DNA from: Mobula hypostoma
Taxonomy: Eukaryota
Length of the DNA stretch: 64,000 nucleotides
Assembly: GCF_963921235.1 (NCBI RefSeq)
Contig: NC_086108.1
Location: 38,194,001-38,258,000 of the forward strand
Direction of reading: 5' to 3'
Positions 1 to 64,000 of the stretch are shown piece after piece. Numbering within the stretch: position 1 is the first letter of the stretch; each line of letters starts with the position of its first letter. The notes beneath the pieces are model-generated. The model saw nothing but the letters and a program-made list of their open reading frames with translations, had not been told where the DNA came from and ran no database searches. Both the position numbers and the translations under genes were made by a program.

Positions 1-33
1 GAATTTCCAGCATCTGCAGAATTCCTGTTGTTT
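1..33 (+). mobile_element. 3' tail of a Penelope-like element running in from upstream of the window
   Basis: gaatttccagcatctgcagaattcctgttgttt is nearly the reverse complement of the terminus of the PLE at about 26334-26366. Confidence 0.7.
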
Positions 34-349
34 CCATACCATGATGACTGCTCCGACTAGAGACAACAAGGCTCCATGAAGCGGCGGTCCTCCAACCAGG
101 TCTAGAGATCACAAATGGCTGCTCTAGCATTTCACCGGTGGGTTGCTCGAAGGGGATACTGACAAGTTGAACCAGCACCCACACTCGATCCCAGGGCCAC
201 TTATATTCCCAGCCCAAGGACGAGCATCAGGTGCCTATGATTAAGCCCAATGGAAACAAGGGACAGCCGGAAAACCCGGAGTCCACGGACCGCACCGTGA
301 ACCGAAATGCCTTCTTCACGGACCAGACCATGACAGCAGGATGGTAGTT

Positions 350-3300
350 CAGACAATAGAATGCTCCTCCTGTGAGATGTTGGATTTCAGGTTACCTAAT
401 GGTCTTTCTAATGATGTCATCTGCAGGAGTACTCCTGATTGACCGGGACAAGGAACTCTAGCTGGAGCTAGACGCACTGAGGACAACCCGAATGGCTGAA
501 AACTTCATAGATGAGGCTTTATTGAGGTGGTCACACCCAAAGTGCAGGCTTCAGATAGTAAATGGGTGACTGCAAGGAGAAGTACGGGGAGTAGGCAGTC
601 TGTGCAGGGTTCTCCATGGCCATTCCCCTCAGCAACAAGTATACCCCTTTGGATTCTGCTGGGGGGGAGCGTCGACCTATCAAGGCACAACAACAGCACT
701 GTGCAACTCGTGGCACTGTGGTCAGCTCTGAGGATCAACAGGGAGGGGTAAAGATAGGCAGGTAGTGACAGGAGACTTGGTAAGTTAGGAGGATGGACAG
801 CAGAATCTGTGTTCAGCAGAAGAGAAGACAGGATGGTATGTTGCCTCCCAGTTGCTGGAGTCCAGGATGTCTCAGAGCAATTGCAAAAGATTCTCAAGAG
901 GGAAGATAAAGCCAGAGGTTGTGCTGATATTGGCACAAATGACATAGGTAGAAAGGAGGAAGAATCCTACGTAATGAGTATAGGAAGTTAGGAATGAGGC
1001 TGAGGAGCAGGAATAGAATGATGATACAGGTGAATGAGTGCCTGAGAAGCTGGTGCAGGGGGTAAGGTTTCAGATTTCTGGATCATTGGGATCCCTTCTA
1101 AGGAAGGTAAGACCTGTACAAAATGGATGGGTTACACCTGAACCCCAGGGGGAGCGACATTCTTGCAGGTTTGCTAGAGTTGTTGGGGAGGATTTAAACT
1201 AAGTTTGAAGGGGGATTGGAACTGGAGTGACAGGGCTGAGGATGGGACACTTGATATACAAGTCAATGCAATGTGTAGTGAGACTGTGAGGAAAAACAAG
1301 TAAATGATAGGGCACAATTGCAGTCAGTGGGTTGAGTTGAAGTGTAACATCAAAGAAAAATGAAAAGGGCTATGAATACAGCACTGAAGGTTTTATATTT
1401 GAATGTATGCAGTCTTAGGAATAAGGTAAATGATCTTGTAGCACAGTTAGAGTTGGCAGGAATGATGCTGTGAGCATCACAGAGTCGTGGCAAAAAGAAG
1501 GTCATAGTTGATAGCTTAATGTCCAAGGATACATGTATTGAAAGTACAGGCAGGTGTGGAGAGGGGGTGGTGTGGCTCTGTTGATAAACAACAAATCAAA
1601 TTCTTAGAACAAGGTGACATAGGATCATAAGACGTAGAATCCTGAAAGGTAGAGTTAAGAAATGGCAAGGGTAAAAAGACCCTGATTATACAGCCTTCCA
1701 AACAGCCAGCAGGATGTGAGATATAAATTTCAATGAGAAATAAAAACGACATGTAATAAGGGCAATGTTACAATAATCATGGGGCAGTTCAATATGCAGG
1801 TAGATTCGGAAAATCTGGTTAAAGCTGGATCCCAACAGAGGGAAGTTGTAGAATGCCTATGAGATGGCTTGTTGTTGAGTCCATGAGGGGAAAGGCAATT
1901 CTAGATCAGATGTTGTGTAATGAACCAGATTAGATTAGGGAGCTTAAGGCAAAGGAACCCTTAAGAAGCAGTGGTCATATCATGGAATTCACCCTGCAAT
2001 TAGACAGGGAGAAGCTAAAGTCAAGTGTATTGTTATTACAGTACGGGAATTACAGAAACATGAAAGAGATGCTGGCCAAAGTTGATTGCAAGGGGACACT
2101 AGCAGGGATGATGGCAGAACAGCAATGGCTGGACTTTCTGGGAGCAATTCAGAAGGCGCATGATTCCCGAAGATGAAAGAGTAAAGGGAGGATGAAGCAA
2201 CTGTGGCTAACAAGAAAAGTCAAAGAGAGCATAAAAGCAAAAGAGAGAGAGCATATAATATAACAAAAATCAATGAAATTGGGGAGCTTTTAAAGACCAA
2301 CAGAAGGCAACTGAAAAAACCATAAGAAGAGAAAGAATGAAATATGAAGGTAAGCTAGACAATATAATCAAGGGGGATACAAAACGTTTTTCAGATATAT
2401 AAACAGTAAAAGAGAGGTAAGAATGGATATCAGACCACTGGAAAAATGATACTGGGGAGATACTAATGGATGACAAAGAAATAGTGTTTGAACTTAATAA
2501 GTACTTTTCATCAGTCTTCACTAGTAGTATGCCAGAAGTTTGAGAGTCAAGGGACAGAAATGAGTGTAATTGCTATTCCTAAAAAGAAAGTGTTTAGGAA
2601 ACTGAAAACTCAGAGGTGGATAAGTCACCTGGACCAGATGGACTACACCTCAGGATTTTGAAAGAGTAAGCAGAAGAAATTGAGAAGGCATTAATAATGA
2701 TCCTTCAAGAGTCACTAGATTCTGGAATGGATCTGGAGGACTGGGAAATTGCATATGTTAGTCCATCCTTTAAAAAGGGAGAGAGGCAGAAAAAAGGAAA
2801 TTATAGGCCAATTAGCCTGACTTCAGTGTCTGGGAACATGTTGGAGTCCACTATTAAGGATGAAGTTTTGAGTACTTGGAGGTGCATGATAAAACAGGTC
2901 AAAGCAGGCCTGCTTTATCATGCACGTCAAAGTCAGTGTGGTTTCCTTAAGGGGAAAACTTGCATGACAAATCAGTTGGAATCCTTTAAGGAAATAAGAG
3001 GTAGGATAGGCAGAGCAGAGTCAGTGGATTTTGTTTACTTACATTTTCAGAAGGCCTTTGACAAAGTGCCACACATGAGGGTGTTTAACAAGCTAAGAGC
3101 CTGTGGTATTATAGAAAAGACACCAGCATGGATAGGAGATTGGCTGACTAGCAGGAGGCAAAGTGTCAGAATAAAGAATGCCTATTCTTCTTGTCTCCCA
3201 GTGACTAGTGGTGTTCCATAGGGGCAGTATTGGTACCACTTATTTTTATGTTCATGATTTGGATGAGGAAATTTATGGATTTGTAGAGAGTTTGCTGAAG

Positions 3301-3460
3301 ATTTAAAGATGAGGTGGAGGGGCAGCAGTGTTGAGAAAGCACGGAGCTGCAAAAGGGCTTGGACAGTTTGGGAGCATGGACAAAGAAGTGGCAGATGGAA
3401 TATAGTGTAGCAAAGCGTACGGTCATGCACTTTGGTAGTAGGAATAAATGTGTACACATA
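350..3460 (+). mobile_element. Degenerate CR1 LINE (ORF1 esterase-like; ORF2 endonuclease and RT), 3'-truncated
   Basis: ORF1 remnant VCCLPVAGVQDVSEQL...IGTNDIGR (809-991); RT remnant GNYRPISLTSVSG...DFVYLHFQKAFDKVPH...VTSGVP (2697-3221); many stops and frameshifts. Confidence 0.9.
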
Positions 3461-3720
3461 GGATCTTGAAACCGCTCACTTTTTCCAGTTCTGATCTCTT
3501 GATGAGGACTGGTGTGTGTTCCCTCGACATCCCCTGCCTGGTCCACAATCAATTCCTTGTTTTTATGAATATTGAGTGCAAGGTTTTTGCTGTGACCCCA
3601 CTCAACTAGCTGATCTATCTCACTGCTGTACGCCTCCTCATCACCATCTAAAATTCTAGCAGCAATAGTTGTGTCGTTGGCAAATTTACAGATGGCATTT
3701 CAGACACACAATCATGAGTT
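3461..3720 (-). mobile_element. Rex1/Babar-like LINE RT fragment
   Basis: Reverse complement reads KFANDTTIAARILDGDEEAYSSEIDQLVEW, homologous to the RT at 30811-31674. Confidence 0.7.
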
Positions 3721-4724
3721 GTAGTATATAAGGCAGAGCTATAGTCAATAAACAATGTCTAACACAGGTGCCTTTACTGTCCCCAGGCTGCAGTGATGAT
3801 TATAAGGTCAGATTTAGCTAAATCTCTCCTGAATGTTTCTTTTTGAACTATTTTCGCCACCCTCTAAAGCAATACATTCTAGATAGCTTAGAAGCAACAC
3901 TCCAACAAAAATCATTATTATTTTATATCCCTTTATCAAATCCTCTCTTAACCTTCACTGATCCAAAAAGAACGATCTCAGCTTTTCCAGTTTCTCTATA
4001 TAAATCAAGCTCTTCATTCCTGACACCATTAGAAATAAAATCTCCTATCAAAATATCCTGACATCTTTCCAAAAGTGCAGTCCCCAAACTTGGGGGAGAG
4101 TACAGTAGCTAATGTTTAAACCAGAGTTTAATTAAATGTTTAGCATAACTTCAATTTACTCTATCCCTCCAACAGTAAAGAGATCCATAAATGTTATAGA
4201 ATACTATAATATGTATGCAATGTGAAACAGCTTAATTTCCTGGAAAAGTGATCAATTACCTACCATATCATTTGCAAAGTTTGCCTTATTCCCAGAAGTA
4301 TATCCAGCAGTGCTTCTTTAATATTTGGATTTTGGGAAAATTGGGAAGTTTGCTATAGCATTTTTTCAGCTTTCCGTCACTGTTCCAGTTTTTTTTCCAA
4401 AGCACTGCAGTTATTGTACCTTTCTGTGAGTCGTTCAGAAGTCGTTTCTTCTATCCTCTCTACATTTTTGCCACCATTATAATTACCCACTTGCATAAGA
4501 AATTATTCTTCAATTTTCATTTTGAAGCTTCAGGTACATTATCCCTCTCCAGGACCATAGTTGATTCTCTGTTTAATTATGCCCTTTCTTCAAGGCAGAT
4601 CACTCCTGAATACCATCTAATCTGGAAAATGGAGCCAAACTGAAAGGAACATGCCAGCTGTTCAAAACACAGCTACCAGCATTGCCTCACATAAATGGCA
4701 AGAAAATTTGGGGTTTTGACCTGG

Positions 4725-5245
4725 TAAACACAGAAAAACTTACAAAATGTGGTGGATACAGCCCAGTCCTTCACGAGAAAAGCCCTCCCCACCATTGAAC
4801 ACATCTACAAGGAGTACTGCCACAAAAAACAGCATCAATCACAAAGAACCCCGTCATCCAGGACATTCTCTCGTCTCACTGCTTCCATTGGGAAAGAGGT
4901 GCAGGAGACTCTAGTCTCATACCACCAGGTTCACAAACACTTTTTACCCTTCAATCATCAGGCCCCTGAACAAGCTTGGCTAACTTCACTTACCTCAACA
5001 CTGAACTGATTCCATAATCTATGGACTCAGTTTCCAGGGCTCTACAACTCATGCTCGCGACATTATTTATTTATTTATTTTGCACAGTTACCGTCTTTTG
5101 CACATTAGTTGTTTGTCAGCCTTTGTGTGTAGTGTTCACTGATTCTATTGTATTTTGTTATTTCACTCTGAATACCTGCAAGAAAATGAATCTCAAGTAG
5201 AAGCATGGTGACAGATACATACTTTGATAATAAATATACTTTGAA
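4725..5245 (+). mobile_element. Rex1-like LINE 3' end
   Basis: VDTAQSFTRKALPTIEHIY resembles the C-terminus at 31693-31923; followed by a T-rich 3' UTR and an aataaa...tactttga tail. Confidence 0.65.
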
Positions 5246-6560
5246 AATCCATGTCATGTAAGTTTCTTGATTTACTTTCATTGTTCCTCCATCTTCTCTT
5301 ATTTGCCATGCTCTTCACTGTAGTCTATGTATTAGGATAAGCCACCTTCCTTACCCTTCTTTTTCATTCATGTTTTTGTTAATTCATGGTCTCACAATAG
5401 GAATTATATATACTGACTGGTGAAACAACTATTTCTTGTGTACTATTTAAAGTGTTTCCATTTGCTTCTCTGCATTGTTGTTACCAATCTTGTTGTCTAA
5501 TTTTAATTTTCAAATTCAATTTTTAATCTGCAAAATTATTCTGTTGTAATCTATTTTTCTAGGTCTTTATCATACTTACATTTATTATCCTTATGTGTAT
5601 TACCATTTGATCACTGTTGTTAAAATGATTCCCTATTTCTCCAACTGGCTCTGGGAAATCCTCAGTTTCTAAACTTGCTGTTTGGGTATTCATTCTAGTC
5701 CTTGTTTCCTCTTTGCTTACTTCTGGCTAAATCCTTCTGGAGAATAGTTCTACTATAATTAATACTATATTTAACTTATTAATTTGTTCTACATATTGAA
5801 CTTAACGAGTAGATGTTCTGAAGGCCTTCACTGAGGTGAAACACAAGACATGATTAAATAAACTTACAGCATAATTGATGCGAATTATACATTAGTATAC
5901 ACTGAGGAATAGTTGAACAGACTGGAAAGAGAGCAAAAGGATAAACAGGTTTTATTTTGGCTTTGGATAATTGTTGGGTTCCAGGGGGGTGGGTGCTGGT
6001 ATCCCAATTTAGATAATGAGATCTAGTGCAATTTATACAAATTTGCTGATGGTATTTTTTTGGGTGGCAGTATGGATTGTGAAAAGGATTTTGAGAGATT
6101 TAAGGAGGATACAGAATGGCCAAATGAATAGGAAAGACACGGTACTGTGTTGTGGTGTATTAAATGTTGTGAAATATTGGATGAATTTCTGAACAGCTCC
6201 AAGTAACCTTTATCTCTTTGTAAGCTTGCAGCATGTAAGGTGTCAAGATGTCTGTACAAGTTAAACAGTGTAGGTTTTTCTACAATGTCTAATGTTTGAT
6301 GAGACAGCTGGATTCTTTCCTGGCCTCGGGCACCAGTAGCTTGAGGATGTCTGCAATGAACAAATGAGTTGTTTGAATGAAAGAAATCATACTGAGTTAG
6401 TGGAATGAGATTAAAGTGTTTGTCTGTCTCTGTGTGTCTTGTGGAACCCTTATTTATTGTGGAGACCTATCATCAGTTCTTAGGGCTTCACTTAGACCGA
6501 TGAACACTCACAACACGCTGGAGGAACTCAGCAGGTCGGGCAGCATCCGTGGAAAAGATC

Positions 6561-6596
6561 GGTCGACGTTTTGGGCCGTAAGTCTTCGTCAGGACT
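6561..6596 (-). ncRNA. Minimal hammerhead ribozyme motif, probably inactivated
   Basis: Minus strand reads AGTC-CTGACGA-agacttacggccc-AAAA-CGTC-GACC; core GAAA is changed to AAAA. Confidence 0.55.
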
Positions 6597-7669
6597 GTAG
6601 ACGGAAGGGGCAGAAGCCCTATAAAGAAGGTGGGGGGAGGATGGGAAGGAGAAGGCTGGTAGGTTCCAGGTGAAAAACCAGTAAGGGGAAAGTTAAAGGG
6701 GTGGGGGAGGGGAGGCAGGGAGGGGATAGGCAGGAAAGGTGAAGAAAGAATAGGGGAAAACACAATGGGTAGTAGAAGGAGGCAGAACCATGACAACAAC
6801 AGAGACAGAGTTCCCCTTGTCCTCACCTACCACCCCACCAGCCTCCAGATCGAGCACATTATCCTCCGCAACTTCCGCTACCTTCAACAGGATCCCACCA
6901 CTAAGCACATCTTTCCTTCTCCACTTTCTGCAGAGATCGGTCCCTCCGCGACTCCCTGGTCCACATGTCCCTCCCCACGGAACACCCATCTGGCACTTAC
7001 CCTGTAAGTGCAAGTGCTACACCTGTCCCTACACCTCCTCTCCTACCACCATTCAGGGCCCCAAACAGTCCTTCCAAGTGAGGCAACACTTCACTTGTGA
7101 GTCTGTTGGGGTCACCTATTGCATCCAGCGCTCCCGGTGCGGCCTCCTCTACATCGGTGAAATCCGACGCAGATGGGGGGACCGCTTCGTCAAGCACCTC
7201 CGCTCCGTCCACCAAAACAGATAGGATCTCCCAGTAGCCACCCACTTCAACTCTGCTTCTCACTCCCATTCAGATATGTCCATGCATGGCCTCCTCTACT
7301 GCCATGATGAGGCTAAACTCAGGTTGGAGGAGCAACACCTCATATACCATCTAGGTAGTTTCCAGCCACTTGGTATGAACATAAAATTCTCCAACTTCCA
7401 GTAATTCCGCCCCCCTGCCTTCCCCTATCCCTATGTCACTCTGCCCCCTCCCCCAGCTGCCTATCACCTCCTTCATGGTTCCACCTCCTTCTACTACCCA
7501 TTGTGTTTTCCCCTATTCTTTCTTCATCTTTCCTGCCTATCACCTCCCTGCCTCCCCTGCCCCACCCCTTTATTTTTCCCCTGACTGGTTTTTCACCTGG
7601 AACCTACCAGCCTTCTCCTTCCCACCCTCCCCCCATCTTCTTTATAGGGCTTCTGCCCCTTCCCTCTAC

Positions 7670-7705
7670 AGTCCTGATGAAGGGTTCCGGCCCAAAACGT
7701 TGACT
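7670..7705 (+). ncRNA. Minimal hammerhead ribozyme motif, probably inactivated
   Basis: AGTC-CTGATGA-AGGGttccggCCC-AAAA-CGTT-GACT; core GAAA is changed to AAAA. Confidence 0.6.
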
Positions 7706-8590
7706 GATCGTTTCCATGGATGCTGCCCGACCTGCTGAGTTCCTCCAGCGAGTGTTGCTTTGACCCCAGCATCTGCAGACTATTTTGTGTTTACTTAGAC
7801 CAAGGAATTATGATCGATCTAGACCCAGACTGGTTTCATAAGTCGGAATTTGGAGTTCTCTCGACAACAGCAAAAATCAAGTCCCCCAACAGCACTGACA
7901 ATCAAGTTGCGACAAGAGTTGTGAGCCTCTAAACCTTTGTAACTTACTACATCATATTTTGTGTGGTTATTTATTGTAAGCTTTTCAGAACAGAGATGGT
8001 AGCAGGTCTTTTAAATTTTCTACCCAAGAGGGCTGCAAAGGTTCAGTATTGAGGAAATTCAAGCCAGAAATTGTTAGAAATGGAAAGTTGCAATCTCAGA
8101 ATGTCAGTTGCCATAAGCAGACCACATATGATCTAAGTGAAATTTTCTCCATAAATGACACCAACCCCAGAAGCAGTTTCCTTACAATGAGAATATGTTC
8201 TGAAACTTAACCTGTTTCTAGAAGGACATACTAAACATATTAGCACACATTTGCATTTGCATTCCCATTATTTTAGTGATTATTTTCTGTGGTTGCATGC
8301 CTTGTCTCCCTACAGTTTTCAAAAAACTGAAATATAGAAAAATAACTGCTGCCAAACCTTCTTTCTTCTGAGTATTGGTGCATTCACTAACTCAGCAGGA
8401 GGACCTGGAATACAACTCTAATGTTACATAAACTTTTTTTTTGCTGTTTTAGACTGGTAGCATTGTTTCTCTGCACAATCGCGAATACCAGTATTAAAGA
8501 TAAAGACTCTCACATCTATTAAACCTTCCCAGTGGTTTCAGATAACACAATATCACCAGTATTTTCAAAGCCAGAGATAACCTCTCAGAC

Positions 8591-9425
8591 AGCACTCATA
8601 AAAAATGCTGATGAACGCAGCAGGCCAGGCAGCATCTATAGGAAGAGGTACAGTTGACGTTTCGGGCCGAGACCCTTCCTCAGGACTAACTGAAAGAAGA
8701 GAGAGTAAGAGATTTGAAAGTGGGAGGAGGAGGGGGAGATCCAAAATGATAGCAGAAGACAGGAGGGGGAGGGATGAAGCTAAGAGCTGGAAAGTTGATT
8801 GGCAAAAGGGATATGAGAGGATCATGGGACAGGAGGCCCAGGGAGAAAGAAAGGGGGAGGGGGGAAGCCCAGAGGATGGGCAAGGAGTATAGTGAGAGGG
8901 ACAGAGGGAGAAAAAGGAGAGAGAGAGAAAAAATTAATAATAATAATAATAATCATAAATAAATAGATAACAGATGGGGTACAAAGGGGAGGTGGGGCAT
9001 TAACGGAAGTTAGAGAAGTCAGTGTGCATGCCATCAGGTTGGAGGCTACCAAGACGGAATATAAGGTGTTGTTCCTCCAACCTGAGTGTGGCTTCATCTT
9101 GACAGTAGAGGAGGCCGTGGATAGACATATCAGAATGGGAATGAGACGTGGAATTAAAATGTGTGGCCACTGGGAGATCCTGCTTTCTCTGGCGGACAGA
9201 GCATAGCTGCTCAGCAAAATGGTCTCCCAGCCTGCGTCGTGTCTCGTCAATATATAGAAGGCCTCACCGGACACAGTATATCACCCCAGCCGACTCACAG
9301 GTGAAGTATCGCTTCACCTGGAAGAACTGTCTGGGGCCCTGAATGGTGGTGAGGGAGGAAGTGTAAGGACATGTGTAGCACTTGTTCCACTTACAAGGAT
9401 AAGTGCCAGGAGGGAGATAGGTGGG
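8591..9425 (-). mobile_element. 5'-truncated Penelope-like (Neptune) fragment, same family as 26337-29607; 12-bp TSD
   Basis: AACCTCTCAGAC at 8579-8590 and 9426-9437; high similarity to about 26376-27195 (GIY-YIG region and 3' UTR). Confidence 0.9.
8652..8687 (-). ncRNA. Minimal hammerhead ribozyme motif
   Basis: Minus strand reads AGTC-CTGAGGA-AGGGtctcggCCC-GAAA-CGTC-AACT; core intact, one mismatch in helix I. Confidence 0.7.
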
Positions 9426-9462
9426 AACCTCTCAGACTCCAGCAATATCTATTCCACCACGT

Positions 9463-9464
<2 letters not shown>

Positions 9465-9512
<48 letters not shown>

Positions 9513-9538
9513 ACACACACACTCACAGACACACACAG
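9465..9538. repeat. (CA)n microsatellite
   Basis: Direct reading. Confidence 0.97.
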
Positions 9539-10364
9539 CTCTCGCCTTTTTAAATTAACATAGTGCTCCTCTCCTCTGTTATAGTTCTGATCGGCCCATC
9601 GACTGGGCTACATAGTGCTGCAAAGTCCAAATGTCTTTTCTCCAATATTCCCTTCGTCAAATACTCCATTGCACAGCATTGTAACATTCTAAAGCTTTAT
9701 CTATTGCAGTATTTGCACTAACAATGAGAGTTTGAGAGCATTAGAAGCCTCCCATAAATCAACAGTCCAACCAAAATATTGCATCTACCAGGTAAAATAT
9801 CATTACTTTACAAAACCATGGATCTTCCAGGGAATCTGTCCATTTTGTGCAAACACCAATGAGTAATACCACATCTACAGCACAAATTAAGCTAAAGGTT
9901 CCACGTTGCCTAAGGTAGTAATAAATATTCTAATGAGTTCTGACTGCATTTGTCCAGCTAACCCTATCAGCATACTTCTCGTTAACTTTCTTCAATCTTT
10001 TGTTTGATCTTATTTTGATTAAATACACAATAGAAAATGAAAGACAAAGGTTAGTGCACAAAATTAATACTGAAGTACAGCATCATGTATTATCATTCTT
10101 TCAAATGAAGTGCAGAACATTACAATTTACTTCGATAACTTCTACCTTGAAACAGTACAGCTCAGGAATTGAGGTGAAGCATCTTAACTCTAAATGGAAT
10201 CTGTAATTGTTATTTTGTTCGATGTTTCTGTTACAAGCTTTTACATTTCTGCTGTTTTAAAGAGTACAGGTATCTTGAATAACAATGCTATTAAAATTAA
10301 ATTACTGTTCATTTTATTTTATTTACTTTGTTCAAGAAGTGCTTTAAGTGTAAGCCAGGAAATT

Positions 10365-11245
10365 AAGTCAGTTAGCCTGCCATTAGACATGGGTAAATTA
10401 TTGGAAGACATTCTAAGGGACAGGATATATAATTATTTGGATATTAAGTACTTGATTAGGGATAGTCAACATAGGTTTGTGCTTGGTAGGTGATGTCGAA
10501 ACAAATTTATAGAGTTTTTTTTGAGAAGGTTAGCAAGAAGAGTGATGAAGGAAAGGCAGTGGACATTGTCTATATGGACTTTAGCAAGGCCCTTGACAAA
10601 TTCCTACATGGGACGTTGGTTCAGGGTGTTGAGTTGCTTGGCATTCAGCATTAAGTAGCAAATCGGATTCAACATTGGCTTTCTTGTATAAGATATTGGT
10701 AAGATCAAATTTGGAGTATTGTGTACTGTTCTAGTCATCTATCTACAGAAAAGTTATCAATAAGTTTGAAGGAGTGCGGAGAAAATTCATATAGATTTTG
10801 CCAGGACTTGAGGACCTTAGTTATAGGGAAAGGTTAAATAGGTTTAAACTTTGTTCTCCAGAGCATAGGAGTATGAGGGGAGATCTTGTAGAGGTATACA
10901 AAATTATGAGGGCTAGAGATGGGGTGAATGCATGCAGGCTTTTCACCTCAAGGTGGCTGAGACTAGAACTAGAGATCATGGGTTTCGGGTGAAAAGTGAA
11001 ATATTTAAGTGGGGTATGAGGGAATCTTCTTCACTCAGAGAGTGGTGCCAGTGTGGATTGGATAGCCATCATAAGTGATAGATATGGGTTCAATTGTAAC
11101 ATTTATAAGAAGGTTGGATAGGTACATGAATGGATGAGTTTGGAGGATATAGTCCAGGTGCAGGTGGATGGGACTACACAGAAGATCAGTTCAGCTAAAT
11201 GGGTCAAATTATCTGTTTCTGTGTTCTCGCTCTATATGACTCTAA
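10365..11245 (+). mobile_element. Old, internally deleted CR1 LINE fragment
   Basis: MGKLLEDILRDRIYNYL...IRDSQHRFV and PGLEDLSYRERLNR...MRGDLVEVYKIM motifs; CR1-type 3' UTR. Confidence 0.85.
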
Positions 11246-12798
11246 ATGTGTGAATCCTTTACAAAGAAAACATAAAAACCATTCAATTGATCATATTTTG
11301 ACTGAAGGAGCCTTTAATCACTTGAACAGTTTTCATACACTTATTATCTGAGATGGTCTTTCAAAGCAATTCATGGTATTTTATTACAAGGCAAAACTTC
11401 ACTGGGTTTGTGGCACAAATTTACTCTTTACTTAACAATTAACTTGAAGGCACTACAGCACAATGGATTGGATTAGGATATTGTCCTTTTACCAGATTCT
11501 GGTTGAGTTCAGGGTGATGGGATGAAAAAGTATTTTGCTAGCTGCAAGGTATGTCTTTTGCTAACTGTGAGGTATGAAAAGTAATGAATTTAATGAGTTC
11601 TCAGTAGTTGTAGATCCACAAAACAAAATTGGAAATGTTGTAAATGTGAACATTAAAAAGAAAACCAAAATGTCATGTTGGTACTGTAGTTGGCTCTTCT
11701 GTGTAACCAGAATTGAATTCTTTTCAGGAAAAATCAAGGAGCATTTCAGAATGTATTGACCAGTTACAGATGAAGTAGAAGTGTTTAATGTTGATGCATG
11801 GAGGCAAAACTTACTGTCTTTGCTAATTTTAGTCAAACATATGATCTGACTATAAAGTGATAAAATACATCTCCAATAAAGTTAGCTAGAATAGGAATAT
11901 CATCCACAGCTGCTAGCTACAAATTTTTTATTTGTACTCCATTTACTTAAATTTTCCAGTTTCCAGTAAGAATCTTGGGCTGCCCACTTGGACTCAAGAA
12001 GACAGTGGTATTGCTGTAAGAGTTGTGGAATTTCATCTGACACTGCTTCCAGGTTTCTGGATTTCATTTTAACTACTGATAGCTTTCACTACCAAAATCC
12101 TTAGTGAATTCAAGGTAAGCCATACCATAGGCTTTTCCAAGTCTAGCAGAGGTAGCAATGCAAACTTTCATTTAGCATTTCATCCAGCATATCCCACTGC
12201 TCTTGTCACATCCCTCCCTCATAAACAATGACCATTTTATTTCTGCTTAATGTGTTCTCCTCGCATCCTGGTGCAAATTATTTCCTTGCAGCTCTCTGCC
12301 TCATTGACCAAGTTATTATGGCCAGTTTGATAATTCTGAGAACCTGGCCAGCTGAACCTCCTTCCCATCTATTCAACCACAGAACTCTACAATTGTGCAT
12401 GCTAATATGCTTTAATAAGATGGAGCCCCACAAGAACTGAAGCTCCAGCAACAAGACAAATCAATTCCTCGGGTGCTTGTTTTAACTACCAATTATCATC
12501 AAATCTGCAGTCATTACATGGGTAACACTTGTAAAGCATAGAAATGTTTGTTTCAGTAATGAGTAAAACCTCTGCTTTTGGTTTTGTATTGTTGCATGTA
12601 CTAACATACAGTAAAAAAGCTTTTCTTAAAAGACTCTTGCAGGAAATGGTTATCACAGGAGAGCCCAACTTTAAACGCAAGGATGGAAATTACAATGGAC
12701 ATTTACAAAATGGAGAAGATAACAGCATCTGTCAATCATAAGTTGGAACAATTTGATTCATACTGGGAAAAAGGGTTTAACTACATAACACCCCATAG

Positions 12799-12987
12799 AA
12801 GAAGAAGAATAGCCCTTAACTCAGCAGTGGAGTTACCGGGCCACCATCATGATGGTGTTTCCGTAGCAAGCTATTCTTGTTTTTACGAGACCGAGTTGCT
12901 AGCTTGACGCTCAACCCAACTTGCATTCGAACTCGGGAACCTTCACTCCACAGTCCGGCGCTGATATTATTGCGCCACCAAGCAGGT
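12799..12987 (-). mobile_element. tRNA-derived SINE with 14-bp TSD
   Basis: ATAACACCCCATAG at 12785-12798 and 12988-13001; minus-strand A-box-like TGGCGCAATAA, B-box-like GAGTTCGAATGC and (CTT)n tail. Confidence 0.85.
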
Positions 12988-13167
12988 ATAACACCCCATA
13001 GGCCTGAATTTTATTCTCACAAATCAATGATTATGTTGTAAAAAAAAAATCACTCCCTACTTGTACAGTTTTCTTCTTGTTTGTTCTTTGTTTTCTTTCT
13101 TTTCCTTAAGTGTATACCTCAGATAAATACTATGTGGAGATTTGAGGCAAACATGAATATATGATAT

Positions 13168-16100
13168 TGTAGCGGTGTGCTACACACAGCGCTAGAATAA
13201 CGACACGTAGTCGGTGAGTTGGAGTTGCGATAAAAGAGATTTATTCAAACATCACGGCCTCCTTTAAAGCCTTCCCGTTCCCGCCCTCCCCGAGCGGGAC
13301 TGCCGTGGGGAATGCATATTCGCAGACCCCTTCCCCTGCTGGTGAAGATGGCCTGGCGCCCTTTTTGGGGCCGGCCTCTCTGCCAGCGCGGGCCAGTTCG
13401 TGGGCGCTAGAAAGTGGGTTGCCACATAACTCCCCCCCAGAACCGGCAATACACCCCCCAATGTCCACAGTCTGGATCGGCCTCTGTTTGGGAGGTCTGC
13501 CCCTGCGCCGCGGTGCCTGAGCCTGGACCGGTTGTGCCAAGTCCACATGGGCCGGTTTGAGTCGGTCCACCGTGAAAACCTCCTCTCTCCCCCCAATGTC
13601 CAGCACGAACGTGGACCCGTTGTTCCTGATCACCTTAAATGGCCCCTACAAGGGCCGCTGTAGCGGTGCCCGGTGTCCGCCCCGTCGTACAAAAAGAAAC
13701 TTACAGTTCTGCATGTCTTTGGGTACGTAGGTCAGGCTCTGTCCATGCTGTGAAGTGGGTATGGGGGCCAGGTTACCGAGCCTCTCATGTAGTCTGTCCA
13801 GGACTGCTGCGGGTTCTTCCTTTTGCCCCCTTGGGGCTGGTATGAACTCTCCTGGGACTACCAGGGGTGCGCCATACACCAACTTGGCCGACAAGGTGTG
13901 CAGATCCTCCTTGGGTGCCGAGCGGATTCCGAGCAGGACCCAGGGAAGTTTGTCCACCCAGTTAGGCCCTTCCAGGCGGGCCATGAGAGCCAACTTCAGG
14001 TGACGGTGGAAACGCTCCACTAGTCCGTTCGACTGTGGGTGGTAGGCAGTTGTGTGGTGTAGCTGTAATCCTAAAAGGCTGGCCATAGCTGACCACAGGC
14101 TGGAGGTGAACTGGGTGCCCCTGTCGGAGGCAATGTGGGCTGGTACCTGGAAGCGTGCTACCCAGGTTGCGATCAGTGCTCGGGCGCAGGATTCGGAGGT
14201 GGTGTCGGTGAGCCGGACCGCCACTGACCATCTGGTGAACCGGTCTATCATAATTAGGAGGTTCCTCGCGACACTGGCAGGGGCCCTACGATATCCACAT
14301 GGATGTGGTCGAACCTCCGGCGGGTGGGTTCGAACTGCTGCGGTGGAGCCTTGGTGTGCCGCTGCACCTTGGCCGTTTGTCACTGCATGCACGTTTTGGC
14401 CCATTCACTGACCTGTTTACGAAGTCCATGCTACACAAACCTGTTGGAGACCAGCTGCATGGTTGTCCTGATGGAGGGGTGCGCTAAGTTGTGAATGGAC
14501 TGGAAAACTCGCCGCCACCAGGTTGCTGGGACGACGGGGCGGGGTTAGCCGGTAGCTACGTCACATAGTAGGGTCCTCTCACCTGGGTCTACAGGGAGGT
14601 CTTGGAGCTGCAAACCGCAGACCGCAGTTCTGTAACTAGGGATCTCCGTGTCTGCCTGCTGTGCCTCTGCCAGTGCTGCATAGTCCACCCCCTGGGACAG
14701 GGCCTGTACGGTCGGTCTGGATAGTGCGTCCGCCACGACGTTGTCCTTTCCAGAGACATGCCAGATGTCCGTCGTGTACTCGGAGATGTAGGACAGATGT
14801 CACTGCTGCTGGGACGACCAGGGGTCGGACACCTTAGTGAACGCAAAGGTAAGTGGTTTGTGGTCTGTGAATGCGGTGAAGGGCCTACCTTCTAAGTATC
14901 TGAAATGCTGGATTGCCAGGTATAGTGCCAATAGCTCCCGGTCGAAAGCACTGTATTTGAGTTCAGGTGGTTGTAGGTGTTTGCTGAAGAATGCCAGGGG
15001 TTGCCAGTGACCCTCGATGAGCTGCTCCAGCACTCCACCGACCGCTGTGTTGGATGTGTCCACCGTGAGGGCAGTAGGATGTCCATTCTGGGGTGCATTA
15101 GCATCGTGGCATTTGCCAAGGCTTCTGTGGTTTTAACGAAAGCAGCTGCGGCCACTTCGTCCAGGTAATGTCCTTGCCCTTACTCGACATCAGGGTGAAC
15201 AGGGGGCGCATGATTCGGGCTGCTGAAGGGAGGAAATGGTGGTAGAAATTCACCATACCCACGAATTCCTGCAGGCCTTTGATTGTGTTGGGTCGGGGGA
15301 AGTGGCGGACCGTGTCTACCTTGGCGGGCAGCAGGGTTGCCCCGTCTTTAGTAATCCTGTGGCCCAAGAAGTCAATGGTGTCGAGTCCAAAATGGCATTT
15401 AGCCGGGTTGATTGTAAGGCTGAATTCGCTCAGGCGGGAGTAGAGTTGACGGAGGTGGGACAGATGCTCCTGACGACTACTGCTGGCTATGAGGATGTCA
15501 TCCAAATAGATGAATGCAAAGTCCAGGTCGCGTCCCACCGCGTCCATTAGCCGCTGGAACGTCTGTGCGGCATTCTTTAGGCCGAACGGGGTGATGAGTG
15601 CTGTTTTGGGGATGTCATCCAGATGTACCGGGACTTGATGGTATCCCCAGACGAGGTCTACCTTGGAAAAGATCCTTGCGCCGTGTAGGTTTGCTGCGAA
15701 GTCTTGAATGTGCAGCACAGGGTAGCAGTCTGGCGTTGTAGCCTCTTTCAGTCTGTGGTAGTCACCGCAAGGTCTCCAGCCCCCCATTGCCTTCGGCACC
15801 ATGTGCAGGGGGGAGGCCCATGGGCTGTCGGACTGTCGTATGATCCCTAATTCCTCCATCTTCTTGAACTCCCTCTTCGCCAGTCGGAGCTTGTCCGGGG
15901 GAAGCCTTCGAGCACGGGCGTGGAGGGGTGGTCCCTGGGTCGGGATGTGGTGCTGTACTCTGTGTTTGGGCATGGCTGCCATGAACCGCGGTGTCAGAAC
16001 TGATGGGAAATCCGCCAGGGCCCTGGTGAATTCATCGTCAGACAGTGTGATGGAGTCCAGGTGTGGGGCTGGCAACTTGGCTTCACCCAGGGAGAATGTT

Positions 16101-17442
16101 TAAAAAGTCTTGGTGTGGACTAGTCGCTTCCCTTGCAGGTCGACCAGCAGGCTGTGGGCTCGTAGAAAATCTGCCCCCAGCAGTGGTTGGGCCACGGCGG
16201 CCAGTGTGAAGTCCCATGTGAACCGGCTGGAGCTGAACTGTAGCCGCACCGTGCAGGTGCCGTAGGTTCGTATTGTGCTGCCATTTGCAGCCCTCAGGGT
16301 GGGTCCCGGTTCTCTGTTGCGGGAGTCGTAACTCGTTGGAGGTAAGACGCTGATCTCCGCTCCGGTGTCGACCAAAAAGCGGCGTCCCAACTGCTTGTTC
16401 CAGACATACAGGAGGCTGTCCTGATGGCCAGCTGCCGTAGCCATCAGCGGCGGTTGGGCCTTGGCGTTTTCGGGGAATTTGCCTCTGTGCCCCACCGCTG
16501 GCGGTAGAAGCACCATTGTTCGTTGGGCTCCTCACTCCAGTCACCGAGTATTGTAGGCTGTGCTGCCGGGCCTGGTCTGGTCTGCCGTTGGGCACGCGGC
16601 TTGGTGATCTGTCCGACGGACGCCCCTCTCTCCTTCTTGGCATTCCACAGCACATCTTCCCAGGCCGCCACCTTCCGGGGGTCACTGAAATCTGCGTCGG
16701 ACAGCAACAGGTGTATGTCCTCGTCCAGTTGCTCTAGGAACGCCTGCTCAAACATGAGGCAGGGTTTGTGTCCTTCAGCTAGCGCCGGCGTTTCGTTCAT
16801 TAATGCTGACGGCGGCCTGTCTCCCAAACGATCCAGGTGCAGTAAGCGGGCAGCTCACTCGTGCCATGAGAGTCCAAAAGTCCTTATGAGCAGGGCTTTG
16901 AATGCTGTGTATTTGCCGTCCTCCAGGGGTGACTGTATAAACTCCTCAACTTGTGCAGCTGCCTCCTAGTCGAGGGAGCTCACCACATAGTAGTAACGAG
17001 TGGAATCCGAGGTAATCTGCCAAATGTGGAATTATGCTTCTGCTTGTTCAAACCATAAGCAGGTTCATAGCATCCAGAAGCTTGGCAGTTTTAACGAAAC
17101 TGCGTGAACAGATGCGGCGTCGGTTACCTCTGGTCCAAATATCGTTTGGGCCGTCGGGGCACCAATTGTAGCGGTGTGCTACACCCAGCGCTAGAATAAT
17201 GACACGCAGTCGGTGAGTTGGAATTGTGATAAAAGAGATTTATTCAAACATCGCGGCCTCCTTTAAAGCCTTCCCATTCCCGCCCTCCCCGGGCGGGACT
17301 GCCATGGGGAATGCATATTCGCAGACCCTTCCTGCACGCGGGATTTTCCCCCTGCTAGTGAAGATGGCCTGGCCCCCTTTTTGGGGCCGGCCTCTCTGCC
17401 GGTGCACGCTGGTTCATGTGTGTTAGAAAGTGGGTCGCCACA
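13168..17442 (-). mobile_element. Full-length but frameshifted Ty3/Gypsy LTR retrotransposon
   Basis: TG..CA LTRs 13168-13426 and 17167-17442; TSD ATAT; PPT GGGGGGGAGTTA; PBS TGGTGCCCCGACG (tRNA-Trp-like, 1-nt deletion); domain order gag, PR, RT, RH, IN. Confidence 0.97.
13430..17110 (-). pseudogene. Gypsy gag-pol pseudogene
   Basis: Protease FLVDTGAEIS (16100-16516); RT FAFIYLDDILIAS (15098-16075); RNase H DTSNTAVGGVLEQ (14800-15063); integrase YHPQSNGLVERFHR (13646-14404); split by frameshifts and stops. Confidence 0.93.
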
Positions 17443-17534
17443 ATATACACATACAGTATCTGAAATACATCTTATGGAAATGTTTGTAAGATGCTGAATT
17501 TCAATAAAAAATAAATTACAAAAAAAAGCTTTTG

Positions 17535-17972
17535 TTTGCATGCGACACAGTTATGAGTGTATAGGGAGTATAGTAAGGTGGTGCTGAGAACATAGTCTTG
17601 AGAAGCATGGCTGTTGAGGGTAATCATGGAGAGGTTTCATTGCCTATCCTTCCTGATTAAGATGTGTTGGTCAGGAAGTCTAGGATGTACTTGCTAGAAG
17701 GGCTGCAGGGTCCTGAAACTAGGAGTTTGGAAATTAGTTTGTTTAGAATTATGGAACTGAAGTCAGTTGGAGTCTCAGGTAGGTAACTTTGTTATAAAGA
17801 TGTTCCAGAAATGATTGTAGAGCCAGGGAGATACACCCACTGGGACCTATTTTGGCAGTTAACAAACTACAAATTATCACGGTTGTCTGAATGCAGAATT
17901 TGATGTGTGCCATGACCAGAACCTCAAAGCATTTCAAGATGACAGAAGTCAGAGTCACTTTGCGGTAATCAT
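17535..17972 (-). mobile_element. Rex1-like LINE RT fragment
   Basis: NDYRKVTLTSVILKCFEVLVMAHI matches the start of the RT at about 30775-30850. Confidence 0.7.
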
Positions 17973-20900
17973 TAAGACCATAAGATAAAGGAGCAGAATT
18001 AGGCCCCTTGGCCCATCGAGTCTGCTCCATAATTTCATCATTGCTGATTCATTTTCCCTCTCAGCCCCAATCTCCTGCTTTCTCCCCATGTCCCTTCATG
18101 CACTGACCAATCAAGAATCTATCAACCTCTGCCTGAAATATACATAAAGTCTTGGCCTCCTCAGCTGCCTTTGAGAAAGAATTCCACAGATTCACTACTC
18201 TCTGGCTAGAGAAATTCCTCCTCATCTCCATTCTAACAGCATGCCCCTCCATTCTAAGGCTGTGTTCTCTGGTCTAAAGATTCTTCCATCATAGGAAACA
18301 TCCTCTCCAGATCCACTGTATCAAAGCCTTTAACCATTTGATAGGTTTCAATGAAGTCATCTCTCATTCTTCTGAATTCCAGTAAACAGAGAGCCAGAGC
18401 CATCAAATGCACTTCATATGACAAGTCGCTCAATCCTGCAATAATTTACATGAAACTCCTTTGAATTCTCTTCAGTTTCAGCACATCCCTTCAACGATAA
18501 GGGGACAAAAGCTGTTTACAATACGGCCTCACCGGTGCTTTATAAAGTCTCAGCATTATATCCTTGCCATAATAAGTTAGCCCTCTTAAAATGAATGCTA
18601 ACATTGCATTTACCTTCTTCACCCAGACTCAACCTGCAAATTAACAGAGGGAATCCTGCAGAAAAACTCTTAATTCCCTTTGCACCTCAATTTTGTGTAT
18701 TTTCTCTGCATTTAGAAAATAGTTAAACTTTTCATTTATTCTACCAAAGTGCATGACCATAGACTTCCCCACACTGTATTCCATCCACCACTTATCTGTT
18801 TAAATTCTTCTGTAGCCACTCTTCTTCCTCAAAACTACCTGCCCCTCCACTTATCTTCATACTGTCTTTAAGCTTTGTAACAAAACATCACTTCTGTCAT
18901 CCAAGTTATTGATATATAACATAAAAAGAAAAGGTCCCAACACCGTTCCTTGTGGAACACCACCAGTCACCGGCAGCCAACCAGAAAAGGTTTCCTTTAT
19001 TCCCACTCTTCGCCTCCTGCCAATTGGCCACTGCTTTATCCATGCTAGAATCTTTCCTATAATACCATGGGTCTGTAGCTTGTTAAGCAGCCTCAATTGT
19101 AGCACCTTGTCAAAGGCCTTTTTGAAAATCCAAGTACGCAACATCAACCAATTCTACTTCGTCTATTCTGGTTTTTATTTCTTCAAAGAATTCAAACAGA
19201 TTTGTCAGATAAGAATTTCCAGTGAGGAAACCATTTAATCATGTGCCTCCAAGTACCCTGAAACCACATCTTTAACAGTCAACTCCAACATCCTCCCAAC
19301 CACTGAGGACAGACTAACTGGCCTATAATTTTCTTTCTTCTGCCTCTCTTCCCACTTGAAGAGTGGAGTGACATTTGCAATTTTCCAGTCTTCTGGAACC
19401 ATTCCAGAATCTAGTGATTCTTAAAAGATCATTACTATTACCTCCACAATCTCTTCAGCCACCTCTTTCAGAACCCTGAGATGTGCCCTATCTGGTCCAG
19501 GTGAATTACCTACCTTCAGACCTTCAGTTTCCCAAGAACCTTCTCCCTAGTAATGGTAATTTCACACACTTCATGACACCTGATACCTGTACCTCCCACC
19601 ATACTGCTAGTGTCTTTCACAATGAAGACGGATGCAAAATACTTATTCAGCTCATTCACCATTTCCTTGTCTCCCATGACTACCTTTCCAGCATCATTTT
19701 CCAGAAGTCTGTTATCCACTCTCATCTCTCTTTTACAAAGGTCATGGTACAACATTCAATCCAGAATAGCTGATCCCCTAAAGGGCTGAACTACAAGCAG
19801 CTCTAAAAAGCCAACTCAGAGGCATTCTAGAAATTGCTCCTCTTGGGATCCTGCACCAGCATGATTTTTTCCAATCTACCTGCATATTGAAATCCCCCAT
19901 GACCATTGTAACATTGCCCTTTTGGTACGCATTTTTTATCTCCCATTGTAATTTGTAAACCACACCCTTACCACTGTATACAACTCCCATCAGGGTCTTT
20001 TTACCTTTGCTGTTCTTCAGCTCTGCCCACAATGATTCAACATCTTCCAACCCTATGTCACCTCTTTCTAATGATTTGATTTCATTTTTTTTTATCAACA
20101 GAGCAATGTCACCTCCTCTGCCTTCCTGCCTGTCCTTTTGATACAATGTATATCCTTGGACATTCAGGTCCCAGCTATAATCTTCCTTCAGCCATGATTC
20201 AGTGATGCCTACAACATTGTACATGCCAATCTATAACTGTGCTACAGTACATCTACTGCACGGATTCAAATATAACAGCTTCAATCCTATATTCACACTT
20301 TTCGATTTTCTCTGTTTTTACTGCAATTTTCCCCTATCATCAGCCTCTCCTTGCTAGGAGTCTCACTTCACATTGCCTTTGTTTGTAAACCAACTATCTC
20401 ATCTTCAACACTATCACTCTGGTTCCCATCCCCCTGTCAAATTAGTTTAAACCAACGCGAACAACATTAGCCAACCTGTCTTCAAGGATATTGCACCCCC
20501 TTGGGTTTAGGTGTAACTTGTCCCTTTTGTACAGGTTGTTCCTTCCCCAGAAGAGATCCCAATAATCCATAAACCTGAAACCCAGCCCCCTGCAGCAATT
20601 CCTCAGCCACAAGTTCACCTGCCAAATTATCCTATTCTTACCCTCAATGGCACATGGCACAGGTAGCAATCCTTAGATTACTATCCTTGAGGTGCTGTTT
20701 CTCAACTTTCTACCTCACTCCCTAAAATTTATCTTCAGGTCCTCCTTGCCTTGTCTATCAATTTCATTGGAGCCAATCTGTACCAAGACTTCTGGCTGCT
20801 CACCCTTGTCCTTGAGAATGCCATGGATACGATATGAGACATCCCTGATCCTGGCACCAGGGAGGCAACATATCATCTGGGTTTCTCTATCACAGTACTT

Positions 20901-21600
20901 CGTTTCTGTTCTTCTAAGGAATCTCCTATCACTCGTCTTCACCTCTATGCTCTTCTGTGCCACAACACCAGACTCCCTAGTCACTGTGACTCCCCACTGG
21001 TAGATCATCTGCCTCAAAGTTGTATAGTTATTAGTGAGGGGAGTGACCGCAGCAGGTGTACTCTGCACAGGTTGTGCATTTCCTCTCCTTCTCCTGACAG
21101 TCACCCAGTTACCTGTCTCCTGTAATCCAGGGGTGGCTACCTCCCTGTAGCTCCTGTCTATCACCTCTCATTCTCCCATATGAGTCGAAGGTCATTGAGC
21201 TGCAGCTCCAGTTCCTTATTATGTTCTGTCAGGAGCTGCAACTCAGTGCACCTGGTGCAGATGTGTTTATTTGGGGGACTGGAGTCCCCCAGACTTTCCA
21301 TATCCCACACACAGTACAAAACACTCCCCTGGAGGCAGTCTCCTGAAACTACTGTACCCTAACAGATGCAGCATGAACAAATAAGACCAGAGTGAGAGTA
21401 ACTTATAAGATACTTTACTTCACCCAAGCCTGATGAGCCAAAGCCACTCTAAACACTAGCACTCTGAAAAGAATGGTGGTTGTGCTTGCACTTGAGTTAT
21501 TTTTATCAGCCCCTTCTAATGAATTCCTTTGATTGGTCACTCCTCAACTCAGGGAAACTGCCACGAAACTCTGCCTTTATTATCTCGATCGCCACCCTGA
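17973..21600 (-). mobile_element. Near-full-length degenerate CR1 LINE
   Basis: ORF1 ICCLPGARIRDVS...VLVQIGSNEI (20715-21164); endonuclease VVGITESWL...VMGDFN (19778-20224); RT VTGGVPQGTVLGPFLFMLYINNL (18857-19147); (TCTTATGG)n-type tail. Confidence 0.93.
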
Positions 21601-22506
21601 TTAAAAGATGTGTTACCTAAATTCACTCTGGCACCTGGATAATAATGATCTGCTTAAAGCAAGTGGTAATGTCAGGATTTAACCGTAAATCGTGATAGTG
21701 TTTCAGCTCCAAAAGCCTTTTTGATTTCAAGGTCAGCCATTTCTCCGGGCTTTCAAGTGTACTTGAGTTGCAACTTCCACAAAAATGGTAATAAGATTGG
21801 TCAGGCAGGACCTTAACCCTTCTGAAATAATGAACTGCTCAATTATACTTTTGCAAAATTATTCTCAAACTGTTCTTAGAATTGCAGTCTCTTACAAAAA
21901 TTGGAGGGAGGCTAAGCATCCTTCTGAAAATGTAATCTGTGTTAATCTACTTCTAATGTACTTAGAACATTGCCGTTAACTTCTTCAATATGTTGATAGC
22001 ATCTTTGACACACATTTTTCCTTAATTGCCCTTTTTTTCTAGTTTTTATTCAGAAATCTATTTCATTAGTCCAGAAATTGCTGGAACATGTGCAGCCAAT
22101 AGAACTTCAGAAAAAGAATGAAGTAAACGATGAAATGGAATGTAAATCAGATTAAAGACAGAAAGAGATGGAAGAAAAAATGTTGGTTCAGAAATAGCAA
22201 AATAAAGGAAAAAAGTATAACATTTAAGGGATCCCAAGAAACAACTTACTGCTTGTAAGAATGATGCACTTTCATTGCTTTTATTTTTCACCATGAAGGT
22301 TGAATGACCTATCAATGCCATAAATTGCATCATTAAAAGTGGCTTTACAAAGACAATTTGTAGCCATAGCTGTTCATCGCAAGGTTATGTCATGAAATTT
22401 TTGGATAGTGCAAATCCAGCAATTTCATGACATACAACGAAGAGGTAAATGAGAAGATGGGTGATTCCTCGTCAGCTCTCAAGGGGCTAACAGGGAAGAA
22501 CACAAG

Positions 22507-22518
22507 TTATTCAGCAAC
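22507..22518 (-). CDS. Candidate terminal coding exon (VAE-stop) of an unidentified host gene
   Basis: Acceptor ccattctctacag then GTTGCTGAATAA; minus-strand AATAAA near 22281-22286; phase fits the candidate exon 25206-25337. Confidence 0.2.
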   Translation of the reverse strand, partial: VAE

Positions 22519-25205
22519 CTGTAGAGAATGGTTACCAACTATATATCTGTACATAGGTGCAAATTGTATTTTTATGCATACATGTTAAAAAGTAGTAGTC
22601 CATGATGTTGTCATTATTTTTCCTGGCCATTTCTGATCCAATTAAAACTGATCGACCTCATTGTGTACTTATTTACCTGAAGAGGTCATGATTTCTTCTT
22701 GATTTTTTTTACAGTAAGTAGTTATGCCATTTTTAATCATTTTAAATATTTTCTTATCAGTGAAATATCTACAATATTTTCAATTTTTCATTCTATTATC
22801 ACCACCTTCAATGAGCCAGAAAAACCTATAAGTAATTCAGGAACTGGCTATCATATCCGACACAAATGTCTGTGGGAAAGTAGTGATAATGTTCTTTGAA
22901 ATGCTTCTGAGACACAGACCACTGACAGTAGGATCTCAAACCAATGTAAAAGTATAACTAATATTGTCTCTACAAAATACTCCCAAATTTGCTTCAAGAA
23001 GAAGCAAACTAATGCCAACGTCCTCCCCAAGAACACCTGAGCATTGATACCCTAGTTACACACATCTCAGCTACACTGATGTTGATCGTGAACCTGACCC
23101 TGGACTCCTGAGACAGACATTCTAACCCAAACTCTGTTGTGCAAGGAGGTTACCAGACAAACAGACAGAGAAAATTTTAGAAAGATGTGGTTTAAAGCTT
23201 CACTGAATAATTACCACCAAATTGGCCCATGACTGCCCAAGGGAGAGTTCAGATTGTTGTTGGGAATCCTGAGTCGATGCATCCCCAGCACACAGAAGCC
23301 CCGCATAATTGGAAAAATAAGGAGATCACTTCACCAATCATCTAATCATCATCTTTGTTACGGATCCAATCTGCTCCTATCTGTATCTTCTACTGCATCC
23401 ACTTTAATGCACTTATTTACTTAAAGCCGCAATAAATTGAATGTAGCTCTTTTGAAAGTTATACATCTCAGTTTTAGGTATTTCTTGTTCATTTTGAGTC
23501 ATTGCCTACCACAGGAGCTATGACTGATAAAAGAAGAAAGAAAGAGCCAAGCTAGAAGAACTCAGCAGGTTTCCTTTGACAATTTCTTCCACCCCAAAGA
23601 TGCTACCTGACCTCCAGTAGATTGGTAAAGAACTAATGACCCAGGAAAGACTCTATTTAGGTATTTCAATAGGTAAAGTGTTCTATATGACTCAGTGAGT
23701 GATAAAATCACTATGTAAAATTTCTCCAAAGCTCATAACCAAGAAGTCACTGAGGAATACAACCAATCTTAAGTTTTGTGTCTATTAGATGAGGAATATA
23801 TTGGGCATAATTAGAAGCAATACATAAACTTATATTTTGCATTTATCATTCATAAAGGTCTGACTTTACCATGTTTTGCTAAACTTCATTAATTAGATAA
23901 TACGGATAGAAGGAAATTCAGAGAGCCAAAGAAAGAAATTAATGCATTGAAAAAAAAACTTAAGATCTTTATAAAAATAACCTTTATTTTGCTTCTGTTT
24001 CTGGAAGGGAAAACAAAAGAAAACTGTGATGATTCAATAGGGAATTTATTCAGGACTCAAGACAAAAAACAAACAATTCAATCAACTAGCAGATTAGCCA
24101 GTTGTTCTGTTCTTTATAGCCTGTGGGAAATGGCTAGTGTGCAATATCTGTTTGAGATAGACACAAGGTGCGGCTCAATTTTCATTAAGGTTTGTATTGC
24201 AGTGCTTTGAGATTAATATATGACAATGTGCTACATAAATGCAAACATCATTAATGTGAACTGTCATGTTATCTACTTGCTGTTTGATCTCAATCATGAT
24301 TATAGTAATTCATTAACTCATGGATATCAATATATTTATAAAGAATTCCTGAAATAACATGGACAAAACACTCTGGGAAATGAATTAGCTGATTGTCCTA
24401 CAGGTAAAGCAATGAGCAGTAAATGTAGTGTGAAAAAAATGGGTAATGTCAGTTTGTTACAATTTAGTGAAATGCTAACAGTAGGCATACTGCTCCCAAC
24501 ACTGTTCAGAATAATTTCATTCACAAAATCACAAGAAATAATTTTATCCATTGAAATAACTAAATAAACAGTTTCTCATACAGATTTTGTATTGATTTGG
24601 TCCATTGAAGTAGTATGCAGTCCGCCCGACATCTTTTATTTAGCTTATGCAAAATAAAATGCAGTTTTTAGCACAGTTTCAGTAAAGTCTGGCAATTTAT
24701 CTCAGATTACTACGATATGAATTCTTTAAAACTCTCTGGATTTGGGAGTCTCATCATTCCATAGGAATGTTCAAGAACCTGAAAGCTGTGGAAAAGCTTT
24801 GCAATGGAGAGGAATGTATGGTACAATGGTAGTGAATAAATATGCCCATAGAAATCTGATGCAAGTCGTTAAAAGCCTCAGCAACTATTTGTTTGCTTTG
24901 GGGAAGGCTAAGAGGGCCTGAAACAATATGAGCAAAACAGGGCAACTCAGCAGGTTTCCCTAAACATCTACAATTTATTTCACCCTGAAGATGCTGTCTG
25001 ACTTGCAACATTCTTCCAGCAGATTCTTTCTCCCAGCAGATTCCAGTATCTCCTGTCTTTAGTATTTCCACCAAGGCTCATGTCATTTGCAAACTTATAA
25101 TCACACCTCTTACTTTTATATACAAATCATTAACATAGTTAACAAACAGTGGTCCTCAGTACAACATAGGCACAGACTTCCAATTACAGGAACAATCTTT
25201 ATTAC

Positions 25206-25337
25206 CACCTTCTCTCCCCTATTACAACATGAGACTGGTGCATGAAATTCCCAAATTTGATCTTTCAGAGCTTCACCAGCATCAGGAAGATCCACATTTT
25301 CCCGGACAGACAACACCATGTGCACATTCTGTGGAGC
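25206..25337 (-). CDS. Candidate 132-nt internal exon of an unidentified host gene
   Basis: Polypyrimidine acceptor catcttcctttgttgtatgttctcag; open frame APQNVHMVLSVRENVDLPDAGEALKDQIWEFHAPVSCCNRGEKV; donor GTG/gtaata; lies in non-repetitive DNA; protein not recognised. Confidence 0.3.
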
Positions 25338-26432
25338 CTGAGAACATACAACAAAGGAAGATGTACAACTACTTCAGTCATACTTAAATAAAGCCTATAT
25401 GGTTTAGTTCTGCTAGGAACAAAAAATACCATCTGTTTTACATTTAATCTTCACCTAGACCAACCTTCAATGCAACCTTACGGCTTACAACTTAAAAATC
25501 CTAACATATATTTAAGGCAAGGAACATAATCAAAGATTATACTTTGAATTTATCAATCATACCATAGCATCAATTTACTAATGAAGAAAATTCTCCATCT
25601 CTGACACCTTTCTCCCCATTCTCAATCTCACTGTCTCCATCTCTGGAGACGTAATATATCTACTAACATATATTATAAACCAACTGACTCTCACAGCTAT
25701 CTTGACTATACCTCTTCCTATTCTGTCACTTGTTCACTTGGAAGTAAGCAATTCCTTTGTCTCAGATCCTCCGTCTCCAGTGCATCTGCTCTCAGGATGC
25801 GACTTTACATCTAGAATATCAGAGGAGTCCTTTTTCAAAGAATGGGATTTTCCATTCATCACCATTGATGTTTCACTCACCCATATCTCCTCCATTTCAC
25901 ACAGATCTGCCCTCACTATATCCTCCCACAGTCATTACACAGATAGAGTTTCCCTTGTCCCTACCTACCATACCATAAGCCTCAATATCTGGCAGATCAT
26001 TCTCTCTAAGTTAAAACATCTACAATGGGATCATACCACTAAGCATATCTTCCCCTTCTTCATTCCACTCTCTGCTTCCTATAAGGATTGCACTTTAAGT
26101 GATTCTCTTGTCTACTCAATACTCCCCACTGATATCCCTCCTGGCTGTTATACCTGCAAGTGGGTCAAGTGCTACATTTGCCACTACAGCTCCTTGCTCA
26201 CCACCATTCAGGGTCCCAAACAATACTGTTACAAGAATCACCCCTTGTAATAATGATCAGGGAGGCACAGAGAGAATCTGTAATTACCGACAAGTACCTT
26301 TATTGTCTCAATGAAAGAAGAGGTGACGTTACACAAACAACAGGAATTCTGTGGATGCTGGAAATTCAAGCAACACACATCAAAGTTGCTGGTGAACGCA
26401 GCAGACAAGGCAGCATCTCTAGGAAGAGGTGC

Positions 26433-26468
26433 AGTCGACGTTTCAGGCCAAGACCCTTCGTCAGGACT
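26433..26468 (-). ncRNA. Minimal type I hammerhead ribozyme
   Basis: Minus strand reads AGTC-CTGACGA-AGGgtcttggCCT-GAAA-CGTC-GACT; all core nucleotides present. Confidence 0.8.
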
Positions 26469-26760
26469 AACTGAAGGAAGTGAGTAAGGGATTTAAAAGT
26501 TGGAGGGGGAGGGGGAGATCCAAAATGATAGGAGAAGACAGGAGGGGGAGGGATGGAGCCAAGAGCTGGACAGGTGATAGGCAAAAGGGATACGAGAGGA
26601 TCATGGGACAGGAGGTCCAGGAAGAAAAACAAGGGGGGGGGTGACCCAGAGGATGGGCAAGGGGTATATTCAGAGGGACAGAGGGAGAAAAAGGAGAGTG
26701 AGAGAAAGAATGTGTGTATAAAAATAAGTAACAGATGGGGTACGAGGGGGAGATGGGGCA

Positions 26761-29055
26761 TTAGCGGAAGTTAGAGAAGTTGATGTTCATGCCATCAGGT
26801 TGGAGGCTACCCAGACAGAATATAAGGTGTTGTTCCTCCAACCTGAGTATGGCTTCATCTTTACAGTAGAGGAGGCCGTGAATAGACACGTCAGAATGGG
26901 AATGGGATGTGGAATTAAAGTGTGTGGCCACTGGGAGATCCTGCTTTCTCTGGCGGACAGAGCGTAGATGTTCAGCAAAGCGGTCTCCCAGTCTGCGTCG
27001 GGTCTCGCCAATATATAAAAGGCAACATTGGGAGCACCGGACGCAGTATATCACCCCAGCCGACTCACAGGTGAAGTGTTGCCTCACCTGGAAGGACTGT
27101 TTGGGGCCCTGAATGGTGGTAAGGGAGGAAGTATAAGGGCATGTGTAGCACTTGTTCCGCTTACACAGATAAGTGCCAGGAGGGAGATCAGTGGGGAGGG
27201 ATGGGGGGGACGAATGGACAAGGGAGTTGTGTAGGGAGCGATCCCTGCGGAATGCAGAGAGAGGCGGGGAGGGAAAGATGTGCTTAGTAGTGGGATCCCG
27301 TTGGAGGTGGCGGAAGTTACGGAGGATAATATGTTGGACCCGGAGGCTGGTGGGGTGGTAGGTGAGGACCAGGGGAACCCTATTCCTAGTGGGGTGGCGG
27401 GAAAATGGAGTGAGAGCAGATGTACGTGAAATGGGGGAGATGCGTTTATGAGCAGAGTTGATAGTGGAGGAAGGGAAACCCCTTTCTTTAAAAAAGGAAG
27501 ACATCTCCCTCGTCCTAGAATGAAAAGCCTCGTCCTGAAAGCAGATGCGGTGGAGACGGAGGAATTGCGAGAAGGGGATGGCGTTTTTGCAAGAGACAGG
27601 GTGAGAAGAGGAATAGTCCAGATAGCTGTGAGAGTCAGTAGGCTTATAGTAGACATCAGTGGATAAGCTGTCTCCAGAGACAGAGACAGAAAGATCTAGA
27701 AAGGGGAAGGAGGTGTCGGAAATGGACCAGGTAAACTTGAGGGGAGGGTGAAAGTTGGAGGCAAAGTTAATAAAGTCAACGAGCTCTGCATGCGTGCAGG
27801 AAGCAGCACCAATGCAGTCGTTGATGTAGCGAAGGAAAAGTGGGGGACAGATACCAGAATAGGCACGGAACATAGATTGCTCCACAAAGCCAACAAAAAG
27901 GTAGGCGTAGCTAGGACCCATACGGGTGCCCATAGCTACACCTTTAGTTTGGAGGAAGTGGGAGGAGCCAAAGGAGAAATTATTAAGAGTAAGGACTAAT
28001 TCCGCTAGACGGCGCAGGGTGGTGGTAGAGGGGAACTGATTAGGTCTGGAATCCAAAAAGAAGCGTAGAGCTTTGAGACCTTCCTGATGGGGGATGGAAG
28101 TACATAGGGACTGGACATCCATGGTGAAAATAAAGCAGTGGGGGCCAGGGAACTTAAAATCATCGAAAAGTTTAAGAGTGTGAGAAGTGTCACGAACATA
28201 GGTAGGAAGGGATTGAACAAGGGAGGATAAAACCGTGTCAAGGTATGCAGAAACGAGTTCGGTGGGGCAGGAGCAAGCTGAGACAATAGGTCGGCCAGGA
28301 CAGGCAGGTTTGTGGATCTTGGGTAGGAGGTAGAAACGGGAAGTGCGAGGTATGGGAACTATAAGGTTGGTAGCAGTGGATGGGAGATCCCCTGAGCGGA
28401 TAAAGTCGGTGATGGTGTGGGAGACAATGGCCTGGTGCTCCTTAGTGGGGTCACGATCGAGGGGTAAATAAGAGGAGGTATCCGCGAGTTGTCGCTGTGC
28501 CTCGGCAAGGTAGAGGTCAGTACGCCAGACTACAACAGCACCCCCCTTATCGGCAGGTTTAATAATAAGGTTAGGATTAGTGTGGAGGGAGTGGAGAGCA
28601 GAGCGTTCCGAAGGAGTGAGGTTGGAATGGGGACAAGGTGCGGTGAAGTCGAGACGGTTGATGTCCCGTTGGCAGTTAGCGATAAAGAGATCCAGAGCAG
28701 GCAGAAGACCGGAGCGGGGTGTCCATGAAGAAGAGGAGGGTTGAAGACGGGAGAAGGGGTCATCGGTGGGGGTGGAAGAGTCCTTGCCGAAGAAGTAGGC
28801 TCGGAGACGGAGACGGCGGAAGAAGAGTTCCGCATCATGACGAATGCGGAACTCGCTGAGGTGTGGGCGAAGGGGGACAAAGGTGAGGCCCTTACTGACG
28901 ACAGAGCACTCTGCCTCAGACAGTTGAAGGTCGGAGGGGATGGTAAAGACCCGGCACGGATGAGAGCTGGGATCGGGGGGGGGAGGGGAGGCTGGGGGTG
29001 TCAATGTAGAGGGGAGGGTTGGGGTGAGAGGAAGATGGAGCCTCTGTGGCCACAC
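26761..29055 (-). CDS. PLE polyprotein frame (RT, Cys linker, GIY-YIG endonuclease), 764 aa, 5'-truncated and probably RT-dead
   Basis: SKGLTFVP and IKPADKGGAVVV N-terminal motifs; GVAMGTRMGPSYA; RYINDC in place of YIDD; CKRNKCYTC linker; VIYCVRCSQCCLLYIGETRRRLGDRFAEH; the track start is GTG at the inversion junction. Confidence 0.9.
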   Translation of the reverse strand: MWPQRLHLPLTPTLPSTLTPPASPPPPDPSSHPCRVFTIPSDLQLSEAECSVVSKGLTFVPLRPHLSEFRIRHDAELFFRRLRLRAYFFGKDSSTPTDDPFSRLQPSSSSWTPRSGLLPALDLFIANCQRDINRLDFTAPCPHSNLTPSERSALHSLHTNPNLIIKPADKGGAVVVWRTDLYLAEAQRQLADTSSYLPLDRDPTKEHQAIVSHTITDFIRSGDLPSTATNLIVPIPRTSRFYLLPKIHKPACPGRPIVSACSCPTELVSAYLDTVLSSLVQSLPTYVRDTSHTLKLFDDFKFPGPHCFIFTMDVQSLCTSIPHQEGLKALRFFLDSRPNQFPSTTTLRRLAELVLTLNNFSFGSSHFLQTKGVAMGTRMGPSYAYLFVGFVEQSMFRAYSGICPPLFLRYINDCIGAASCTHAELVDFINFASNFHPPLKFTWSISDTSFPFLDLSVSVSGDSLSTDVYYKPTDSHSYLDYSSSHPVSCKNAIPFSQFLRLHRICFQDEAFHSRTREMSSFFKERGFPSSTINSAHKRISPISRTSALTPFSRHPTRNRVPLVLTYHPTSLRVQHIILRNFRHLQRDPTTKHIFPSPPLSAFRRDRSLHNSLVHSSPPSLPTDLPPGTYLCKRNKCYTCPYTSSLTTIQGPKQSFQVRQHFTCESAGVIYCVRCSQCCLLYIGETRRRLGDRFAEHLRSVRQRKQDLPVATHFNSTSHSHSDVSIHGLLYCKDEAILRLEEQHLIFCLGSLQPDGMNINFSNFR

Positions 29056-29510
29056 ATTTTAATTCCACATCTCATTCCCATTCTGACATGTCTATCCACG
29101 GCCTCCTCTACTGTAAAGATGAAGCCACACTCAGGTTGGAGGAACAACACCTTATATTCCGTCTGGGTAGCCTCCAACCTGATGGCATGAACATCGACTT
29201 CTCTAACTTCTGCTAATGCCCCACCTCCCCCTCGTACCCCATCTGTTACTTATTTTTATACACACATTCTTTCTCTCACTCTCCTTTTTCTCCCTTTGTC
29301 CCTCTGAATATACCCCTTACCCATCCTCTGGGTCCCCCCCACCCTTGTCTTTCTTCCCAGACCTCCTGTCCCATGATCCTCTCGTATCCCTTTTGCCTAT
29401 CACCTGTCCAGCTCTTGGCTCTATCCCTCCCCCTCCTGTCTTCTCCTATCATTTTGGATCTCCCCCTCCCCCTCCAACTTTCAAATCCCTTACTCACTCT
29501 TCCTTCAGTT

Positions 29511-29546
29511 AGTCCTGACGAAGGATCTCGGCCTGAAACGTCGACT
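29511..29546 (+). ncRNA. Minimal type I hammerhead ribozyme
   Basis: AGTC-CTGACGA-AGGatctcggCCT-GAAA-CGTC-GACT; predicted cleavage after C29542. Confidence 0.8.
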
Positions 29547-30693
29547 GCACCTCTTCCTAGAGATGCTGCCTGGCCTGCTGCGTTCACCAGCAACTTTGTT
29601 GCGTGAAGTTACACAACCTGTGTGCACACCTACTGATTTTCCCTGACTTTCCATGAACAGTCATAGAGTAGAAAAGATAATACCAAATAAAAAGGGGTCT
29701 CTGCTGCTGGCCACATGTTCCTCGTAGTCCCGTTTTGAACCTCTATGTCCGTAGGGTACCTCACATCCGCAAGTGAATCTCCAACAGAGTCATCGCTATC
29801 TTGTATCTGAAAACCTCTGCTTTTATATGTATTCCTTACCAGTTGAAAAGTTATATTCTAGTATCATTGGCTATAGATCATATGTCCGAGACTTAACACC
29901 TTTTCATTGTCTGTGCTCCAAGCCAGCAGCCAATAGCTGTCCTCCTCCCAGCAAGTGACAATCAGCAATCCATGGCTCTTTGCTCTCAACCAGCAACCAG
30001 CCTGAAGTTCCCAGGGCAGGCACAGACCCTAACTGTCAGAAACCCGAATGCTACACCCAACCAAAGAACACCTCACAAACAACTTCCCATTTGAAAATGA
30101 GGCATTATTGAGTCTACCCTAAAACACTGACCAAGCCAAGCAACAAGCTCACAAAATGGAAGCCACAAAACATCTCCACAACATAGCAGCCCCCATCCCC
30201 AAGCCCACAGCAGGAACAAAGACAACAGGTCTGTTTGCCTCACTGTCACTGACCCATCCAAATTCACTAATCTGTAGACAGTAGTTCTTTCTGGCTAAGA
30301 GTACTCTCAGGTGAGGTGATACTTTAACAATGAGTCTGTCAGGGTCATCTACTGTATGTGGTATTTCCAGTGCAATCTCCTCTACATCAGTGAGGCTCAA
30401 CATAGATTGAGAGACCACATTGTCAAGGTCCTTTGCTCGTTCTGCCACCAAACTGGTCAAGAGTGTAATGAAATACTTGCCACTCGCCTGGATGAGTGCA
30501 GCCCCATCAACACTAGAGAAGCTTGACATCATCAGGTACAAGGCAGCCCACTTGACTGGTACCCCTTCCACAAGCATCCAATTCCTCCACCGCTGACTAA
30601 CAGTTGCTGCAGTATGTATTACCTACAAGATGTACTGCAACAACACACCAAAGTTCCTAAGGCAGCACCTCCAGACCCACTACCACTACCACC

Positions 30694-32181
30694 CTGCTTC
30701 AGTCTAAGATTCCCTCATGTTTTAAGAAGGCAACGATAATCCCAGTGCCGAAGAAGAGCAAGGTGGCATGACTGAATGACTATCGACCTGAGGCTCTGAC
30801 ATCAATTGCTATGCAGTGCTTCGAGAGATTGATTATGGCACACATCAACCACAGCCTACCGGTCAACCTCGACGCTTTGCAATTCGCCTACCGGAGCAAC
30901 AGGTCAACGGCAGATGCCATCTCTCTGGCCCTACATTCCTCCTTAGAACACCTGGAGAATAAAGACGCATATGTAAGGCTCCTTTTCATTGACTACAGCT
31001 CTGCCTTTAATACCATCATTCCAAATAAACTGATTCCTAAGCTCCGGAACCTGGGCCTTAGCACTCAGATCTACAGCTGGATCTTCAACCTCCTCACAGA
31101 CAGGACCCAGGCTGTAAAACTAGGGGACAAGCTCTCCTCTACAATCACTCTGAGCACCAGTGCCCCACAGGGCTGTGTACTCAGCCCCCTGCTGTACTCA
31201 CTGTACACCCATGATTGTGTAGCCAAGTTTCCATCAAACTCAATATATAAGTTTGCAACAATTGTAGGCCGTATCTCAGGTAATGATGAGTTTGAGTACA
31301 GAGAGGAAATTAAGAACCTGGTGGCATGGTGCGAAGACAATAACCTATCCCTCAATGTCAGCAAGACGAAAGAATTGGTTGTTGACTTCAGAAGGAGTAG
31401 CGGACCGAACGACCCAATTTATATCAGTGGTGCACAAGTGGAACAGGTCAAAAGCTTTAAGTTCCTCGGGGTCAATATCACAAATGACCTGACTGGGTCC
31501 AACCAAGCAGAGTTCACTGCCAAGAAGGCCCACCAGCGCCTTAACTTCCTGAGAAAACTAAAGAAATTTGGCCTGTCCCCTAAAACCCTCACTAATTTTT
31601 ATAGATGCACCGTAGAAAGCATTCTTCTAGGGTGCATCACAACCTGGTATGGAAGTTGTCCTGTCCAAGACTGAAAGAAGCCGCAGAACATTGTGAACAC
31701 GGCACAGCACATCACACAAACCAATCTTCCGTCCGTGGACTCACTTTACACCGCACGCAGTTGGAGCAGTGCTGCCAAGATAATCAAGGACACGACCCAC
31801 CCAGCCAACACACTTTCTGTCCCTCTTCCTTCCGGGAGAAGGCTCAGGAGCTTGAAGACTCATACGGCCAGATTTGGGAACGGCTGCTTTCCAACTGTGA
31901 TAAGACTGCTGAACGGATCCTGACCCGGATCTGGGCTGTACCCTCCAAATATCCGGACCTGCCTCTCGGTTTTTTGCACAACCTTACTTCCAATTTTTCT
32001 ATTTTCTATTCATGATTTATAATTTAAATTTTTAATATTTACTAATTTTAACTATTTTTTAATATTTTTAATATTTAATATTTATAATCCAGGGAGTGGG
32101 AAGCGCAGAATCAAATATCACTGTGATGATTGTACGTTCTAGTAGCAATTGTTTGGCGACAATAAAGTATAAAGTATTAAG
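30694..32181 (+). mobile_element. 5'-truncated Rex1/Babar-like LINE
   Basis: 287-aa RT frame 30811-31674 ([49 protein letters not shown] with the DD codons deleted); short taaagta-repeat tail. Confidence 0.92.
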
Positions 32182-32183
32182 TA

Positions 32184-33774
32184 CAGGTTTCCCCTGCCAT
32201 CTGAAGGTAGAGCGTTCCTATGAAACGGTTTGTAAGCCGGAATGTCGTAAAGCGAAGAAGCAATTACCATTTATTTATATGGGAAAATTTTGTGAGCGTT
32301 TGCAGACCCAAAAAATAACCTACCAAATCATGCCAAATAACACATAAAACCTAAAATAACAGTAACATATAGTAAAAGCTGGAATGATATGATAAATACA
32401 CAGCCTATATAAAGTAGAAATACTTTTCCACAATCAGTGCCTGCACTGTTGTCCGTAGCGAAAATCTCACACAAGCGCCGTTGGCAAAAACATGGCACAA
32501 GCGCCATCGGCAGGAAATCTCACGCAAGCGCCGTTGGCAGATACACTCTCTCCAGTAACCTTTAAGCTATGAAGCTGCCAAATCATACCAAATAACGCAT
32601 GAAAATACACAGCCTATATAAAATAGAAATAATGTATGTACAGCGTAGTATCACTTACGGGAATCGGGAAGACACCTTGCCGAGCACACTGATAATGGTG
32701 TGTTAGGCTGAATCGTTGGAGTTTGGGTGGTGCAGTGGCCCCCACCCTCCGGGCAGCGACCCAATACCGATACGCGAAGCATGCAGCGGTAGCCGAGAGG
32801 CACACAGCACATCTTTAAGAAAAAAGCCGAAACAAACATGCTAATTAATTAGGTGCCGCCCAGCATGTAATTGTCAGGCAGCACCTAATTAATTAGCATG
32901 TTTATTTCGGCTTTTTTCTTAAAGATGTGCTGTGTGCCTCCCGGCTATCGCTGCATTCTCCGCTAATCGGTATCTGTCTGTGGCCTGGGGGTTAGGGTGG
33001 TGGGACACTGAGGTGTCATCTAGTCATCGTGTTTCCATTAGGGCAGGCAGCTCATCTTCTCCTATGACTGCCCGCCTCGATGTCGAAGGTTGAGGTTTGT
33101 CGTCTGCTGTGGCTGATGTGGAAGGCTTGCTTGACTGCTGAGCCTCGTGCATTTTTCTATCATACAGTTCTTTGTAAGCACTCAAACCATCCTGCAAATA
33201 TCCCCTAAACCTACGTACCCTTTCAAAATTAAAGTCGTACTTATCATTGCAGTGAAAATCTCATGCAGTTGCTTCACGTTCAGTTCTCTACTGCATTCGG
33301 TTTCGATTGTTATCCTTTCCTCTTCCAATTGCATCAAGTCTTCATCTATTAGTTCTTGGCCATGGGATGCCAAAACCTCTTCAACATCATCTTCGTCAGC
33401 TTCCACAAGCCAAACTCATGTTGTCCTTACTTCGTTCACCACAATCAAAACACTTAATTGTGTCTAGTTTTACGCTAAGTGTAACACCCTTACAAGCTCG
33501 TTTAGGCATTTCCGATACCTTAGAACTCATCTTGCTAACAGCTGCTCACAGGCAAGTTTTTAAGCAATGCCGGTGAGAATGCAGTTCCGAATCAGGGGAA
33601 AAGCGGCTGTTCAGGGCGCTGGCTGCTTTTAATCACGTGCTGATTTTTTATTGCGCACTGATTTTTTTCGTAACAGTGAAAACACCTTCTGTTAGTGAAA
33701 ACAGGGAACTAATGTAGGTCTTTCGTAACAGTGAGGATTCGTAAAGCAAACATTCGAAAAGCGGGGGACACCCG
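32184..33774 (-). mobile_element. Non-autonomous Tigger/pogo (Tc1-mariner) DNA transposon
   Basis: TA on both sides; imperfect TIRs CAGGTTTCCCCTGC and CGGGTGTCCCCCGC; transposase N-terminal relic VTLSVKLDTIKCFDCGERSKD joined to C-terminal relic EADEDDVEEVLASHGQELIDEDLMQLEEE. Confidence 0.85.
32781..32956. repeat. Inverted repeat with 80-bp arms, 16-nt loop and 4 mismatches
   Basis: 32781-32860 versus reverse complement of 32877-32956; weaker pairing extends to 32764/32973. Confidence 0.95.
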
Positions 33775-34065
33775 TATTTAGAAGGACAAGAACAGCCGAT
33801 ATCCAGGAACACCACCACTTGCAAATCCCCCTCCGTATCACTCACCATCCTGACTTAGAAACATATCACTGTTCCTTCACTGTTGCTGGATCAAAATAAT
33901 GGAATTCCCTACCTAACAGCACTGTGGGTGTACCCACACCTCAAGGACTTCAGCGGTTCAAGAAGAAAGCTCATCACCACCTTCTCAAGGGCAACTAGAG
34001 ATGGGCAATAAATGTTGGTATAGTTGGCAATGCCCACATCCCGTAAATGAATAAATTTTTAAAAA

Positions 34066-34590
34066 GGCAGATTTCCCAGTAACGGTCCATTTCAAATTGA
34101 CTTCACTTTCCTATTCTGACATGTTGGTCCATGGTCTCCTCTACTATAATGATGAGGTCACACACAGGTTGGAGAAGCAATACTTCATATTCTGTCTGTG
34201 TGGCCTCCAACTTGATGGCACGTACCTCAATTTCTCTAACTTCCTCTGATTTCTCCACCATTCCCTTCTCTATTTTTTCCATTTTCCATTCTGGTTACCC
34301 TCTCAGCCCTCTCTTCTCCTCACCTGGCCATCACACTTCCCTTTCTTCTGCCATCCACTGTCCTCTCCTATCAGATTCCTTCTTCTTCAGCACTTTCCTT
34401 CTTCCAATTATCACCTCCCGTCTTATTAGTCCTCCCCCTCCTCCACCCACCCACTTTTCCCTTCAAGAGTCTTAGCTCAAAACGTCGACTGTTCATTCCC
34501 CTCAATAGATGCTGCCTGGCTTGCTGAGTTTCTCCAGCATTTTGTGTGTGTTGCTCAAGATATGCAGCATCTGCAGAATTTCTTGTATTT
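34066..34590 (+). mobile_element. Old Penelope-like 3' fragment with terminal repeat
   Basis: Homologous to 7225-7790; decayed hammerhead ...aaaacgtcgactg near 34480; tail gcatctgcagaatttcttgt. Confidence 0.8.
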
Positions 34591-34774
34591 AAAATTCTGA
34601 TGATTCCTGCTCCTGATTATCTATACTAACTCTGGATGAAATCACGAGCAAAATGCAGAAACATTAGTGAAATCCAAGCTGGGAGGAGGAGATGTAGGGG
34701 CAAATGATAAGACAGTCCACAGAAAAGAGGTGGAAGAACGTAAGGCCTGGTGACACACAGATAATCTTTTCGTC

Positions 34775-35600
34775 AATGTCAACAAAAGAAAGGAGATGGT
34801 TTTCATCTATATGAGAATTCGCATCACTCACACCCACCTTTACATCAGCAGCACAGCAGTGGAAAGTGCAAGAAGTATAAAATTCATGAGAATACACACA
34901 CTCTCATGGTCCCAGGACACATCCAACACAGTCAAGAAAGCTCACCCACACTTCTACTTTCTGAGGAGGATAAAGAGAGCTGGATGAAACACATCAATAC
35001 CCACAATCTTCTACAGATACACAGTAGAAAGAATCCTAACACGTTGCACTGGAGAATGATATAGAAACTGCACTGCAATGGATTGGAAGGCTCTAAAACA
35101 GGTAGTCAAAACTGCCCAATATATGACCAGCACCAGCCCACCCACTGTCAAGGACAGATATACAGAAATGTTCAGAAAAGGGGCTGCAATATCATGAAGG
35201 ATCCCACCTACCCCTGCTCATGGGCTGTTTGTCCCACTCCCATCAGGGAGGTGGCTACATAGCATCCACACCAAGACTACCAAACTCAAAAACTCCCCAA
35301 GCAATAAGACTGATCAACACAGCCACCCACTAACCCACTCACCACACCCTCAACACCCATCACTACCTTAACATTTCCTGTCAGTCACCTTATCAGACAC
35401 TCCTGTATCTAGAATCACTTTATGTACATACAATCAATCTATATTTATAAGCCATTTATGTATTTATATTTATTGTGTTTTTATTATTGTATTCTTTATC
35501 TTAGCTTGTTTTTTGTGCTAGAACAGATGTAGAGTAATAATTATTCTGTTCTCCTTTACACTGACATATGGAAATTACGTTAAATAATCTTGAATCTTGA
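34775..35600 (+). mobile_element. Old Rex1-like LINE 3' fragment
   Basis: LSWSQDTSNTVKKAHPHFYFLRRIKRAG parallels [15 protein letters not shown]; tcttgaatcttga tail. Confidence 0.75.
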
Positions 35601-36042
35601 AACTTTGTCATACCTTGTTACATTAACATAAGGGTGTCCTTTCAACTTCCAACTTCACAAGACAACAACAACAGATCTCTGCACAAGATGAATGGTGACT
35701 AACCTCACAAGGTTTCCTGAGACTTAACCATGAAGGTCCAGCTATTAGACCTATATTAACTAGAGTTTAGAAGAATGAGACAGATTTCATAAACACCTAT
35801 AAAATTCTCAACCAAGTGTACACATTTGATCTAGGAAGAATGTCCCTGATATTGGGCATAGTCATAGTCAAAGAATATGGAATGGGGATGCATGATCAAT
35901 CATGATCATATTGAAGCAACGAACAGTAAATTTCCTTAGCTATGTTTCCACCTTGATAACTAAGCACACTTGACAGAAATCTCTATGAAGGATCATCTAG
36001 AAATCATTCCTGATTACTTGCTTCTAAAAAGAGAAACACAAT

Positions 36043-39000
36043 GTGTTATGTTTGTTTTTAATAAAGACAAATGCATACTTATTCACTTCAGCTCAACCCA
36101 AGCGTTTGCGACGCACTCCCCAATATCACTTTCGGTTCTGGGTGAAGCACCCGTATTACACACTGGGAACAGAAGTTCTTTATCTACAACCATAATAATA
36201 CAACTTCCCACTTTAAAGAAACCAAAACATAATAGTATTTTCTCATAAGTCTGCAAGAAACAATAACGCTTCGCAACAAAGGTATTTACATGAACTTCAA
36301 TTGTAATGAGCAAATACAGTCCCATATTCCTTCAGCTCTTTTCAATCTGTTTCTGTGGTGGTTTAATGATCCCTTTTGGTCTGCTGTTTATTTCCACAGA
36401 TGTCGTGCTTTCATTTTCTGCATTAGTATTAGTGTCTTTTGAGGACAACATACTCCTCTCTTTCACAGCCTTCTGCCAAGATCCCATCTGTCCGTCTCTG
36501 ATCTTGTTCTTGCTATGTGACCATAATTCGCTCCACTTGCCTCATAATGGAACCCTTAGACTACATCCATGTGAACAGTGAGTCTTTGCACAAGTTCCAA
36601 CTGATGCTGTTTGAATTCACAGAGCTCCTGCTGTTGGCTGCGTATCACAAGTAGCAACTCCTCCTGTTGGTTTGTGTTGAACTGGTGCTTCTGTTCTGAC
36701 CTCGGGGATTGCGTGGTCTCCCCATCTTCCTTTTTATTTTGCCTCCTCAACCTCAGAGGCGATCACGGAGGTATTTTTGATTTCCAGTCTTTTACTGAAA
36801 GTCGATGAGAGAAACATTTTGAGCCAAAGCTGAATCATGTGGAAGCAAGAATGGTGAATTCTTCATCATGATAACTCTGTTCAACACTGGCTTCCTGACT
36901 GTCATGCTGGTGTAGCCGGTACGGATATCTATGGAAAGTGTAGTTCCTGTGCTTCTCTTGCATAACCTCTCTAGTGCTCTCATGGATGCTGTTATGAGTT
37001 TCTCAAGTTACATCAGGTAAACATCTGAATCCCTCAAATACATCTGCATACTCTTCCGTTAGTGTTGTGTGGTCATCTTTGGTCTGTGAAGCCAACATGA
37101 AAGCTCCTTTCCCTAGGTTGAGCTTTTCATATGCACTCAGACCCAATACTGGCTGTATTCTCTTTTCTAAAATCAGTAGCTGTGCCTTTAGGTGCTGCCC
37201 TTTGTGCTTGAAGGTCACTGTACAACCACCCCTCCCCCCACCTTTACTGGAAAGTTCTCTCAAGTATAGCCTGTCACTTTTAACTTAACTGGTTAAATCT
37301 TGCTCGTTAATTTGAGAGTCTTGTAATTATCCATAGATAATAGATTCACCTGGGCTCCAGTGTCAAGCTTGGATGGAATTACTGTCTCATTTGCAGTCAC
37401 TGGAACAATCCACTCTGTTTTACCAACACTACCAGCAGCCTGTAGTGAATCTACAAAGACTTCCTCCATTTCCTCAGCAACAATGTGCACCTTTCTCTTG
37501 GTAGCCTCATCCTAAATCATAAGACCATAAGACAAAGGAGCAGAAGTCGGCCATTCAGCCCATCGAGTCTGCTCCGCCACTTTATCATGAGCTGATCCAT
37601 TCTCCCATTTAGTCCCACTCCCCCGCCTTCTCACCATAACCTTTGATGCCCTGGCTACTCAGATACCTATCAATCTCTGCCTCAAATGCACCCAATGACT
37701 TGGCCTCCACTGCCGCCCGTGGCAACAAATTCCATAGATTCACCACCCTCTGGCTAAAAACATTTCTTTGCATCTCTGTTCTGAAAGGGCGCCCTTCAAT
37801 CCTTAAGTCATGCCCTCTTGTACTAGACTCCCCCAACATGAGAAACAACTTTGCCACATCCACTCTGTCCATGCCTTTCAACATTCAAAATGTTTCTATG
37901 AGGTCTCCCCTCATTCTTCTAAACTCCAAGGAATACAGTCCAAGAGCGGACAAACGTTCCTCATATGTTAACCCCCTCATTCCCGCAATCATTCTGGTGA
38001 ATCTTCTCTGTACCCTCTCCAACGTCAGCACATCCTTTCTTAAATAAGGAGACCAAAACTGCCCACAGTACTCCAAGTGAGGTCTTATCAGTGCCTTATA
38101 GAGCCTCAACATCACATCCCTGCTCCTATACTCTATTCCTCTAGAAATGAATACCAACAGTGCATTTGCCTTCCTCACCACCGACTCAACCTGGAGGTTA
38201 ACCTTAAGGGTATCTTGCATGAGGGACTCCCAAGTCCCATTGTATCTCAGAACTTTGAACTTTGATCTTTGCGGCACTTTGCAAAATTACTCTTCTTCCC
38301 ACAATTATTGCAGGGCTTTCCATAAGCAGGACGTGCCTTAGGGATGTGCTTACATCCACAGTTGCTGCATTTGCTCTCTGAGTCTACCTCTTTGCTTTGC
38401 TGCTACTTTGGAAAACACCTTGTGCTCTGCCCCTCTGTTTTCACAGCACGCACTTTTTTTCCCCCTGCCCTATGCATCTCCTTGGCGTGTGCTTGTATTG
38501 TCTCCACTGCCCTTCACATATCCACAGCCTTTTCCAGTACAGGTATTAAAACTTTTTCATGGAGCAAGCTTTCTCTAAATCCATTATCTGGGATCCCACA
38601 AACTATTTTCTCTCTAACTAGTGAGTCTTAAATCTCCAAACTCACAGGGCTTACTCGGTGTGTGAAGTTCAGTTAAGTATTGGTCAAAGTTAACAGTTTC
38701 TTTCTGCTCACAGGAAAAGAACTTATATCTTAACATGATGTTTTTGATTGGGACAAAATACTCCTCAAATTTTATTATCGGAGTGTCCAATGTATAGCCT
38801 GTCTCATCAATTTGACAGCTGTTGCAGATGTCCAAATCATCTTCACCAATTACATGCAAAAAGATAGACACTTTAAAATTTTCATCCATCCCTCTGACTT
38901 TACTGGCCACTAAGTATATATTGAATCACTGTTTGAAGCATTTCCAGTTATCAGTAAGATTGCTGGTAAACTGCTTAGGTGCAGAAAGACTTAGGATATC

Positions 39001-39422
39001 CATTTTGGGCTCTCACCTGAATCTCTTTTGGTGAATACAGGGAACAATGGCAGCTTCAGGACACAAAGTGCTCTCCAGTCAACACTTTGTTAACCTTTGT
39101 CTCTTTCTTAACCATTCGGGGTAAATTTACCCTCCGTGTTTAGTCCTCATGCTGATTTCTGACACCATGTTCTGTTTGTTCTTAATAGGTTCATAGGTTC
39201 ATTTCACTGTAAAAGTATGCATGTACAATACAACTTTGATAATAAAGAAAAACAGCATGGGTAACAACACTAACACATATTTATTTACAGTAATGACTTC
39301 AGCCTGACAGTCATGGCTTCAGCTCAACCAAAGCGCACGCAACCTGCTCCCCAACTTCACTTCTGGTCCCGGGTGAACCGCACACGTTGCACACTGGGAA
39401 CTGAAGTTCTTTAAGTACACAC
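36043..39422 (-). mobile_element. Old, internally deleted Gypsy LTR element
   Basis: Diverged LTRs at about 36043-36202 and 39168-39422; PBS TGGTGTCAGAAAT (tRNA-Leu-like) ending at 39167; PPT AAAGTGGGAAGT; gag 38614-38910; protease KLDTGAQVNLL 37293-37490; end motif RPKGIIKPPQK. Confidence 0.8.
37518..38260 (-). mobile_element. 5'-truncated CR1 inserted in the Gypsy gag-protease region
   Basis: LYKALIRPHLEYCGQFWSPYLRKD...MRGDLIETF; (TCTTATGG)n-type tail at 37518. Confidence 0.92.
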
Positions 39423-40117
39423 AATGGTCACCTTATCAACAAGTGCTGAGACCCATCACCCAGGAAATGGGCCTTCAAATAATGGAAATCTAAAAGTATT
39501 AAACTTTTGATATAGAAATATCAAAGAAGGAACAGGAGTAGGCTACTTCTCTGCAAATCAGCATGATCATAATTAATCATATAAATTTACAACTCCATTA
39601 CAGCTTTACAATATAGAACACAGAACAGAACAGTACAGCACAGGAACAGGCCCTTCAGCCCACAGTGTTGAGTTGAACCAAATAAATTAGTAATCGAATT
39701 GCCAATTAAAGTAATCCCTTATGTCTGCACATTGTCCACATCCCTCCATTTTCCTCACATTCATGTCTCTTCATGAGACATTTAAATGTCTCTTAAAAGT
39801 CTCTAATGTATTCACCTCTACCACCACCCCAGGCACCCATCAATCTTTGTGTAAAAAAAAAACACCTCACTCTAACATCTCCTTTAAAATTACCAACTCT
39901 TACCATGATCACTGTTATTAGACATTTCAACACTGGGAAAAAGATAATATGTCTATACTTCTCATAATCCTATAAACCTCTATTAGATCTCTCCTCGGTC
40001 TTTACCGCTTGAGAAGTTTACCCAACCTCTCATTATAGCACATGCCCTCTAATCCAGGCAGCATCCCGGTAAACCTCTTCTGCAACCTCTCCAAAGCCTC
40101 AACATCCTTAGTATAAT

Positions 40118-41246
40118 TGTCATGGTCCAGTCCGTGGAGTCAGGACTCCGGCTCTTCCAGCTGTCCTTTGTTTTGGTTGGGATAATCATAGGCACCTGAT
40201 TCCCATCTTGGGGCCTGGAATATAAGTAGCCTTGGGGTCAAGTGTGGGCTGCTGGTTTGTCTTGTCAAGATTCCCTGGGAGCAACCTGCCAGTGGAAGGC
40301 TAGAGCGACCATTTGCCATCTTTAGGCTGCGTTGGAGAGCCATCGCTTCATGCAGCCTTGCTGTCGGTAGTTGGAGCTGTATTTGCGGTATGGATTCGAC
40401 CATTTCCCAGGCCAGCTGAGTGGCCATCAGCCACTCTAAACTAGGGAGGGATCCGGCTGTTTCCGTAGCCAGCCGAGGTTGCTGGCCGTAACTGCGACTC
40501 GGAGCAACCCCGATGCAGAGATGGAACTGTCTGTCGTTCTTCGATGTTTGTCTCTTCTTGTCCTTGCCTCCGAGGGTTAAGTCAGGCTGTTCTGCTGTTG
40601 CCCTGCGAGGGGATCTGTCTCGTCTTGTCCCTTCCTCTGTGGGGTAAGTCTGGCCGTTGTGCTGTTGCCCTGCGGGGGGAACTGTCTTGTCTTGTCCTCG
40701 CCTCCGTGGGGTAAGTCAGGCTGTTCTGCTGTTGCCCTATGAGGGGACCTGTCTTGTCTTGTCTTTGCCTCTGTTGGGTAAGTGTGGTCATTCTGCGTTA
40801 CCTGACGGATGGACCTATCCCACCTTGGAGTGGAGATAAAGTTGAGTCCCGGCTTGTCTAAGGATAAGTCCCGGCTCTATGTCTATGTACAGTTCCCAGT
40901 CTGTCTCGGAGCTCCAGCCTCCGAGTTATCAAGCCTCAAGCCTCAAGAGCCAGGACCCCAGCCTCAAGTCTCAAGAGGCGGGACCCCTGCCACGTCCTGT
41001 CCTGTAGCCATGTCATGTCCTTGCCTGGTTCTGGATGTCTGAGCCCAAGGTAAGACCCAGGTCCTGGGTTCTTGTCCAGTCTCTGGCTCGGAGTCCAAGC
41101 CCAGGCTCCTAGTTCATAGTTCCTTATCCGGGTTCCCTGTTTCTTGTCCATGTCCTAGCCCAGGTCCTGCATCCTTGTCCTGTTCCTAGTACTTCAGTGT
41201 CTGTGTCTTGCATTTGGGTCCGTTCCCAACGCCCCCCATTGTGACA
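40118..41246 (+). mobile_element. Probable solo LTR, about 1.13 kb
   Basis: TGTCA...TGACA inverted termini; TATA-like tataagta near 40221; interrupts a CR1; no clean TSD. Confidence 0.7.
40557..40805 (+). repeat. Tandem repeat, 67-bp unit, about 3.7 copies
   Basis: Units start at 40557, 40624, 40691 and 40758 with cttgtc... Confidence 0.92.
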
Positions 41247-42034
41247 TGGATAACCATTATGGGTAACCAGAACTGTATGCAAAACTCCAGATGCAGCCTA
41301 TTCTTTTTATAAAGCTGTTACATAACTTCTTGAACTCGACTAATAAAGGCAAGAATGCCATATGTCTTCTTAATCACCCTATCAACATATGTAGCTACTT
41401 TTAGGGAGCTATGATCTTGGATCCCAAGCTCCCTCTGCTCATCAACAGGGTTAAGGGCCTTTCTCCATATATCACTTGCTCTCTTTAGTTCTAAGGATTA
41501 TATAACTCTTTGAATATTTTCAATGATTTGGCTCCAACTGCCTTCTGTGCCAGAGAACTCTAAAGGTTTACCCCTCCCTGCGTAAAGATGTTTCTCTTCA
41601 TGAAAATGCTACTGGCTCACACCTATCCTTAAACTGGGACACGTGACCTGGACTCCTTTGCCATTGCGCACAAGCTTTTTGTGTTTGGTGTACGTAATCC
41701 TGCTAGTTTTTTGTAATCTTCTCTGAAATCACCCCCATTCTTTTCAGCTCTAGTGAAATACAAGTCTAATCAGCCCTCCCAGGAAACAGTTTGGACAGTC
41801 TTCACTGTATACCCTGCCTAGCAAGGAAAACTTTCCTCAAAAAAGGACACCAAAACTGAACACAGCACTGAAGGTGTTGTCTCACCAAAGTCCTATACAG
41901 TTACAGCAACATATCCCTGTTCCTGAAGGTAGGTCCTCTCACAATGAAGCCAATGAACCATTTGCTATTTTATCAGCAATTTAACCTGTGCCTATTTTTC
42001 AATAAGTGATTTGCAAGCCTATCTGGATCTCATT

Positions 42035-43308
42035 ACACCTGCATGGACCTCAACTACAGTACACCTGCTTTTTCATGGTCTATGTAGAACAGTGCATGTC
42101 CCAAACCACCCATGGTAATGCTCCCTGAGTCTTCCTGTGCTACATTGATGTCTGCATTGGCGCAGCTTCATGCACCCTTGCTGAGCTCATCAATTCATCA
42201 ACTTGGACACCAACTTCCACACTGTCCTTAAGTTCACTTGGTCCATTTCTGATATTTCCTTCCCCTTTCTCAATCTCTCTGTCTCCATCTCTGGAGACAA
42301 ACTGTCTACCAACATATTTTATAACTCAACCAATTCCCACAGTTACATTGACTGTACCTCTTCCCAACCTGTCTCCTGTAAAATGGCCATTCCTTTTTCT
42401 CAGTTCCTTTGTCACCAACCCATCTGCTCCCAGAATGAGCCTTTACATATCTTTACTAACCCACGCTCTCCCCCCCCACCCCATTACCACTCTCCACAGG
42501 GATCACTCCCTCCGTGATTCCCTTGTCCATTCTTCCCTTCCCACTAATTGCCCTCCTGGTACATATCCCTGCAAATGGCAGAAATGCTACACTTTCCCAT
42601 TAGCCTCCTCCTTTAGCTCCATTCAGGGACCCAAACAGTCCTTCCAGGTGAAGCAAAACTTTATCTGCGAATCTGTTGGGGTCTTCTATTTTGTCTGGTG
42701 CGCCCAATGCAACCTACCCTACATTGGTGAGACCTGGCATAAATAAGGGGACACCTTTGTTGAGCACCTCCACTCCATCCACCAAAAGTGGAATTTCTCA
42801 AAGGGCAGCCATTTTAATTCCTATCCCCATTCCCATTCTGGCATGTCAGTCCACTGCCACCTCGTTTGCCACAATGAGGCCACTCTCAGGATGGAGGAGC
42901 AATACCTCACATTCCATATAAGTAGCCTCCAACCTGATGGTATGAACATCAATTTCTCCTTCTGGTAATTTTTCCCTTCCCCCTTCCCTTATTTTCTATT
43001 CACCAATTTGGCCTCTTACCTCTTCTCGTCTCCTATCACCTCCCCCAGTGCCCCTCCTTCTTCCCTCTCCCACATGGCCCACTCTTCTCTCCTATCAGAT
43101 TCCTTCCTCTCAAGTCCTTTACCTTTCCCAACCTTGGCTTCACAAATCACCTTCTAGCTTGTCCTCCTTTCCATGCCCACAACCTTTTTCCTCTGGTGTG
43201 TTTCCTTTCCTATCCAGTCCTGATGAAAGGTCTTAGCCCGAAACTTCTACTGTTTAAATAGAAGCTGCCTGACCTGCTGAGTTCCTCCAGCATTTTGTGT
43301 GTTTGCTC
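42035..43308 (+). mobile_element. Old Penelope-like fragment (RT C-terminus, GIY-YIG, terminal repeat)
   Basis: NFHTVLKFTWSISD, CKWQKCYTF, VFYFVWCAQCNLPYIGET; hammerhead relic CAGTC-CTGATGA...GAAA at 43215-43252. Confidence 0.85.
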
Positions 43309-43859
43309 ATTACACCTGCCCATTTTCCAGTCTATCAATGTCCGGGTAATTATCTGCTTTCCTGGTTTTGCATCCAAAGTAGATTGTCTCACATTTAACT
43401 ATTTTATTGCACATCTGTACTTGCCCACTCCTTCCACCTGTGTGTTCTGTGTATCCATCTTAAAGTGCACATGCCAATAATGCTTTGGGTCATCTGCAAA
43501 TTTAGAGATATTACATTTAATTCCTTCATCTATATTATGCATATACATCTAAAATATATATTACAAATAGCTGTGATCTCAGCAATGATGCATTTTGTAT
43601 CCTGCTGGCCAGTGCCTGCCACTTGGAAAAAAAAGGTTAATTTATTTCAACTCCTGTTGTCAACTATCCATGACAATACATTACGCTAAATTCCATGTGC
43701 TTGACTTTAAAACAAAAAAGAAAATTAAAACCTCAATCCAAATCCAACAAAGCTTCAAAAAATGAAGGTGGGCATTATTATGATTTCTCATTGATAAACA
43801 TATACTATCTAATTATTGCCTAGTCAAAAAATGGCGAAGAGCATTTGTTCATGAGGCTC

Positions 43860-44855
43860 TTAATCAAACATACAGTATATAGCTCTGATCAGACCACAAT
43901 TGAAGTATTGTGAGCCATTCTGGCCATCACACAGAAACAATAATATTGGCGTTGAAGGATGTGCAATGTAAACTTATCAGAATGATATTTGAACACTGAG
44001 GTTTTAATCAAGTGGAATGGTATACCAACTTGAAATGCATTTCCAGGAATTAAGAAAGTTGTCAGCACAAAGAGGACAAACTTTTTTGACTGTCTTGCTG
44101 AGTTTCACCAGCATATTCTGACGTTGTGTACATTCCTCCTCTGGCCAATATCAGAGCTGTGCACCATGATCAACAGTAAATGGTACATTACCAAGGAATG
44201 TTGATATACCTTGGAGTTTAAGTCCATAAATTTTTGAATGTGGCAACACATGTAGGAAGTGTAATGAAGAAGGTATGTTGCCTTAGTAGGCTGTGGTATA
44301 GAACATAAAAGTTGATTTGATATTTGCTACTTTATAAAACACAGGTTAGACTACACTTGGAATATCATGTACAGTTCTGATCACCACATTATAAGAAAGA
44401 TATGGGTTGCACTGGAGAGAGTACAGAGGAGATTCATTAGGATGGTGGAAGGATTGGAGGATTTTAGTTATGAGAAAAGATGGGATAAGCTGTTTGCTTT
44501 CCCTCATGCAATGGAGGCACAATAAGAGACATAGATGGGGCACATAGTCAGAATCGTTTTCCATGGTAGGTTTAATAAAATCAAGAGGTCATAGGTTTAA
44601 GGTAAAAGGAGGGTGCTTTAAAGGGGGTTAAAAAAGGGAAAATGTTTGACACACAGGGTGGTAGATACCCGGTGGGGGGGGGGTGAAGTCGTAAACTATT
44701 ACAATATTGAGACATTTAGACAGGCATTTAGATTGGCAAGGCATAAAAGATTATGGACCTAGTGTAGGAAAATGGATTGTAGTGTAGACAGGCTAAAAGG
44801 TCCACATAGATGTGTTGGGTTGAAGTTCCCACTACAGTGATCTACAACTCTATAG
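43860..44855 (+). mobile_element. Old CR1 3' fragments
   Basis: Decayed RPQLKYC and RVQRRFIRM motifs; CR1-type 3' UTR. Confidence 0.65.
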
Positions 44856-46760
44856 ATCCACCTTATCCATAAATTTTCAGCTGAAACCATAGTTAATGTA
44901 ATGTACACCACCAACTCAATCGATTGACATGTTTGAATAGTTAAAAATGGGAAAATTTAGGAGATCTCTTTGCTGTTTGATAATGATATAAATTTACTAA
45001 CTGAAGTGATAGGATTTATAGTCAAACAATTGCAGGAATGTTGATTAGTTTTATTTATAAGTTTGACCTTTGCATACTTTTAGGCTTTTAGCATAATGAA
45101 TACAGCATTGTGGATTGACAAAAAAAAAGCAGCAGAGTATTATGTCAAGCAAAGAATTATCTTGGCTACACATTAAGTAAGAATATCCAGGGAACTTCCA
45201 TAATTGAAATTGTAATCATCATTTACATTCTCCACTGTCATTACTTTAACATCTTTTAAAACCAAATTTATTTAAAGTGGAATAATGGTCTTTGGAAAGT
45301 CTAACATATGAGAAGCTTGAATTGTATTCCCCATATGTCAAGACTGGAAAGTAATGTTCCAAACAAAATTCTGCTTAAGTTTTAAGCTACTCTATCTTCT
45401 TTGAACAGATGTTAATATAAATCATTATCAGTTACAGCACAGTTTCAACTGAGTATTCATCTGCTGCCCAATGATAACAATTGTAAATTCAAGCAATTTC
45501 TGCTTGTGCTTGCAGGGGCAATAGAAATTACTTAAACTGCTCTGAATTATAGATCTTCAGATAATTGAGTTGCAAAATGCAAATAATTTCTGTAAATATT
45601 ATAATTCATTATTTTTCCTTGAATGGTGTGTTACATCAGCTGTTTGGCAATGAACATGTAATTAGTCCCAAAAAATGTAGCTCAGTGTTTCTATAAACAA
45701 CAGAAAGTCATCAGCAGATCTCCAGCAGAGCTTCTGTTCTCCATTTGCAATCATCTCCTCAAATCCATTCTCCTCTTTACCTCTGAAATCAAATTTAAAG
45801 GCAGTATGATAGTGTAGCAGTTAGCATAACACTATCACAGCACTGGAGATGTAAGTACTTTGGTAGGTATATAAATAGATAAGAAACATACAGGCTTATT
45901 TATCCACTTGACTACATTCCTAATGTCCACATCTTGCATGCCAGTTTAAAATCTTCATCACCCTCATACCCACAAGGTTCTTACCCTAATCTAAACTTTT
46001 ATCTTTCTCAAGTTTGGCTCTGCAAGAACTCTTCAAATGCATCTTATTCACAAGACCAACCTCCCATTCCTTCGATACAATTCCTATTTAACTGTGCCTC
46101 CCTCCCTGTGTTAGAGACAGAGTTATACTGCACTGAAAAAGGCACTTTGGCTCAACTCACCCATCTGAACTCATCCCATTTGTCCTCCAAACCTTTCCTA
46201 TCCGTGTACTTGTCCAAATAGCTTTTAAATATTGTAACAATACTCACCTCTACTACTTCCTCTGGCTGTTCATTTCATATACCTACCATCTTCTGTGTGA
46301 AAATCTTTCCCCTCTGAACTTAAATCTATATCCTTTAGTTTTGCATTTCCCTGCTCACCCTGGGTAAAAATAACTGCCAGCATTTATCCTTTAGATGCCC
46401 GTCATGCATTTTTGAGTGGCTGATCTGTTCAGGGTTTTCTCTTAACTGGCCAATTGTAGCCAAATAATCTTCTACAATCACTTCCATAGGAGATTTAAGG
46501 TGCAAACTGCTTCACACAAACACACTAAATCTCTCCCTGTTTAAAGAAGAATATACTTGCATTGGGCACAGTTCAGACAAGGATCATTAGTTTGATTTCT
46601 GGAATGAAGGGATTGTCTTATGTCAATTAAGCAATTGTACCGACACTGACTTAATTTGGATGAATGGGAAGTGATATTATTGGAATTTAAGACTATGGCA
46701 GCTCTTCTTTAGTAGGAGTTGTGAAAATACTTTTCCTTATCAGTAAATAGAGAATAGCAG

Positions 46761-46912
46761 GCAACACACACAAAATGCTGGAAGAACTCAGCATGTCAGG
46801 CAGCATCTGTGGAAATAAATAAATGGTCAACGTTTCAAGCTGAGACACTTCTTCAGGACTGGAAATGAAGGTGGGGGGGGGTGTTAGGAGGACTAGCCGA
46901 AAGGTGACAAGT
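46761..46912 (-). mobile_element. Isolated PLE terminal-repeat fragment with hammerhead-like motif
   Basis: Minus strand AGTC-CTGAAGA-agtgtctcagctt-GAAA-CGTT-GACC at 46825-46860; flanking gctggaagaactcagc motif shared with other PLE ends. Confidence 0.7.
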
Positions 46913-48521
46913 TCCCAGGAGGAATACGAGGCTTTGTTTGCGAGTCTGGGTGAGTATATGGTCAAAGAGGCGGAGGGCAGCAGAGATCACAGAAGGGGAG
47001 CAGTCTCACTGAACAACCATCAAAGAGAAGTTTTAAACTTCTTCAGGGTAAGCATGGGCATCCATTCAGAATAAAGAGTTGTATGTCTGAGTTCTAAATA
47101 GAGAGGAAGTTCTTCACTTAGTGAGTCACAAATTTTTGAAATTTTCTCCAGCAGGGAGCTGTGGAGACTGAGTCATCCAAATTATTTGAGGCTGAAATAG
47201 AACTTGGGAACAACAGGGGAATAAAAGATTATGGGGATGAGGCAGAAAACAGAATTGGTATGATTTCATTAATGATAAAGCAGACTTGATGGGATACTTG
47301 GCCTACATATTCTATCATCCCCATTATGCTCCTCACATTACAATTCTCAGTAAACCATTATTTCTCCAATTAAACATTAGGAGGAATGAGGACATTTTCT
47401 CTGGATTGCACCGCAGTCACTCATCTCTCACACTGGTTGGTTCCCACTCCCTTACACATGTGTCAAACTAAACTAAATTATTTACAACCTCGGCATTCTA
47501 TTTCACTGAACTGAGCTTCTGGCTATATAGCCCCATAAAGATACATCTTCCAATGTTATGTCAATCTATCACACCGTTTTTATTCAAACTCAGAAACCCT
47601 CATTTCTGCCTTAACGACTTCAGACTCTAATGGCTACTCTGTCATAATCCAGCTTCCATGAACTTTACATTAAATTCTAACCAGCTCACCCATCAAAACT
47701 GTGCTATTTTATTGGCAATTAAAATATCATTATCATCTCTGTTCTCAATGGGCATCAGTTCTTTGTTCACAGACACTTCAATTACAATTTCTCGTTCCAT
47801 TCCTTGAATTCATCTGCTGCTTTCAGAATTTGCTGCTCACCATTTCAAACCTCTTTCAATTCTACAATCTTCCAATTCTGGACTTTTATGTGACAGCCTT
47901 TACGTCATCATTAATGGCTGCATCACCAGATGTCAATATCTCAAGCTCAAGAATTTTCCCTCTGAACCTATCTATCTATTGGGTTACCCATCAACCTTTT
48001 AAACCTTCTTTGAAACATACTCATTTAATTAAGTTAAACATACTCAGTTAACATTGCTTCCTTTTGGTGAAAATCAGTATTTCTCATCAACTCTGAAAGA
48101 GCACTTTAGAATAATTCCTACAATCATGGCACAACATTCTATGTTCCTTTACTGCTGGCCAAACAGAACAATACTAAAACTTTTGTAATACTACAGCATC
48201 TGCAATATTTCTGCAGAAATATTATTACATATAAGCAGCATCGACGCCATGGAGAAATTTGAAAACAGGAATGTTAAGTTTAAAAATGAGGTAATGCTTA
48301 TCCTGAAACCAATGAAGGTCATGAAACACAGAACCTGTATAAAATTAGGAAACATGCAGCAGAGTATTCACATTTTTCATTAGGTTATATACTTGGATAG
48401 CTTTAATGTAGTCAACATTAGAGATTAAAAGCTAGATGTCAACATTTGGAACTGAGTGAAGGAACAGAGAAAGATGAAGGAATTGTTGGCAACTTGTATT
48501 AACAAGGGAGAGTTAATTCAA

Positions 48522-49582
48522 AGCAACACACACAAGATGCTGGACAAACTCAGCAGGTCAAAAGGCATCTATGGAAGTGAATGAACAAATGATGTTTCAG
48601 GCCGAGACACTTCTTCCAGATTGTAAAGGAAGGAAGAAGACACAAGAATAAAAAGAGAGAGGGAAAGAAGGATTGCTAGAACGTGATAGGTGAAGGTAGC
48701 TGGGTAAAGGGTTGGAGACAAGAATGCACCATGGGAAAAAGGGAAGGAAATGGGGACCCAGGGGAGGTGATAGGCAGGTGAGAAGAGGTAAGAGACCAAA
48801 AAGTGGAATAAAAGAAGAGCGAAGTGGGAGGGAGAAAAAGAAATTCTGGAACGAGACATTGATATTCATGCCATCTGGTTGGAGGCTACCCAGAAGGAAT
48901 TATGAGGTGTTGATCCTCCATCCTGAAAGTGACCTCATTATGGCAAAGAGGGGGGCATGGACCAACGTGTCAGAACAGGAATAGGAATACAAATTAATAT
49001 GGCTGGCAACTGGGAAATTCTGCTTTTGGCAAATGGAGTGGAGGTGCTCAAAAAAGTGGTCCCCCAATTTTTCATTGGGTCTTACCAATGTAGAGGAGGC
49101 TGCATCAGGAGCACCAGATACAATAGAAGACTCCAACAGTGTCGCCTTATCTGGAATGACAGTTTGGGGCCTTGAATGGAGGTAAGGGAAGAGGAAAATG
49201 AGCAAGTGTAGCATTTATGTCACTTGCAGGGTTATTTACCAGGAGAAGTATTAGTGAGCAAGGGAATCACAGAAGAAGCAATCCCTGCGGAAAATGTAAA
49301 GTGGGGCGTGGGGAGGTAAAGATCTGTTTGGTGGTAGGATCCCATCGAAGATGGCGGAAGTTGTGAAGAATAATGTGTTGGATGTGGAGGCTAATGAGGT
49401 GGTAGGTTAGGACAAGAGGAACTCTGTTCATGTAAGACGCTGGGAAGATGGGGTGACAGCAGATGTTCAGGAGATGAAAGAGATGCAGGTGAGACAGTAT
49501 CAATGGTGGAGGGAGGAAAACCCCTTTCTTTGAAGGAGGAGGACATCTCTGATGTTCTAGAAGGGTTAGCCTCATCCTGGGC
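48522..49582 (-). mobile_element. Old Penelope-like 3' fragment
   Basis: NRVPLVLTYHLISLHIQHIILHNFRHL (49267-49575), GDHFFEHLHSICQK, terminal repeat at about 48522-48625. Confidence 0.85.
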
Positions 49583-51243
49583 TTTCAGAAAAGGTCGGAC
49601 TTGTTGGATTAGACAGTATGATGGTTATTTTTCTGTAGAATAAATTCCTTATGCTTTTTGTGTTTTTATATAATTACCCATATACATGTAATAGTTCAGT
49701 GTGTTTTCTAGTGGTTGCAGTTGCTCTTGTAACAATATGATTGCAGTTGTGGGTATTACATTGCTTGAATGATGCCTATGTTAGTGGTTGATTCAAGCAA
49801 CAGAAATTGAGTGGATGACTCTTATCTACTGAAATTCCATGGAATTAGCAAACTGGTGTAAGAGGAACAAACCAAGTTAGTTTGTTCTCTATTCCCTTTG
49901 TTCTTTCCCCTGCCACTGGGGTCTCTCTCTCTCTTTCTCTAACTGCACTTTGCTTCATCTTCCTGCCTTCAGCCTGTTTATTCCTGTGGTACATAATAAA
50001 TAATCGCAAGCAGCATGTTTTATGCATCATTCTTGACTTCTGAAAAACTCATTCAAAAACATCAGTTTCCAACCGACTCTAAGGCCAATGATTGGAATCT
50101 GACCAAAGACAATGGCCTAGAAATTGCTTGGCTACATTTTAATGGCATTAAAAGTGTTCTGGGTCACTATAACACATGTTGTGTTCATAAAAATCAAGAT
50201 ATCCAGTTACAATTGTTACGTACCCCGTAACTGGGTTGCCAAACCAGCAGAAATGGATCACTCAGTTGGAGTCTGGAGTACTAGAACTAAGAAAGTTTTA
50301 TTAAAGAGACAAGCAACACAGTAATCGAAAGGATAATAAATGCAACAATTCAACAATGATAACCACACGTGCACAGAATTAAGATAACAGCATCAATCAA
50401 GCTCTATCGTTGTCTAGGGGTTAAATGACCAATTTCAAAATGACTCAAAGTTCAGTCCAGTTTGTAGTTCAGTTCGCAGTAATCGTTGCCATGGCGATGG
50501 ACAAGGTGGGGGGAGAGAGACATAGAATAGGAACAACTGATCATTCAGAACGGCTTCACTCACAGACCAGCCAGATGGCTCACAAACAGCTTTTGGGCAG
50601 GTCCTTGGTGATGTCACCTGAGGTCACCGACTGTGACCCCTCCTCCAGATGCGGTCGATCCTCTGCAGTGAACCCGGCACCCAGGCAAGGGCGGACACAC
50701 ACCGGGTTCCCGCTGATCGTACCTTTCCACCCTTGTCGTTGTCTGGGACTTCTCACCCACTCGTGAGAAGCGCACCGCTTCCAGGGTCTCGTTACCTCGG
50801 GTGGCGTGTGTGTCTGTCTTAGCGAACCTGTCCCTTTTTATCCCCCTGCTGGGGTATCGCCTGTCCATCACTTCAAACAGTTCAGGGCTCAAAGGGGGGA
50901 GCCGCTCCAGACAGCTCTTCCTCCCACATCCCTTCATTACACATCTCCAGACGCTGCTCCATTGTTCCTTATCTCTCCTTCCCCTGAGGGCAGGTGGCAG
51001 ACCAACTGCTGATGCCACTGATGCTAGCCCAGGCCAGCAAACATCTTAATTTTATGTGTATTCTCGTAACACTTCCCCCCTTTAAGGATTTTTACCGGGA
51101 GGTAAAAATTACAAACATGACTCCATTATCTGATACATACACAATATACATCTTTAACAGTTATTTAGCTAATACAGAGAATTTGAAGCTGTCAACACCT
51201 TGACAGACAGTCATCACATTTTCTGTTCCTTTTACACGTGTTA

Positions 51244-54171
51244 TTAATAATCCCTTAGACCAGGCTCCAACTCAGCAAACTTCATAGTGGCCAAAAACAC
51301 TGATGAATTGCGACCAATGTAACCTCTCATTTGGTTTTGTCCCGGACCACAACAACAAGGGTCGTCCCATTCCGACTCAATTTTCCCTCGCAAGGGCTTA
51401 GTAGGAGGGGGACGGGTATTGACCGCAGAGTTATTGCAAAACTTCCTGCAGTACCCCACCATCTCCAAAAGCCTTCTGAGGGCCCTCTTGTCTGTCGGGG
51501 TTGGGAGGTCAGCGATAGCCTGCACTGTAGCTTGCATCACTGCCAGCTGCCCCTGTGTCACCACAATTCCCAGGTAAGTGACATTCGCGTGGCCGAATTC
51601 ATTTTTTCCAAGGTTCACTATCAAGCTGGCTTCAGACAGCCGTGTTAAATTGCCAATACACACCTCTGTGTTCATCAGCCCTTTAGTCACTGAATTACTC
51701 AAAAAATATGGGTGTTGTTTGCTTGGCTGCCCTATTGTAACCGACATAACCCAACGTCCCAGTTCTTTGCATTTCCTCGGGACAATCAAACACATGGGTG
51801 CGAGTCGTTTAATTACTCCTTCGGGGATTAAGGGAGAGACCTTATCAGTAGACCTGGCCAAAACAATAGCCTTCTCCCATCTGACCGATCCCATCCTAAT
51901 CTTTTCAAAATGGTTTTTTCCTCTTATCAAGGGGCCCCTAGCTTCATTGATTTCCACGCTAACACCGACTAGGTTTGTTAGCATATCAAAAGCCGGTGAC
52001 CGTCTCAGTTCGCGTCGGTCATGATCAATAACATTTTTCCCCCTGGGCAGCCGGTAACTCTCTTTCATGATTCCACCAACTGTTTCCTCCAGCACCGCAA
52101 AATGTCCACCGGGGGGTACCTCGTGGGCCATGTTAAAAACCTCATCCCCGTAACTCTTTTGCACCACCCCCCACTCCTCATCTGCGGATGCTGTACTTGA
52201 TTTCCCTTTCTTCCTTAGCACTTCCTCATCCGCACAATAGCTTGTCAAGGCTGTGTCAGAGAGAGCGGTCTCGGCAAAAACCATCAGCCCCTCGTCTCGC
52301 TCCTGCGTCTGCACAAATTCTTTCCTGGCTACTGCTACGTCCGTCCCAGCTCCCTCACTACCTCTTATCTCACTACACCCTGTCTCATACAAGGTTGGCA
52401 GAAATGTTTCAGCCAAATTCACCATCGCGGGCGGGGCCTCCATGCTGGCAGGCTGACCCGTCAATCTCACAACTGGGAACACGATTCCTCCGGCGATGTC
52501 ATTACCGAGCAAGACTTCCACGTCTTTCATCGGTAATTCGGACCTCACCCCGATCGTGACTAGTCCAGAGACCAGGTTGCTCTGTAAATGTATCTGGTGC
52601 AAAGGGACTGACTCTGTCCCTTCCCCAACACCTTTGACCTCTACCTCCCCAGTCTGGGTCTCTGAGCTAAACTCTAATACACTCTTCAGTATTAGTGACT
52701 GACACGCTCCCGTGTCTCTCCAGATCCGCACTGGAACTGGTTTTAACCTCTTTTTCATTGACACCAGTCCGGCCGAGATAAACCTCTCGCGCCCTTCCTG
52801 GACTTTTTCAGACCTGTCCTTCCCTAGCGGTTCGCTTAACAGCTCAATACAGCCATTCAAAATTTCCGCTTTTCCTTTCCCCGTCTCCTTCCTTGGGGCA
52901 AAGCACCTGGACGCAAAGTGTCCGACTTTCCCACAATTATAACAGACGACCCCAGGAGACTTCCTACCAGACTGCTCCCGGTCTACCTTATCCTTTTCAC
53001 TAGTCCCCGGCTTACTTTCTGACTTTTCCGGTGGACTCTCCCCGCCGTCCTGACTACCCTTCTGGTAGCCTTTACTCGGGGCAACCTTCATTTTATGCGT
53101 CAACGCATACTCATCCGCTAACTTAGCAGTTGCGGCTAACGTGGCTGCCTCTTTCTCATCGAGGTAGGGTCTCATACCCTCAGGGACACAACCTTTAAAC
53201 TGCTCAATCAGAACCAGTTGCAGCAGTCTGTCATAATCCCCCTCTACCCCTTTCGAGGCGCACCAACGCTCACAATATGTTTGCATCTCACGAGCAAACT
53301 CCAAATACGTGCGGTCCCACCGCTTCCTCGCATTCCGGAACCTCTGCCGGTATGCCTCCGGGACCAACTCATAAATCCTGAGGATGGCCTCCTTCACCAC
53401 CTCATACTTCTGGGCATCTTCCGCGGATAAGGCGGAGTAAGCTTGTTGGGCCTTCCCTTTCAGTACACTCTGAAGTAAGACAACCCACTTATCCCTCGGC
53501 CATTCCTGACTTATAGCTACTTTTTCGAAGTGGAGAAAGTACCGATCCACATCGGTATCGTCAAATGGGGGAACCAGCCTAACCTCCTGGGTCGCCCGGA
53601 ACCCTCCACCTTGGTTCGGCACGAGCCCCTGCTCGGCCCTTATCTTTAACTTCTCCAGCTCAAATTCCCTTTCCCTCTGTTTCTCCTCTCTCTCCAACTG
53701 TCTGTCCCTCTCTCTCTCTTCTCTCTCCAACTGTCTTTCTCTCTCTTGCCTTTCTAACTCTCTCTCTTTCTCCTGCCTTTCTAACTCTCTCTCTTTCTCC
53801 TGCCTTTCTAACTCTCTCTCTTTCTCCTGCCTTTCTAACTCTCTCTCTTTCTCCTGCCTTTCTAACTCTCTCTCTTTCTCCTGCCTTTCTAACTGCCGTA
53901 CCCGGAACTCGTGCTCGAGTCTCAGTTTTTCAAGCTGTACCTGTACCGCGTCTCCAGCAGGTTTTTCAATAGACACCTCCCCCAGCTCACCTTGGGGAAA
54001 CACACCTTTAGATACATAGTGCTCTACAATAGCTCTGTGTATCTCCTCTCTCCTCATTGTTGACTTCACCTTAGCAAGATTCACCCGTTTTGCCACAGCT
54101 ATCAATTCCGATTTCCTGGCATCCTCTAATGCCTCCAAGGTCGGCGCCTTTATAAATTCCTCAACCTCCAT
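51244..54171 (-). CDS. Gag (SCAN-like capsid, CCHC knuckle)-protease fused to collapsed integrase and RT remnants, 975 aa
   Basis: PEAYRQRFR...LVLIEQF...AKLADEY; CYNCGKVGHFASRC; IWRDTGACQSLI; MAHEVPPGGHFAV (IN zinc-binding relic); KNEFGHANVTYLG and RRLLEMVGYCRKF (RT thumb relic); no YxDD or DDE. Confidence 0.9.
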   Translation of the reverse strand: MEVEEFIKAPTLEALEDARKSELIAVAKRVNLAKVKSTMRREEIHRAIVEHYVSKGVFPQGELGEVSIEKPAGDAVQVQLEKLRLEHEFRVRQLERQEKERELERQEKERELERQEKERELERQEKERELERQEKERELERQERERQLEREERERDRQLEREEKQREREFELEKLKIRAEQGLVPNQGGGFRATQEVRLVPPFDDTDVDRYFLHFEKVAISQEWPRDKWVVLLQSVLKGKAQQAYSALSAEDAQKYEVVKEAILRIYELVPEAYRQRFRNARKRWDRTYLEFAREMQTYCERWCASKGVEGDYDRLLQLVLIEQFKGCVPEGMRPYLDEKEAATLAATAKLADEYALTHKMKVAPSKGYQKGSQDGGESPPEKSESKPGTSEKDKVDREQSGRKSPGVVCYNCGKVGHFASRCFAPRKETGKGKAEILNGCIELLSEPLGKDRSEKVQEGRERFISAGLVSMKKRLKPVPVRIWRDTGACQSLILKSVLEFSSETQTGEVEVKGVGEGTESVPLHQIHLQSNLVSGLVTIGVRSELPMKDVEVLLGNDIAGGIVFPVVRLTGQPASMEAPPAMVNLAETFLPTLYETGCSEIRGSEGAGTDVAVARKEFVQTQERDEGLMVFAETALSDTALTSYCADEEVLRKKGKSSTASADEEWGVVQKSYGDEVFNMAHEVPPGGHFAVLEETVGGIMKESYRLPRGKNVIDHDRRELRRSPAFDMLTNLVGVSVEINEARGPLIRGKNHFEKIRMGSVRWEKAIVLARSTDKVSPLIPEGVIKRLAPMCLIVPRKCKELGRWVMSVTIGQPSKQHPYFLSNSVTKGLMNTEVCIGNLTRLSEASLIVNLGKNEFGHANVTYLGIVVTQGQLAVMQATVQAIADLPTPTDKRALRRLLEMVGYCRKFCNNSAVNTRPPPTKPLRGKIESEWDDPCCCGPGQNQMRGYIGRNSSVFLATMKFAELEPGLRDY
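53761..53894 (-). repeat. 27-bp coding tandem repeat x5 (ERQEKEREL)
   Basis: tctctctttctcctgcctttctaactc repeated; degenerate copies continue to about 53650. Confidence 0.95.
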
Positions 54172-54247
54172 TTCTGCTGTTTGTCTTTTCTTTCTTTCGG
54201 GAATTTTAACCCAATCAATTTACTCCGTCCCAAATTTAGCGTTCAAA

Positions 54248-54265
54248 ATCCCGGACGAGCCCCCA
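54248..54265 (-). other. Primer-binding site complementary to tRNA-Pro
   Basis: TGGGGGCTCGTCCGGGAT, the canonical 18-nt tRNA-Pro PBS, 4 nt from the 5' LTR. Confidence 0.95.
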
Positions 54266-56421
54266 CTTATGTTACGTACCCCGTAACTGGGTTGCCAAAC
54301 CAGCAGAAATGGATCACTCAGTTGGAGTCTGGAGTACTAGAACTAAGAAAGTTTTATTAAAGAGACAAGCAACACAGTAATCGAAAGGATAATAAATGCA
54401 ACAATTCAACAATGATAACCACACATGTGCACAGAATTAAGATAACAGCATCAATCAAGCTCTATCGTTGTCTAGGGGTTAAATGACCAATTTCAAAATG
54501 ACTCAAAGTTCAGTCCAGTTTGTAGTTCAGTTCGCAGTAATCGTTGCCATGGCGATGGACAAGGTGGGGGGAGAGAGACATAGAATAGGAACAACTGATC
54601 ATTCAGAACGGCTTCACTCACAGACCAGCCAGATGGCTCACAAACAGCTTTTGGGCAGGTCCTTGGTGATGTCACCTGAGGTCACCGACTGTGACCCCTC
54701 CTCCAGATGCGGTCGATCCTCTGCAGTGAACCCGGCACCCAGGCAAGGGCGGACACACACCGGGTTCCCGCTGATCGTACCTTTCCACCCTTGTCGTTGT
54801 CTGGGACTTCTCACCCACTCGTGAGAAGCGCACCGCTTCCAGGGTCTCGTTACCTCGGGTGGCGTGTGTGTCTGTCTTAGCGAACCTGTCCCTTTTTATC
54901 CCCCTGCTGGGGTATCGCCTGTCCATCACTTCAAACAGTTCAGGGCTCAAAGGGGGGAGCCGCTCCAGACAGCTCTTCCTCCCACATCCCTTCATTACAC
55001 ATCTCCAGACGCTGCTCCATTGTTCCTTATCTCTCCTTCCCCTGAGGGCAGGTGGCAGACCAACTGCTGATGCCACTGATGCTAGCCCAGGCCAGCAAAC
55101 ATCTTAATTTTATGTGTATTCTCGTAACACAATGTACAGAGTACAGCATTATTGACTTTCTCAGTGTAAAACTGCACTATGTCAACTTTAGTGCAATGTT
55201 CTCTTTAGATCTATTACACCTTCTCAGACTTTATGACATTTAGCCTAGCAACAAGCTCAACAACCAGCACGCTAAAAGACATATAATAACAAAGCTAACA
55301 ACACTCTACCAGCTATTGGCAAGTATTATTGCTGAATAAGTGGATGATTCAATGATAGGATGGATTGAAAGCATGCTCCCAAGGATTACAGAGATAGGAA
55401 CAGGTTGGTCTCACAGCTGGCATCAGGCAAGAGATACAGACACCAGAAGTCACAGGCTTCACAGCAGATTGTTTCAAAAACAGTTACTTACTCTCAAACA
55501 TTTTATTTCTTGAACCTAACTGCACAACTCAACTCACAACCTCAGTCCAGCAATAGACTTTGATTTTTTTTGCCCTAATTGTGATTTTTCTTGTATAATT
55601 TTCAATAATTTTTCTAACAAAGATGCAGTTTTGTGGAGGGTGAACAGGCAGAGGTTGTGGTCCATGTAGGTCCCAATGATATTGGTAGGATGAGTGAAGA
55701 GGTTCTGCATAGGGAATTTGGTGTGAAGTTAAATGGCAGGGCCTCCAGGTTTGTGATCTCAAGATTGCTACCCATGCCACATGCTAGTGAGGTCAGAACT
55801 AGGAAGATTATACTATATAATATGTGGCTAAGGAGCTGGTGTAGGAGGGAGGGCATAAGATTTTTGGATCATTGGGCTCTCTTCCAGGGAAGGTGGGTCG
55901 TGTGGAGAAGGGACAGTTTGCACCTGACCAGGATGGGGACTAATATCCTAGAAGGAAGGTTTGTCAATACTGTACAGTGGGGTTTGAACTAGAGTTGCAG
56001 GGGGAATGGAACCAGAGAGCCAGAATAGTTAATGGAGAGGTTGTGGAGGCAGTTGTTGGTGAGACCACAGAAAAAGTTAAGAATCAAAAAGTAGAGCATA
56101 GTACAACTAGCGTCCTCAGCTGCACATATTTCAATGCAAGAGGAATCATAGGAAAGATGAGGTTACTTGCATAAGGACAGAGCCTATGTGCAGTGACGAG
56201 ATGCTGTTGAAAAGGCACAACTGCACTCAAAAGGATGAGTTGCAATATAAAAGGCAGATAAAATCGAAAAGGGTGAATACAGCACTGAAGGTGTTATATT
56301 TGAATGAATGCAGTATATGAAGTAAAGTAGATGAATTTGCAGCACATTTGCAGGTTGGCAGGTTTGATGTTATGGGCATCACTGAATCATGGCTGAAAGC
56401 GTATAGCTAGGAGATTAATGT

Positions 56422-56516
56422 TGTGACGGGGTCCTGAATTACCCCTATGAACTGTGCTTTTGAAAAGAGAGAGAGAGAGTTATTTAACACCGACATGTTG
56501 TTTTGAAGAGAGAGAG

Positions 56517-56554
<38 letters not shown>

Positions 56555-57329
56555 GAAGACTTTTGGACTGTCACTTTAAAGCACGAGAAAGAACTGGCTA
56601 ACTTTTGGATTTCTGCTGAGTTGGAGATGGAACTGAGCAGCTCGTAAGTTGCTATGGTGACCGAGGACGGCATTATTTGATGGACAATCGATGCTATGAT
56701 TTTCTGGTATACTTCTCAAGGACATTCACCTGCTTGTGCATTTCTTACACAGAGAAGGGAAGGAGAAGTTATTTGAATGACAGCTGGTATCCAGTACAGT
56801 GAGATAAATGGGAGGTTAGATGATATAGACCTCAGACACATGTTTTGGACGCTGAATGAGCTTTGTTGTGCCCACAGAAAAAGTGGGTTTTTGGAGGACC
56901 AATCAGGCAAAATCGATCAGCCGCTCTTGCAGTGAGAAAAGGGATTGACTAGTGGGGAGTTGTCCATGTGTCCACCCTTGCCTGGGTGATAGCTCCACCA
57001 CAGAAAACCAGTCCCCTTTGTTGTGGTCACAGTCAGTGACTTTTAAAGGATTTCGGAGGACAACGGGAATATCGACGTCATCAGCTCAACCGAAGACTCA
57101 AATCTCTCCCTCTCTCTCTCTCCGTCACTACTCAACTCAATACCACGAACTGAACTGAGCTTTAATCATTATCGTAAGGCTGCATCTTTTCACCCCTAGA
57201 CTTGAAGAAGCTTGATTTTCATATATTTCCACACCTACTGATTTACTTATATATATATATAGGAATACTGGACTCCAAAGTGTTTTCTATTTCTGCTGGT
57301 TCTTTACTCCTGTCACTGGGTACGTAACA
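56422..57329 (+). mobile_element. Solo LTR related to the LTRs of 50214-55129
   Basis: TGTGACG...CGTAACA; reverse complement of the 3' end (tgttacgtacccagtgacagg...aaccagcagaaat) matches 50214 onward; splits the CR1 at ttaatgt/ccaaggatac. Confidence 0.85.
56506..56553. repeat. (GA)n microsatellite inside the solo LTR
   Basis: Direct reading. Confidence 0.95.
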
Positions 57330-60300
57330 AAATCCAAGGATACACATTCTATTGAAAAGACAGGCAGGACGGCAAAGGGAGCAGCATTGCTTTGTTGGTA
57401 AAAAATGAAATCAAATCATTTGGAAGAGGTGACCTAGGGCCAGAAGGTGTTGAATCATTGTGGATGGAGCTAAGGAATGGCAAACGTAAAAAGATCCTGA
57501 TGGGAGTTGTCTACAGAACCCCAAACAGTAGTAAAGATGTGGCCTACAAATTAAAATGGGAGATGGAAAAAGCAGGCCAAAAGGGCAGTGTTACAACAGT
57601 ACTGGTTATTTCAATATGCAGGTGGATTAGTGAAATCAGGTTGGTGCTGGATTCCAAGAGGGGCAATTTCTAAAATGCCTCTGAGATGGCTTTTTAGAGC
57701 AGTTCATAGTTGAGGCACTAAGGAAGCAGCTATTCTGGATTGGGTGTTGTGCAGTGAATCAGAGTGCTTAAGCTAAAACAACCCTCAGAGGAAGTTCATA
57801 ATATGATTCAATGCACCTTGAAATTTAGAAGGAGAAGCTAAAGTCAGATGTATTAGTATTACAGTGAAGTAAAGGGAATTAGAGAGGCATGAGAGAGGAA
57901 CTGGCCAGAATTGAATGGAAAAGAACACTGGCAGGGATGACAGCAGTGCAGCAATGGCTGGAATTTCTGGAAGCAATTCAGAAGGTACATGATATATACT
58001 TACCAAAGAGGAAGAAATATTCAAAATAACAAGGTGACACAACCATGGCTTAAAAGAGAAGTAAAAGCCAAAAAGAGGGCATAAAATGGAGCAAAAATTA
58101 GTGAGGTTAGAAGATTGGGAAGCTTTTAAAAACCAACAGAAGGTAACTAAAAAAAGTCATTAAGATAAAGATGGAATACAAAAGTAAGCTAGCCAGCAAT
58201 ATGAAAGAGAATACCAAAAGTTTCTTTGGATAAATAAAGTGTAAGAGAGAGGCGAGAGTGGGTATTGGACCACTGGAAAATGATATTGGAGAAGGAATAA
58301 TGGGGGACAAGGACATGGCAGACAATCTGATTAAGTATATTGCATCAGTGTTCACTGTGGAACACAGTAGCAGTAGTGTGGAAGTTACAGGTGTCAGGGG
58401 TCACAAATTGTGTGAAGTTACCATTACTAAAGAGAAGGTTCTTCGCAAACCAAAATGTCTAAAGGTAAATAAGTCACCTGGACAAAATGGTGTACACCCC
58501 AGCGTTCTGAAAGAGGTGGCTGGGAGATTGTGGAGGCATTAGTGATGATCTTTCAACATCAATTGAGAGAGGCAGAAGAAAGGAAATTATAAGCCATTTA
58601 GTCTGAATCAATGGGTGGGAAGATATTGGAGTCGATTATTAAGGATGAGGTCTCAGGTACTTGGAGGCACAGGATAAAATAGGCTAAGTCAGAATGGTTT
58701 ACTCAAGGGAAAATCTTGTCTGACAAATTTACTAGAAATCTTTGAAGGAATAACAAGCAGGATGGACAAAGGAGAAATGGTTGATGTTGTGTACTTGGCA
58801 ATTCAGAAGGCCAATGACAAGGTGCCACATCTGTGGCTGCGTAATAAGCTACAAACCCATTGTATTAGAGGGAAGGTTCTAGCATGGATAAAGTAGTGCC
58901 CAATTGGCAGGAGGAAAAGAGTGGTAATAAAGGAAGCCTTTTCTGGTTGGCTGCCAGTGACTAACAGTGCTCCACAGGGGTCTGTGTTGGTATCAATTCA
59001 TTTTACATTATATATCATCATTTGGATGGTGGAATTGATGGCTTTGTTGCAAAGTCTACAGATGATATGAAGATAGGTGGAGGGACAGGTGGTTTTGAGG
59101 AAGTAGGGAGGGTACAGAAGGACTTAGACAGATTAGGAGAATGGGCAAAGAAATGGCAGACGGTATACAGTGTCAGGAAGTGTATGGTCATGCACTTGGG
59201 TAGAAGGACTGAAAGAGTTAACTATTTTCTAAACGGAGAGAAAATACAGAAAACTAAGGCACAAAGGCACTTAGGAGTCATTGTGCAGGATTCCCAAAAG
59301 GCTAATTTTCAGGTTGAGTCTGTGGTGAGGAAGGCAAACGCAATGTTAGCATTCATTTCAAGAGGACTAGAATATAAAAGTAAAGATGTAATGTTGAGAC
59401 TTTATAAAGCACTGGTGAAGCCTCACTTAGAGGATTGCGTGCAGTTTTGGGCCCCTTATCTTAGAAAGGATGTACTGAACAGGAGAGGGTTCAAAGGAGA
59501 TTCACGAAAGTTATTCCAGGTTTGAATGGCTTACCAAATGAAGAGCGTTTGATGGCTCTGGACCTGTATTCACTGGAATTCAGAAGAATGAGGGCTGACT
59601 TCGTTGAAACCTATCAAATGCGAAAGACATTGATAGAGTGGATGTGGAGAGGATGTTTCCTATGATGGGGAAGTCTAAGACCAGAGGGCTCAGCCTCAGA
59701 ATAGACAGATGTTCTTTTAGAACAGAGATAGGAGTAATTTCTTTAGCTAGGCAATGGTGAATCTGTGTAACTCTTTGCCACAGGCAGCTGTGTAGGCCAA
59801 GTCTTTATGTATATTCAATGCAGAGGTTGATAATTTCTCGACTGGTCCGGGCATGAAAAGATACGGGGAGAAGGCAGGAGATCGGAACTGAGAGGAAAAT
59901 TAGATCAGCCATAATGAAATGACGGAGCAGACTCGATATGCCGTGGCATAATTCTGCTCCTATATCTTACGGTCTTGTAATTTGCATTGTTAATTTACAT
60001 TTTTCTTGTGAATGTTGTACTTCTGATATCATTGTGCCTGTAAAGCTGCAAGTTTTCAATTGCACCTGTACAAAAGTGTAAATGTGCAAATAACAAATAA
60101 ATCAACTTCCAAACAGCAGTGATTATTAAAAAGTATGTTCCTGTGTGAAGGGTTGAGAAAAACACACAAGATCCACATCCAGGTGTTGCTAGCTGCAGAT
60201 TGTCTTTGCAAGATCCGCAGAGTAACTCGAAATGCAAATGAGAATGGTTGCCTACTTTGCCTTCTGCTATGTGCTGAAGAAAAAAGTGTGCAAAATCATC

Positions 60301-60767
60301 TCTTCCTTTGCAAAGAGTTTGAGAGATTGCCGTAATGCAGCAGTGAGCTACAAACCATAGCTTGCAACACAGATCTACCACAGCAGCCAGGAACAGATTT
60401 TTATTAGTAACTTTTGTTTGATTTGTTCCCATTTAATCAAATGAACAGTTGATTGTGACTTCAGTTATTCATCAGTAGTGTTACTCATGATATTTTAATT
60501 GCTCCACAAACCTATAAACCGAGGTGAATACAAGGGCTAAATCTTGCTAGGTGTTGAGATGGGTGGTACAGCAGACTTCTGCGGCAAATATGTCTTGGGG
60601 TGAACACCATGAAGACCTTGCACACAGAATACCATTACAGGTGACTGGAGACGAGCTAAAGGTGGCGCCTCCTCACCTTCCAGAAAAGCAGGGTCATAAT
60701 TTTTCCCACTATATTTATTTAGCCATCTCTGCTATTAGAGAAGAAATTTATTACCTCCCAAAACCCT

Positions 60768-62990
60768 ATAGAAACATAAAAACATAGAATCATAGAAAAC
60801 TTACAGCACAATACAGGCCCTTCAGCCCACAATGCTGTGCCAAATATGTCCTTACCTTAGAAATTACCTAAGGTTACCCATAGCCCTCTGTTTTTCTGAG
60901 CGCCATGTACCTATTCAGGAGATTCTTAAAAGACCCTATTGTATCCGCCGCCACCACCATGGCCAGTAGCCCATTCCATGCACTCACCACTCAGCATAAA
61001 AAATTTACCCCCGACATCTCCTCTGTACCAACTTCCAAGCACCTTAAAACTGTGTCCTCTCGTGTTAGCCATTTCAGCCCTGGGAAATAAACTTCTGACT
61101 ATCCACACGATCGATGCCTCTCATCATCTTATGCACTTCAATCAGCTCACCTCTCATCCTCCGTCACTCCAAAGAGAACAGGCTAAGTTCACTCAACCTA
61201 TTCTCATAAGGCATGCTCCCCAATCCAGGCAATATCCTTGCAAATCTCCTCTGCACACTTTCTATGGTTTTCACATCCTTCCTCTCGTGAGGCAAACAGA
61301 AGTGAACACAGTACTCCAAGTGGGGTCTGACCAGGGTCCTATATAGCTGCAACATTACCTCTTGGCTCTTAAATTCAATCCCCCAATTGATGAATGCCAA
61401 TGCACCATATGCTTTCTTAACCACACAGTCAACCTGCACAGCAGCTTTGAGTGTCCTATGGACTCGGATTCCAAGATCTCTCTGATCCTCCACACTGCCA
61501 AGAATCTTACCATTAATACTATATTCTGCCATCATATTTGACTTTCCAAAATGAACCACCTCACACTTATCTGGGTTGAACTTTATCTGCCACTTTTCAG
61601 CCCAGTTTTACATTTTATCAATGTCCCGCTGTAACTTCTGACAGCCCTCCACACTATCCACAACACCCCCAACATTTGTGTCATCAGCAAATTTACTAGC
61701 TCATCCCTCCACTTCCTCATCCAGGTCATTTATAAAAATCACAAGGAGTAAGGGTCCCAGAACAGATCCCTGAGGCACACCACTGGTCACAGACCTCCAC
61801 GCAAAATATGACCCATCTACAACCACTCTTTGCCTTCTGTAAGCAAGCGAGATCTGGATCGACAGAGCAATATCTCCTTGGATCCCATGCCTCCTTACTT
61901 TCTCAATAAGCCTTGCATGGGGTACCTTGTCAAATCCCTTGCTGAAATCCATATACACCTCTCTACTGCTCTACCTTCATCAATGTGTTTAGTCACATCC
62001 TCAAAACATTCAATCAGGCTCATAAGGCACGGCCTGCCTTTGACAAAGCCATGCTGACTAGTTCTAATCAAATTATGCCTCTCCAAATGTTCATAAATCC
62101 TACCTCTCAGGATCTTCTCCATCAACTTACCAACCACTGAAGTAAGACTCACTTATCTATAATTTCCTGGGCTATCTCTACCTTCTTTCTTGAATAAGGG
62201 AACAACATCCGCAACCCTCCAATCCTCTGGAACCTCTCCCGTCCCTCATCATCGCCACAGGCTCAGCAATCTCCTCCCTCACCTGGGGTGCATCTCGTCC
62301 AGTCTTGATGTTTTCCAAAAGCTCCAGCACATCCTCTTCCTTAATATCTACATGCTCAAGCTTTGCAGTCCGCTATAAGTCATCCCTACAATTGCCAAGA
62401 TCCTTTTCCATAGCAAATACTGATGCAAAGTATTCATTAAGTACCTCTGCTATCTTCTCCGGTTCCATGCACACTTTTCCACTGTCACACTTGATTGGTC
62501 TTATTCTCTCACGTCTTATCCTCTTGCTCTTCACATACTTGTAGAATGACCTGGGGTTTTCTTTAATCCTGTCTGCCAAGGCCTCTCATGGCCCCTTCTG
62601 TCTCTCCTAATTTCTTTCTTAAGGTCCTTCCTGCTAGCCTTATAATCTTCTAGATCTCTATCATTACCTAGTTTTTTGAACCGTTCCTAAGCTCTTCTTT
62701 TCTTCTTGACTAGATTTACAACAGTCTTTGTACACCACGGTTCCTGTACCTTACCATCCTTTCCCTGTCTCATTAGAATGTAGCTATGCAGAACTCCATG
62801 CAAATATCCCCTGAACATTTGCCACATTTGTTCCGTACGTTTCCGAGAACATCTGTTTCCAATTTATGCTTCCAAGTTCCTGCCTGATAGCCTCATATGT
62901 CCCCTTACTCCAATTAAATGCCTTCCTACCTTGTCTGTTCCTATCCCTCTCCAATGCTATGGTAATGCAGATCGAATTGTGATCACAAAA
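60768..62990 (-). mobile_element. 5'-truncated CR1 LINE
   Basis: [52 protein letters not shown]; (TTTCTATG)n-like tail. Confidence 0.93.
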
Positions 62991-63465
62991 ATCCAAGAAA
63001 GTGGCTAACCCCTAAGATCAGGTTTTACCTCAGTGGAATTTTAATTTAACAATTTCCAATTATACCCTTGTGGTATTGTTGATAGTATTCGGTTACAGAA
63101 TGATATTGGTCAGCTGATAAATTTTGTAAAGTGATGATATGTGTCAGGTGATTCATCCTGGGGAGATGTAACACACAATGATTGATAAAGTATTAAGAAA
63201 CAGAGGGATCTTCATATATATATCAACAGATCTCTAAAGGTGACCACAAAAGGTAAAAGGCATGCTGGATGATTCTGCTCTTTGTCAGGACACCGAGTAT
63301 AAGAGCAGGGGCATTATTATAGAAATATAAAATACAAAACATATGGAACAATTCAACACAGGAACAGAACCTTTACCCCAATGTGCCTTTACTCACAATG
63401 GTGGGCTCATTTGGTTGTCTTTGTTTTCCCTGACAGAGACTGAAAGGGGATCGGATAAAGGTGTA

Positions 63466-64000
63466 CAGGTGTCCCCCGCTTTTCGAACGTTCGCTTTACG
63501 AAACCTCACTGTTACGAAAGACCTACATTAGTGCCCTGCTTTTGCTTTCAGAAGGTGTTTTCACTGTTACGAAAAGAAAGCAGTGTGTGATAAAAAATTA
63601 GCGCGCGAAAAAAAACAGCGCATGATAAAAGGCAGAGCGCACCCCGAGCAGCCGCTCTCCCCAGATTTGGAACTGCATTCTCGCTGGCATTGCTTAAACA
63701 CGAGCCTGTGAGCAGCCGTTTGCAAGACGAGTTCGAAGGTATCAGAAAAACCTGAAAGAGCTCATAAGGGTGTTACACTTAGTGTAAAACTAGACATAAT
63801 TAAGCGTTTTGATCATGGTGAAAGAAATAAGGACAACGTGAGTTTGGCTTGTGGAAGCTGACGAAGATGATGTTGAAGAGGTTTTGGATTCCCATAACCA
63901 AGAACTGACAGGTGAAGAGCTGATGCAATTGGAAGAGGAAAGGATAACAATCAAAACCGAATGAGTAATGATAAAGTACGACTTCAATTTTGAAAGGGTA
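63466..64000 (+). mobile_element. Second copy of the non-autonomous Tigger element, running off the window
   Basis: TA then CAGGTGTCCCCCGC TIR; collinear with the reverse complement of about 33215-33774. Confidence 0.88.

Follow-up and report, generated by a model that had tools for sequence, protein, structure and literature searches.

In plants, LTR families that lack autonomy but still carry Gag are well documented, and the mouse supplies one known case of an in-frame gag-pol fusion. The plant families TR-GAG, RLG_Quinta (partner RLG_Cereba), RLG_Sabrina, pol-less Athila, and several sugar-beet families retain Gag and in some cases the protease, lack a working reverse transcriptase (RT) and integrase (IN), and have been amplified as families. 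In the available portions of the sources, the Athila ORFs are under purifying selection, eight sugar-beet families keep GAG/PROT together with decayed pol domains (PMC11302176, PMC2410132, PMC13570524), and pol is described as missing or as patchy, decayed remains, with no mention of a frame preserved across a dated series of deletions. The mouse IAP 1Δ1 element is an ERV in which one recent 1.9-kb deletion removed part of gag and left one fused gag-pol ORF; it needs Gag in trans and, in the excerpts of the reports, its fused ORF matters in cis and its new insertions are more numerous than those of its helper (PMC6466679, PMC7411935). Full-length Gmr1-like Ty3/Gypsy elements, whose architecture is defined in the accessible part of bioRxiv 10.1101/2025.03.03.638093, combine a SCAN-type capsid with a single ORF in the order protease (PR)-IN-RT-RNase H, as in the proteins P0090 and P0098 of Pristis pectinata.

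The element described here lies in a 64,000-nucleotide stretch of Mobula hypostoma DNA (the window) and represents a non-autonomous family of Gmr1-type Gypsy elements that is long-lived and present in many copies in Mobula rays. It shares the SCAN-type capsid, the single ORF and the domain order with the Pristis proteins (~42-46% identity) but, unlike full-length Gmr1-like elements, it has lost the IN core, the RT fingers, the YxDD motif and most of RNase H, and its product measures 975 instead of 1549-1585 aa. Like TR-GAG/Quinta-type elements it amplifies without RT and IN of its own, but it is of the Gmr1 type, comes from a vertebrate and retains pol coding sequence beyond the protease, in the form of a 400-aa relic that stays in frame. 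Like IAP 1Δ1 it is non-autonomous and internally deleted to one fused ORF, and it differs in the retention of the whole Gag and protease, in at least 12 successive in-frame indels, and in its deep amino-acid decay. The Gmr1-like assignment, proposed earlier by a sequence-only reading of the window, agrees with the SCAN capsid, the PR-IN-RT order of the relics and the grouping of the RT relic with such elements, the clade name being a putative one given on the basis of architecture.

The whole LTR element occupies positions 50214-55129 on the minus strand. Its 5' LTR (54270-55129, minus strand, 860 bp) and 3' LTR (50214-51071, minus strand, 858 bp) both run from TG to CA, and their pairwise comparison yields 0 mismatches and a single 2-bp indel at 54425-54426, while the only AATAAA of the 3' LTR lies at LTR position 770 (window 50302, minus strand). 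The 4-bp target site duplication (TSD) CAAT stands on both sides (left copy 50210-50213, right copy 55130-55133), as had been claimed together with the near identity of the LTRs. The primer binding site (PBS; 54248-54265, minus strand, 18 nt), located 4 nt inward from the 5' LTR, is presumably of the tRNA-Pro type, and no tRNA genes were found within the 64-kb window. A polypurine tract (51072-51083, minus strand) abuts the 3' LTR; LTRs, PBS, polypurine tract and short TSD are all present, and the internal region measures 3198 bp. The insertion is very young. In runs X1 and X9, the contig matching the left flank continues for 535 and 536 letters beyond 50213 and never enters the LTR, as would be expected of a putative empty site.

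The internal region is 92% covered by a single ATG-initiated ORF of 975 aa (51244-54171, minus strand) that encodes Gag, protease and the collapsed pol tail, which confirms the unbroken frame that had been described as filling the interior of about 3.2 kb. Gag begins with an N-terminal helical domain and coiled coil (aa 1-180; 53632-54171, minus strand), enlarged by a 27-bp tandem array (53708-53894) whose length differs between copies. It continues with the capsid (aa 186-360; 53092-53616, minus strand), in which Pfam identifies a SCAN domain at aa 271-360 (48 bits against a cut-off of 27), and with a CCHC zinc knuckle (Pfam zf-CCHC, aa 409-423; 52903-52947, minus strand); these two are the only Pfam matches above cut-off in the ORF. 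The aspartic protease (aa 460-560; 52492-52794, minus strand), with its DTGA motif at 52716-52705 (minus strand), is recognised from the structure model, where aa 461-560 reach pLDDT values of 78-94 (a confident predicted fold), and from its best matches, which are retropepsins (top E 1.7e-3, none ≤1e-3). The SCAN-like capsid, the knuckle and the protease are all recovered as the sequence-only reading had them.

The tail, previously estimated at the last third or so of the ORF, amounts to 41% of it. Pfam matches to RVT_1, rve, Integrase_H2C2 and RNase H are all lacking, and the element has no intact core of RT, RNase H or IN, the cores having been deleted. Comparison with relatives identifies an IN N-terminal relic (aa 646-720; 52012-52236, minus strand), in which both histidines of the zinc finger are retained and the cysteine half is gone at the IN-core deletion near 52012; the older copy P0106 still matches Integrase_H2C2 at 39 bits and is already without the IN core and the RT fingers. 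The following segment (aa 721-822; 51706-52011, minus strand) was taken for IN core in the first automatic alignments, a placement rejected by frameshift-aware comparison with P0106 and P0112, which gives the IN C-terminal end and the RT N-terminus, in phase with both copies and with low identity to P0112. The RT fingers are lost after it, near 51700, and a relic of the RT palm end and thumb follows (aa 826-939; 51355-51696, minus strand), in which the YxDD position reads CIGN and the next 18 codons are missing. A further loss of ~86 codons precedes an in-frame relic of the C-terminal part of RNase H (aa 940-964; 51280-51354, minus strand), and the broken RNase H end (51192-51279, minus strand) carries at least three frame-breaking indels. 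The family stop (51244-51246, minus strand) lies 52 nt from the ancestral-frame stop (51192-51194, minus strand). The zinc-finger, YxDD-position, thumb and RNase H relics sit where they had been placed, and their order is PR-IN-RT-RNase H. The RNase H end does fall outside the ORF, as had been noted, but ~25 codons derived from RNase H remain in frame within it, and the two motifs cited downstream of the stop are present there in two different frames. A separate model of the tail has a mean pLDDT of 31 and exceeds 50 only at aa 277-297 of the modelled tail; the low values of the tail in the full model are weak evidence, because the mid-tail placement in the first alignments was wrong. Folding against shuffles revealed no tail-specific RNA structure (mean z -0.19 in the tail and -0.6 in Gag-PR), with z < -2 in 2/18 tail windows and 4/27 Gag-PR windows.

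The collapsed pol is common to 21 annotated proteins, 18 from M. hypostoma and three from M. birostris, a count that leaves out P0006, P0007 and P0087, which end before the collapsed region, and that derives from annotated ORFs only. The same stop is reached by 11 of these sister proteins, ten end early, and five, in addition to the window copy, are unbroken from end to end. Moreover, 137 distinct LTR-flank junctions with unrelated flanks at the LTR edge were counted in run X1 and 106 in X9, the summed contig depth (in X1, 1.7e5-5.4e5 inside and 11-20 at single flank positions) being no measure of copy number. None of the 23 runs is recorded as RNA, and the contigs of X5 and X13, whose type is a guess, are not counted as a sign of expression. 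The deletions are common to separate loci and to both species and, therefore, are not assembly artefacts. Full-length relatives, which show the PR-IN-RT-RNase H order in Pfam, indicate that ~40% of the ORF has been lost here with the stop position kept, and the pol deletions arose step by step, with intermediates still present. In the tree, the RT relic groups with P0106 and then with P0113 and the full-length elements. Parent-like sequences are present in Mobula as protein pieces only (P0009, P0113), P0113 being the sole full RT-RNase H piece in M. hypostoma and devoid of the first catalytic aspartate; no intact helper element was found among the Mobula proteins searched. Similarly collapsed proteins are P0179 and P0218. 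Metagenome and viral contig collections contained no relatives of the tail, of Gag-PR or of P0179, and the ESM Atlas returned only RT/RNase H clusters with scores ≤0.86, which serve as a lead only. No published description of the Mobula family or of frame-kept Gmr1 pol relics was found by title or abstract, and the family may already be catalogued.

Within the 400-aa tail, 12 of 12 clear indels are in phase, eight of which date after the P0106 stage, two ambiguous ones (near 51740 and 51420) being excluded and the RELV indel being taken from the alignment, since its marker pattern also matched elsewhere. The chance of such an outcome is (1/3)^12 = 2e-6 or, for the eight later indels, (1/3)^8 = 1.5e-4, and it becomes 2.4e-4 and 0.004, respectively, if half of the indels are assumed to be in frame. 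Deletions at coding microhomologies may preserve the frame more often than one time in three, which would weaken this argument. As controls, multiples of three account for 0/10 of the LTR indels listed and for 0/3 of the indels past the terminal frameshift, and the frame-breaking indels among shared lineage changes are confined to the last 90 nt. As for stops, the ORF frame of the tail has none in 400 codons, its other two frames have 30 and 31 in 399 codons, and none was gained across ~0.60 substitutions per site on internal branches (of 0.61 in total), where at least five would be expected. In a neutral simulation, the probability of no stop is 0.04 at 60 amino-acid differences, 0.003 at 100, and 0/2000 at 130. 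The selection on a non-autonomous family with an open, collapsed pol that had been suggested earlier is supported by these shared master-lineage indels. Two early frameshifts are shared as well, one near codon 877 by P0003 and P0004, which lie on different contigs and have thereby lost most of the thumb, and one near codon 750 by P0005 and P0107; a truncated master may have replicated, or recurrent slips may have occurred. In run X9, the ORF carries two insertions of +4 at ~3% depth (among 12 of 64 indels listed), and of the four joints listed for the ORF two have lengths not divisible by three (among 15 of 49 joints listed).

Conserved columns have changed in 1/57 cases in the capsid and 1/30 in the protease (2/87 together) vs 9/16 in the IN relic and 11/37 in the RT relic, the tail values of P0009 past aa 720 being misalignments and excluded. 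In relative-rate comparisons of the window lineage with the parent-like P0009, the capsid C-half gives 3 vs 4 and the protease 6 vs 10 or 16 vs 10, depending on the outgroup, while under the Hypanus outgroup the window lineage has a protease excess over each of two further parent-like copies (14 vs 2 and 13 vs 1). The IN relic gives 23 vs 4 and 29 vs 3 (p ≤3e-4) and the RT relic, against P0113, 31 vs 1, 27 vs 4 and 26 vs 2 (p ≤3.4e-5). Synonymous and nonsynonymous contig sites are 6:12 in the tail and 6:4 in Gag-PR, a small and non-significant contrast (Fisher p 0.24; 28 ORF sites among 40 of 376 listed). On protein-level evidence Gag and protease are under purifying selection, the tail amino acids evolve close to neutrally with both relics relaxed, and erosion is ongoing in the youngest subfamilies. 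A unique copy, assembly artefacts, intact RT and IN cores, or random frameshifts in a neutral tail had been named as outcomes that speak against a selected family, and none was found in full: sister proteins in two Mobula species and many LTR-flank junctions accompany the copy, its deletions recur, and Pfam detects no intact core; only the last outcome is partly seen, as the shared indels keep the frame but ten of 21 copies break after insertion and the tail is near-neutral.

The explanation that we favour, with confidence slightly better than even, is a non-autonomous family that supplies Gag and protease and is selected for continuous translation and not for the sequence of the tail. Once the IN core, the fingers of RT and the greater part of RNase H had gone, small deletions went on shrinking the pol half and its amino acids drifted, with the frame remaining open on the replicating lineage up to a point 52 nt from the ancestral stop. 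One RNA would act as both mRNA and genome and would be translated into a Gag-protease-tail product; the element would thereby provide particle protein and protease, and a full-length Gmr1 relative sharing its particle would lend RT and IN. Selection in the tail would guard the passage of the ribosome and not the polypeptide: with a stop directly behind the protease, the 3' UTR would grow from ~0.94 to ~2.1 kb, which could expose the unspliced RNA to long-3'UTR decay of the NMD type or to similar surveillance. If ribosome passage is what is selected, in-frame deletions and missense changes are tolerated, and early stops and frameshifts would rarely found subfamilies. According to the accessible parts of the sources, unspliced retroviral RNA is subject to long-3'UTR NMD, which viruses oppose through cis elements or readthrough (PMC2925335, PMC7566565); the RSV stability element and MoMLV readthrough likewise concern unspliced genomic RNA with a long stretch past the gag stop, but they rely on a cis element or on readthrough that is only occasional, and the Mobula proposal is the full translation of a dead pol. 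Among the roles suggested earlier for the tail, NMD-type avoidance fits best, whereas a scaffold or a decoy is harder to reconcile with a relaxed sequence that has no predicted fold. Counting against translation as the selected property, many non-autonomous LTR families replicate without any long ORF, as far as the excerpts of PMC13570524 and PMC10924933 go. No literature on long ORFs that shield from piRNA processing was found, so piRNA protection is not invoked.

Pure frame selection would also not predict that the RT relic tends to spare conserved columns (11/37 changed vs 21/36 variable ones, p 0.019, the variable columns including parent-lineage changes). This bias would instead fit a tail polypeptide that acts in cis, as the 1Δ1 Gag-Pol fusion does in the parts of the reports available (PMC6466679, PMC7411935), and that gives a packaging advantage, with the RT-thumb or IN remnant holding its own RNA, co-assembling with helper Gag-Pol or dimerising the protease. 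Such a role, which we rate as rather unlikely, also predicts the open frame and would suit the RT relic being alone in the tail in exceeding pLDDT 50, but rates are strongly raised in both relics, the contrast between RT and IN relics is not significant (p 0.12), the youngest subfamilies are still eroding, P0003 and P0004 have in common a frameshift that costs them most of the thumb, and the tail has no confident overall fold, the shallow alignments making the last point weak. That the open frame is a by-product, selected while the downstream enzymes worked and later preserved by codon-phased microhomology deletions and database bias, appears improbable: the large deletions do join short residue repeats on both sides (by eye), the sampling is from annotated ORFs, and the tail is broken in nearly half of the copies, but the eight clear indels that postdate P0106 all preserve the frame, the three beyond the terminal frameshift all break it, the expected stops are missing, and the changes lie on internal branches, so that single-copy ascertainment does not account for them. 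Even less probable is a tail kept as RNA, for packaging, dimerisation or export signals or as minimal genome length, with translation merely unfolding the RNA or handing it to Gag; the tail has not been lost outright and two of its windows fold better than shuffles, but its mean z is weaker than that of Gag-PR, substitutions and deletions are scattered over its whole length, and an RNA role alone needs no open frame. A domesticated host gene, to which the NCBI names of some sister proteins (MACC1, PPM1Lb, UBE2G2 isoforms) might point, is scarcely credible against the near-identical LTRs, the TSD, the many dispersed loci and the flank contigs of X1 and X9, which run on without the LTR as at a putative empty site.

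Under selection for continuous translation, the Mobula family parts selection on the reading frame from selection on the encoded protein, two things that are normally coupled, since graded intermediates from two ray species retain the frame as catalytic residues and domains disappear, and it makes testable whether the spread of defective retroelements is decided by translation itself, be it through escape from NMD or through packaging in cis. More tentatively, with chances well short of even, Gmr1 single-ORF elements may repeatedly spawn families in which a dead pol is a translated spacer or a cis remnant, as their genomic RNA must be translated to the native stop if it is to survive and be packaged. 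If so, such families would make up a separate class of "frame-locked" parasites from which the helpers also obtain Gag and protease, with the Mobula series as its first dated natural experiment and P0179 and P0218 as independent repeats. Lastly, the family accounts for several misnamed NCBI gene models in rays.

The LTR element that the sequence-only reading had described, with near-identical LTRs, TSD, PBS and PPT, was recovered with all these features at 50214-55129 on the minus strand. Its LTRs (858 and 860 bp) differ solely by one 2-bp indel, and the flanking and priming signals comprise a 4-bp TSD, an 18-nt PBS and a PPT. The single unbroken ORF of 975 aa (54171-51244, minus strand) said to fill the internal region does occupy 92% of the 3198-bp interior, and the proposed loss of the RT and integrase cores is borne out by Pfam, which matches SCAN and a zinc knuckle in this ORF and no RT, RNase H or integrase; the sole enzymatic trace detected by sequence is the similarity of aa 842-919 to Ty3 RT (E 3e-4). 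The structure model predicts the capsid and the protease with confidence, the best fold matches of the modelled protease being retropepsins (E 1.7e-3 and above). Moreover, the first 60 aa of Gag (53992-54171, minus strand) are modelled as a small, confident helical domain that lacks a Pfam match, recurs in full-length relatives and may adopt a helix-extension-helix (SAP/LEM-like) fold. A 27-bp tandem array of 7 copies (53708-53894) encodes the Gag coiled coil and varies in length among sister copies, underlying most of the 939-1004 aa spread of their ORFs. Of 68 windows scored for RNA folding in the element, the strongest (52961-53080, minus strand; z -4.4) lies between the capsid and nucleocapsid coding regions.

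The copy is not unique. Protein searches retrieved near-identical ORFs in Mobula hypostoma and M. birostris, including P0001 of M. hypostoma (97% over the full length), and the collapsed tail occurs in 21 annotated proteins (18 and 3, respectively), a count that samples annotated ORFs only. Many contigs run from the LTR edge into unrelated flanks (137 and 106 in the DNA sequencing runs X1 and X9, respectively). One contig per run matches the left flank and continues for 535 or 536 letters without the LTR; judged by length past the flank, these are a candidate empty site, which fits a recent, unfixed insertion. The family replicates without an RT or integrase of its own. NCBI lists five of the retrotransposon ORFs (P0001, P0086, P0081, P0113 and P0112) as isoforms of host genes, under the misleading names MACC1, PPM1Lb, UBE2G2, HSPB1-associated protein 1 and trimeric intracellular cation channel A.

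In Pristis, the full-length relatives P0090 (1549 aa) and P0098 (1585 aa) each consist of one ORF with the order SCAN, CCHC, integrase, RT and RNase H, described as the Gmr1-like organisation in passages of bioRxiv 10.1101/2025.03.03.638093; the window element has every testable Gmr1-like feature and does not qualify as an autonomous LTR retrotransposon. Among the parent-like Mobula pieces, P0009 retains an intact integrase N-terminus and P0113 the whole RT-RNase H, minus one catalytic aspartate. Compared with them, the window lacks about 290 integrase-core codons near 52012, about 130 RT-finger codons near 51700, 18 codons past the YxDD position, about 86 RNase H codons and smaller pieces besides. 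The M. birostris protein P0106, in which the zinc finger and the RT end still score in Pfam, lacks the integrase core and the RT fingers and retains the post-YxDD segment, and is an older stage of the collapse. In the tree of RT relics, several forks of which are weakly supported, P0106 branches first, followed by P0103/P0104, by P0102/P0105 (M. birostris) and by a young M. hypostoma clade including the window. These intermediates in both species, which answer the question whether copies share deletions, indicate that the collapse is older than the species split and went on after it. Contigs of X1 and X9 carry an extra in-frame deletion (net 42 nt) at 52231-52277, which suggests another eroded subfamily.

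Relative-rate tests took P0009 or P0113 as the parent-like sister and were rooted on Pristis, Hypanus or P0111. Window-lineage and parent-lineage changes came out similar in number for the C-half of the capsid (3 vs 4) and for the protease (6 vs 10; 16 vs 10), whereas the window lineage dominates the integrase relic (23 vs 4; 29 vs 3) and the RT relic (31 vs 1; 27 vs 4; 26 vs 2). With Hypanus as outgroup, two protease comparisons also show a window-lineage excess (14 vs 2; 13 vs 1), absent with Pristis. Of the columns kept across 29-36 full-length relatives, the window has changed 1/57 in the capsid, 1/30 in the protease, 9/16 in the integrase relic and 11/37 in the RT relic. Contig variants, though few, point the same way: among the 40 of 376 variants listed, none a stop, the tail has 6 synonymous to 12 nonsynonymous changes (29% synonymous would be expected under neutrality) and Gag-protease 6 to 4 (Fisher p 0.24). 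The tail modelled alone reaches a mean pLDDT of 31. Judged from these comparisons, Gag and protease are under selection, and the tail stays translatable yet is not conserved in sequence.

The reading frame of the tail, conversely, is conserved. All 12 clear indels from the protease to codon 964 are in phase (two further ambiguous ones are excluded), and 8 of them are younger than the P0106 stage, after which nothing enzymatic downstream is left for the frame to protect. The chance of this is 2e-6 (12 indels) or 1.5e-4 (8) if one in three is in phase, and 2.4e-4 or 0.004 if one in two is; as controls, multiples of three account for 0/10 LTR indels listed and 0/3 indels from 51280 onward. For the RT relic, internal branches add up to about 0.60 substitutions per site (P0113, 0.046). 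Neutral simulation predicts 2.9 stops at 60 amino-acid differences, 5.2 at 100 and 7.2 at 130, and leaves the frame free of stops with probabilities of 0.04, 0.003 and 0 of 2000, respectively; about 60 differences is a strict lower bound from the relative-rate counts, and more than 100 follows from block identities. The ORF has shrunk by about 40%, yet the family stop and the ancestral-frame stop are 52 nt apart. The sequence-only proposal that deletions and heavy divergence left the frame open under selection is supported. Of the collapsed-tail proteins, 11/21 reach the same terminal stop and 5/21 are unbroken throughout, but 10/21 end early. Contrary observations include frameshifts in common to P0003 and P0004 (near codon 877) and to P0005 and P0107 (near codon 750), reflecting either replicated truncated masters or recurrent slips, two +4 insertions at about 3% depth in X9, and 2/4 listed ORF joints out of phase. 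A multi-copy family with selection on the frame is very probable, and the reading of a non-autonomous family under selection is supported by the missing RT and integrase, the conserved Gag-protease and the kept frame, its mechanism being inferred.

RT and integrase would be supplied by a full-length relative inside the same particle; the proteins retrieved include no intact helper, and protein searches are uninformative on its absence. The tail would be kept open because the RNA has to be read to near the native stop. The only AATAAA lies 942 nt from the ORF stop, a distance that a stop right past the protease would extend to 2145 nt. Unspliced retroviral RNA with a long 3' UTR is presented as an NMD target in parts of PMC2925335 and PMC7566565, with countermeasures in RSV and MoMLV, and an NMD-type need for near-full translation is, by a modest lean, our favoured explanation. 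The main rival, that the tail protein acts in cis, finds its best evidence in the partial conservation of the RT relic (p 0.019) and a vertebrate precedent in IAP 1Δ1, whose in-frame fusion protein is reported to act in cis (sections of PMC6466679 and PMC7411935); we rate it as rather unlikely. Non-autonomous families keeping Gag or Gag-protease are well established in plants, where PMC11302176, PMC2410132 and PMC13570524 describe TR-GAG, RLG_Quinta (partner RLG_Cereba) and pol-less Athila, besides 28 GAG/PROT and 15 pol-remnant families in sugar beet; the 400-aa translated relic of the window element sets it apart from TR-GAG. Literature searches by title and abstract listed no description of the Mobula family, which may already be catalogued in repeat libraries.

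A screen of 157 proteins (146 Gag-protease representatives and 11 others) found pol blocks skipped within one ORF in 16, including the window, P0001 and P0014. In two Gmr1-type ORFs, P0179 and P0218, the integrase core is likewise missing in frame, at almost the same position, and P0179 is eroded further (most of RT gone, degenerate). No DNA was found behind either; they are leads only, since without DNA context both could be artefacts of gene prediction. The Gag(-protease) proteins P0014 and P0017 of Hemitrygon akajei have in common a non-pol tail of about 300 aa (60% identical) in which the C-terminal end of the capsid is present a second time; they may be a pol-less Gmr1 family that arose independently and has a long open tail.

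Elsewhere in the window, an open 765-aa frame (26761-29058, minus strand), without a Pfam match at E 0.01, looks by eye like an RT of Penelope type that carries an endonuclease at its C-terminus. Another Gypsy element, in fragments (13646-16969, minus strand), has RVT_1 ahead of rve, the usual order, and no DNA-level similarity to the element at 50214-55129. Lastly, a GDSL-esterase-like relic (55618-55992, plus strand), probably a LINE ORF1 fragment, starts close to 55668, the expected end of the candidate empty-site contig.
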